Below are positions 1 through 64,000 of a DNA stretch of 64,000 bases, piece by piece. Below the pieces are notes generated by a model. The model searched no databases. It was not told the DNA's origin and saw nothing but the letters and a program-made list of their open reading frames with translations. Location of the stretch: the NCBI GenBank assembly GCA_951406725.2, contig OX597816.1:2108001-2172000 (forward strand). Direction: 5' to 3'. The stretch's first letter is position 1. Each line of letters starts with the position of its first letter. The position numbers were made by a program, and so were the translations under genes. This stretch comes from Octopus vulgaris. Taxonomy: Eukaryota.

Positions 1-54
1 ATAATTTATCTTAATTTACCAGTTTTTTTAAATCTTATACCAGTAACATGTATT

Positions 55-260
55 TGTTGCAACATTTTTGTTCAAATATCCTAATTTTCTTTCTGTTTTG
101 AAAATAATGAATTTAGTAACATAACTGTTACATTAAGTTGATGTTTAAAACATAAACAAGAGATGTTGATAGAAGGTTTTTAAATCTAGATCACTTAAAA
201 AACTGTGCATTTCCATCATAGAACTGGGGGAGGTTTCGGGTGGGTTGGTATCAAAGGCTT
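55..260. mobile_element. Decayed copy of the ~220 bp TTAA/piggyBac-type MITE
   Basis: Shares the internal motifs 'ttttgaaaataatgaa', 'tagatcactt' and the end 'gggttggtatcaaagg' with copies at 7838, 37320, 43527 and 60333. Confidence 0.55.
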
Positions 261-304
261 TATTTATTCAATTGTTTATTTACTATCATTTCTCTATTTT
301 GCAG

Positions 305-355
305 ATATGAAGATACATCTTCAGGACAAATTTGTACCAGCCCTGCATATCATGT
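305..355 (+). CDS. Candidate internal exon of an unidentified host gene (YEDTSSGQICTSPAYH)
   Basis: Acceptor 'tttctctattttgcag' and donor 'gtaagt'; 51 nt, phase 2/2, open frame. Confidence 0.55.
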
Positions 356-1110
356 GTAAGTATTTCATTTCTGTTTTTTTTTTCCCAAGCTTTTGATATT
401 ACAAGTTGTGATATTGCTTTTCAGGATTTGAAAAATTTTTTACTCAATTGTTAAACCGCTTTGGTGTTTAAACGAATGAACAAAGTTTCATGAAATTTAC
501 AATTTTGTTCTCATATATTTCTCTTTTGATATAACCAAAAAAACAAAAAAAAAAATAAAACATGGGTGTGGCAAATATCAGGTTTATAATTACGAATTCA
601 ATTATCTTTTATAAAATATTATTTCAATAATGACACATACAACTTATTAATGGAATGGTTCTTGTTCTCATATATCTATGTACATATTGTGGATTCTCTT
701 GTTGATTTTGATGTATGAGAGGCCAAAAGCCAACTGTTAGACTATATACACACACAGATGACTTGTTTTTAGTGGCAAATCTTTGAAATGCTGATAGCAG
801 AAAGTTGGTGCAAACTCAATGAGTAACATATCCTTAGTGGGTGAGTGGGTAGTATAGAGGTGACTAGCAAATGATGGTATGAAATATAGGAGAGGCTTGG
901 AGGCAGGGGTTGCAGTGAGGTATTGACAGGGAACAACACAGAGGTGAAAAAGCACAGAAAGGTGGTGATTGGTGGAGACAGTGGGCAGGGGAAGGTAATG
1001 AAATATTGGTTTGTGGGGGGAGGTGGGGGTTCAAGGCAAATGAGAAGGCAGGAGGATGTAGTATGGTACCTCCTCTATTTTCAGATGATAGAGAAATGAT
1101 GATGGTGAAA

Positions 1111-1142
<32 letters not shown>

Positions 1143-1289
1143 GAGGGAAGATAGGCAGGTCAGAGAGGATGGGGTGGAACAGAGGCCCTCATGGACGAGC
1201 ATTACCACAGCGGGGTTTAGGATATTAATTCTGCTGTGGTGGATGGGTCTTCTGGAGTACAGCAAAGCACCAGATAGCTTGGTCGTTTG

Positions 1290-3090
1290 TTGCCTCCATC
1301 ACAAGGTTCAGTATCTTGAGACCAGCATCCCATACTTCATTCCATGACTTCCTGAATCTCCTCTTCCTGACGTTCTTCCATCTATTTTAAGTGATCAACA
1401 CTCTTATGCCTAACTCTTCTCTCAGTCACTAGCGCTTTGTCACATTTGTTGTCAATGACATTGCTCATCCCAGGGAGTATACTAACTTGATTTCTCTATA
1501 GTCTTTGCTTGTCCTCGGCATTTAGGGCTCACGTTTCACTACCATATAACATTGCTGTTTGTACACTTGTATCATACAGTCATCTTTTCACCCAGAGAGA
1601 GAGAGAGAGAGAGGAAGACCTTTGGTTGCTTACAGAGATAAAAGCACTCTGAATTTTCTCCATCCTATTCTTATTCTAGCAATTAAGTTTTCTGTACATC
1701 CTCCTCTACTGCTAATTAGAGCCTCTAGATAGCAGAAATTATTCACTACTTCTAGAGAGCCTCTGGGGAATTTGACAAAATTAATTCCCTAGATATCTTT
1801 AGACTTTATGGCTCCTATGCATCTCCCACATACAAACACTACTTTCTCTGATAACTTGCCTATTATTCCACTGCACCTTTTGTATGTCCATAGCTAGCAC
1901 TGGGTACACCATATGGAATTCCTGTCTGCATCTTTCCTACATATCAAGCAGAGCCATTTACCTGAAGGTGGGTAGGGTCTTGTCTGTTTTCTTGCTTACC
2001 AAGACCTTAATCTTTGCCAAGGCTTTTCGATTCCAGGTTTTGCTTTGACACCTGGAATTTCTTTTCTAGTTCTGATGAATGCCTACCTACATATTAAATT
2101 CATCACTGCACTCATGGTTAACTCTCACCTTACTGACTGAACATGACATGTACAGCTCTCACAAGTCACTCGTCTCAGAGCCGACCATATCACAGAGCAG
2201 GGTACTTTATTGAAGGCTTTCTTCAAGTCAACAACTGTCAAGTACAAAGGTTTATTCTTAGCCAAATACTTCTGCAGTTGTCTGACTATAAAGATAATAC
2301 CAGTAGTGCTTGGCCCTAGCACAAAGCCAAACTGCATTTTATCTAATCTGAGTTTTGTTCCTAATTAATCTTGCTGTAAATTTCATGACCTGGTCCAGTA
2401 ATTTGATATCTTTGTAAGCTGACTATAATGCTACTACACCGGTCATTAGGGATGACACCTTCCTGATTATCTTGAATTACTATATGGGTGACCACACCAT
2501 ATCCCTCTCTGCCAGTAACTCCCAGGGAATTTCCATGTCTTCATATTCTTAACAGCCTTATCACTCATACTGCTGTCAACTCAAATAGTTGGTCTTTCTG
2601 TTTGATTTATGTAGGGGAGGCTCTCTTTCTTCCATTTGTTCTCTACATTTAAAAAGCTTTTCATAATAGCACTTCTTTGCCTCTTTCTGTTCAGAGTCAC
2701 TAAATGTAAGCTTACCATTACCCATTCACACACTTTTCTCTGCCACAACATTTCAATTCTCTCTGAAACACTGTCTAGCAATCCAGAACACCTTCAGTTT
2801 CTGATCTTCATGCTGTTAAGCATTGGCAAACCTCTTTCTTTCTGCTTCTGCCCTTGCTAGATAAACCTGTTACCTAGCTTCCGTCTTAGCTACTTGATAT
2901 AGCTCTTTGCTCTCTTTCTTTCTCCAATCTTGCCAAGCTGGGGTTCCTTCTCTTTTATGGCCTTATTTACCTTTTGCTGTTCTACCACCGGGTCACTTTC
3001 AGTCTGGCAGGGACTTTGCCCCAGCCACAGATTTGGTTTGCAAACCTTCAAAAGATTGTCCTGTAAGAACTCCCAGTTGTCCTCTCTAAA
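1290..3090 (-). mobile_element. Decayed RTE-clade LINE fragment (RT region)
   Basis: ORF 2125-2337 (QFGFV..STTGIIFIVRQLQKYLAKNKPLYLTVVDLKKAFNKVP) matches the RT of the copy at 29610-32092; many stops and frameshifts. Confidence 0.85.
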
Positions 3091-3144
3091 TGAAAATTGT
3101 TTTTGTTACATCAATATTATTTAAGGTCTGTTTGACAGCTTGTT

Positions 3145-3184
<40 letters not shown>

Positions 3185-3309
3185 TTACCTAGATACATAA
3201 CAATTGTCAAGTATCTATATAAATTTTATTTTATACTACTCTTTCTTGTATTTTAAGTCTATTTTTTTTGTCTTAGTCTTCTCAATTGCAATTTGCAAAC
3301 TACCTATTT

Positions 3310-3475
3310 ACACACACGTGCAGGCTTCTTTCAGTTTCCCTCTACAATTTCACTCTCAAGGATTTGTTGATCCAGGGCTATAGAAGACACTTGCTCAAGG
3401 TGCCACACAGTGGAACTGGAGCTGGAACCATGTGGTTGGGTGCAATACCAGACAGTCATGAGCCATGTCTGCACC

Positions 3476-3478
<3 letters not shown>
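3310..3478 (-). mobile_element. tRNA-derived SINE head, decayed
   Basis: Reverse complement of the head seen at 25412 ('gaagacacttgctcaaggtgccacacagtgg...gaaccatgtggttgg'). Confidence 0.7.
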
Positions 3479-3550
<72 letters not shown>

Positions 3551-3559
3551 ATATCACAC

Positions 3560-4191
3560 ACTATGACTTCAACTGAAAATGCATTTAATTTGCTATTGGC
3601 CAGCTCAGCATTGCAGTTCCTCTACATGGCATGTCACTTCTCATTTCCTCAAGGAAACTATAATGAAGCTATTGTTAAGCTTCAGCCTTTTCACCTTTGG
3701 AACAGTGCAGTGACATTCAATTTGAGGTCTGGTATAGCTCTCAATTCCAAAGTTTGTGCCATCCTCTCCAGTATCTTCCACACTTTATCGCTTCATACCT
3801 CCAGGGAGTAGAGTCGTAACTATCTCTCAGTCTCTCCCAGTAGCTCAGCTGTTCCATTGATACATTCTTCTTCATGTAGTATTGGTGAACTGCTTCAAGT
3901 TCTGCTATTAATCCTACACTGTAAGGTGACCACAGTTGAGAGCAGTAGTCCAGACTGCCGAGAACAAATGTCCTCCATAGGACCGGCATAGTTTCCTGGT
4001 CCCTTGTTCTGAAGGTTCTCAGAATCCATTCAGCCAGTTACCTGTACACTGCCATCTTGGTGACATGCATGTGAAATGAGGCATTGTTGCTCATATCTAT
4101 CCCAAGATCATGCAGCATTTGTGATTCTAGGATTGCCCCTCCTTTTGTTCCAAAGTATTGTTGTTGTGACTTCTGAGCGCCAGTTAGCTGG

Positions 4192-4228
<37 letters not shown>

Positions 4229-5185
4229 GGATTTGCCTGTATTAAATTGCATGTTGTTGTTCTCTGCCCATTTATATATGGCATCTTGGTCTTTTTGCAG
4301 CAGATTAGCATCAGAAGGTTCCTTGATGGTTTGTACAACTTTTGTGTCGTTGGTATAGCTAGTAAATGTGGCTGTTTGTGTAACTGATGGCATGTCTGAA
4401 ATAGCCACCGTAAACAGCAGCGGCCACAATACAGTTCCATGAGGCACTCCACTTTCTATTAATGTCTCCATGGAGAGGGCTCCGTTGGCTGCTATAGCCT
4501 GGGTTTTGTCTTTTAAGAAGTCATGCAACAACTCTCTGATTTTCCCAGTTATGCTGAGTCTCTGTAGTTTGTGACATATCATCCCATGATCAACCTTATC
4601 AAAGACCGTTGCAAAGTTGTGATATATCACATCCACACTTGAGCAATTCATTAAATTGTTTCGACACCCAGTCATAGTGTTGCAAAGTGGTGCAAGGCAG
4701 CTTCTTTCTGAGCGAAAGCCATGCTGGGTGTCAGGAAGCAAGTCATTATCTTCAAGGAATGCAATTAGATTCTTCCTGACAATGAGCTCCATGACTTTGC
4801 TGACATGGGAAGTTAGAGAGAGACAGGTCTATTATTCTTAGCGTCTGCTCTGCTGTCCCCCTTATGGATAGGGCATATTATGCCTTCCTTTAACTTTTCT
4901 GGAAAGTCTCTCTGTTGTGAGGAAGCTCTAGAAGAGAATCTGAAGTTGTCTAGCTAGAGCCCCTCTGCATTTCTTTTGGAGGATTGCTGGGAATCCACCA
5001 GGGTCTGTTGCCGAGTTTGAGCTCATCTCATCAATGGCTGATATCACATCTGTTTTCTCTGTTATTGATGCTATCAATAATTGCCATCTTGTTGCATAGA
5101 TCTGTGGAGCCTAAGAACTCATCAGGCATAGCTACTTGCAACTGTCCCAGTGGAGTGGTGAAAGCACTCCTGTATTGCACATTCA
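3560..5185 (-). mobile_element. Decayed CR1-clade LINE (RT), interrupted by (TG)n
   Basis: ORFs 4184-4792 (QHGFRS..DKVDH..SGVPHGTVL) and 3741-3989 (LDYCSQLWSP..YWERL) are homologous to ORF 48363-49505. Confidence 0.9.
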
Positions 5186-5266
5186 GTATATATGTGTGTG
5201 TGTGTGTGTATATATATGATTTGAAAACACAACACCTAATAACCTAACGTTATATCTTTTTTCTAC

Positions 5267-5522
5267 CTCTCTGATGAGATTTTGCCTAATCATCATCATC
5301 ATCATCGTTTAACGTCCGTTCTCCATGCTAGCATGGGTTGGACGGTTTGACCGGGGATCTGGGAAGCCAGAAGGCTGCACCAGGCTCCAGTCTTATCTGG
5401 CAATGTTTCTACAGCTGGATGCCCTTCCTAACGCCAACCACTCCGTGAGTGTAGTGGGTGCTTTTTAATGATTTAATAATTGCTATTTTAGTCTTTAGAC
5501 TTAATTGAAACAGCTGTAAGAG
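5267..5522 (+). ncRNA. Hammerhead-ribozyme motif (type I, minimal helix III) split by an RTE-tail insertion
   Basis: ctct-CTGATGA-gatt...aatt-GAAA-cagctg-TA-agag. Stem I ctct/agag and palindromic acagctgt; RTE tail at ~5289-5466 sits in loop II. Confidence 0.6.
5289..5466 (-). mobile_element. RTE 3' tail / RTE-tailed short repeat
   Basis: (CAT)n-cgtttaacgtccg-ccatgctagcatggg signature, same as the 3' end of the RTE at ~32050-32092. Confidence 0.85.
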
Positions 5523-5598
5523 AATATGTTGGATTTTTGTAGCTAATAAATTTTTACTAAGTGCTATATCTCCATTTTCTTAATTTTCTTTTGAATGA

Positions 5599-5625
<27 letters not shown>

Positions 5626-5629
<4 letters not shown>

Positions 5630-6015
5630 ATGATGGCAATCCCTCAAGGTCGAGGACGATGGTCTTCACGCAAATTTACTGGTGAGTCTGTAGGTGACCG
5701 ATACGACCAATACTTGCTTGAAAAGATCAGTTGCAGTGCGGACATCTAGTGCCGGAAGGGAGAGTCGCACGTGGTTGTTGTTGGCGCTCCTTCCGTCGTC
5801 GTCTTTTCTCCTCCAGCTCTGCCGACCTTTTCGACTCGAAAGTCGCCGTTCCCTCATGGATGGTGGTTTTCCAGAGTGGTCTGTTTTTTGCCGTTTCCTC
5901 CCAGTTAGTGAAGTCGATGTCACACTTTTTGAGGTTCGTTTTCAGGGAGTCCTTGTAGCGTTTCTTCTGGCCTCCTTTTGTACGCTTGCCGTCTTTGAGT
6001 TGGGAGTATAAGATC
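5626..6015 (-). mobile_element. 3' end of a second, relatively young RTE-type LINE (C-terminus with C2H2-like finger)
   Basis: ORF 5727-6017 (LYSQLKDGKRTKGGQKKRYKDSLKTNLKKCDI..WEETAKNRPLW..CPHC); CpG-rich; ends in a (CAT)n tail. Confidence 0.85.
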
Positions 6016-6042
6016 AAAGGCCAACTAAGATATATGTATATA

Positions 6043-6257
6043 AATGCAAATAATCAGAAAATGGAGAAAACCTCAGATTAACCAACACATCGATTGGACC
6101 ACATTTATAGCTTATTTTTTAATACAAAGCATAACATAATAAAATAGGTGACCTATTTTGTTATGTCATGCTTTGTATTAAAAAATAAGCTATAAATGTG
6201 GTCCAATCGATGTGTTGGTTAATCTGAGGTTTTCTCCATTTTCTGATTATTTGCATT
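6043..6257. repeat. Near-perfect ~107 bp-arm palindrome centred at 6150
   Basis: aatgcaaataatcagaaaatggagaaaacctcag...aaaataggt-g-acctatttt...ctgaggttttctccattttctgattatttgcatt; about two mismatches. Confidence 0.95.
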
Positions 6258-6414
6258 GGTTCCTGATAAATTCTTGTTTATCCAGTTGTTACCTGCACTC
6301 CTATGCCCGGGGATATGGGTAATGGATACCGATAGTATATACGGATATTTTATCCCTTACTCGGTTATTATAACTTCTATCTCTCTTTACACTATATATA
6401 TATATATATATATA

Positions 6415-6720
6415 TCATCATCATCATCATCATTTAACGTCCGTTTTCCGCGCTAGCACGGGTTGGACGGTTTGACCGGGGTCTGGGAAGCCAGGGGCTG
6501 CACCAGGCTCCAGTCTGATCTGGCAGTGTTTCTACAGCTGGATGCCCTTCCTAACGACAACCACTCCGTGAGTGTAGTGGGTGCTTTTTACGTGTCACCT
6601 GCACAGGTGCCAGGGGGGTCCGGCATCGGCCATGATCGGTTGGAGCCTTTAACGTGCCACCGGCACGGAAGCCAGCCAAGGCGGCGCTGGCAACGGCCAC
6701 GTTCGGATGGTGCTTTTTAT
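6415..6720 (-). mobile_element. RTE 3' tail with internal ~60 bp subrepeats
   Basis: (CAT)n-tttaacgtccgttttcc and repeated 'gtgcttttt(a)cgtgccaccggcac'. Confidence 0.85.
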
Positions 6721-7255
6721 ATATATAGAAAGAAAATGGGGAGTCAGTTATGGATGCTTATTTTATTTGTATCATGTTAAGCACAATAAAAAATATAGCA
6801 AATAAATGAATACAAATAAAAATTTAAAGGAACATAGTTTTAAAATAAGCATTAAGAGGCCTACACATGTTTCAATCTAGTTGCTTGGCAAACAGTACTT
6901 TGGATCTGCAGGACTCGAACCAAGTTAAGAGTTGTTGTCTCCATATTTAACCAAACTGGACCAGATCTCATCAGGACTTTCTGTTGAAAAAGACCGTATG
7001 TTTACATATTTTTTGGAATATATATAACATATGGTATAATTATATACAGGGCAAATTTTAGCCATTTCTTCACAGACTGAAAAAAAAAAATGATGAACAG
7101 CCTTAATCAATTTTTTAACCTTGGGTTTTCATCAGAGGCCTCCAGAGAAACATGCATCCTAACTGTTTATATACTCAACAAATGCAGCAGTTGCTCTATG
7201 AAGGAGTATCTAATTTGCATATCGAAAGTGTTTAACACTCCATAAATACCAGTGG

Positions 7256-7302
<47 letters not shown>

Positions 7303-7837
7303 CATGTGTGTGCCTCTGTTTAGATTTGTGCTCTATGAAAGGTGCAAATGGTGGTGTTGTCCCTTTTCCAGTCAACAAATCATTTGGTTGCTTTGCATCT
7401 TTGAAGACGTGAAATAAGAAATCCCTCACTTGAAAAACCAGTTATGATTAGTGAGAGGAGGAAGGGCACCTCGTTGTAGAGAACAATGCCTCTGTAATCT
7501 AGTCTCCAGCCAAGTGGTGGTCTGCCCTCAGGTAGGTCCTGTGCATGTGAACCTTCTGCAGTACTCTCTATATGATCAGGGAGGGCCCATAGCCCCCACC
7601 CCAGCCCACCACCACTGTTAAGTAGATTACTGGAATTTTGGCTACCATTATTAGACTGGGGATGAATACTGGAATGGTTTCCTGATGCCTTCTCTGTAAT
7701 ATATCTAACCCATGCTAGCATGGAAAAATGGTTATCAAATGTCTGAGTAACATATACACCCACTCTTACTCTTTCTTTCCTCTATTTTCCTTTAATTTCA
7801 AAAGATGTGCTTTATAATGGACATGATTTCAGAGCGT

Positions 7838-8062
7838 AACCATTTTGATACCAACCTACCTGAAGCCACTTCTTGTTCAATGATGCAAACTTCCTCTTTT
7901 AAAGTGATCTAAATTAAAACCATCTATCAAAATTTCATATTAATCTATGTTCTTTATACCAGCCTAATAATGGCAGTTATTTTACTAAATTCTTCGTTAT
8001 TTATTAAATCATTTGAAATGCAGGAAGTGTATCTCAATAGAAATATGGTAACAAAAGGGTTT
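7838..8062. mobile_element. TTAA/piggyBac-type MITE
   Basis: Terminal inverted repeats 'aaccattttgatacca' and 'tggtaacaaaagggtt'. Confidence 0.65.
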
Positions 8063-8499
8063 GTTATGCTTCTAGCACGGCCGGGACAAAAACTCCAAAT
8101 CATTTGATACCATTCTCAAGTTTTGGTGTAGCAACTTAAAAATAGTTTGTGAGACTGACTTATAGCTTGTATTATTGAAGGGAGTATATTGACTCTAATG
8201 AAACACATTGATTGGAATTGTAATGAAAAAAACAAAAAAAAAACTGCATTGCTTTTCTTAACCAATATATAGATATATATTATTGCTGTTCCAGTGAAAG
8301 TATATATTCATTAAAATGGGGAAAAAAAAAAAAAAAAAAAAAAATGCAATTTGATTTCCTTTTTATTTGAGGTCTGTGCAAAAGTATACTGATGATAGCT
8401 TGTTTATCTGTCCACATTTGTTAAAGCATAAGATTGCATATTTTCTTAGGTTTCTGTAACACAGAATTTGTTTGCAAAATTAAATTCCTTAACTTCCAG

Positions 8500-8570
8500 A
8501 GTTGAAGGGTCAGAAGTTATTGAATCTGAAATTGTATCATTTCAAGTCTGTCATAAGGATAATTTAAAAA
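8500..8570 (+). CDS. Candidate exon (VEGSEVIESEIVSFQVCHKDNLK)
   Basis: Acceptor 'ttccttaacttccag' (alternative 'ttttcttag' at 8449) and donor 'gtaagg'. Its phase-2 start joins exon 305-355 in frame: ...SPAYHV-VEGSEV. Confidence 0.5.
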
Positions 8571-10475
8571 GTAAGGTCTATAGCTTGTTGCCCTTCCCAA
8601 TGCTAACCACTTCACTGAGTGTATTGGGTACTTTTTTTGTGACACCTGTACTAGTGAGGTTGTTAAGTAACTTGCAAGACAAACAGATTAGATGAGGTTG
8701 TAGTAGAGAGGAAGGCAGCTTTATGCTAGGTGGAAAAAGGCTAAAGTATGATAGACGGACAGGTACAGGTGTCTTGCTGTAGAGAAGGTATGTCTACCCT
8801 ACATTATATAAGGGTGGATGGAGAGGTAGCTGGAAAGTAGACAGCGATGAAGTGCCAGTGTATACTTTCAAGACAGAAGAGGACGAGTATGAGAGAGAAT
8901 GCAGGTAAAGAAAGGGCGGAGGGTAAGTTCAGTAGAGTGTGAGAAGGGATTGATGGGTCTAGAGAGGAATGTAGTGAGTGGGACAAGGATGGAGATATGG
9001 TGGATGGTATCAGTATATAATGGGGGTGGGGGAGGCATATGAAGAGAGGAGACAGAGGGATCCGGAATACCTTATAAAAAGACACAAACTTAATCTCTCT
9101 GACAAAAGAATGGAGTAGTGTTGGATTTCTGCAAGACTTTATTGTAAAATGTTAAAATTTTAATATTTTCCTGGTTAAATAATCAGATATTTGTATATAG
9201 GTTAATATTTAGTAATCTTTGTTTTTTAATGAGTTCCATGTAGCCAGGAACAAATAACTTCTATGAAATGATATTCTAATCTCAAGCAAAACTTCAGCCT
9301 GTCATTGATTCAATAAGCCATGATTGTAGTGTTTGAGAAAGGTCGAGAATGAACTTGCTGAAAGTTGTCTCCAATTAGCAACAGTGGCCTTCAGTGGAGG
9401 CTTCAGAGAGCTACGTTTGTCTATTGAATTGATAATAGGTGGCGACTTGAAATACTTGTTGATGATATAAGAGGGTTGAGAGAGAGAGAGAGACACACAC
9501 ACACACACACACACGGTTAATGCATATGCACTTCAGGTATAAAAATATATTTCTCTAGTAGACTTAACTGTGTTTCTAGTCTGTATAAAAAGGCAATTGA
9601 CTGGAATGAAGTTTAGGGGTGTAAATAATGTTGGCTGTTTTGGAAGTTTTATTGACTTTGGAATGGAGCTGACAAGATTTTGTAAATAGGAGTTAAGTGT
9701 TAGATGAGAGGCATTTAGAGAGGTTTTTTATATTTGATTTACTGCTCTGGGGAAGAACAGATTTGGTGTTAGCCTTCTTAGAGAAGGGTGAGTGTGGAAT
9801 GTATAGGAGAACCTATTGTTCTCATATAATCGTGAAACATTTTGGTTTTGACAACAGAAATCAGATTTATATTTAAGAAGTTTTATAGTGTTTTATTATT
9901 GGAGAATAAAGATTTTACACACTGAATGTGTAAGGTATAGGGAGGTGGTTATAGAAAGAGTAAAATGGGCTTTGTTTAAGAGTATATGTCATTATCATTT
10001 TAACACCTACTTTTCTATGCTTGTATAGATCAGATGAGAGTATGTTGGGGTAGAGTTTTCTAGGGCTGGATACCCTTCTGTTGCTAACCCTCACTTGTTT
10101 ATAAAAGGACTTTGGATATGTTGAGAAGGAAACATATGAAAGAGGAAGATAAGCAGACAATTACGGATGTAAGAAATGTAGTTATGTGACGTTTCTTATA
10201 TTTTACAGTATGTAAATAAATTTTTATAACCATTTCAAATATTCAGTGAATGGTTGGTATTATAATGCATATTATGCAAAACAGGTTTACATTATGAGGC
10301 AATATTACACAAAGACATATTAGCAAATGTTATCAACTCATGAATCTTGAAACACGAGTATCTTCATACAATTAAACCCTGAATATCTTCTTTTGAAGGA
10401 CAAATGACTAATGCACTTATTCAAGCATTAACTTGGTGTGCTTACCTTTTTGACTGTGCACTAGTTTCTTCTCAC

Positions 10476-10526
<51 letters not shown>

Positions 10527-11119
10527 CACACACACACACAATGGGATTCTTTCAGTTTGTCTACCAGATGCATTCACAAGGCTTTGGACGGCCTGGGGCT
10601 CAAGTAGAAGACACTAGTCCAAGGTACCATTTCTGTGCATGCACACACACAATAGACATGTTAGTAACATAAGTTGTAGTACTGTAGTAAAGATATTTTT
10701 TAAAATTTTCTTTTCGATGTGTGAAAAGCATTCCTATGTATTTGCCTTCCAATAACTAAAAGTGGTGAAGTAGACCCACAAGGACTAATTTTTTATGCAA
10801 TTTGATCTAGTAATAATCTACATGTGACATCTCATCATAAAAGTAACTATTTTACTATGAGTTGCTTCTTTCTTCAGTCTCAATGTGTCATATGAAGAGA
10901 TGGTTATCAAATTATGGGGTATTGATTTTTGGCAAGAGGTAACAAATTATGGAATATTGATTTTAATAATGTCCAGTAGTGAATGATAGAAAACCTAAAT
11001 TGAAAACTGGTTTAATATCTCAATTGATTTATTTTGGCAAATCAATATAATTAAGGGAAAAAGTTGGAACTGAAATGGTTTTATACGGGTGAGGTGAACA
11101 CTTTTTTTTTGTATATACT

Positions 11120-11405
11120 TAAACTGATTATAATAATAATTGTATGTTATCAAACTGATTATGATAATATTTGTATATAATTAACCTAATGATAATATTT
11201 GTATACAAACTGATTATAACAATACTTGCATGTAATTAAACCAATGATAATAATATTGGTATAATTAAAAATTGGTAATATTTTTACTTAATTAATTGAA
11301 TGATGATAATATTTGTTTATAATTAAACTGATGATGGTAATAAGTGTATATAACCTATAGGTGCTAATAGTAAGTATATCATTAAACCGATAATAAATTT
11401 ATATC
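11120..11405. repeat. AT-rich minisatellite, ~30 bp unit, roughly 8-9 degenerate copies
   Basis: Recurring 'aaactgat(t)ataataatatttgtatataatt'. Confidence 0.8.
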
Positions 11406-11477
11406 TGGTTAGCTTGATGATAATCTTTTCTACCAAGATGCTTTCTTTCTCAATTCTTTTATTCTGCTCATTATAAG

Positions 11478-11553
11478 CAAATGATTTAATAGAAATCTGT
11501 TTGGCCAATGGGGAAGGAATTGATAGTTGTTTAAGCGATAGCAGTCAAAATAG
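11478..11553 (+). CDS. Weak candidate exon (NDLIEICLANGEGIDSCLSDSSQN)
   Basis: Phase-1 start is compatible with exon 8500-8570; acceptor 'cattataag' and donor 'AG|gtgtta' are both mediocre. Confidence 0.2.
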
Positions 11554-11611
11554 GTGTTAGAGTATCTTCAAATAGGTATGATATATGTGTGTGTGTGTGT
11601 GGGGGGGAGAT

Positions 11612-11990
11612 ATATGGTTAAGAAGTTTGCTTCCCAACCATATGGTTTCAGAGTTCAGTCCCACTTAATGGTACCTTGGGCAAGTGTCTTCTACTATAGT
11701 CAAGGTTAACCAAAGCCTTGTCAGTGAATTTGATAAACAGAACCTGGAAAAAGCCCATCCTGTTTGTTTGTGTGTACGCACGCACATATGTGTTGTGTAT
11801 TTTTGTGTCTCCTTGTCTTGCCATTGCATAATAGTTGTAAACAAGCTTCACCATGATGTAAGCAATGTCTTATTTCCAATCTTCAGTAAAATCTTGCCCA
11901 GCATGGAGGAATATCTTGCTTTGAAGCAGATGAGAGTTGATGACAGGAAGGGCATCCAAAGTTAGAAACTCTTCCTCAATGAATTCTGTG
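11612..11990 (+). mobile_element. tRNA-head SINE with RTE-type 3' part
   Basis: Head 'ggttaagaagtttgcttcccaacca...gttcagtcccact'; tail 'gacaggaagggcatcc'. Confidence 0.7.
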
Positions 11991-12489
11991 GATAATAAAA
12001 TACTCTGCTGATGCTGTACTGACATGAACATAATGACAAATAGTCAGCATCCATTATCGATGGCTTCAAATAACACATTTAAAAACAAACGTTTGAAAGA
12101 TAGTCCTTCTGTTTACAAAGCATAGATTCTAATGAAACAAGAAGGTAGTAAAATAGATTAAATTAAATCCAAAATAAACGAACAAGTGAATGAATAAATA
12201 TGGATCTGTAAAAGTAATGCCTCAAAGCTACATTCTACTAAAATAACAATCTTATAGCTTTTGGGTGTAAGATGAAGACCTGCTGAAAACTAGATCTTGC
12301 AGTTTACTCTTTGGTTGATAAGTGGGTGTAACCTTCTTTTTTGGCTTTTAGAATATTAAAAAAAACACACAAAAAAAAACCCCAATTTATTTCATTATAT
12401 TTTTCTTTATAAAAGCAAAAAAGAAACAAAATTCAGTATTTTAGTCCATTTTTTTTTTGTTACTTTCTTTCCTATATCTATGTTCTCAA

Positions 12490-12708
12490 ATATGTTTGTG
12501 TGTCTGTTTGGCCCCCCCCCCCCAACATTGCTTGACAACTGATGTTTCTGTGTTTACATCCCTGTAACTTAGCAGTTTGGCAAAAGAGACTGATAGGATA
12601 AGTACAAGGCTTCCAAAGAATAAGTCTTGCGGTCGATTTGCTCATCTAAAGGCGGTGCTCCAGCATGGCCGCAGTCAAATGACTGAAACAAATAAGAGTA
12701 ACGAGAGT
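12490..12708 (+). mobile_element. 3' half of a tRNA-derived SINE with CR1-type tail
   Basis: 'aaaggcggtgctccagcatggccgcagtcaaatgactgaaac' as in 25412-25811. Confidence 0.85.
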
Positions 12709-13439
12709 AAATGTTTCCCTATACAGAATTGGCAATATTGGTGAAGGAATGCTGCTCTGGTTACTTGGATCATTCACATTTGGAATTTCTCTTCCGATAT
12801 TATCAACAACTCCCAGTCTTTCCAACATTATTGATTTGTACTTCATTGATTTGTACTTCATTGCTTTCCGATCGGATAATACTCTTATCTTTGAAATATG
12901 CCAAAACGGATGAAACCAAGAAAGAACTGTGTTGTCTTTCAATTCTGAAGATTTATTTTTATCAATGTAGGCTACTCTAGTTTTATTAAAATTACTACTA
13001 CTACTACTACTACTACTAAACAACAACAAAAGAAATCATTTATTTTTTCCTTTTTCTAATACTATTTAATAATGTGCTCATCTTTAGGTTGTTTTTACTG
13101 TAACCTTAAATCCAGAGTACAACACCAATAAAAGAATCTGTATGTTTGTTATATTAGTGTGTTTTACATTTCTATATCAAACAATTTTATTACAGCCAAT
13201 TTTCAGATATAAGCCAAATCCACAGAATAAAGTGACATTAATTGAAATATATGATAGTAGCCAGTATTCTTTCTGGTCAATAAACACATCCTTGATAAAA
13301 ATAAGTGCAAAGTTGGGGAAATGTGGGTTAAATGACTTGATTATATTTACTTTTTCTGTTGATTTTTCGAAATACAAGTCTACAAGTCTTGCTGACATAG
13401 ATGCTATTAGTCTTCTTGGATTCTTTTTTATCCTATCAG

Positions 13440-15262
13440 TATCAGCATTGTTTAATGTCCGTTTTCCATGCTGGCATGGGTTGGATGGTTTGAGTGGGGA
13501 CGAGCAAGCCAGAAAACTGCACCAGGCTTCAATCTCGATCTGGCAGTGTTTCTACAGCAGGAAGCCCTTCCTAACGCCAACCACTCCAAGAGTGTAGTGG
13601 GTGCTTTTTATGTGCCACTGGCACAGGAGCCAGTCAGGTGGCATTGGCATTGGCCATGTTCGGATGGTGCTTTTTACGTGCTACCAGCACAGAAACCAGT
13701 CAGGGCAGGGAGGCTGGCATCAACCATGTTCAGATGGTGCTTTTTATATGTCACTAGCACAGGGAACCAGTTAGCCCACACTGGCAACAACCCATGCATG
13801 GTGCTTATTGTATGCCACCCACATGGGAGCCAGTCAGGTGGCACTGGTATTGGTGACAACTCCAATTCCATTTGATTGTGATTTGATTCGATTTTGATTT
13901 TACTTGACTCGTCACCTGACAATTCAAAGGTACTTTTTAAATGGACTGGTTATGCGACACTGGTGTAGGCTACAGCTGGGATCTCACTTTACTTACCGGG
14001 TCTTCCCAATCACAGTATATCTCCAGAGGTCTCTATCTTTCGTCATTGCCTCTGTGAGGCCCATCATTCAAAGGTCATGCTTCACCACCTCATCCCATGT
14101 CTTCCTGGGTCTCCCTCTACCACATGTTACTTCCACTGTTAGGGAGTGACACTTCTTCACACAGCTCTCCTTATCCATTCTCAGCACATGACCATACCAG
14201 CATAGTCGTCTCTCTTGCATGCCACACCTGATGCTTCTTACAGACAATATTTCTCTCAGGGCACTTATACTCTGTAGTGTGTGCACACTGACATTACGCA
14301 TCCAGCAGATGCGTAATGTCAGTTAGCTTCAGAAGTTCACTGCCATGTAGCATGACTGTTTGCACACATGCATCATACAATCTACCTTTCACTCTGAGTG
14401 AGAGGCCTTTTGTTACCAGTAGAAGTTGGAGCTTTCTGAACTTTACTCAGGCTATTCTTATTCTAGTGGCAGCGCTCTCCAAGCATCCACCCCCACTACA
14501 GACTTGGTCACCTAGGTAGTGGAAGCTATCAACTGTATCTAGTTTCTCTCCCTGGCATGTGATGGAATCAGTTTTCTGAGCATCTGCAGTGTTTATTGCC
14601 CCTGTGCATGTGCCACACACAAAAGCTATCTTCCAGGTTAACCTTCCTTTGATATTGCTGCACCTCTTATGCATCCATAACTTACACTGGGTACATCTTA
14701 TGGTGTTTCTACCTACACCTTTTCTACAGATCAAGCAGGGCCACTGACCTGAAGAGGTTTGTGATGTGTTTGCCTTCCTACTTACTTGGACATTACTTTT
14801 TGCAACATTGACTCTAAGGCCCTTCTATTCTAAACCTTGCTTCCACACCTGAAATCTCTTCTCTAGCTCTGGTAGTGATTCTGCTATGAGAGTAAGGTCA
14901 TCAGCATAGAGGAGCTCCCAGGGGCAACCTGTCTTGAATTCCTCTGTTATTGCCTGGAGGACTATGATGAATAAAAGGGGGCTGAGGGATGATCCTTGGT
15001 GAACTCCTACCTGGAATTCTTCACTATACTCATAACCGACCCGTACCTTACTAACAGCATCCCTGTACAGCTCTTATTAACCACTCGTCTATCCCCAGGT
15101 TCTGCATCGCTCACCAGATAAGGGATCAGGAGACCCTGTCAAAGGCTTTCTCCAACTTAACAAAAGCCAAGTATAGGAGTTTATCTTTGGCTAGGTATTT
15201 CTCCCCTGCAGTTACCTTACCAGGAATATAGCATCAGTGGTGCTTCTACCTGGTACAAAACT
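13440..15262 (-). mobile_element. 5'-truncated RTE-clade LINE with complete 3' UTR
   Basis: ORFs 14447-14734 (ICRKGVGRNTIRCTQCKLW..FHYLGD) and 14068-14301 (WYGHVLRM..GRGRPRKTW); 'LLYADDL' at ~14900. Confidence 0.92.
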
Positions 15263-15428
15263 CAAGAATTAAGGTGAAAAGAAGGCTGAGAGAGGGAGAT
15301 TAGGAAGTTATATATTGAAGAGCTCTCTCAGCCTTCTTTTCACCTTAATTCTTGAGTTTTGTGCCAGGTAGAAGCACCACTATATTCCTGGTAAGGTAAC
15401 TGCAGGGGAAAAATACCTAGCCAAAGAT
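15183..15428. repeat. Inverted duplication, ~110 bp arms, 28 nt spacer
   Basis: atctttggctaggtattt...gaaggctgagagag versus ctctctcagccttc...aaatacctagccaaagat. Confidence 0.92.
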
Positions 15429-15502
15429 GTGATCTCTTGAGCACCACCAGCAAAAATATTTTTTTCCTCTGTCTTCCCTTCTTGGGATCTTTCCTTCTCC
15501 TT

Positions 15503-15537
15503 GTTTCCGACGAAGAGCTCCGCTCGAAACGTTAAAC
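15503..15537 (+). ncRNA. Minimal hammerhead motif (U4C variant) in a Penelope pLTR-like repeat (~15430-15637)
   Basis: gttt-CCGACGA-a-gagc-tcc-gctc-GAAA-cg-TT-aaac; stems I and II pair; palindromic aacgtt; element ends in (TA)n. Confidence 0.6.
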
Positions 15538-15650
15538 CCTCCTTCCTTTCTTTCCTGAGCGTCAAATAATACTTTAATTGTTCCACGTCCTCGCGTTGCT
15601 GTGTTTTTTTCTGTGTTTTCTTGTTTGGATTAACTATATATATATATATA

Positions 15651-15930
15651 TGAATGAATGAATGAATGAATGAATGAATGAATGAATGAATGAATGAATG
15701 AATGAATGAATGAATGAATGAATGAATGAATGAATGAATGAATGAATGAATGAATGAATGAATGAATGAATGAATGAATGAATGAATGAATGAATGAATG
15801 AATGAATGAATGAATGAATGAATGAATGAATGAATGAATGAATGACATGAATGAATGAATGAATGAATGAATGAATGAATGAATGAATGAATGAATGAAT
15901 GAATGAATGAATGAATGAATGAATGAATAT
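15651..15930. repeat. (GAAT)n microsatellite, ~280 bp
   Basis: Directly visible; source of the IHSF-repeat pseudo-ORFs. Confidence 0.98.
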
Positions 15931-15932
15931 GA

Positions 15933-16425
15933 ATCATCATCATCTAATGTTCTCCATGCTAGCATGGAATGAATGACGTGACCGATCTGGAATGCCATGA
16001 ATGGCTGAATGAATGGCTGAATGAATGAATGAATGGCAATGTTTCTACAGCTGATGCCCTTCCTGAACGTGAACCACTCTGTGAGTGTGAATGAATGCTT
16101 GAATGAATGGCATGAATGAATCGAGGTGAATGCTGGCATGGCCATGAATGGATAGTGCTTGAACGTACCACCATGTCCAGGGGTCCTGGCATCTGCCGGG
16201 TGCCAGTCATAGGATTGGTTCGATTCCGATTTCAATTTCACTTGCCCCAACATGTCTTCGCAAGCAGAGGGGGTTGGCATGGGTGCCTGTCGTCGGATGA
16301 GGTTCGATATCGACTTCGCTTGCCTCAAGAGGTCTTTGTGTCCAAGGGAGGAAAGACATGCATAAGTGGGCTCACTTGTCCTGCCTGATCTTCTCACGTA
16401 CAGCATATTTCCAAAGGTCTCGGTC

Positions 16426-16426
<1 letters not shown>
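15933..16426 (-). mobile_element. RTE 3' UTR/tail, peppered with GAAT words
   Basis: 'catcatcat..ccatgctagcatgg', 'tttctacagctgatgcccttcc', 'cagcatatttccaaaggtctcggtca'. Confidence 0.75.
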
Positions 16427-16456
<30 letters not shown>

Positions 16457-16690
16457 ATGAGTTAGAGGTTATGCAACTGTCTAAGGGATAAATGTATCCG
16501 TAGGCACGACTGGTGTATTACCTAACTATGTATAGGGCTTGCTGTGAGGTTAACAGTAGTTTGTAGTTTAAAGGGTAAACCCTGGTTTAACATATTCAGA
16601 TAAAATAAGAGAAGAAATGGAGCAACCTGTAACAATTAGAATGTTGATCATTAGTATTGAATGATCATAGTTTAATTATGGTTAAGGTAA

Positions 16691-16770
16691 CATTTACAGC
16701 CGTTTCAGTTTGTTAATTTTGAGGTAAACTTGCATTGATCTTGTTCCATGCAACAAGCATCATCAGAATG
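16691..16770 (-). ncRNA. Hammerhead-ribozyme motif, left arm
   Basis: Minus strand: catt-CTGATGA-tgcttgttg...taacaaact-GAAA-cggctg-TA-aatg. Confidence 0.55.
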
Positions 16771-16901
16771 ATTTGAACTTTAGCAGAGGAATATCCATAG
16801 AAGATCAAAGGTTGACAGGAAGCTTTTCCAATTTTCTCTTTTTCTTTTTTCTCCTGTCAACCTTCGATCTCCTCTTGATATTCCTCTGGTAAAGTTCAAA
16901 T

Positions 16902-16983
16902 CATTCTGATGATGCTTTTGTTACATGGAACAAGATCAACGCAAGTTTACCTCAAAAATAACAAACTGAAACAGCTGTAAATG
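16902..16983 (+). ncRNA. Hammerhead-ribozyme motif, right arm
   Basis: catt-CTGATGA-tgct-tttgtta...taacaaa-ct-GAAA-cagctg-TA-aatg. Stem I catt/aatg, stem II tttgtta/taacaaa, palindromic acagctgt. Confidence 0.65.
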
Positions 16984-17097
16984 TATATTTAGCCATAATT
17001 AAACTATGATCATTCAATACTAATGATCAACTTCTAATTGTTACATGTTGCTCCATTTCTTCTCTTATCTTAAATATATATATATATGTATATATTG

Positions 17098-17378
17098 TTA
17101 CCAACGTCGCCTTACTGGCACCTATGCCAGTGGCATGTGTAAAAAGATTCAAGCGAGGTCATTGCCAGTACCGCCTGACTGGCCCCCATGCTGGTGGCAC
17201 GTAAAAAGCACCCACTACACTCTCGGGGTGGTTGGCATTAGGAAGGGCATCCAGCTGTAGAAACTCTGCCAGATCAAGATTGGAGCCTGGTGCAGCCATC
17301 TGGTTCACCAGCCCTTAGTCAAAATCGTCCAACCCATGCCAGCATGAAAAGTGGACGTTAAACGATGATGATGATGAT
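17098..17378 (+). mobile_element. RTE 3' tail
   Basis: 'gtggcacgtaaaaagcaccc..aggaagggcatccagctgtagaaa..gacgttaaac(GAT)n'. Confidence 0.85.
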
Positions 17379-17494
17379 ATATATATAGATGTACACACAT
17401 AGACATTACACATCCAGCGGAGCATTCAATCCTCATTCCCCCCAAGAGAAAGCTAGGAATGAGGCGAATATGCTCTGCTAGATACGTAATGTAA

Positions 17495-18035
17495 GTGTAT
17501 ATGTGTGACAGCGCTAGTATACTGAGAAAGAAGTTAAGAATAAGAGGAATTAGATGCAGCATGCAAGAGAGATGGCTGTGCTGATTAGGTCGTGTGATGT
17601 GGATGGATGTCAACAGCTCTATAAAGAAGTTCCAATCTCTCAAAGTGGATGAATGTCCTGGAAGAGGAGACTCAGAAAAACAGGGGACAAAGTACTGATG
17701 TACGATCTTGGGATGCTGAACCTTTTGGGTGAGATGACAAAGGACTGAGATAGCTGGCACCTTGCTCTCCTCAAGAAGACCCATACTCTGCAGTAGAAGT
17801 GTTAAGGATGGTGTGAAGAGGATTGGTCTGCAAGAGTTACGTGCCAGTGCCACATAAAAGGCATTTGTGCTGGTGCCACATTAAAAGCACTCTGCACACG
17901 CTGCAAAGTGGTTGGCATTAGGAAGGGCATCCAGCCATAGAAAGCAAGCCAAAGCAGACTGGAACCTGGTGCCAGCTCTGGTTAAACCATCCAACCCATG
18001 TCAGCATGAAGAATAGATATTAAAGGATGATGATG
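17495..18035 (+). mobile_element. Decayed RTE 3' fragment
   Basis: 'gagaaagaagttaagaataagaggaattagatgcagcatgcaagag' resembles the RTE C-terminus; RTE tail follows. Confidence 0.7.
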
Positions 18036-18339
18036 TGTGTGTGTGCATGTCTGTTTATATTTGTACTCTTGAAAGCTATGAGTGCTATAAGTGGACAGTA
18101 TGCTTGCTTTGCAGCCTTGAAGGCATGGGAAATAAGAGATCCCTTACTTGCAAAACAGATGAATGACACAATGGATAGCTGGCTATAAAACACTGCCTCT
18201 ATAATATATTAATATAACCCATACTAATTGGGGAAAATGGAGGTAACAGGATTGAATAGACACAATAGCATGCTATCAACATGAATTAATTTCTTGTACA
18301 CTTCACAGCATTTTTTTGAATAACTTGAAATGAAAGATA

Positions 18340-20180
18340 AAATAGACAATAGATAAAGCCATGAAGGACATGAAGACCAAGAAAGTCCCTGGTTCCTCAG
18401 GAATCACCAGTGAGATGCTTAAAATATCTGGTTGTGTGGGTTATGGATTAATCGCTCATATGGTTAACCAGGGTTGTACATAAGAGATTCATACCCAGTG
18501 ACTGGTGTAGCAGGATCATAGTCAACTGCTACAAAGGTAAAGGTAATGCCTTACATAGGACTAATTACAGAAGTATCAAATTGTTGGGTCAGGCGATGAA
18601 AGTTACAGAGAGGGTAATTAATTAGGAAGAGAGAAGGTCTTGATGAGATGCAGTTTGGTTTCGTGCCAGGGAGAAGCACCACTGATGCTATACTTTTGGT
18701 AAGGCAGCTGCAGGCGAAGTACCTAGCAAAAAATAAACCTGTGTACTTAGCTTTTGTTGACATGGACAAAGTCTTTGACAGGGTTCCCCACTCCCTTACC
18801 TATTGATCAATGCAGAAACTAGGGATATATGAGTCATTTGTGAGAGCTGTACAAGCCATGTACAGGGATACTGTCAATAAGGTGAGGGTTGGCAATGAGT
18901 ATAGCAATGAATCCAGGGTTCAAATAGGATTTCATCAATGATCAGTCCTTAGTCCCTCTTGTTCATCATAATCCTCCAGGCAATAACAAAGGAATTCAAG
19001 ACAGGCCGCCTCTGGGAGCTCCTCTATGCTGATGACCTTGCTCTTATAGCAGAATCACTACCTTCCAGGTATGGAAGCAAGGTCTAGAATCAAAGGGCCT
19101 TAAAGTTAACCTAGAAAAAACCCAAAATCTTACTAATTAGGGAAGAGAACAAATCACAAATCCCTTCAGGTCGATGGTCCCACCTCAATGTAGAAAAGTT
19201 AAAGGCAGAAACTCTATAAGATGTACCTGGTGCAAGCTATGGATACACAAGGGGTGCAGCAATATCAGAGGAAGGTTAACAAGGAAAATAGTCTTTGTGT
19301 GTGGAAGGTGCACAGGTACAATAACCACTAGAAATGTACAGAAAACAGGTTCCATCAAATGCCAGGGGGGATACTTAGTAGCAGTTGATAGCTTCTGTTA
19401 TTGGGGTGACCAAGTCAGCAACGGAGGTGGATGCTCTGAGAGCATAGCTGCTAGAATGAGAATTGGCTGGGCAATGTTCAGAGAGTTTCTACCTATGCTA
19501 ATAGCTAAGGACCTCTCCCTCAGAGTGAAAGGCAGATCATATAATGCCTGCATTTGAACAGCAGTGAAACATGGGCTGTGACCACTGAGGACATGTGTAG
19601 GCTTGAAAGAAATAAAGTCAGTATGCTTCACTGGATGTGCAATGTCAGTGTGCATGTACAGCTGAGTCCGAGCATCTTGAGTGCAAAGTTGGGCGTAAGA
19701 GGCATCAGATGTGGTGTGCAAGAGATGACTGCACTGGTATGACCATGTGATGTGTATGGATGAAGATAGCTGTGTGAAGAAGTGCTGATCTCTAACTGTG
19801 GAGGAAACCTGTGGAAGAGGTAGACCCAGGAAGACATGGGACTAAGTGGTGAAGCATGATCTTCGAACGTTGGGCCTCACAGAGCATGATTTCAAGTGAC
19901 TGAGACCTTAGGCAATATGCTGTGTTGGAGAATACTCAAGCCAAGTGCAATTGTAGTCATGGCTAATGCCAGTGCCATGTGACTGGCAACCATGCGAGTG
20001 GCATGGTAAGAGCGCTCATTACACTCTTGGAGTGGTTAGTGTTAGGAAGGATGTCCAGCCATAGAAACCATGCCAAATCAGACCAGAACCTGGTGCAGCT
20101 CTCCAGCTTGCCAGTTCCAGTCAAACCATCTAACCCATGCCAGCATGGAAAGCTGACGTTAAATGATGATGATGATGATG
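18340..20180 (+). mobile_element. 5'-truncated RTE-clade LINE
   Basis: 'ctcctctatgctgatgacctt' (LLYADDL), ORF 19174-19557 with the Cys-rich finger, (GAT)n tail at ~20165-20180. Confidence 0.92.
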
Positions 20181-20486
20181 TAAAGTGTACGTTATATTAT
20201 AATATAACGTACACTTTACATCATTTGTTTTTTGCTAAATATACAATTATAGCTTTGTTATGAGAAGTAAACACTTGGTTTACACCAGATGTATAGTTCT
20301 GTATGTTTATTAAAAAAGCATGCATCTCATTTTAAATTATCCAATGACATTATGTAGTGCACTATGATGCAATCTATTGTTAGTGTGTGTACTTGCACAG
20401 CTGTGCAAATTAGCTTGATTTATTTGACCGAGTCTGAGTTTATATACACTATAAATAGTTATATGCTATTTTGCTTCCAGTTTTAG

Positions 20487-20900
20487 ACTTGGAGACACAA
20501 TGATAGACTTGTCTTCCTAGAGGAGGCGAGCTGTAATGCCACACCAACCAGGCATGTTACTGCTGTCCAGTAGGTGGTAAAATAATCACCATGATTGAAT
20601 CCAGTGCCCTGCGAAGACAGACTTGACATTTCTCACCAACTGAGGAAGATCAAATATCAGGAGCTGGTTGATAAGGCACTTGTCAAAGGATGGTACATGG
20701 CCTCTTTGCCTATTGATGTCGGCTGTCTTGGCTTTTCAGCAGGATCAGTGTGCTGATCCCTGCAGAAGACAGGTCTGGACCTCAAACAGCTGAAGAAAGC
20801 CTTCAGGGAGATAGATATGGCTAGTTCAATGCAGCTATCATTGACAGGAGATCACAGATGGAACCCTTGTGTTTGCAAATTCAGTTCTTGTTGCCCACTC
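20487..20900 (+). mobile_element. Decayed HERO/R2-superfamily non-LTR fragment (restriction-like endonuclease domain)
   Basis: My translation: TWRHN, then VPCEDRLDISHQLRKIKYQELVDKALVKGWYMASLPIDVGCLGF, resembling the ELTVPWE...K..KY..L....GW.....PIEVGCRGF RLE signature. Confidence 0.75.
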
Positions 20901-21291
20901 AAGCAAAGCATATAGACTAAGGGGTGAAATGCTTGTGAACCTGTGATACTTGCTGACCATACACAAGGGTCTCTGACAGTACAATATCTTTAGTCATCAC
21001 TACCACCAGAAGTGTTTGCAATATCCTTAAGTAGCTCCTGTAGTTTTTGTGTGAGGTAAAATATCTCTGATGTTTATTTCATCTTTCATTTCTTTGTTAA
21101 CAGAAGATAAAAGTAGTAAGGTGCTTCATAACCACGTGATACCTGGTTTATCCCCAGTGTACAGCACCCGGAAACTTTGGCAAAATATCATCTGCTACAG
21201 ATTCGAGTCATCCAAAAATGTTTTGAATGAATTTTTATAGACAAAAATTGTATGGAAGCTTATATGTATCTATCGTTTGATGATATATATG

Positions 21292-21562
21292 TATAAAAAC
21301 AAAATAGGACAAGAACGCAAAACATCCAGACAGTTAGGTGATACAAGAAAGGCACAACAAAATATCCAGACAGACGCTACAAAGAAAACAAGGACAGGTC
21401 ATTCGGAGTTTTCTTTCCTCAGTTGAGTTCCAGATTATCTTTGCAATTTCGGCTGGTTATACTCAAGATTGCGCCAATCTGGCCAGCCCAAGGAAAAACT
21501 AAGCTAAGAGCATTAGATTTCTTGGAAGAAAGCAGCAAATGTATACAAAAGCAAGGACGAAA
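21292..21562 (-). repeat. Probable Penelope pLTR-like repeat with partial hammerhead-like fold
   Basis: Abuts (TA)n; minus strand ggctgg...ccagcc-GAAA-ttgcaa, but no CUGANGA box. Confidence 0.3.
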
Positions 21563-22896
21563 ACAATGCCCTTCCTAATACCAGCCACTTTACAGAGTGT
21601 ACTGGATACTTTTTATGTGAGATGTGCTAAATCTGTGACAAATTACCATAGAAGGTTGAAACTTGAATTGTGGCTGTGTTAAACTCCCACAGCAGTTTAA
21701 TGTAATCAGTGTAGCATTAATATGGATTAGGGCTACAATATAGTAAGCAGAGCTGTGCGCATACGCATGCACACGAGTTTGGGTAGAATCAGTATTCAAA
21801 GAAAAACACCTTATGATATTTGATGTCATCTCAGTTATGTCCTGTGTGCACTACTTGACTTTGCCATTTCTAATTTACAAGGCTGATAAAATAAGCACTG
21901 GATAAACTAGACTGATATAATTGTCTGGGATCAAATACGACTAAAACTCTTCGATGTTGCATCCAATCACAAAGAACCCAGTCCAAAGACTGGAACCTAT
22001 AAGAGACTAAAGCATTTGGGAAGTTGTCATCATCATCACCACCATCATTTAACATCCATTGTGATTGTCTAGCCCTTATTTTAACGCCTGCTCTTAGCAA
22101 CCAAACTTTTCTCCATGAATAATGGTTCAGGCTGAGAGAGATGAAATCTCAGTTTCCTTTCATAAGCTATGCTTATGGCTGGGTATTTTAGGTTGGGTGA
22201 AGGATCTAGCTTAAACTACTGGAAGTGGTTGACATCCAAACTGTCTTCTCTTTCTCTAGCTCATCATCATAACCATAAAAAAAATAATAAAAAACAAACT
22301 CTGACACAAATGCTTCCATGATTGTCATCATTCTTAGTAGATGACATTTATTCAGTTTCATTGAAATCTTCCTACAGAATTTATAGTTATGAATAGTTCA
22401 ACTGTAATATTAAATTTATCACACCAGGAAAGAGTCATTTTTAAACCATTAAGAACATACAAAGCTATTACATTCACTTTGGTTGATTTCTTTAATAATG
22501 GTATTATGAAATGTCAAAAAGTTCTGCTTCTCTTCTGTCTGTGACTTGGTCACTGACATAATTTCATTGCATTTTGCTGCAGTTCACTTAGTGGCCAAAT
22601 TTTATAAACCATGCAAGTTTTTCTATCTTTTTTTCCTTTTTTTTGTTTCTCTTTTAATGACATCCTTCTTTAAGCATTGTAGGAGTAGTTAATGTCTTCT
22701 ATTTGTCAGTTTGGTTAAAAGTAATTCTATGTGGCAGAAAAGAAGAGAGAGAGAGAGAGAGAAATAAAAGAGTGAGAAGGACTGCATCCAAAAGTAAGCC
22801 TGAAAGTGAAAAGAGACAGCACAAGTTCAAAGTTCAGAAAAGTCACTTATACACAAAAGGACAACTGATCAAAGTATAAAAGAATTATTTTATATA

Positions 22897-23240
22897 TCAT
22901 CATCATCATCATCATCATTTAGTGTCCGCTTTCCATGCTAGCATGGGTTGGACTGTTCAACTGGGGTCTGTGAAGCCAGAAGGCTGCACCAGGCCCAGTT
23001 TGATCTGGCAATGTTTCTACTGCTGGATGCCCTTCCTAACGCCAACCACTCCATGAGTGTAGTGGGTGCTTTTTACGTGCCAGACGAGTCTGGCAAACGG
23101 CCACGATCGGATGGTGCTTTTTATGTGCCACCGGCACGGAGGCCAGGCGAGGCGAGGCTGGCAACGGCCACGAACGGATGGTGCTTTTTACATGCCACCG
23201 GCACGAGGCCAGTCGGGGCGGCGCTGGCAACGGCCACCAT
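22897..23240 (-). mobile_element. RTE 3' tail with subrepeats
   Basis: (CAT)n-ttagtgtccgctttccatgctagcatggg and three 'ggtgcttttta..tgcca' units. Confidence 0.85.
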
Positions 23241-23996
23241 AAAGATGTTCACTCAGGAATCCCACTCACTGTGCTTAAAGTGGAGTAGAATAGAAGGAAA
23301 TAACCTCCTCCTCCAAATAAACTAGAAAAGACAAATTTTGGAAAGGAATTTCAACAGATGGAGTGGAGCAGGTTGTAGAAGTGTGACAAAAACATGTCTA
23401 CATTTCATAATCAACAATACTATTGATATTGTCTATTTCATAATAGATGGTACTATTAAGAAATATACATAATGTTTAAGGTTTTTCTGTTCAATGATTA
23501 AAACGATTCTTCTGTTATCACGTAATTATTTCAGTTTTAACTCACAAATTTCAGATCAAGTCACTTGCCAAAACAAATACAACTTGTAAGGTTAATCTGT
23601 TGAGTATTTTTCTTCATTGTCATCTTCTGTCTATGCATTATTTCCTGGAGCTATTTCAGAGACCCATGCTTGAAAATTTTCCAATCTTATTGTCCAGAGA
23701 TCTTTTCTGTCATCTTAATTTCTTCATTTTCAAGATGTTGTCAGGATAGATGTAATGGATAAGTTAATATACTTAGATAGATTATCAATAAAGATAATAT
23801 CAAAGCAATTAGTTTCTTTATTGCCTATGTTTTTTTAATTTTTAAATCAAAAGCAGTATCTTTCCTGAGGTCACAGAGATGAGTACTAATTGAGCACAGG
23901 GGCCTGTGTAATCAGCTAGTCCTCTCTCGCAACATTACAGGTCTTTTGCCTGTAGTTAAGTTATTATTATTATCCTTATTATTATTTTTATTATTA

Positions 23997-24455
23997 AGGC
24001 AACGAGCTGGCAGAAGCATTAGCACACCAGGCAAAATGCATAGTGGTATTTCTTCTGCCGTTATGTTCTGAGTTCAAATTTTGTCCAGGTCGACTTTGCC
24101 TTTCATCCTTTTGGGGTCGATTAAATAAGTACCAATTACACACTGGGGTCAATGTAATCGACTTAATCCCTTTGTCTGTCCTTGTTTGTCTCCTCTATGT
24201 TTAGTCCTCTGTGGGCAATAAAGAAATAATAATTATTATTATTAAGGCAGCAAACTGGCAGAATCGTTAGCATGCCGGGCAAAATGCTTAGCGTCATTTC
24301 GTCTGTTGCTACATTTGAGTTCAAATTCCACCAGGGTCGACTTTGCCTTTCATCCTTTCAGGGTCAATGAATTAAGTACCAGTTGAGTACTGGGGCTGAT
24401 GTAATTGACTTCACTTCTACCCTGAATTTGATGGTCTTGTGCCAAAATTTGAAAT
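23997..24455 (+). mobile_element. Two tandem SINEs of a second family (MetaSINE-like core)
   Basis: Both carry 'ctggcagaa..ttagca...gagttcaaatt...gtcgactttgcctttcatcct..ggggtc..taagtacc' and sit in (ATT)n. Further copies at ~34985-35155 (-), ~46720-46880 and ~54237-54450. Confidence 0.75.
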
Positions 24456-25081
24456 TATTATTATTATTAGTATTGTTGTTCAAGACACACACACCACTCA
24501 TTTTGCTTCTGCTGGAATATTTAATGCCATATATCTTCATCTTGATCATCATCATAGTGTCTGCTTTTCCATGCTTGCATGGAGTCAGCTTTGTGGTTAA
24601 GAAATTTGCTTCCCAACCACATGGTCTTGGGCATGGCACCTTAGGCAAGTGTTTTCTACTACAACCTTGGTCTAAACAAGGTTTTGTGGATTTGGTAGAC
24701 GGAAACTAAAAGAAGCCCTTTGAGTGTGTGTCTAAGGAATAAAGCTTGTTACTGTCATCCTGAAGATATTCTGAGACTCTGGTGAATCTTATGCCAAGCC
24801 TGCAACTAATGCAGCCAACGGTGTCTTCAACTAGCCACAAGTGTAGTAAATATGTCCTCTGTAATTTAAGGATACCAGCAGCAGTTTTGCTTGAAAAAAG
24901 TTATTTCAATAATAAATTACACAAGTTAGTGTGTCATTAGAGCCAATTTATGTTTCTTCTCTTTGTGATGTATGACTAATTCTCAATGTTTATCTTTTAA
25001 ATATTTATTTTAGAAGGATTTCTCTTATTATATTTCTCTTGTAAATGTTTTTCTTTGTTGGTAAGTTTTCTATTTTATGAT

Positions 25082-25134
<53 letters not shown>

Positions 25135-25411
25135 TTGTGCATCTGTTTTCAGTAAATATAATTTGTCAAAATACAAAAAAGAAAAGGCAATAGGATGAGA
25201 AAAGTAGTGTGGCCCTAGATTAATTGACTGACAGTGTTTACTTTCACTCATCTGTTCTAAGTCACACTGGAGTTGAGTTTCCTCCTGTCTTTTTGGTGTC
25301 AGTGCAATAAACACTGGGTCAATTCAGTCAGCCATAACTCCTCTTCTACACATGTGTAGCCTTGTTGTGATGTGAACATTTTATTAATATTAATATCTTT
25401 AACATCCAAAT

Positions 25412-25811
25412 AGGCACAGGAGTGGCTGTGTGGTAAGTAGCTTGTTTACCAACCACATGGTTCTGGGTTCAGTCCCACTGCGTGGCACCTTGAGCAAGTG
25501 TCTTCTACTATAGCCTCGGGCCGACCAAAGCCTTGTGAGTGGATTTGGTAGACGGAAACTGAAAGAAGCCCGTCGTATATATATGTATATATATATATGC
25601 ATGTGTTTGTGTGAGTGTGTTTGTCCCCCTTGCATTGCTTGACAACCGATGCTGGTGTGTTTACGTCCCCGTTACTTAGTGGTTCAGCAAAAGAGACCGA
25701 TGGAATAAGTACTGGGGCTTACAAAAAGAATAAGTCCCGGGGTCGAGTTGCTCGATTAAAGGCGATGCTCCAGCATGGCCGCAGTCAAATGACTGAAACA
25801 AGTAAAAGAGT
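25412..25811 (+). mobile_element. Full-length tRNA-derived SINE with CR1-type tail
   Basis: A-box-like tggctgtgtgg, B-box-like ggttcagtccc, central (TA)/(TG), tail 'gcagtcaaatgactgaaacaagtaaaagag'. Confidence 0.9.
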
Positions 25812-26104
25812 ATGTGGTGTTAGGAGTGGTGTCGAGAATAGAGACATGATTGTTGTTGTCTAGTTTTTTTCCTTTAGGCTTTCAATCAAAATCCATCATG
25901 AATTCACTTTATTTCTCACCCTCTACTTGTTATGTGACTACCTTAAAAGCCAGAATAAGTTTGAAAGTTCTCTCTCACATATGTTAAGTCTGTCAAAGGT
26001 TTATTTTTTTTTGGAACCCCTTCTGTTTGGATGTTATAACAAAAGGTTATTTGTCACTAATTTCAACATCAAATAATTTGTCACCTGGAAAGAGTTTCTT
26101 CTCT

Positions 26105-27368
26105 TAACCTTTTTGACACACCACCTGAGACCATTTCTGGTTCTTTGGTACAAACTTCCTGTTTTAAAGTGATCTAAATTAAAGACTTCCCATTAAAATT
26201 TCATGCTTAATAATGACTAAGCAAGTTTACTAAAGTTTTTGTTATTTTCAGAAATTGAAATACGGGCACAGTTCAGAGAGCCCCTACCTCTGCTGGTAAC
26301 AAAGGGCCTCTCGCTTAGAGTGAAAGGTAGACTGTGTGATGCATGTGTGCAAACAGCCATGCTACACGGCAGTGAAACATGGGCTGTGGCTGCCGAGGAC
26401 TTGCATAGGCTTGAAAGAAATGAAGCTAGTATGCTCCACTGGATGCTAATGTCAGTGAGCATACACGACAGAGTGTGAGCACCTTGAGAGAAAATTTGGA
26501 CACGAGAAGCATCAGATGTGGTGTGCAAGAGTGACAACTGCGCTGGTATGGTCATGTGTTGCATATGGATGAAGACAGCTGTGTGAAGAAGTGTGTCACA
26601 CCCTAACAGTGGAGGGAACCTGTGGGAGAGGTAGAGCGAGGAAGACCTGGGATGAGGTGGTGAAGCATGACCTTCGAATGTTGGGCCTCACAGAGGCAAT
26701 GAAAAGCGACCGAGACCTTTGGAGATATGCTGTGCTTGAGAAGGCCTGGCAAGCCAAGTGAGACTAGCCGTGGCCTATGCCAGTGTTGCATAATCAGCCC
26801 ATTTAAGAGTGTCCTTCAATCATTGGGCAATATACTGTGCTTGAGAAAACCTGTTGAGTCAAGTGAAATCATTGTTGTGGATGATGCCAGTACTACATGA
26901 CTAGCACATGTGCTGGTGGCATGTAGAAAGCACCATTTGAGTGTGGTTGTTGCCAGTGTCGCCTGACTGGCTCCCATGCCAGCGACATATAAAAAGCACC
27001 ATTTGAGTGTGGTCATTTCCAGTGCCACCTGACTGGCTCCTGTGCTGGTGACATATAAAAAGCAGCCACTACACTCTGAGTGGTTGATGTTAGGAAGGGC
27101 ATCCAGCTGTAGAAGCCTTGCCAGAACAGATTGGGGCCTGGTGCAGCCTCCTGGCTTGTCAATCCTCAGTCAAACTGTCCAACCCATGCCAACATAGTTA
27201 GTGGATGTTAAACAACGATGATGATATTATATTTGAACAAAAATAGTATAAAAAAAAAGGGTTAGAATGATCTAAATTTAAACCACCCATCAAATTTTTT
27301 TTTTCTTCAAAATTTATTGAAGTAAAGCAGGTATATTTCTTCAGGGATATAATAACAAAAGGGTTAAA
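26105..27368. mobile_element. TTAA-type MITE remnants with a nested + strand RTE 3' fragment (~26270-27225)
   Basis: Left end 'ttaacctttttgacacacc', right end 'aacaaaagggttaa'; RTE ORF 26239-26478 (FREPLPLLVTKGLSLRVKGRL..HGSETW). Confidence 0.8.
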
Positions 27369-28252
27369 TGAAAAAATATATTGGTAGGGATTTGTAAAAT
27401 ATACGATTTAAGAAGTGAGATTTGACCGAGTGATTCCATAAAGTTGGTACATAAAAATTTGTTCCTAATTAAAAAAAAAAAAAAAGATAATTCTTATCTC
27501 TGTGCCAACCTAATGTGTCCCCAAAGCAGTATCACTTCTAAATATATGTATCTTTTGCCAGATCTCTAATTATGTGTCCGTATTCACTCTCCTTCCTTCA
27601 ATAATAATCCTGCAGTCTTCAGGAATGGTTACACCATTTAGTTAACATGTATTGTTTTGTTTCTCTCATCATATCATCTGGTGAATTATTTTCCAATGTG
27701 CTATGATATCTTTTGTAGTTTTGAAACCTTTACCATAGTCATTAATGAAATTGGTCATCTTTGCATGAACAGTATTTCAGTATTTCATAGTTTCATTTGC
27801 TTTATTTTTAAATATCTTTTTTTATTATTTCTTGGTTAGTATCACTTTTTATCATGCATCTCTCTGTCTTCCCCAGCTCATAGTCTTGTCTCATTCACTT
27901 TCTCCTACAATTTTGTAAACCACCCACCAATCCACTTCTACTCAGCTTGTCTCTTGTGGTGGTGGGGCACCTGGACATCTTATCACCGTCATTTTCTCTT
28001 TCTCTCCTCCCCCTTTTCTCCTACCAGGTGTAAGTAGCCGTGCAGATCCCTCTGCAGGAACATGCTCTGCCCCTTCTCTCATTGTAATCCCCTCGTTCCC
28101 CAGCCTGAAGTTCTATCCCTTCCCATCACCTCTTATTGGACTCATAGTCTTGCAAATTGTGGTGAGACCTAAGTAGTACAGGTGGCAGGAAAAAAGAGAC
28201 CGAATCCTAGCAGTAGGTGTTAGGAATGGCATCCAGCCATAGAAACCATGCC

Positions 28253-28843
28253 AAAGCAGACATTGGAGCTCAATGCAGTCCTTAGATATATCAGATCCCT
28301 ACCAAACTGTCCAGAATGGAACAGGGATCATCATCATCATCGTTTAACGTCCGTTTTCCATGCTAGCATGGGTTGGATGGTTCAACCGGGGTCTGGGAAG
28401 CCAGGAGGCAGCGCCAGGCTCCAGTCTGATCTTGCAGTGTTTCTAAAGCTAGATGCCGGATCAGACTGGAGCCTGGTGCAGCCTCCTGGCTTCCCAGACC
28501 CTGGTTGAACTGTCCAACCCATGCTAGCATGGAAAACGGACGTTAAACGATGATGATGGTCCCTGTTCCATGCTGGACAGTTTGGTAGGGATTTGATAGC
28601 TCTGTCTGGCACCTGTGCAGGTGGCACGTAAAAAACACCCACTACACTCGCGGAGTGGTTGGCGTTAGGAAGGGCATCCAGCCGTAGAAACACTGCCAGA
28701 TCTGACTGGGCCTGACGAAGCCTTCCAGCTTCACAGACCCCAGTTGACCCGTCCAACCCATGCTAGCATGGAAAGCGGACGCTAAACGATGATGATGATG
28801 ATGATGATGATGAAGGACTGCATTGAGCTCCAGTGTCTGCTTT
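28253..28843. repeat. Nested inverted duplication of RTE-tail sequence with a later insertion in the right arm
   Basis: 28289-28430 pairs with ~28459-28598; outer arms 28253-28283 and 28813-28843; + strand RTE tail at 28599-28812 in between. Confidence 0.88.
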
Positions 28844-28940
28844 CATTTCTTGTTTTGGTAATTTTTCTCCCTTGTGCTTTTTATTCATCTTTGCCTGGAT
28901 TTTGATCGTCTCTGTCACCTTATACTCGTTATGCTTTATA

Positions 28941-29504
28941 CAGGGTTATTCAAAAAGAATGAACTGATTTCATTATGCAATATTTTAATAAGGAAAAGCA
29001 ATAGAAAACTCCAGCTAAGTCACAGGTATGGACTCACAATCAACATTTATTTCCTCTCTTACAAGTGTTCAGTGTGGCCACCACCTACAGTATGGGCAAC
29101 ATCAATGCGATAAGAGAATTCCTCCCAGATGCGTATCACCAGATCCCAATCCACTGAGTTGATCGCTGTTGTTATTCAGTGGTTAAGGTCATTGAGGTTG
29201 GTGGGTAGTGGTGGAACAGAAACGTGGTCTTTTACATATTCCCACAAGAAAAAAATCACACACCGTGAGGTCTGGAGATCTTGCAGGCCAAGCACAAAGA
29301 GCAAGGTCTTGGGTGTCAGGGAGGGATTCTCTTATCGCATTGATGTTGCTCATGCTGCAGGTGGTGTCCACATTGAATGCTTGTGAGACAGGAAATAAAA
29401 GTTGATTACGAGTGAATTCTTGTGACTTGGCTGGAGTTTACAACTGCTTTTCCTTGTTGAAATATTGCAGAATGAAATCGGTTCATTCTTTTTGAATAAC
29501 CCCG
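28941..29504. mobile_element. Tc1/mariner-superfamily non-autonomous element with ~190 bp inverted ends
   Basis: TA|cagggttattcaaaaagaatgaac...gttcattctttttgaataaccccg|TA; internal minus-strand WPARSPDLTVCDFFL transposase motif. Confidence 0.9.
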
Positions 29505-29609
29505 TAGTCTTTGGTTTATGATGTTAATTTCTTTTGTTTTTCATTTAAGTTTTATTTAATGTCATCTTTGGATAATAGAACTTTGTATTGCTCTTTGTCT
29601 GTTTTTATG

Positions 29610-32092
29610 TGGGTTAGCAACCATTATATCAGCCTATGCCCCTCAGCCAGGGCTACCCGATGGTCAGAAAGACCGATTCTATGACACCCTCTTGCAGACT
29701 ACCTTGTCGACGAATGACAGGGACCTTCTCTTTGTGACTGGTGACTTCAATGGACATGTTGGACAACATACAGGGGGCTTCCAAGGCGTACATGGATTCT
29801 ACAGTTATGGTTCCCGTAACTAGGAGGGAACCAGGCTGCTGAAGTTCTGCGATGCAAATGATCTTATGGTTTGCAATACTAACTTCAGGAAACCTGCCAG
29901 TCACCTAGTCACCTACCGTTCTGGCAGACACACTAGTCAAATTGACTACATCCTCGCCAGAAAAAGGGAAAGATGGCTGCTTATAAATGCCAAAACCTTC
30001 CCAGGCGAAGAATGTACCCCACAACATAAACTGGTAGCTAGTGACTTCAGGATCAGGGATAAGTGGAAGCCCAGAAGACAACCAGCATGGAGGAGAAGGG
30101 TCTGGAAGCTTAAAGAGCCTGTGAATGGACAGAGATTTAGAGATATATTACTTGAAGCCTTTGACGAAATAGCCCAACTAATTAGAGAGAGAGTTAATTT
30201 AGATGAGATACAGTTTGGGTTCGTGCCAGGGAAAAGTACCACTGATGCTATATTCCTGGTAAGGCAGCTGTAGGAGAAATACCTAGCCAAAGATAAGCCC
30301 CTGTACCTGGCTTTTGTTGACATGGAGAAAGCCTTCAACAGGGTCCCCCTTATCTGGTGGTCAATGAGGAAACTAGGGATAGATGAATGGTTAGTGAGAG
30401 CTGTGCATGCTATGTACAAGGATGCTGTAAGTAAGGTGAGGGTTGGCAACTAGTACACTGAAGAATTCAGGGTAGAAGTAGGGGTCCACCAAGGTTCAGT
30501 CCTCAGTCCCCTCCTATTTATCATAGTCCTCCAGGCAATAACGGAGGAATTCAAGACAGGATGCCCCTGGGAGCTCCTCTATGCTGATGACTTTGCTCTA
30601 ATTTGTGAGTCACTATCAGAACTAGAGGAGAAGTTTCAAGTGTGGAAACAAGGATTAGATTCGAAGGGCCTTAGAGTCAACCTAGCTAAAACCAGAGTCC
30701 TAATAAGTAGGAATGCAGGCAAACCACAAATCCCTTCAGGTAGATGGCCCTGCTCGATTTGTAGTAGAGGTGTAGGTAGAAACTCTATAAGATGTACCCA
30801 GTTTAAGCTATGGACACAAAAGAGGTGCAGTAATATCAAAGGAAGGCTAACTGGGAAGATAGTTTTTGTATGTGGCAGATACTCAGGAGCAATAAACACT
30901 GAAAATGCGCAGAGAACAACTTCTGCCACATTCCAGGGAGGAAAACTAGGAGTAGTTGATAGCTTCTGTTACCTAGGTGACCAAGTCAGTAGTGGGGGAG
31001 GGTGCGCTGAAAGTGTAGCTGCTAGAATAAGAATAGCCTGGGCAAAGTTCAGAGAGCTCTTACCTCTGCTGGTGACAAAGGGCCTCTCACTCAGAGTAAA
31101 AGGTAGACTGTATGACACGTGTACGACAGCCATGCTACATGGCAGTGAAACATGGGCTGTGACTGCTGAGGACATGCGTAAGCTTGCAAGGAATGAAGCC
31201 AGTATGATCCGATGGATGTGTAATGTCAGTGTTCATACTCAACAGAGTGTAAGTACCTTGAGAGAAAAGTTGGACCTAAGAAGCATCAGATGTGGTGTGC
31301 AAGAGAGACAACTGTGCTGGTATGGTCATGTGGTGAGAATGGATGTGGATAGCTGTGTGTAAAAGTGCCACACCCTAGTGGTTGAGGGAACTTGTGGAAG
31401 AGGTAGACCCAGGAAGACCTGGGATGAGGTGGTGAAGCATGACCTTTGAACATTGGGCCTTACCGAGGCAATGGCTAGTGACCGGGACCTTTGGAAATAT
31501 GCTGTGCTTATGAGAAGACTCGGCAAGCTCAATTGAGACCATAACCTTGTGGCCTATGCCAGGGGTGTTACCAGCCTACTTATGTGTACCTGTCCTTCAT
31601 TGGACACTAAACTCTGCTTGCGAAGACCTGTTGAGTCAAGTGAAACCGAAATCAAATTTGATCACTGGCATCCGTGCTAGTGGAGCGCTAAGAGTACCAT
31701 ATGAGTGTGATTGTTGCCAGAACAACTAGCTGGCCCCCGTGCTGGTGGCACATAAAAAACACCATTCAAGCATGATCGTTACCTGCGTCACCTTACTGGC
31801 ACTTGTGCTGGTGGCACGCGAAAAAGCATTTGAGCAAGTGCCGCTGGACTGGCTCCTGTGCAAGTGGCACATAAAAGGCACCATTTGAGTGTGGCTGTTG
31901 CCAGTACTGTTTGACTAGCCCTCATACCAGTGGTACGTAAAAGCACCCTCTACACTCTCGGAGTGGTTGGCATTAGGAAGGGTATCCAGCTGTAGAAACT
32001 CCGCCAGATCAGATTGGAGTCTGGTTCACCAGACCTCAGTCAAATTGTCCAACCCATGCTGGCATGGAAAACGGACATTAAACGATGATGAT
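29610..32092 (+). mobile_element. Longest RTE-clade LINE copy (AP endonuclease + RT, internal deletion near 30165)
   Basis: GDFNGHVG and SQIDYIL (endonuclease); QFGFVPGKSTTDAIF, GVHQGSVLSPLLF, LLYADD, FCYLG (RT); (GAT)n tail. Confidence 0.95.
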
Positions 32093-32482
32093 AGTGGCTG
32101 TGTGGTAAGTAGCTTGCTTACCAACCACATGGTTCCGGGTTCAGTCCCACTGCGTGGCATCTTGGGCAAGTGTCTTCTACTATAGCCTCGGGCCAACCAA
32201 AGGCCTTGTGAGTGGATTTGGTAGACGGAAACTGAAAGAAGCCCGTCGTATATATGTATGTATATATATATATGTTTGTGTGTCTGTGTTTGTCCCCCTA
32301 GCATTGCTTGACAACCGATGCTGGTGTGTTTATGTCCCCGTCACTTAGCGGTTTTTGCAAAAGAGACCGATAGAATAAGTACTGGGCTTAAAAAGAATAA
32401 GTCCTGGCGTCAATTTGCTCGACTAAAAAGGCGGTGCTCCAGCATGGCCGCAGTCAAATGACTGAAAAGAGTAAAAGAGTAT
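32093..32482 (+). mobile_element. tRNA-derived SINE with CR1-type tail, abutting the RTE tail
   Basis: Near-identical to 25412-25811. Confidence 0.9.
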
Positions 32483-34164
32483 AAGCAATTTTCCATGATT
32501 TATTAAGTTTATCTACTTTCTCTGGTTTAGAAAATTGACAGAGAATAATTAATGCAATTCCCTTAATCTGCTCAAAGCCTCTATTACATTGTTTCTATCA
32601 ACTTTTGGCTTCCTGATCTTTCTCCAAGTTTACTTTATTTCTTGAATAATTCTATTATATTTCTGCCTCCCACCTTCGACTCACTTAATAACTTCATCAC
32701 TTAACCAACAAATTTATTTTCTGATTTAGTAATTTTCCTGTTGTCGAGAGTTAGGGAAGAACACTTATTTCATCCCAACAACATATCTTTTATCTGCACA
32801 TAACATCTTGACAACTTAGATTAATGTGTCGAAAGTAATTTCTTTCTTTATATAGAGTTTAAAATTATCCAAATAAAGCAGATGGTTTACTTTCTCTTTG
32901 CTGCTTATTATTAATCTCTATCCTGGTTTTGACCTGAGCATATTTGTTACGAGTATCTATGAAATATAACAAAGTGTGATGAGGAATCTCGAAGGAAAAT
33001 TTTCTTTTTTATTTTCATTTTTTTCTAATTGCTATGATATCTGGTTTTGCAGACATGTGTGATAACTTCATATTTTCATACACTTCTCCAAAATTTACAT
33101 TAACCACCATTTGTTTTTGATATTTTTCTAAACCATTGTATGTGAAATCTTATGCAAAGCTGCCTAATAATCTACAGGGGCTGCTATGTTTCCTTTCCTC
33201 ATTTTCACTTCTCCCAACTTTTAATGGTATTTTTATTGATGGAAAGTAGAATGCACAAGACACTCGCCAACAGTTTTCTCTTACATTTTTGCTCTTTTTT
33301 GAATATTTCATTCCAATCTAAACATTGATCTCCCTCTTCTAACACACAGACACACACACTATATATATATATATATATATAAAAAACGTCATTTGAGGTT
33401 GTTAGCCTTGTCAATTGCTTTCATCATATAAATGGTAAACATACTATTAGTTCCTCGTTCATTCTTATTTCTTCCCACTCTACTTTTTTGAACAAATGGC
33501 AGCTAAAAACTTGGCATCTAAGATTATTCGTTGTAACTTATTCCTTACATTACAATCCACTGTGTTTTACCATAAAACTGAGCTGATTGTCTTCATAATA
33601 AAATGATGACTGGTGACAAGTAAGCTCTAATTGAGAAGACCTATGATCTGAGACATTCCATCTATGACCATCTGGTTTTCAGGCATACTCTATACAGCCT
33701 TACATTATCTGTGTTTTCAGATAAGTGGGTGTGATTTAAAGAAGATTTGGTCTGCTATTTCTAACAGATCCGTCAGTCATGTAAAAGTCTCCAGTTTCTG
33801 ATGATAATTTCTCACATTGACACTTTAGCACTTAAACTGCCCATATCAGACCCAAATATTCTACCTGTTTTATGTTCACACTGGCCAGATTCAGCCTTTC
33901 ACACTTACCCTACAATGTCATTCTAAAAATAATCACATCATCGAAATCTTCAAGTTACCAGATAATCTTTTCATCTTTTACGGGTTTCAACCATTAGATT
34001 GTGACCATGCTGGGGCACTTCCTTGAAGAATTTTTAGTTAAATGAATTAACTTCAGCCCTTGTTTGTTTTTAAAGCCTGGTACTTATTCTATAGGTCTCT
34101 TTTGCCAAACTGCTAAGTTACAGGGACATAAACAAACCAACACTGGTTGTCAAACAGTGGTGGG

Positions 34165-34412
34165 GCACTGGCACGTAAAAAGCACCATCCGATCGTGGCC
34201 GTTTGCCAGCCTCATCTGGCATCTGTGCCAGTGGCACGTAAAAAGCACCCACTATACTCACGGAGTGGTTGGCATTAGGAAGGGCATCCAGCTATAGAAA
34301 CACTGCCAGATCAGACTGGAGCCTGGTGCAGCCTTCTGGCTTCCCAGACCCCAGTTGAAGCATCCAATCCATGCTAGCATGGAAAAACGGACGTTAAAAG
34401 ATGATGATGATA
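34165..34412 (+). mobile_element. RTE 3' tail inserted in an older minus-strand SINE (~33980-34495)
   Basis: RTE-tail signature; flanks match the SINE tail (left) and head (right) in reverse complement. Confidence 0.75.
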
Positions 34413-35159
34413 TACATACTGGGTTTCTTCCAGTTTCTGTCTACTAAATCCACTCACAAGGCTTTGATTGGCCTGGGGTTACAGTAGAAGACAGTTGAGC
34501 ATTGGAGTCAATGTAACCCACTTACCCTCTCCCCACAAAATTGTGCCAAAATTTGAAGGTGATATTTTACTGTTCCATTCTTTGGATTGATGCACTTTAT
34601 ATGCATTTGCTGTTGAAACACTTGTCAAGAATAATGAATCTGGGAGGTTCTGTCTTTTTTATTGCTATATTCTGTATAATGTGTTAAGACATTTCTCCAT
34701 ACGCATTCAATATGATATATAGTGTTCAGACTATAAAACTTGTCTTAACTATAAAAATATAAAAATCTCATCTCTATCATAATTCTATCATCATGTACTG
34801 GACAATGATTTGTATTGGCTGCAGTTAGCAAATTGTTTAGTTTTAAGGAAGCAAACACTTGTTCTCACTTTTGCAATATAATTAGTTCATGGCAGCAGTG
34901 ACAATTTATATTTCATTTCCTAATTTACAATCTGTTTCATTATATCATCAACACTTCACCATGTTCACCATCATCATTACCTAATTCTTTGCTACCCACA
35001 AGGGGCTAAACACAGAGAGGACAAACAAGGACAGACAAACGGATTAAGTCGATTACATTGATCCCCAGTGCGTAACTGGTACTTAATTTATTGAACCCGA
35101 AAGGATGAAAGGCAAAGTTGACCTCGGCGGAATTTGAACTCAGAACGTAACGGCATCAT

Positions 35160-35920
35160 CATTACCATTACTGGTTTTTTTAACATCCACTCTTCTATGC
35201 TTGCATAGGTCAGACGGGATTTGTTGAGGCAGATTTTCTATAGCTGGATGCTTTTCATGTCCTCATTCCTCACTTGTTTCCAAGCTAGGTAATATTTCCT
35301 CATGGCCAGACCTGATTTCATGAAAGACTGGAAACAAATGACACTGCTTGTGTGACAGTGATGCTTGTTTACAACTGTCAAGCAGCAATGCCAGAGCAAG
35401 GATGTGTGTTTAGACACACACACACATGCATACGCACAATCATACACACACAGAGCTCTATTTTTCAGTTTCCAATCCATCCACAAGGCTTTGCTTGGCC
35501 TTGGGCTATAGTAGAAGACACTTACCCAAGGTGTCATGCAGTGGGACCGAACTCCAAACCACATGGTTGGTAAGCAAACTTTTGAACCTCACAACTACAC
35601 CTGCATCTAAGTGAATGGTATAATTGATGACTTCAGAGCATCTGTCCGGGGCTAATCTATTAATGTTTTTAGCTATATGCTGGAGACAAATGACACTGCT
35701 TATGTGACAGGGATGCTTGTTTACAACTGTCAAGCAATGTCAAAACAAGGTCACATACACACCAGTTATTATTGCCGTTTCCATCTGCCAGATGTACTTT
35801 CAAGGCTTTGGTTGGCTTCAGGCTGTAGCAGAGGACACTGGCCCAAAGTGCCTTGCAGTGGATCTGCCTAAATCCAATGTGGTTGTGAATTCAGCTTTTT
35901 TTTAACCATACAGCCATTCC
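35160..35920 (-). mobile_element. Two tandem tRNA-head/RTE-tail SINE copies
   Basis: 'acaaatgacactgctt..tgacag.gatgcttgtttacaactgtcaagca' at ~35335 and ~35687, each followed by a SINE head in reverse. Confidence 0.7.
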
Positions 35921-35937
35921 TCCATGTATCAATTACT

Positions 35938-36260
35938 AAATCACTTGGATATTAGATGAACATAAATAAATTAAATTTAAATTAAGCAAACATGTAAATA
36001 AAATTCAATGAACAAATCAAAACTTATCTTCAAAAATCACTTGGACGAACATAAATAGAATCCGATGAAAATAGATGAGTAAGCATGAATATAAAAATTT
36101 TTGCTCACAAATCACATGGGCATTAGATGAAAATAGTTTAGTGAACAAATGTGATAGGTAAGTGAACTGTGTTCACAATCACCTGGACATTAGGTGAACA
36201 TAAAGAGGTAAATGAACATATGAATTTTTAAAAAATCATCTATGTCAACAAATCACTTTT
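35938..36260. repeat. Degenerate ~70 bp minisatellite, 4-5 units
   Basis: 'aatcac(t/a/c)tgg(a/g)(t/c)attag(a/g)tgaacataaa' at ~35939, 36035, 36110, 36177. Confidence 0.6.
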
Positions 36261-36294
36261 TGTTTTCTATTTTTGAAAACATTTTTCACCATTA

Positions 36295-38312
36295 GCTCTT
36301 TTGATATCAACTCACCTGAGATCATTCTGGATTTTTGAGACAAATTTCACATTTTAAATTGATCTAAATTAGAACCTTCTATCAAATTTCTGTTTTAATT
36401 TATATTCCAAATTCCAGCTAAATAACATGAATAATTTTACTAAATTCTTGATGATTTTCAAACTAAATTGAAACAAAAACTCTATTTGAACAGAAATATA
36501 CTAACTAAAGGATGAAATTTTCATTTGGAAAGAAACAATAAAGAAAATAATTTGAAGATATTTGTAATTACCAGAAAAAGTAATGTTAAATTTGGTTTTA
36601 TTTTAATCAATATTTGTGTCTTTGGTATTGATTTAAAGACATCACTGACATAAATACAGGTAGCATTGTTCTGCAGGTGTCGTTAACAGACATAGGGAAA
36701 AGATAGTTTTCTGTTATTTGTGATGTTCTTTGTAACATAGTTCAGTTTATCAACAAAGCCATTTCATACTAAATTGCAAGGCACATAATAATTTCAAATG
36801 GTTTAAAAAATTTTTCTCTGTGTTTGAAAGATAGTAAACTAGGTTTCTAGCTGTCACACATTATCATCTCTTGGTTGCTCCACCAGATTAGTTACTCGTC
36901 AGTAATACTCCGATGGTTCAAAAAAAAAAATCTTTCTACTTTTTCTTTTTTTCAAATTCAGCTACACCTGTTTTTTTCCCCCTTGTCATTTACATTTTGT
37001 TCTTTTTCAAAGATTTGTTTGTAGAGAAAAGAAAAATAAATATATCTATTTCAAGAATATATAAGTGAAACTTTATTTTATGAGTTTTTTTTTTTTCCTT
37101 TCCCTATTTATTTCTGGATCAGGTTTATTAATTTGCTGAATTATCTGTGCTGAAGATTGAAAAGAACCATGTAACAAATCTACTGTTAAGGCAATCTTTA
37201 ATTAAAAAGCTAAAACCAGATGTTAGGAAAAAACAAAACAAAAATGAGAATGAGACAAACTGGAAAACTTTAAACTTATTTTGTTAAACGTAATAAAATT
37301 ATCAATCATTAATTCTTCTTTAACCCTTTTGCTACTATATTTCTATTGAAATACACAGACTTTGTTTTGGTTAATTTTTGAAAATAATGAAGAATTTTGC
37401 AAAATAACTTAGTCATTCTTAAGTCGGGTGTTTGAAACATAAATTAACATGAAATTTTGGTTGAAGATTTTAATTTAGATCGCTTTAAAATGTGAAATTT
37501 GTATCATAGAACATAGTGGGGGTAAAAAGCATAAAACAGTCTCTCCTAAAATATTGGGCTTACTTTAATAGTACCATTTCTTAAGTATGCTTATTAGATT
37601 TTTAGATTTGCCTCAACCACTGAATTATCTATAGATTGTAAATCTTTGTAATATTAAATCTAATATTTGATTTTGGACAGTTTTGGTACCTCTTTAAATT
37701 TAATTTATTTGTTCTAACTGGAATAGTTTTGCTCTTTTATACTCTTGCTTCTACTTTTTATATTCTTACTGCAAAAGCTTATAGGTTAAGCATTTAACCA
37801 ATTTGAAAATAACTTATCTGAGGCTGCCTCTGGTTCTGTGGCAGTAGTTCTTGTTTTAAAGTGACCTAAATGAAACCTTCCTTCATGTAAATTTATGTTC
37901 CAAGCACACCAGCTCAGTAACTACAAAGTCATTTTACTAAATTCTTCATTATTTTCAAATTTAATTGAAACAAAGGCAGTGTATTTCCACGGAAATATGG
38001 TAACAAAAGGGTTAGCCATTTTGATACCAACTCACCTGTGACCACTGCTGGTTCTGTAATAAAAGCTTGTATCAAAGTTAAAACTTTCCATCAAAATTTT
38101 GTTTTAATTTAAATTAATAAACAAGCTTAGTAATGTGAAACAAAAACTGTGTGCTTAAATAGATATAGGGTAACAAAAGGGTTAGAGTAATCTAAATTAA
38201 AATCTTCTATCAAAATTGTCTGTTATTTTACTTAATTGCTAAATTCTTCATTATTTCAAAATTAATTGAAATGAAAACTGTATTTAGACAGAAATATGGT
38301 AACAAAAGGGTC
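36295..38312. mobile_element. Cluster of at least five TTAA-type MITE copies or fragments
   Basis: 'ttaaccctttt' at ~37320; 'ggtaacaaaaggg' ends at ~38010, ~38180 and ~38310. Confidence 0.7.
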
Positions 38313-39311
38313 AGACAAGTTTTGTATACAACATGGCTGTCTTACAGGGTGTAACATATTTTAATTCATAATTTAACATAAATCTTTGAATAATTATGCA
38401 AAGCTGTCTAAAACTGCAGCAACTTCTTCCATCTCTTCATGAAGATGTTTTGTTGCCATCTTCCCACTGCAAATTCAGATAATGCTGTCTGGCCATTAAG
38501 TATTCATTAGTGTCCTTTATGCTGTAAATATATTCCACTCGTACAAATAGATTTTCCTTTTCCAGTCGTGAAGCTGTTTATCTTTATGAAAAATGGTGCA
38601 TTACGGTTATTTTTATAGTGTAGTATTCTGTGGAAGGGAGTGAATGATAAAATTAGTTATTTACAGCTTCAGCTGGATATAGATTACATTACTATGACAA
38701 CTAATTAGTAACTGCTTGTCAGTTCCAATAAAATCTACATGCTAATATATTTTGGTATCTATTGAAAGTTAATGGTTGTTGTCCATTATTTCCCCCATCA
38801 CATTTTATCAGAGATCTAAATTTTTTAAATCAAATTTTCTCTAGTTGACTGTAATTCATAAATATAGACTTTTATATGGAGCAGGTGCTCTAATTTTATT
38901 TTAGAATTAGATAAGATGAATTAAATGCAAATTGACATGCTAGCCTCGTTAGTTGCAGTTCCATTCATAACAGGCCTTTTCTTATAATGATTGAAGTAGG
39001 TCTTCGTTTTGACAACTTCATCCCATAATTTTCATATTTTGAAGATGATCTCTTATTACATTATTTTACTTTTCAATGCTAGCACTGATGCTACTTGTTG
39101 CAGCCGTTGGACTGTGGCCATGCTGGGGCTCTACTCTGAAGGGCTTAGTTGGAATGCCAGTACTTGTTCTTTTTAAACCTGGTTTTTATTCTATTGGTCC
39201 TTTTGCCAAACTGTTAAGTTACAAGGATGTAAACAAACCAGTTCTGGTTGTCAAGTGGTATGGAAACAAAAACAAAGACATGCACATGTGTGCATGATTT
39301 CATATTCTATA

Positions 39312-39354
<43 letters not shown>

Positions 39355-39509
39355 ACTTTTACAAGGAAAAGTTTTGGTGCTTGCCTTCATCAGATAGTCT
39401 AATGAAGGTGAGTTAACCAAAACTTTGTATCACTCATAACCATTTCCCTGAAAAAGTTGATATACACTACTGAAATGATGATGATTGATATATATATATG
39501 TGTGTGTGT

Positions 39510-39980
39510 ATGGAAGTTCGGAGAGGTATTACTTCTGTTGGCAACAAAAGGACTCTCAGATTGAAATGTAGACTGTTTGATGCTTGTGCACAAAAGACTA
39601 TACTCCATGGTAATGAGCCATGGGTGCTGAATGCAGAAGACGTGTAGACTGGAGAGAAAAGAAGGCAATTTCAGTGTGCAGGTAGGACAAAGTGCAAATG
39701 TATTGAGAGAAAAGTTGGGCATAAGAAGAATCAAATGTAGCCTGCAAGAGAGAAGACTATACTGGTTTGGACATGTGATGCATATGAATGAATGAATGAA
39801 TGGAGACAGCTGCATAAAGAAGTGCTGATCAGTGAAAGTGGATGGTACCTGTGGAAGAGGGAGACCCAGGAAGACATGGTAAGGACTGATCTCTGGATGT
39901 TGGGCCTCTCGGAGGAAATGACAATGCACTGAAATGTTTGGCAATATGAGGTTCTTGAGAAGACCCGCCCACATCAGCGA
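39510..39980 (+). mobile_element. Decayed RTE C-terminal fragment
   Basis: 'tggtttggacatgtgatg', 'ggtacctgtggaagagggagacccaggaagacatgg' (GTCGRGRPRKTW). Confidence 0.8.
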
Positions 39981-40019
39981 AACTGAGTTCTAGAAGTGGT
40001 GTGCCTTCCATCTACACTT

Positions 40020-40347
40020 AACAAGAAAACTTCTCACATACCCTACCACAACAAACCAAACTACATCTCTTCCTCACATTTCTACTTCATGCACTATGCT
40101 TACCTCCCACTCCCCAATTCTGTCCTGTTGGCCCTATCTCACTGTATCATTGCTATCCTCTAAACCCCTCCCCCCACTGACCTGTGTGTTCCACCCACAT
40201 GTAACAAGAAAACTTTTCATACACCCTACCCCAACAAATCAATCTACATCTCTACATTTCTTCTCTTCCTCACATTTCATTCTTTATACACTATGCCTAC
40301 CTCTCAATCCTGTCCTCATGGCCCTGTTTCTCTGTATCATTGCTATC
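40020..40347 (+). repeat. Imperfect tandem duplication, period ~183 bp
   Basis: 'aacaagaaaactt..cat/ac.ccctacc.caacaaa...ctgtatcattgctatc' occurs at 40020 and 40203. Confidence 0.75.
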
Positions 40348-41259
40348 TGGTAGCCCCACCTCTCTATCCACATCTTCACCACTCACTTCCCTTCCCCACT
40401 CTCTAATCACGCTTCTTTGGCAAATATCCTGCCACTTAGATTATGGCATTCGAACCTCCTCAAGGTTCTGCCCTGGCACTTGCTACCATCCATATCTCTC
40501 TCTGCCTTTACTCATCCTATTTATATTCTGATCCCCACCCCTTGTGAATATGCCCATCATTTTGCCACCATTTCTATCCTGCTGTCTCATTCACACACTC
40601 TCTCTCTCTCTCTCCTCCTGCTCTTCCCTCAGGTTGGGGAACCATGCATCTCCTTTGCAGCAGAACACCTGTTTCTCTCCTCGTTCCTGATCTCTCTCTC
40701 TCTCTCTCTCTCTAGCCAGTTTCCTCTACTGCTAGACACCTGTTTCGGTCTCTCTACCTCACTATAACCTTTCATCATCTGACACAAAATCACCTCCTCC
40801 AATGCCCCCTCTCCTCTCAAAAGATTTTTTGTTGCACGGTACTTGGAGACCCTGTTAGTGCAGGTGCCACTTAAAAAGCATCCAGTCCACACTGTAAAGT
40901 GGTTTGCATTTGGAAGGGCATCCAGCTGTGAAAACCTTGCCAAAACTGACCTCGCCTGTACTTTTGCCATGTAAAAAGCTCTAAATCTACTGTACTGGTG
41001 GGTGGTTGGTGTTTAGAAGGGCTAACACATCTAAAATAATGAATATGAAAGCAAAAGTCAGTGTGTCTCACATTTTCAACTCTACTCCTCTGACACCCTC
41101 TCTCACTATTCAATGACTCTTCTACTATTCTTCATTCTTGGTTGTTTTTTTAATCCTAACATTTTGAGGAAAATATTTCTCTAAATATTATAATTGTATT
41201 AAGTAACTTAGCCATAAGACATTCTTCGTAATGTTAGGAACTGAAATACATATTGGACT

Positions 41260-41456
41260 CACTCTCATAACTTTCTACTATAAAAATGTTGGAAACTTAG
41301 TATTTTTTCGGATATCAATAAAATTTGTTGGACCTATTTTCATGCCATCAGCCGTCGGAGCACTCTGATGGCATGAAAATAAATTTGACTAATTTTATTA
41401 TTCCCTTAAAAAATACTGAATTTCAAACATATTTTATGGTCAAATAAGTTTAGAGC
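41260..41456. repeat. Old imperfect fold-back (MITE-like)
   Basis: Perfect inner stem tattttcatgccatcag/ctgatggcatgaaaata with a 14 nt loop; outer arms degenerate. Confidence 0.7.
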
Positions 41457-42433
41457 AATTCCAAACCATAGAAATCACACTTTAAAATAGTGTTTAGCGA
41501 CAGTGGTGTAATTTTCCTTCAAATTACCAACAGGAGTTTAGATACGTACCAGCTTTTACAAATAATTGTTTGTACGAAAAGTAAGGCCCTACATAAATCA
41601 AATTGTCTTTAGATTAAGTGGCAGTAGAAGAATTATTGTTGAACTTTTAAAAGGTAAGTTTATTGTTATCTATGGCCAGCTATATGTTGGTTGTTCAAGG
41701 GTAGGGAATGGAAACAAGCTATTTGTACTGACCCCTGAATGGGAAGACAAAAAATGTTGTTTATCTTGCAGCTTTGCAATAAGTTCCAAGTCAACAAATT
41801 ATATCATTTGATGAAAACTGTTCATTGCTTGAAAAATATTGTTCAAGTTTGATAAAATTTTATATGTACTCAATGCATGAAGTGTCATTGTTGGGCCCAA
41901 GGTTCAATGAAGAGCCTCTCACAGGAGCTAGCTTAAAAAAGCTGCCTTGTCAGGTGGCTTTTAAGCAAGTCCAGCTATAAAAATCCTGTCAAAATAATCA
42001 CAGAAGTCTGGTGAAGGCTTTTACCTGGCTGGCTCCTGTAAAAACCATCCCACTCAAGCCAGCACAGAAGGTGGATGTTAAACAATTATGATATCTGCCT
42101 GTCTGTTATGGACTTCTACACAATTTCCATGTACTAAATTTATTCACCTGGCATTGGTTGGCCCAGTGTTGTAGAAGACATCTGTCCAAGGTGCTGCACA
42201 GTAGGACTGAACCCCAAAGCATGTGGTTGCAAATGTTCTTGTCTTTTGCTGTCTGTTTTGTTGACAAGAGCATTAATAATAATTAGTGCATCATTTTGGT
42301 TTATTTAGGAGTTGGTATGCTGATCTTCACTACTTCATTTATTGGTATTGTTATAATAATTTTTTTTTTAGCTTCCTTTGTGACGGAAGCATCAAGTATA
42401 ATTTGAAGCAAATTTATAAGATTGCCAAGTATG

Positions 42434-42996
42434 AACTTTTGATACCAACCTGCCCAAGACCACCCTCAGTCTATGATTCAAACTTCCTGTTTTAAGGTGA
42501 TCATCATCATCATCATCATATGTCCATTTTCCATAATGGCATGAGTTGGACAGTTTGACTGGGGACTAGCAAGCCAGGAGGCTGCACCAGGCTCCAATCT
42601 GATCTAGCAATGTTTCTATAGCTGGGTGCTCTTCCTAATGCCAACCACTGTGAGGGTGTAGTAGGTGCTTTTTACATACTACCGGTATGGGAGCCAGTCA
42701 GGTGGCACTGGCATCGGCCACGTTCGGATGGTGCTTTTTACATGCCACTGGCACAGGAGCCAGCTGGGGTTGGGGGTGGGGGCTGGCATCGACCACGTTT
42801 GGATGGTGCTTTTTACGTGCCACCAGCACAGGAGCCCAGTCAGGCGGGTTAGTAATCTAAAGGAAATTTCCCATCAAAATTTCATGCTAATTTATGTTCC
42901 AAACAGCAGCTTAAGTTATATCATTATATTCATTATTTTTCAAATTTCATTGAAATAAAGAGATTACATTGCAACAAAAATATAACAAAAGGGTTT
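42434..42996 (-). mobile_element. TTAA-type MITE split by an RTE tail (~42500-42850)
   Basis: MITE halves resume on either side of the (CAT)n-led tail. Confidence 0.8.
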
Positions 42997-43190
42997 AATT
43001 CAGTGCTTATTTTAGAAATATTTTCTTTTAGTGAGTTTGTAGTGATGACTCATGATCTCTTTGAATAAAGTGTCTTTGTCCTGACCTTGCATATTATTTT
43101 CACCTGGTCCTTTCTCTGATGTCTCAGTTAGTTGCTTATTGCTTGAGAAGCAGATTCCTAATGCTAGTTACTAACAGACTAACTCACTAA

Positions 43191-43413
43191 CCCATTAGCA
43201 TTCAGATTTCCCTGTCAAATGTAATGATTATTTATTCCCATTGATTTGAGTTAGTCAAGTATTACTTTGTAGCTTTGAGATTTCAAAGACGGGATTGTTA
43301 ATTTTTAAAATAACATTGTAGGGTAAGTGTGAGAGGCCAGATCTACCTTGTTCAAAGGTAAAACAGGCAGACTCTTTTGGCCAGAGATTAGGGCTGGTTT
43401 AAATGCTAAAGGG
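43191..43413. mobile_element. Second piggyBac-type MITE family
   Basis: ctaa|cccattagcatt...aatgctaaaggg|ttaa; related fragment at ~33820-33965. Confidence 0.7.
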
Positions 43414-43526
43414 TTAAAGCTTTAAGATTAAGTTATGTTGACCTGAAAAAATGATATAAGCAATTCCTTACTTAAATTCTCATTAGTTCTTCATCTTTTA
43501 ACTTGACCAAACAGCATTGTATCATT

Positions 43527-44082
43527 TAACCCCTTTTGTTACCACATGTCTATTGAAATACACAACCATTGTTTCAGTTAAATTTGAAAAATAATGAAAA
43601 ATTTAGTGAAAAAAGCTGATGTTTGGAACATAAACATGAAATTTTAATATAGAGCACCATCCGAGCGTGATCGTTGCCAGAGCAGCCAACTGGCTTCCGT
43701 GCCGGTGGAACGTAAAAGGGCACCATTCGAGCGTGATCATTACCAACGTCGCCTTCCTGGCACCTGTGCTGGTGGCATGTGTAAAAAGATTCGAGTGGGT
43801 CTTGCCAATACTGCCTGACTGGCCCCCGTGCCAGTGGCACGTAAAAAGCACCCACTACACTCTCAGAGTGGTTGGCATTAGGAAGGGCATCCAGCTGTAG
43901 AAACTCTGCCAGATCAAGACTGGAGCCTGGTGCAGCCATCTGGTTCGCCAGCCCTCAGTCAAAATCGTCCAACCCATGCTAGCATGGAAAGCGGAAGTTA
44001 AACGATGATGATGAGAACTCTTAAAATAGAATTTATATCCTAGAACTAGGAGTGGTCTCAGTTCAGTTGGTATCAAGAGGTG
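43527..44082 (+). mobile_element. TTAA-type MITE split by an RTE tail (~43652-44013)
   Basis: 'ttaacccc..ttgttacca' start, 'ttggtatcaagaggt' end, RTE tail in between. Confidence 0.8.
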
Positions 44083-44888
44083 AAATGTAATTCTGCAAAT
44101 AGTATATACTCTGTTCTTCAGATTTCAAAATAAGCCATCACTGTTACCACCTCTCCATCATCATCATTGTTAATTAACCAGTCACTACCATCATCAGTTG
44201 ATTGATATAGCTGTAGTTGAATGAATTTATTACAACTAACATATTTGAAAAGGGTTTGAAATTAATTTTTGGCAATCTTTTACTTTTTGTTCATAGTTTA
44301 TTGTTGCCAGAAAAATTATTGGACTCTTTAAGTACTCTTGTTTAATTTGAACAAAGCATCACCCAAAGTGAGGAAATAAAAGCTGAAGAGTTTTACAAAC
44401 TGATAGATTCCAAGTAATTATTTTGTTTTGTCTGTTTTGATGCTACTTCTTCAATTTTAGCAAAGGCTTCATTTAAAGAACAGAACAAATGCATAATAAA
44501 GTGTGTCCTTAAACTAATTGCTAACCCATCAATTATTTACCAGACATTCTTTTGTTAAATTTAGAATGTGAATGTAATATTAATAATGTAAATATTTGAA
44601 TGGATAGATCTTATTTTTAATATTTAAGTGAAGTTTAATTCAGCTTTTGAGTAATTTCTTTTCAGAATTTTCATATCAGACATAGTTGATATGAAATGAA
44701 ATATGTTTAATTTGTGTTTTTATAGGTTATCAGTTTCTTGCTAGTTTTAAATATCTACAGAGGAAAGTCTGCTTTCTTTGGTCTTCTTTGTAGTTGAAAT
44801 TCTTTTTAGTCCAGTTATAAATAGTTGTTGATGTGGGAAGATTTATAAGAAACTGTCAGTAGTGAATTTGAATGGGTTAGGTTCATTC

Positions 44889-44955
<67 letters not shown>

Positions 44956-44974
44956 TTGGCTCCAACATGTCCAA

Positions 44975-45400
44975 GTCATGTTAAGAAGTTTGTTTTTTAA
45001 CCACCCAGGTTCAGGTTCAGTTCTTGTTTTTGACACTTTGGGCAGGTGCCATCTATAATGGCCCTGGGTTGACCAAAGCCTTGTGAATGGATTTAGTAAA
45101 TAGAAACCAAAAGAAGTCTTGTGTGTGTATGTATATATGTGTCTATATATATATGTGGGTGTATTTGTATCTCCTTGTCATTGTGCAATAGTTGTAAATG
45201 AGTGTCACTGTCATACAAACGGTGTCCTTTGTTTCAATTCTCGTGTGAAAACACGTCTGCCTATGGGCCAATATTATCTTATTTGGAAACAAATGAAGGT
45301 TGGTGACAAAGGTGGTGTCTTGTTATAAAAAATTTGCCTCACTGAATTCCATCCAACTCATACAATTATGGAAAAGTAGATGTGAAAACAATAACGATAG
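44975..45400 (+). mobile_element. tRNA-head SINE with RTE-type tail, decayed
   Basis: Head 'ttaagaagttt..aaccac..ggttcagtt'; tail 'tatggaaaagtagatgtgaaa..acgat'. Confidence 0.65.
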
Positions 45401-47305
45401 TATTTGGGTTTCTTTACTATAGTAGCAATGACAATTTTATCTTACTTAAAAAGAGCCTTCCAGCTCCAACCCCAGCCCTAGCAGCCATGTTGAGGGGATA
45501 TTTCTGATAGTGTTACACTGGCAATTAATTCAAAGAAGAATTAGATTAATTTTCATAGCTGAAGAGAATTTGATATGATAGTTTCTACTTATATATGTGA
45601 CTACAATAAATTCCCATGATTAACTTTAAATTTTAGAGCCATTTTCCCAGAAAGTGAGAAGAGTTGAAGGCTGTAAGGCTGAGCTATTTTCCATTGAAAT
45701 CATTGTGCCAAAATATCAGATGAAGATCATCTTCATCTTACTAAGTTTTTCAAATATGTTTGACTACCAGAAGAAAAAGGTGGCTGTAGAAAGCATGGCA
45801 AGGACGACATTGAAGCTTGATGACACGTTGTGGCTCACTGGATCCAGTCAAGCCATCCAAGCCATGCCAACCTGAAAGATGAACATTAAAGAAGGATGTT
45901 AGTGTATATTGTTTCCTAATTATTTAAGAGTCAAAATAATAAGAAAAATATCCGTACAGATATGAAACCTTGTTAATGGTGGTTTCTGTTTATGAATTAA
46001 AATATTGATTCGGTTATACATACCCAATCGAACAATGTTGTAATTTGTCTGAAATCAATAATCTCTTTGCTTGTGTTTGCCACCATTTCAGTAAAAAGAT
46101 TCATAATGCTCCATAGATGAAGTTATCGAATTTTATTGTTAAATTTCTCTTTCTTTCTTTCTTTCTTCTTCTTGTATGTAATTCCTTTTGAGTCTGCAAT
46201 GTCAGATTGATTACTTTTGTTGCTTCAATGCTGCTCATGCTTTTTTATTTACTTTCTAATTATTTTTAAGTAAAGAGAAAAAAAAACATTCACTTTATAT
46301 TAGTATTATTATTTTTTTTGTTTGGTCTTCAACAAGATTGATTTCATATGTTTGTTGTATACTTTTCTAAAGACTAGACACTTGGTGGTAGGTGGGTGGG
46401 AATCTAGATGTTTCACCAATTTGTTGAACCTTACTTTATGTAAATCAAAATCTTAAGGAAATTAAAAAGAAGGAATACAGTCAGGAAAATTAAATAAATA
46501 AATGGAAGATGCTTATTTCTATAATTTTAAAAATTTAAAATGGTTCTGTAATAAAGATGGAAAATTTAATATATATCTTAATTTGCTTATTTCAGTGATC
46601 AAAAAATTATTTCAGTTGAATTAACGAACCAATTTATTTCATTAGCCTCTCCTTGATTTCCAGTTGTTTACATTACATTTTATTTTGATATCTAATGAAG
46701 GTGACAGAAATGGTAGGGCACTGGACATGCAGTGTTTACTTGCTTCACCTTATGCCTTAAGTTCAAATCTCACTGAGGTCCACTTTATTTTTCATCCTTC
46801 TGGGGTTGATAAAATAAGTAACAGTTAAGTGAATTCGGTATAATACTCTCCCAAAATTTGTCTTGTACTGAATGTTAGAAACCCTTAATTTGCCATTTGA
46901 TGTAATACCTCAATTAAACTTGCCCAACTCACTACTGACATATATAGTCACTATGAAAATGTTTGCATCTGTTTTATTAAATTTTAGTTACAAAAAAAAT
47001 GTGGTATAAATTTCTTTTATCATTTATGTATTTATACTTTATATATTTTCATTCTTTCGTTGAGGATGTATTTAGCTTTTGTTACTTATATTCCAAATTT
47101 CTTGTAAGGAGGTGGCCAAAATACACCTTGTTATTTATCTAATTTCATTTAAAAGTAGTATTCACCACATCTGCAAGGTGACTCCCAATTCTGCTGCCAG
47201 CTTTAGGTTGTTCATTAGGAAAGATGAGTTGCCTAGCCATGAGAATTGTTCTGTCACCTACTTAATGCTAATTCTCTCTCTCATATATATATATGTATGT
47301 ATATA

Positions 47306-47338
<33 letters not shown>

Positions 47339-48344
47339 CTCAGTGGTGAAGGGTGACTAGGAAACTAGGGCATGCAGTCCACCCACCCCCATTGAGGTTG
47401 GGTAGGGTTCCATGTGTCCCACTCTCCCCTGTTTTCTGTGAAAAGCATAGTGTTATACATGCTTTGAAAATGTAGGGTGTCTGAAAATGAAAATAGTTTT
47501 CCCCCCTATGATGCACTGTTTTGAAGTAGTTAGTAAGACACAAGAAATGTACATATAACTTTGGAAATCACCTTCCAACAATTTCATCCAACAATTTCAT
47601 CATATTGTCAAATTTAAGAAATAATTTGAAATTCTTTTTAACATTTGGAAGAAAATTCGACATTCACGAACTCTTGAAGCTGATTGAGTGTACCAAATTA
47701 AGTGAATGTGTATAAGAATGTACAACTTCTGTCAGTGATCCAGCTTTTCTGTCTTTACTGATGTCGACTTATCCCCTAAACATTTCTTGAAGCCTTTCCT
47801 TCTCATCAACAAATCACAAAATGTGAAACAGTTAAGATTTCATTTGAAGGTCTGTAGTCTCACCAAGCATAACAGCAACAAATGCTGGGTTTTTCCCAAT
47901 CATTGGCTTAATTGCACCTTTGCTTGTAACAACTATACAATGAAATAATTTTGTTTTGAATATCACTTAAAAACTGAGAGAATGTATTCTTGTACTGACA
48001 AACTTACGGACATGGGAAACAGAAAAACTTGTCCAGAATGGGTCCTCTCGTCATTCACTCAGACTATTCATAATATTTTCAATCAAAATAACGATGACAT
48101 TTCTTGCTGCCCAATTCAGTTTTGATTTTCACCTTAAGATTTGGTGTCTCTTTTCCAAGAATGATAATATTCATATGTTTCAAAGTTGGGGAAAGTAGAG
48201 AGAAAACTGAACTAATTGACCCTTTTGCCATCCTGGGGGTGATTGAAGGCATGAGAAATTCTACTGGGTTATAATTTTTTAAAATGATTTGAAGGTTTAA
48301 GCTAATAGATAATTTAGGCGCTAGTTTACTTTTTTTTTTTTTTA

Positions 48345-49842
48345 CATAAAGGAGGTAGCAGAGTGGAGGCCAAGAACTTCAGACCTATCTCTCTCACCTC
48401 ACACATCAGCAAGGTCATGGAACGAATAGTCAGAAGGAAACTGATCACCTTCCTTGAAGAAAATGACTTGCTGCCTGACACCCAACATGGTTTCCGACCA
48501 GGAAGAAGCTGCTTAACTCAGCTCCTACAACACTATGACTGGGTGCTGAAACGACTGCTCAACCACTCAAATGTGGAAGTGATATATCTCGACTTTGCAA
48601 AGGCCTTTGATAAAGTCGATCATGGAATGATATGTCACAAACTGCGTGATCTTAGCATAGTTGGAAAACTGGGAGAATGGCTTCATGACTTTCTGAAAGA
48701 TAGAAGTCAGGTGGTAGTAGCCAATGGGGCCACTTCCATTAACACACAAATAGTGAGCGGTGTTCCGCAGGGCACTGTTTTGGGACCACTACCGTTCATA
48801 ATGGCCCTCTCAGACATGCTCTCAGCCACGCAGAGAGCCACGATCACAAGTTATGCAGATGATACAAAAGTTTTACAGGCAATACAGAACCCTGAGGACA
48901 CTAAACGCCTGCAATGTGAGCTGGACAAAATATACAAGTGGGCTGAAAAGAATAGCATGCAGTTCAATGCTGAAAAGTTTCAAGCTTTATGCTATCAGCA
49001 TGCAAAACTGAATGCAATACCCAATGAATACACTGGACCCGGAGGAATTGCAATCCCAGAGGCACTATCAGTGCGTGACCTGGGTATTTACATGAGTGAT
49101 GACGCAACCTTTCGTGTACATGTTGCTAAATTGGCAATGAAATGTAGACGATTGGCCGGATGGATTCTCAGAACCTTTAGAACAAGAGAACAAGAAACCA
49201 TGATGGTCCTCTGGAGGACACTTGTCCTAAGCCACTTTGACTATTGCTCTCAGCTATGGTCACCATCCAGTGTCAAGTTGATCACAGAACTTGAGGCGAT
49301 CCAACGTAGCTACACGAAGAAGATAGCCTCTGTGCAGAATATAAGCTACTGGGAAAGACTCAAGAGATTAAAACTCTATTCCTTGGAGCGTAGGCGAGAA
49401 AGATATGCCATAATATACATCTGGAAGATTCTGGAAGGACTTGTCCCAAACTTTGGCATCGAGAGTTACACAAATGCCAGAACTGGGCGCCACTGTGGTG
49501 CCTAGGACTCCAAATTTTCCATCAAGATGTAGGACAAGATACTGTGATAGCCTGGGCTTCCGAGGCCCACAGCTCTTCAATATCCTCTCGAAGAACCTAA
49601 GAGACCTGCATGGGGTGGATGTAGATGTCTTTAAAATGAAACTGGATCTCTTCCTGTCAGGTGTCCCAGATGAACCAACTTCACGGCAGGAGGTGCAGAT
49701 GAGGGCAGCTGCATCGAACTCTCTCATGCACCAAATAGCAGTTGCTAAAAAGCATTCGTGAAGTAAAACCATGTAGCAACACCAAATGGCGGTGCCCCAG
49801 CATGGCCACAGCTCGTGAGCTGAAACTAGAATCAATCAATCA
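48345..49842 (+). mobile_element. 5'-truncated, relatively young CR1-clade LINE (RT ORF 48363-49505 plus 3' UTR)
   Basis: RPISLTS, QHGFRPGRSC, YLDFAKAFDKV, SGVPQGTVLGP, YADDTK, VRDLG; one frameshift near 49495; ends in (AATC)n. Confidence 0.95.
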
Positions 49843-50044
49843 TGACCTTTCTGGAATAACTTTAAATATTTAAAATTAAATTTTAAAGCATTGGCATGAA
49901 TGAATGGATAAAAACTTTTCCTTTTTAGTTACACACTCATACATTGCTGGTTTCTTCTATGTGAAACTCTGGAGTCACATACTGAAATCAGGTCTTAAGA
50001 AGGGATCAACAATTCTCTCTCCATTTGTTAAATCTTTTTAGGAA

Positions 50045-50350
50045 GCAAGCATGGCTGTGGGGTAAGAAGTTTGCTTCCCAACCACATGGTTCCAGATCCA
50101 GTCTTCTACTATATTCTTGGGCTGACTGAGACCTTGTAAGTGAACTTGATAGAGGGAACCTGTGTGTGTGTGTGTCCTTCACCAACACTCGACCACTGGT
50201 GTTGGCGTGTTTCTGTACCCGTAACTTAGCAGTTTGGCATGAGCGACCAAAAGAATAAGCACCGGTCTTTAAAAAAAAGTTCTAGGATAGATTCATTAGA
50301 CTAAAGATTATTTAAGGTAGTGCCCCAGCATGGCCACAATCTACTGATCG
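50045..50350 (+). mobile_element. tRNA-derived SINE, decayed
   Basis: Head 'tggctgtggggtaagaagtttgcttcccaaccacatgg'; tail 'gtgccccagcatggccac'. Confidence 0.75.
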
Positions 50351-50817
50351 TGTACTCTTTGGTACCGAATAATCATATGAAAGCAATAAAACAAACTTGT
50401 AAATTGACTAAATATGCATTTCTTGTCTAAATCTGTCTGACTATGGGGAAAGCCCCAGGAAAGTCACTCACTTTAAGAGGAGGAAAAAAAAAGTTGACAA
50501 TGTGTCTGCTGGCTTAACATGACTGAAAGGCAAGCAGCAAAATATCTGCTTTCCCTATCTTGGTCACTGCTCTTACTATGACTGAAAGCAAGCAGCAAAG
50601 AGTTTGCTTTCTGTTGACAACACAGCTCAAAGGCAAGCAGTAAGATATCTTTCTTTTGCCTTTCTTTCTCTTTATACTAAGAAATGAAGGAATGTGAATT
50701 TAAATATGATTACAATAAACCTAGTGAAAATTATCAACAATCAATTATATATTACACAAAAAATATTTATTGTGGAAAAGTAGTAAGGCATGCATTGCAT
50801 GTAAAGACTCTTCACCC

Positions 50818-50854
<37 letters not shown>

Positions 50855-52029
50855 CATATATAAAATGGTGGTAAGTGCAAGTGTTCTGTAATATTTTTTA
50901 GCTTATAAAAGAAATTTTTTTTGTGACATTATGATAAAAACCTCATTCAGTAACTGCATAGCAGAAAAGTTTTTGGTTCAGTTCCTTTTGGGTATGTATA
51001 TATAAATAGCTGTGTGTGTATATATCTATATATATGCACACACAAATTGTGTTGAATGAAAGCTTCAGTGGAAATGTTATGAGGGGTAGAATCTATTCCC
51101 TAATGTTTTACATCTGCTTTTAAATAGTGCATCTTTCACATGTCACTTCCTTTTAGTGTTTGTCTTTAATATTGATACGGCTTTATTTAAATACTCAGTC
51201 AACTGTCTCTTTTCGAGTTGAACATTTACTATTTCAATCCAGATGCATAAAGATTGCCCCAGCCTTCATCTTTCCCTAATAGGTCATTTCTGTTCACTCT
51301 ATCATAAACTCACTTGAGTTTCTCTGTCTTTAAGCCTGTCAACAACAATGATTGCTTTATTCATTCCTATGTTTAGTTACACATTTCATTTTGCCTTCTG
51401 TGTTGCAAAACCTTTGTAGTTATTCAGTTATTTTATTTTTGTAGAAATATATTTTTGTCATGAATGGAGCATGACCTACTCTTTATATTCAGAAAATTCC
51501 ATTTCTATGAGTAATGATTATTTAAGCAACCTCTACTTTCGATAAACATTGAAAGATAGTGTATGATAGTATATGCTATCTTAGACTATTATAATTGTTA
51601 TGGTTGCAGTTGTTGAATAGGCCTAATTAGTTTTGCTTGAGCAGTTGTTTGGTAGAGGGAGTGTTGATTAAATGTTTGATGATAAACCACAAACTGAATT
51701 TGCTTGTTTAGGCTATAGCTGTTGTTTCTTTTTTCTTCTTTGCATCATGTAGCATTGCAACTCACCTTTATACAAGGACTTCACAGTATAATTGACTTGT
51801 TTTTGTGTTAACTTGCTGTGCTGACTTCAAGACTTCATTATTTTGGCTTGGAGAGGGATGGATCTCTATCTGATTATAAACAACATGAAAAAGGAAATCT
51901 TCAAGTTGGGTTCCTACATCCAAATAACCAAATATACAACACTATTTTACACATTTTAGAACATCAACATTTCCATGGAACAACTCGTATTAATATCAGT
52001 TTGTCTATTTCTTAGTTCTGTATTAAATA

Positions 52030-52315
52030 CTGTAACAGCTTAAGGTTCAAGGGTCCACATTTTTTCAATACCTTGCTAATAACCTCAGAGATCCACGAGG
52101 TATAGATGTGACTGTGTTGAAAGGATTTATATTTGAGATACCAGATGAAACCACATCATGACATGAAATAAAGAAGGGTAGATTTGTCCAATTCACTGCT
52201 GCATTGGAACCAAATCCAGAGAGAGGGTTGGGAAGTGAGTTTGAAATAAACTGGCTGTTGCACTAATTGTGGTGCCTTGGCATGGCCATAGCCCCTGGCT
52301 GAAACCAATAAAAAA
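52030..52315 (+). mobile_element. Old CR1 3' end
   Basis: Resembles 49545-49830; ends 'ggtgccttggcatggccatagcccctggctgaaac'. Confidence 0.65.
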
Positions 52316-52740
52316 TAGTGTTTGATTTTTATAACCATTCTGAGTCCATTCTAATTTCTAACATATCTTTTTTTTGACCCCTTTTTTCCTAACAACACTT
52401 TTCTCTCCATTGCCTTCTATTCTGACAATCAACTTGACTTCCTGCCATTACTTTTCCACCTGTTCACCATATTTTTCGTTTGGTGGCCTTTTATAACCTG
52501 TTCAGTATAGACATCTTGCTGAATCTACATAATATTTCTGTCATCAATTTTAAAATCTCCTGTCATCATCATCATTCCATACAACACAAAGGGCAAACAC
52601 AACCGTAGCACTTTCCCATTACATATCATAGTTGCTGCCCGTCTAAGACAATCTGAAATTTAAGATATTATTCAAAGGTATTTTGGCTTTGTTCTAGAAC
52701 CTACTTTTCAACTGCATTTCCTGTTGTAAATTGTCTAGCA

Positions 52741-52987
52741 CAGTGTTTTTCAACCTTTTTTTTTTTTACTCATGGACCCCTCTAAATCTCGTCTTATTTG
52801 GATGGACCCTCATAACCAGTCAATGTTTTGAAAAAAATCACATTTTTATAATTAAATATTGTTAGGAATTGCATAAGAAATATTTTCTATATTGTAAAAG
52901 TATAACCAATTTATTGCTGGTAAATTCTAGCAACAAAATCTTATATGGACCCTAAAATGTCCTAAGGACCCTGGTTGAGAATCATTG
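52741..52987. mobile_element. hAT (Charlie-like) MITE
   Basis: TIRs cagtgtttttcaacc / ggttgagaatcattg; 8 bp TSD gtctagca / gtctaaca. Confidence 0.85.
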
Positions 52988-53186
52988 GTCTAACACAGAA
53001 GAATTTATGGATAGATTCAACAGCAGAGTGGAATGTATCTTTCATACATTCAAATAAATGGAATGTGGGGGAATGAAAATGTCTCGTATCATTTAAAGGA
53101 TTCGGTCACTTTTGAAGAATTCCATTCAGGCTGCTGTCTTAGGGCTAAGTTTGTTGTCATCTAAGACTATGGCCTGGATATGTGGA

Positions 53187-53596
53187 TCTCTTTTCTCTTT
53201 TACTTGTTTCAGTCATTTGACTGCGGCCATGCTGGAGCACCACCTTTAGTCGAGCAAATCGACCCCGAGACTTATTCTTTATAAGCCCAGTACTTATTCT
53301 ATCGGTCTCTTTTGCCGAACCGTTAAGTGACGGGGACGTAAACACACCAGCATCGGTTGTCAAGCAATGCTAGGGGGACAAACACAGACACACAAACACA
53401 CACATACATATACATATATATATACATATATACAACAGGCTTCTTTCAGTTTCCGTCTACCAAATCCTCTCACAAGGCATTGGTCAGCCCCGGCTATAGC
53501 AGAAGACACTTGCCCAAGATGCCACGCAGTAGGACTGAACCCGGAACCATGTGGTTGGTTAGCAAGCTACTTACCACACAGCCACTCCTGCGCCTA
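53187..53596 (-). mobile_element. Full-length tRNA-derived SINE with CR1-type tail
   Basis: Reverse complement of 25412-25811. Confidence 0.9.
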
Positions 53597-54133
53597 TCTG
53601 TTGGTATTGTTTTACATGTCAAGAAAGATATGGATGTCTTAGTTTCTCATCTTCACCCTGTCAGATTTTTAAGATTTCGTGCATGTGGATGCTTCTTCAT
53701 TGGCTAAAAATAATCTTATTTGCATAAAACTCAACAATTCATTTTATGTATTCATATGCTTTCTTTTTATTTCTCTTTCTATGATGGTTGCTTGCCTCAA
53801 AATAAAATAAAAATAACTCACAAAACAACATATATATATATAAGTATATATATATATGTATGAATCTGTTGAAATAGAAATAGTAAAAAGATCATAAAAT
53901 GCCTTTAAGGTTTTTTTTGTCTTTTAAATCTTAAACTTGCTCATTTTTTCTTAAGGAGCATGTTAAAAGATAAATTTATCATTTTACATTTGAAAATATG
54001 TAAAAATATTGGAAATAAGAAAACCACATCAAAATTATGATCTTTATTTCATGTAAGAATTGAATAAATTCTGAATTTTTTCATTTTTTCTTTATTCAAG
54101 TTGTATACAATAATTTGGTTTTACTTTTGTTGC

Positions 54134-54191
<58 letters not shown>

Positions 54192-54450
54192 CATTATTAT
54201 TATTATTATCATTATTATTATTATTGTTGTTGTTGTCAGCAAACTGGCAGAATTGTTAGTGTTCCAAACAAAATGCTTTATGGCATTTCTTCCAGTTCTT
54301 TATGATCTGAGTTCAAATTCTGCTGAAGCCATCCTTGCCTTTCATCCCTTTGGGGGTCAATAAAAGAAAGTACCAGTCATGTACTGGGGTTGCTGTAATT
54401 GACTTGCCCCCACCTCTCGAAATTGCTGGCCTTGTGCCTATAGTAGAAAC

Positions 54451-54501
<51 letters not shown>

Positions 54502-54554
54502 CATCGACCGTTCAGTTATTTATGATAACATTTCATTTACATTTTTCTTTTTAG

Positions 54555-54611
54555 CTTTACTTCATCATCAGCTGAATCTTCACAGTTATCTGACTCTTCA
54601 ACATCATCCAG
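54555..54611 (+). CDS. Candidate Ser-rich exon (FTSSSAESSQLSDSSTSS)
   Basis: Strong acceptor 'atttttctttttag'; 57 nt, phase 2/2; weak donor 'AG|gttttc'. Confidence 0.35.
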
Positions 54612-57600
54612 GTTTTCTCACTACTTTGTTTATTTGTCAACTGTTCCACTGTTTACACCCCCACTCCACCCAAACACCCTGCCACCTCCCACTGCTACCT
54701 TTCCAAATCCTATCGTTTATTTTGTGTTTGTTGTATGATTAGTTCCAACCACACTGTTAATTACTACATTCTTCGCCAGAGTTCTTTTATACTCAGAATA
54801 TAAACAACAGAATTCGAGCAAAACTGTCTGCTTGTTTGATATTTTCTGTTTTTGCTCTTTTTTTTTTTTCTGTTTTGTTTTTGTATTTTTTGCTTTGTTC
54901 TTTTATGTGTATTTATCTTCAGTTTTAGACCTTGTATACTTTGATCAAAGTGAATTTTAAAACAGAGAACTTACTCATTTTCTTTTCCAAATACTAATTA
55001 AAAAAAATATAGTGTCTCGGTTTCATGTTTGAGATTGTTTTAACGCATTGTTTAACTTCAATGTCTTTGCTATGTGTGTGTGTATGTGTGTGTGTGTGTG
55101 TTTTGCAGACAAGACAGTTTACAATTTCTGAATGTTGTTACATGTGCTTCTTCTTACTGTTGTGGTGCAGGAGATCAATTGAAATTGAAAATATTCCTAC
55201 CTTCATATGTCTTTTTTTCTTCTTCTCTAATCATAAAACATTACTATATTTCAATAGCTATGCAATAATCACTATATCTGTGCACCTCATGGAAGAGAAG
55301 TAGTAGTTAGAACTAGAAGTGTACCAGTTGTTTGAGAATTTTATATTTTGAAGTTAGATGTTAAATATTTTTTCAACTGAAACTGGAGAAAATTCATCTA
55401 CAGTACCAATCCATTAAAATATATCATCACCATCATCATCATCATTTAATATCTATGTTCTATACTGGCATGAGTTTGACTGGAATCAACAGGTCCAAAG
55501 ACTATATCATACTCCAGTGTCAGCTTTGGTATGATTTCTATGGCTGGTTACCCATTCAAACACCAACTATTTTACAGCAGTTACTGGGTGCTGTTTTCAT
55601 GGCACCAGAGATTAGAGAGGTCACCACGTAGTCCAAGATCCTCTTTGACTATGTGGAGAAGCAGTTCAGAGATATATGGCTTCATGTTATGGGATGAGGG
55701 GTTAAAGTAAGAAAGAAGTGGCCAGAACAGAGCAGGTGTCTTGTTAAAAGAGGAGCTACATGGTTATTCACATGAGTGAAAAGAGGGTGGGAATGGATGG
55801 AGTGGAACAGGAAAGAGATAAACATGGTGGTGATAAAGTGTCATAGCACAGTGAGTAGCAGAGATGAGATAACAAGAAGTGTGGGTGGATAGAGTCTATG
55901 GAATTTCTATGCGTGCATCTGTGTGTATTTTATATGTGCATGTGTGTATGTGTGCTTTTATTTGTATGTATATATGCATGCATATATGTGTGTGTATATG
56001 TGTGTGTATAAATGTGTGTGTTTATGAATGTGTGCATATGTGTGTTTGTATGTGTATACAAGGCAATGTGTATGTGCGTATATAAATACACACATAATGT
56101 ACTGTCATGGCTGTATATCTAACATGTTTACAGTCACTTGGTTTTGGGTTCAGTGTCACTTTGCGAAGGAACCCAACTGGGTGATGAAACACATGTGAAG
56201 TGGCCACCAGGGTAGATTGGTTGGGGTGGATTGATGAGAGTGTGATGATGGGGATGGGATTTTGTGTTCATTTGGGGAAGTAGATGTGTGTGTGTGTGTC
56301 TGTGTTTGTGCATAGAATGCTGAAAGTATGGTGATAAGTCCACTTCTCAAACAAGGTTACCCACTATTGTTGGACTTGTATCATATATATCTGTGTGTGT
56401 TTAAAATCTATCTCCTCTACTGCAAGACACCTATTTCTCTCCCTCTATTCATCTGCTAACTTTTCACCACCTGGCCCTAAGACATTGTCTTGAAATTTAC
56501 TTGGTAATCTCACTGCTGCTTGTGCCACATAAAAAGCACCCAGTGCCACTCTGTAAAGTGGTTGGCATTAGGAAGGGCATCGTCAGCTATACAAACCATT
56601 CCAAATCAGACAGTAGAGTTTGGTACGGTCTTCTGACTTGCCAACCCTTGTCAAAATGTCCAACCCATGCCAGCACAGAAAATGGACATTAAATGATGGT
56701 AGTGCTAGATAACAGATATATTTAAATATATTTTGTGAACACTTGTGTGTGGGTGTAGGAGATCAGATAATTTAAGATTAATCCATAAATCTTTTGGGTG
56801 GATGCCAACTGTTAACTGGAAGTTAGAGATATCAGTAATTTGTCGAGGGTATGATGAGGGAGATTTCTGGTGGAAATATAATCTCTAATTTAGAGTTTAA
56901 TGTAATTGGAGGAGTTACCCTCTAAAAAAAAAATAAATAAAATAAAAGTCTAGGTATTGGATTTTTAGCACTAAAAACAGTTTCATTTTCTTTTTTTCTT
57001 TTCTGCTTGTTAACTTTGTTGGCAAAGCTTATTCTGCAACAGCATTTTTGAAAAGAAAGGAAAAAAGAAAGTGTTAAAAACATTTCTATTATTCGGAACT
57101 CCAAACAAAAACTGTTTGACATTTGAAACTGCTCCCATCTAGTAATTATTTCCTGCATCTGTAGTGCACTGGTTTCGTTGTTTTCTGTCATGTTTAGTCA
57201 CACTAAACATAGCTAATCATGTTACCGTATCACTAGTGTGTAATAGTTATTACTATGGAGTGGATGTGATGCTGTTGTCAGTTTGTCTTGATGTTTTTAT
57301 GTTTGCATACTTTTTTTTAAATTGTGTTGTGTATTTGTTGTTGCCAAACAGTGCAAACTTATCGGATTAAGCGATGGAATGTGTCTTTGTGTGTCTTGGC
57401 AGTAATTAGTATTATTAGCCTGCATGCAGTAGTGCATCGCTGTTGTTGAGCAGACTGCTGTTGTTTGCCGTTTCGTGTATGTCAACCTTACATTCATTGC
57501 ATGTGTATATGCATGTACACACACACACACACTCTCTCTCTCAGTGTGTGTGTGTAAACGTGATATTTAAGATATTCTGTTTTCATACACCATCTCAGTT

Positions 57601-57882
57601 GCATGGTTCGTTTGAATTGCCCCTAAAATTAAAAATAATAAGAATAAAAGTAAACAAATGTTTGTTTCTTTTTTTCTGCATTGAAATTGTCTCAGGATGT
57701 ATATTGTAGGGAGACTGGAATTTATAAATTAAGATGAAAACAGTTTCTGGTTCAATATTATCTCAGTTTCATAAACAAACAACATGCACAACTATGTGTA
57801 CATCTGCTTATGTACGAGTATTTGTAATTGTGTGTATGTGTACAGCACTAGATACATCACATCATTGATATAAATATATATA

Positions 57883-58285
57883 CTAGCAGTATCGCCCGGC
57901 GTTGCTCGGGTTTCTAAGGGAAATAACTATATAAGCATTTTTAGAGAGTTATAGCCAAAAGATAGCAAAAAAGTGCATTAAAAATGGGAAAAAAATTATG
58001 GTAATTTTTTTTTTAAATCGTTGACTCATCGTAGACATTTTTAGAGAGTTACTTCCCTTATATAATAGCGAAAAAATGCATTAAAATGGAAAAAAAATTA
58101 TGGTAAATTTTTTTTTTAAATCGTAGACTCATCGTAGACGCGCGCTAATACCCAGAAGGGCTCGATATGAATCACGACTATAAGATACCCGGTTTTGGTT
58201 AAACTGCACCGCAAATTGTGGGAGGAGTTAGGAATCTAAATCGTAGGAGACAGACAGCACACAACCTTACTTTTATATATAAAGA
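57883..58285 (-). mobile_element. Non-autonomous Helitron
   Basis: Minus strand A|TC...cccgagcaacgccggg hairpin...CTAG|T; inserted in (TA)n; internal ~100 bp tandem duplication (~57937-58139). Confidence 0.85.
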
Positions 58286-59223
58286 TATATATATATATAT
58301 ATATGTTTGTGACATATTTCAACTGCTAAACGGCAAATTCACTGCAGTTGCTATGGAGAACACTTCTCTCTTCCACCTGCATACTCGTATTTCCCATTGA
58401 TGCTGTACTTTTAAAATGTACAGTTGTTAGTTGCTTCACAGCTGAATGAGAATATCTGCACCATGGACAACTCTAAGCAAGTAGGCAGTACGTATCAAAG
58501 GGCCGTGTATGCCAGAATCGGTAGAGCACCAGCCCTATGTTTCAGACACCATTGAAGACCACTTTGTGTCTTATACGTCTAAGTTTCATAAAATAAGTAT
58601 CTTTATTATACTGAGTCAGTTTAATGGATTCTGCCCTCCACTTTGAATATGACATTAGATGAGTAACATTAACCAAGATATCAAACTGCTGCCTGCCTCT
58701 GTATATCTGTGCATATATGATGTATGCACAGTATGCCTGAATGGTTGAGAAACTTGCTTTACAAGGTCCTGGGTGCATTTGTTCTCTGTGATATCTTGCA
58801 CAAATTGTTATTTTTTTTTTTCCATCTTTGAGTTAACTCATAACTTGTGAAACTGATTTGATGGAAACTATATAGAAACCTTTTGGTTGGGTTGTAACTG
58901 TAATTCAAAAGCAACAACATTGCTACATTCTGTAGCTCAATGATTCTGTATGAGTAACTTTGCATTAAGGGCACGTTATGCTTTAGGAATACTCAGCCAC
59001 ATGTTAATTCAGAGGCAGGAAATTCAGATGATTGAACAATTGAATCTTACTTGTTGGATGAGGGTGATACACCATTGTGTGTGTGTGTGTGTGTGTAGCT
59101 ATGTATATGTATGTATTTATATGTGTCTGTATATATGTGTATATGTGCGTATGTATACATGTGAATGTGTGTATATGTATGTGTGCATGTATATATATAT
59201 ATATAGATATAGATGTGTGTGCG

Positions 59224-59258
<35 letters not shown>

Positions 59259-59406
59259 CATCATCAGGAAGTACAGTGCAGTTTCCATGGGGAATAAATT
59301 CCATGTTTTTGGACAAAAGCATCTATGTTTGAGAAGCTGGCAGCAACTGGCTCAAGCAAAGAGGCTGTAAAATTCTGCTCTTTCTATTTCCCACTGATCA
59401 GCTTTT

Positions 59407-59438
59407 CTTGGAAGAAGGGCTCTGTCTGAAACGTCCAA
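59407..59438 (+). ncRNA. Degenerate minimal hammerhead motif
   Basis: tggaaga-a-gggc-tct-gtct-GAAA-cg-TC; same layout as 15503-15537 but the 5' box is mutated. Confidence 0.35.
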
Positions 59439-61033
59439 TTTCCCACTCACCTTGGCACCAGTCCTGGAGCAGGAAAATCTAGAGAGGCTTTATGTAAGCT
59501 TCTATGTCTTTTAGAGTTTTAAAATATCTTATTGTCAGTAGAGATATGTTAATTAGAACTAGTAATTAGATGGACTGGTGCAAGTAAGCTATTATGTCAC
59601 ATGCACTTTGATCACTCATCTGAGATAAAGATTTCAACTAATTGTTTATTACAAATTTGGGTATTGTAATCTGAATATCAAAGTTGTTCGTTACACAGAT
59701 ATTTTTACTGTGTGATAATTGTTCCCATCCTTGTTGATTTAATGGAATTTTTCTTAAATGGAAACAAATCAAAACACTAAAGTTAAAAGTTCAAACCCTG
59801 CTAAACCCAATCCATTGAGATTTCTCTCTCTCTCTCTCTCTCTCTCTCGCTCTGTCATAGTCAGCTTTTAAAGAAAGGAGTACCTTAGTGGTTAACATTA
59901 GGAAATATATTGCCGTAAAAGCATCCAAAATTTTATAACCAATCCCATTAATGATGGAATGGAATAATTAATATAAAAGCAATTGCTGTGAAAATGAAAC
60001 TGAGCTAAGATGCACGAAGGAGAAAAGCACTATTACGTGTCATAAAGATTTCAAAGAGTGATAGAGTGTATAGTTCGATAAAAACAATAATTAAAGTGAC
60101 TGTGATATCTAATTAAAACCTGATTAATGAAATATGAAAAGACATGGGAGAAATATTTTATGTCCCTAGTAATTAGGTTATGATCAAGTTTGTGTGTTAG
60201 TGTAGAAAGGAATAGCTGTGAGGTGTCTAGCTAATGCTGACTTTTAAGTAAAAGTTATATTTGAGGGCTTTAATTTGTATAAAGTTTATTAAAATAGAAG
60301 GCATTAAAGAACATAAGAGTTATTTATTTGCTTTAACCTTTCATTACCATATTTCTCTTGAAATACTTTTTGTTTCTATTAATTTGAATAATATAATTAA
60401 GGATATAATAAAATAACTTTGTCATTATTAAGCTTGTATTTGGAATTAACAGGAAATTTTGATAGGCTTTAATATAGATCACTGTCAAGCCAAAAGTTTG
60501 TAACCTAGAACTAATTAATTAGTTAATTGGTTGAATGGTTAACTAGTTGACAAATAATAAAGAAGTGAAACAGGACCAGTGTATGTGTTTCTTATTGGCA
60601 TAATGACCCTACCAAAATAGAACAATATTTATTTCAATACACGATTTCACATTAAGAATCTTGCAAACCATATACAAAAATGAAGTAATAACAAATTAGT
60701 TTGGAAAATGGTTTGAACATTTAGAAAAGAAATGAAAACAGTTTATTGGAATTATCCACATTTTGTCAGATGTGTTAATAATAACTACTGACTCCAAATG
60801 TAAGTCAAAAACAATTTTATATGAGAAGCATATTATTTTTGGCCAGTTAAGCTGTTATTTCATTAACGTATCTTTTTACTGCAATCACGACGGTTGTTTA
60901 TTTGACTGCATCAATGACCAAGATCGATACTGAGTCTATTAATTCATTCGGTACCTTTTTCTTTTATGTTTTATCTTTTACGGAGATGTACTTGCATAGC
61001 GAGTGACTTGATCTGAGATTGTGTGCTGGAACG

Positions 61034-61324
61034 AAAACAATTGCAGCGTGGAAGGTTTTTTATAAGCCATTTAAGAAACACACAAAAACCGTTAGATTCA
61101 CTTCCACATTTAAATTTAATTTGCCAAAATATTTTCGTTGCTTTGAGACCGCGACCTGTTCACTGACACGGAGATGCAGCACAAAGTTTTGTCAGTGAAC
61201 AGGTCGCGGTCTCAAAGCGACGAAAATATACTGACAAATTAAATTTAAATGTTGAAGTGAATCTAACGGTTTTTGTGTGTTTCTTAAATGGCTTATAAAA
61301 AACCTTCCACACTGCAATTGTTTT
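61034..61324. repeat. Long inverted repeat (~135 bp arms, 21 nt spacer), Penelope-like inverted pseudo-LTR
   Basis: Arms 61034-61168 and 61190-61324 with few mismatches; the element probably extends left to ~60978. Confidence 0.95.
61188..61238 (+). ncRNA. Hammerhead-like motif with G3:C8 core swap (mirror copy at 61122-61168, minus strand)
   Basis: tttgtca-GTGAACA-g-gtcgc-ggtctcaaa-gcgac-GAAA-atat-ac-tgacaaa; the mirror copy has GAAA-atat-TT-tggca. Confidence 0.55.
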
Positions 61325-62301
61325 ATATTTTACTTTTTATAATATGCCTCTGTCCTTTTGATACTTCTTTATGCAACATATTCAGACGTCCTAAAAACAA
61401 AACAGAAGTTTAGCACGTAGAGATCTAAAATACCATAAGGTTTCCAATAAGGTAACTATTCATTGTCATTGTTTTCTGGCAGATTTGGTCATGAGTATCT
61501 GATAGCTGTTTTTGTCATCAGCAAACACCTTCTCCTTTTAGATTACGTTTATAGAAATTGGAGAACTCCTCCCACAAGGGAGGAGGAGGTGTGTCCTGAT
61601 GGATGAAAACCAACAGCAATCAGACAGTCATGTTTGAATTTGCCAGAGTGTATTATGAACAAATAGACACATCATTGCTTGGATTCTCCCTCCTGTTCTG
61701 TGTGCACCCCATGAATTATTATTATCTGTTTGGCAGGCATCAGCAGGCATCAGTAAATAATTTATTTGCTGAATTATATAAACAAGAGTGTCTGTTTTTC
61801 TTAGTCGTCTGCTGGCTGGGTAGCTTTGACTGAGGAGACATACAATAAGGATGAAACACTGCAGTGTCTCTGTCCTTTTACACTGGTGAGTTGCGTGTGT
61901 TATGGACACACATTTTTGAAAGGGAAGAGATGTTCTCTGAGGACAAAAAACCAACATTAATCAGGTATTCAGGTTTGGATTTTTTCCAGAATGTGTTAAG
62001 AATGAATAGACACACCATTGTTTGGTTTTTCTCTGTTCCACATGCACCTCATGAATCATAAATATAAGACATAGCTGAGAATATAATGGAACATAGCAAC
62101 TCATGAGCACAACTAAAGAATAAACACTACAAAAATGTTAAGTGAAATGTCTGCAGTGGCACCTTTAGAAGGTCTTAACCCAATACAGGTGTTACTGTTG
62201 ACAAAACAGCAAAATGATATGCTATTGGAAAATTCATACAGTATCTAATTAGATTTTAGATTATGCCTTTTTTTAAATGAATCTATCAAGATAAAATATA
62301 G

Positions 62302-62716
62302 ATGCAGGCATGGTTTTGAGTTCATTGCCACTCCATGGCATCTTGGGTAATTGTCTTCTACTATAGCCCTTTTCCCAAGGCCAACCAAAGCATTGTGAGT
62401 GGATTTAGTAATAGAAACTAAAAGAAGCCTTGTTACACACACACACACACACACAGATATAAATATGTGTGTGTTTTAGTGTTTTCTTACTTTGACATCA
62501 CCTGGTGGTTGTAAATAAGTATCCTTATCATATAGGCAATGTTCTTCATTTCCAATCTTCTGTAAAAACATGTCCAGCCAGGGGGAAATAATACTTTACT
62601 TGAAAACAGGTGAGGGTTGGTGACAGGAAGAGCATCATGCTGTAGAAAATCTACCTCAACAAATTTCATCTGACCTATGTGAACATGGAAAAGTGGACAT
62701 TAAAAAACAATGATGG
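62302..62716 (+). mobile_element. tRNA-head SINE with RTE-type tail
   Basis: Head 'gtcttctactatagcc..ggccaaccaaagc.ttgtgagtggattt'; tail 'catggaaaagtggacattaaa..atgatg'. Confidence 0.75.
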
Positions 62717-64000
62717 TGTGTGTTGTGTAATGAGATTAAAACTGGTCACTTGCAAGTGAACCTGTCTTATCCATATTTCTTAGATCAGGTTTATCTTATT
62801 TTTGAAGTAACACTATAATAATGTTGTTTCTTTAGTCTTGTCAAGCACATGACAGCTAGTGCACTTTCCCCATAAACTTTGTAAAGTGGTTGGTGTTAGA
62901 AAGGGCATCCAACCTTAGAAACCAAATCGAAAATGAAACTCAAGATGAGGTCTTCTGATCCATCTAAGCAGTCTCCTCAAGTACATGCTATCTCTGCTTG
63001 TCATCATCCATCCAATGTATGCCAGCATGGAGAGTGGACATAAAATGATGACCTTTCTCTTCAGCTTTTCCCAACATTTTTAATCATTCACTCATTGTTG
63101 GGCTGTGAATAGAAGTTACTGAACGTATGTTTTAACTCAAGTTTACTTCTTTGCTTCAAAACTTTTTTGAATTTCTTTTGGTAAAATCAAACTATTCTGT
63201 ATAAAGCAACTTCCATTGTTTTCAGAAGGAAAAAGAACTGGGATGAACTCTTTTATGCTTGCCTTCCAAAATTAAAAATTCCTTAGCACTTTCATAGTAG
63301 GGTTTAGCAAATATCTTAGTCACTGAACCAAATCTTACTTTTTAATTATCCACCAGTAGAAGCAAAGCATAAAATATTGTCAAAGTTTAGCACCCTCCCT
63401 CCATAAAAAAAAAAAGACTTTTTCATTTTACTTTCACTAAATACCTACATCAACAATAATATCACATTAGAGAGATACTATAAAAAAAATTAGAAAGTTC
63501 ATATTTCTATCCTAATGAGTCTAACAGTCATTTTAATGTTCTCTACTATGTGTATTATCTTTCATGATTAGTTTTAGTAATCTCTCAAGCATATTATCCT
63601 TCCCCTTGGAGCAGTTGGTGGTCTTTGAGATGAATCTATTTCCTGAGAAAATATTTGAGTGACTAATTCCACCCATGGCCATTCGGAATCATTGGGGCAG
63701 ATCTGTTTTTGCACTCAAGTGCTTTATGGCAGTTTTAGTATTCACTATTTCATTGCTTATTTGATATTTTGTCTTTGCTTTGAGAACAACCTGACTCTTT
63801 CCACAATTCTTGAGCATTTTCTGAGTATGAAACTCTCATTCTTTTCTTTTCATAAGCACAGTGCTGCTGAAATTAATCTATACATTCACCACTTCTCTGT
63901 AAATTAATTCGATCTTTCGAACTATTTTGCTATGCTGAGCATTTCACGTCCCTCTTGCTTCAGACAACAAGACTATAATTACATTATGCTTCATACCAAC

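What the first reader, a model, noticed from the sequence alone, without database searches (positions are those of the whole stretch)
16452..17075. (TA)n-embedded inverted repeat with one long-loop-II hammerhead on each strand
Seen: 215 bp arms; both contain catt-CUGAUGA...GAAAC(A/G)GCUGUA-aatg with ~55 nt between the boxes, closed by (t)ttgtta/taacaa(a). About 150 bp of extra sequence lies between the left arm and the (TA)n, and there is no ORF. Established: Penelope-like elements leave inverted or partially tandem pseudo-LTRs containing hammerheads. Inference: this is a non-autonomous ribozyme-bearing retroelement (retrozyme-like). A transcript from either strand would carry one sense ribozyme competing with a long dsRNA hairpin, a possible folding switch inside a host intron.
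Basis: partly seen in the sequence, partly recalled or inferred. Interest (0 to 1): 0.72.

Follow-up and report, generated by a model that had tools for sequence, protein, structure and literature searches.

The report
Truncated Penelope retrotransposon with twin hammerheads
This mirror-image repeat is a shortened, decaying copy of the tail end of a Penelope-type jumping gene, pasted back-to-back into a TA microsatellite, and its two hammerhead motifs are predicted to be locked inside a long hairpin rather than acting as a switch, so the locus is an ordinary example of a known kind.

Summary
The arms (16601-16820, 16851-17072; 205 of 218 aligned bases identical) are two 5'-truncated copies of the 3' end of an autonomous Penelope-like element. 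In longer copies the same sequence follows an RT + GIY-YIG-type ORF bearing Hydra-clade motifs (RWK, DKT, CxCX5C). The 'extra 150 bp' is the element's 3' tail: copies end at two sites about 140 nt apart, and 10 of 17 head-to-head loci have one end of each kind, none two long ends. The junction is unique to this locus and no tandem monomers were seen, so it is not a retrozyme. Hammerhead cores decay about as fast as their flanks (5.2% vs 6.9%, p=0.24). Any read-through transcript makes the antisense arm first and the hairpin wins by ~100 kcal/mol: no switch. The 'long loop II' is an extended helix II; 2,804 genomic motifs share such a spacer and the ACAGCUGU dimer palindrome. Back-to-back copies with a hammerhead on each strand are published. 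Earlier scan notes report the same two-ended footprint on other DNA, including this genome.

The parts
16426..16453 (.). (AT)14 target microsatellite, left side
16454..16822 (-). Long arm: 5'-truncated copy of the element's 3' end, running to the distal (long) 3' end
   Evidence: aligns to natural longer copy L031 over 364 nt at 85%
16454..16600 (-). Tail: about 145 nt between the short and long 3' ends, present on one arm only
   Evidence: two clusters of 3' ends, 29 short and 30 long of 64
16691..16770 (-). Type I hammerhead motif, 53-nt helix II region; helix III palindrome has an A>G change that still pairs by G.U in a dimer; predicted cleavage after 16695
16819..16826 (.). Head-to-head junction of the two 5' ends, around a short AAGCTT palindrome; unique to this locus
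16824..17074 (+). Short arm: inverted 5'-truncated copy ending at the proximal (short) 3' end
16902..16983 (+). Type I hammerhead motif, 55-nt helix II region with a 2-nt insertion relative to the family, ACAGCTGT helix III palindrome; predicted cleavage after 16979
17075..17095 (.). TA-rich target microsatellite, right side

Best explanation
The element is two 5'-truncated copies of the 3' end of an RT/GIY-YIG Penelope-like retrotransposon, likely of the Hydra clade, joined head-to-head in a (TA)n, likely made in one insertion event and now apparently decaying without selection. Shown: homology to ORF-bearing copies, two fixed 3' ends, (TA)n flanks, unique junction, near-neutral decay of cores. 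Inferred mechanism: the element's protein cut both strands of the (TA)n and primed reverse transcription from both DNA ends, once at a distal and once at a proximal start site about 140 nt apart on the RNA (as shown in vitro, with a shorter spacing, for the anole element PAc); both cDNAs stopped early and were joined at a short palindrome. The hammerhead belongs to the parent's terminal repeat and is predicted to need a second copy (dimer through ACAGCUGU) and perhaps the protein; at this locus read-through RNA is predicted to form a 220-bp hairpin that blocks it.
For: 46 matches from 40 scored of 466 candidates. L038 carries RT, EN, 3' UTR, the hammerhead and the same 3' end at (TA)n on one strand. 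10 of 49 loci reach back into the EN-coding region within 1.5 kb. Family ORF pieces show RWK and DKT (L056), CxCX5C, CxxC and CxH (L031), the Hydra features of PMC8557442 section 11. A sister family copy (L053) has pLTR-962-aa ORF-pLTR ending at (TA)n plus an inverted truncated copy; its protein's Atlas neighbours score 0.96-0.98 and include GIY-YIG and RVT_1 clusters. 17 of 49 loci head-to-head; 10 long+short, 0 long+long, 1 short+short, 6 not classifiable (10 of 11, p=0.006 post hoc). Core 20/384 changes vs 245/3534 in flanks, p=0.24; 19 of 35 arms keep all 11 core bases vs 15.9 expected. Hairpin advantage 99-119 kcal/mol.
Against: No full-length intact copy of this exact family was found; the link to the ORF rests on broken copies. 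Pfam gave no significant hit on the six family ORF pieces or on the 960-aa sister ORF. No tree was built, so the clade rests on motifs; the L053 unit (6.1 kb) is longer than the 'generally <3 kb' Hydra elements. The tail (about 140 nt) is longer than the published 30-40 bp. Cores are slightly better kept than flanks (not significant). Two-ended priming is inferred; Arkhipova et al. (PMC3846280) favour self-priming for head-to-head junctions.
Confidence: 0.88

Rival explanations
1. A non-autonomous retrozyme-like element that replicates as a unit through hammerhead-cleaved linear or circular RNA.
For: No ORF in the window copy; Penelope pLTRs and animal retrozymes are reported to be related (bioRxiv 10.64898/2026.07.22.740005).
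Against: Junction spanned only by the window itself (1 of 73 matches, 40 of 42 candidates scored); 0 of 49 loci with head-to-tail monomers and 5' ends scattered; opposite-strand hammerheads cannot cut out a monomer from one transcript.
Confidence: 0.04
2. A co-opted folding switch in a host intron, in which ribozyme folding competes with the hairpin.
For: Both window arms keep the catalytic bases; a read-through transcript does hold one sense motif.
Against: Antisense arm is transcribed first on either strand; stem I probability 0.000 in the full and co-transcriptional contexts and 99-119 kcal/mol penalty; even alone the motif is 4.8-6.3 kcal/mol above the best fold. Both window copies have changes that disturb the family's helix II. 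No selection on cores. No host exon found.
Confidence: 0.03
3. Same origin, but the inverted arm arose by fold-back or template switch of a single cDNA (self-priming), not by priming from both target ends.
For: Short palindrome at the junction; self-priming was proposed for head-to-head Penelope junctions (PMC3846280).
Against: Both outer ends lie at fixed element sites next to microsatellites and pair long with short, which a simple fold-back does not explain; PAc extends both strands in vitro (PMC11167929). This rival concerns only the mechanism step.
Confidence: 0.25

Closest known systems
Hydra clade of C-terminal EN+ Penelope-like elements (Craig et al. 2021, PMC8557442; includes Hydra-1_Obim and Penelope-13_HM)
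   Same: RT then GIY-YIG-type EN; RWK, DKT, CxCX5C, CxxC, CxH; (TA)n targets; 3' type I hammerhead, U.U at the base of helix II as in 14 of 26 Hydra rows of File S2; Penelope-13_HM is listed with an inverted truncated copy and a hammerhead on each strand.
   Different: 53-55 nt between the boxes (85 in the sister family) against loops of 3-10 nt in the 26 Hydra rows; helix III a perfect 8-nt palindrome with no loop; tail about 140 nt against 30-40 bp; longer, Asn-rich ORF. Hydra-1_Obim has a different hammerhead, so it is another family.
Minimal/dimeric hammerheads of metazoan PLEs (Cervera and de la Pena 2014, PMC4209133)
   Same: Helix I 4 bp, helix II 8 bp, extra base before the G-C pair, palindromic helix III; that paper reports pairs 100-700 bp apart on opposite strands from truncated PLEs, and no cleavage as monomers.
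   Different: Helix II is extended by an internal loop and a GCAA-capped hairpin.
PAc (Poseidon of Anolis carolinensis; Frangieh et al. 2024, PMC11167929)
   Same: Two RT start sites defining a tail, both target strands cut and extended, AT-rich targets, hammerhead dispensable and protein-assisted: the model this locus most likely works like.
   Different: Different clade; its hammerhead overlaps the ORF start and its two start sites are close together.
Animal non-LTR retrozymes (PMC7229834)
   Same: Non-coding, type I hammerhead, a few hundred bases.
   Different: Retrozymes are head-to-tail tandem monomers; this is a head-to-head pair cut from an ORF-bearing element.

Membership tests
Penelope-like elements (C-terminal EN+) | Single ORF with RT followed by GIY-YIG endonuclease | tested here: met
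   Broken family copies L038, L056, L060, L031 align to the 960-aa sister ORF over RT and EN; Atlas neighbours carry RVT_1/GIY-YIG. Pfam itself gave no hit.
Penelope-like elements (C-terminal EN+) | pLTRs with partial tandem and inverted 5'-truncated copies | tested here: met
   17 of 49 loci head-to-head; sister copy L053 shows pLTR-ORF-pLTR plus inverted copy.
Penelope-like elements (C-terminal EN+) | [quoted passage not shown] | tested here: met
   Two 3' end clusters, 10 long+short pairs and no long+long; length about 140 nt instead of 30-40.
Penelope-like elements (C-terminal EN+) | Hammerhead motif in the terminal repeat | tested here: met
   (51 exact-pattern matches, control 0).
Hydra clade | RWK and DKT motifs in RT | tested here: met
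   RWK and DKT in L056, DKT in L038; RWR and DKT in sister L052.
Hydra clade | CxCX5C linker; CxxC and CxH near the EN C-terminus; no CCHH | tested here: met
   L031 and L052; absence of CCHH judged by eye from the same sequences.
Hydra clade | Insertion into (TA)n | tested here: met
   TA run beside 24 of 30 long and 14 of 29 short ends; any microsatellite 27 of 30 and 22 of 29.
Hydra clade | Placement in the Hydra RT clade on a tree | not tested
   Reference proteins were seen only as cut passages in the supplement; motif-by-motif likeness to Hydra-1_Obim noted by eye.
Type I hammerhead ribozyme | Conserved core with helices I-III | tested here: met
   Core intact in both arms; 88% of cells paired in 30 copies, covariation weak; helix III only stable as a dimer (-11.1 kcal/mol duplex).
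Type I hammerhead ribozyme | Self-cleavage | not testable with these tools
   Needs in vitro assay.
Animal non-LTR retrozyme | Head-to-tail tandem monomers, each with a hammerhead | tested here: not met
   0 of 49 loci.
Animal non-LTR retrozyme | Non-coding family propagating as a unit | tested here: not met
   Family has an ORF; junction unique.
Animal non-LTR retrozyme | Abundant linear/circular RNA | not testable with these tools
   No run on record as RNA was listed.

The most novel reading that the evidence does not exclude
This genome's Penelope-type elements have evolved a hammerhead variant with a long, structured helix II (40-85 nt) on an invariant ACAGCUGU helix III shared by thousands of motifs of unrelated sequence; these could cleave as cross-family heterodimers, with the extended helix II as a binding or folding platform for the element's protein, and the 140-nt tail records two widely spaced, ordered reverse-transcription starts on one RNA.
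Probability: 0.25. Interest if true: 0.55.

Novelty: new member of a known kind. Interest (0 to 1): 0.27.

Why it matters
The locus itself is one of hundreds of decayed fragments and matters little. The family is a usable test case for two open points in Penelope biology: how head-to-head insertions form (a 140-nt tail makes the long/short pairing easy to score) and what the hammerhead does (an extended helix II and a genome-wide shared dimer palindrome give clear constructs to assay).

Tried and rejected
Rfam at E<=10 gave 9 chance-level hits, no hammerhead. Pfam missed the family ORFs. Expression: no RNA holder listed. Contigs of guessed-RNA and unlabelled runs were dominated by SINE-like repeats; at the element one 167-nt contig of depth about 4 covered 16472-16637 with one A>G, which is no evidence on expression or editing; none bridged the junction. 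Covariation inside the family is weak: percent paired beats 500 of 500 shuffles, but pairs with change on both sides do not (376 of 500 shuffles as high), and I drew the structure from these sequences. A possible distal helix I was seen in one constrained fold only and not pursued. Unconstrained cofolding of two copies formed the palindrome duplex but not helix I or the family's helix II. The PHD hits at 14450-14824 and 19141-19554 were considered as host exons and rejected: they lie in an inverted pair of LINE-like RT fragments (LINE identity from recall). Literature searches listed no paper on a cephalopod long-helix-II hammerhead or a 140-nt tail; subscription papers, including Lunse et al. 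2017 (recalled, not seen), are outside the library.

Full report
Observation. The inverted repeat is real: arms 16601-16820 and 16851-17072 share 205 of 218 aligned bases. Each has a type I hammerhead core, at 16906 (plus, 55 nt between boxes, cleavage predicted after 16979) and 16766 (minus, 53 nt); these were the only two hits of my scan over both strands of the window. TA runs flank both ends, 16454-16600 is unpaired, and no ATG ORF of 30 aa lies within. Rfam does not recognise the motif.

A repeat family. The window lies in a 2.8-Gb animal assembly (the SINE-like neighbours look octopod to me, from recall, untested). The right arm found 466 candidates, 40 scored, 46 matches at 84-100%; an exact motif pattern found 51 against 0 for the reversed control. 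I analysed 49 distinct loci: 27 of the 30 (3 duplicates dropped) and 22 of the 30 (8 duplicates dropped).

It is the 3' end of an autonomous Penelope-like element. In L038 a broken RT, a GIY-YIG-type EN, a 3' UTR with a SINE inserted, the hammerhead and the same 3' end at (TA)n follow each other on one strand. 10 of 49 loci reach the EN-coding region within the 1.5-kb flanks; 5' ends scatter from -27 to -1556. Searching with the RT piece gave 7,355 candidates, 150 scored, among them a younger sister family with open frames of 960-962 aa. L053 shows a 508-bp pLTR, ORF, pLTR ending at (TA)n and an inverted 5'-truncated copy, with the hammerhead in each repeat. Pfam missed these proteins; Atlas neighbours scored 0.96-0.98 and include GIY-YIG and RVT_1 clusters, several on under half of members. 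RWK, DKT, CxCX5C, CxxC and CxH are present, the features given for the Hydra clade (PMC8557442: passages, outline, section 11 and parts of the supplement read). No tree was built.

The extra 150 bp is the tail. Of 64 3' ends, 29 fall at about +160 to +170 and 30 at about +300 to +315 from the core, 5 elsewhere; TA runs follow 14 of 29 and 24 of 30. 17 of 49 loci are head-to-head: 10 long+short, 1 short+short, 0 long+long, 6 with an end not classifiable (10 of 11, p=0.006, post hoc). The window is long+short. A tail on one end and an inverted truncated copy are described for PLEs (PMC8557442; PMC3846280, passages) but at 30-40 bp. For PAc, the tail lies between two RT start sites and both target strands are cut and extended (PMC11167929, parts 1-2 of 4 read). 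I infer the same here with sites about 140 nt apart; self-priming remains a rival for this step.

Not a retrozyme. Only the window itself spans its junction (1 of 73 matches; 40 of 42 candidates scored), and 0 of 49 loci have head-to-tail monomers, the hallmark of animal retrozymes (PMC7229834, passages; bioRxiv 10.64898/2026.07.22.740005, part 1 of 5).

The hammerhead. It matches PLE dimer-type motifs (PMC4209133, parts 1-2 of 4): 4-bp helix I, 8-bp helix II, palindromic helix III; that paper already notes opposite-strand pairs 100-700 bp apart from truncated PLEs and no monomer activity. The U.U at the foot of helix II occurs in 14 of 26 Hydra rows, and Penelope-13_HM has a motif on each strand. 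The palindrome duplex is -11.1 kcal/mol (-9.7 for the left arm's variant) against +2.4 for the monomer hairpin; other 8-nt palindromes occur in motifs at L057, L058 and L061. The 53-nt 'loop' folds in five family copies (L031, L035, L036, L038, L039) as stem, internal loop and hairpin, but not in L042/L058 or in either window arm. In 30 copies 88% of cells pair and one hairpin pair changes U-A to C-G in 6, yet covariation is weak against shuffles. Genome-wide, the two boxes with ACAGCTGT occur 2,804 times with 40-68-nt spacers (control 1) and 2,419 times with 10-39 (control 2); I saw only the first 100 rows of each and did not test their helix I or their link to PLEs.

No selection, no switch. 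In 35 arms chosen by overall similarity, core positions differ from the majority at 20 of 384 cells and flanks at 245 of 3,534 (p=0.24); 19 of 35 keep all 11 core bases against 15.9 expected. Because the 5' ends meet in the middle, a read-through transcript of either strand makes the antisense arm first. A hammerhead-compatible fold costs 108-119 kcal/mol in the full RNA, 99-112 at the moment the motif is finished, and 4.8-6.3 even alone. If transcribed, the locus would give double-stranded RNA, not a switch. A host gene was not found, though short exons were not searched.

Verdict. A decayed, one-off head-to-head insertion of an apparently undescribed, likely Hydra-clade Penelope family: new member of a known kind. 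The longer tail and extended helix II are modest variants that my six literature searches did not list. Earlier scan notes describe the same two-ended footprint for other repeats, two of them in this genome; I had reached the reading before seeing them and did not check them.

Noticed in passing
G000 genome-wide: At least 5,223 hammerhead-box motifs share the ACAGCTGT helix III palindrome (2,804 with 40-68-nt and 2,419 with 10-39-nt spacers; controls 1 and 2), across many unrelated helix II sequences, several in close opposite-strand pairs.
   Followed up: partly
L053:1-9175 and L052: Young sister Penelope family with 960-962-aa open frames, Asn-rich inserts, 508-bp pLTRs, a 3-kb inverted copy at 98.7% and a hammerhead with an 85-nt, strongly paired helix II (-38 to -41 kcal/mol) but a weak helix I.
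   Followed up: partly
window 14000-15261 and 18658-19935: About 1.3-kb inverted pair (74% identical) of LINE-like RT fragments with a PHD-like insert, enclosing the element.
   Followed up: partly
window 15183-15428: Near-perfect palindrome (arms 98% complementary, 28-nt loop) at the end of the left LINE-like fragment, suggesting a recent fold-back duplication.
   Followed up: no
L057:2200-2420: Another short inverted repeat in TA runs carrying a hammerhead with a 59-nt helix II and an ACAATTGT palindrome.
   Followed up: no
window 15650-15928: (ATGA) array of about 70 copies.
   Followed up: no
window 4187-4828, 30454-31359, 48318-49502: Three RVT_1 fragments of non-LTR retrotransposons.
   Followed up: no
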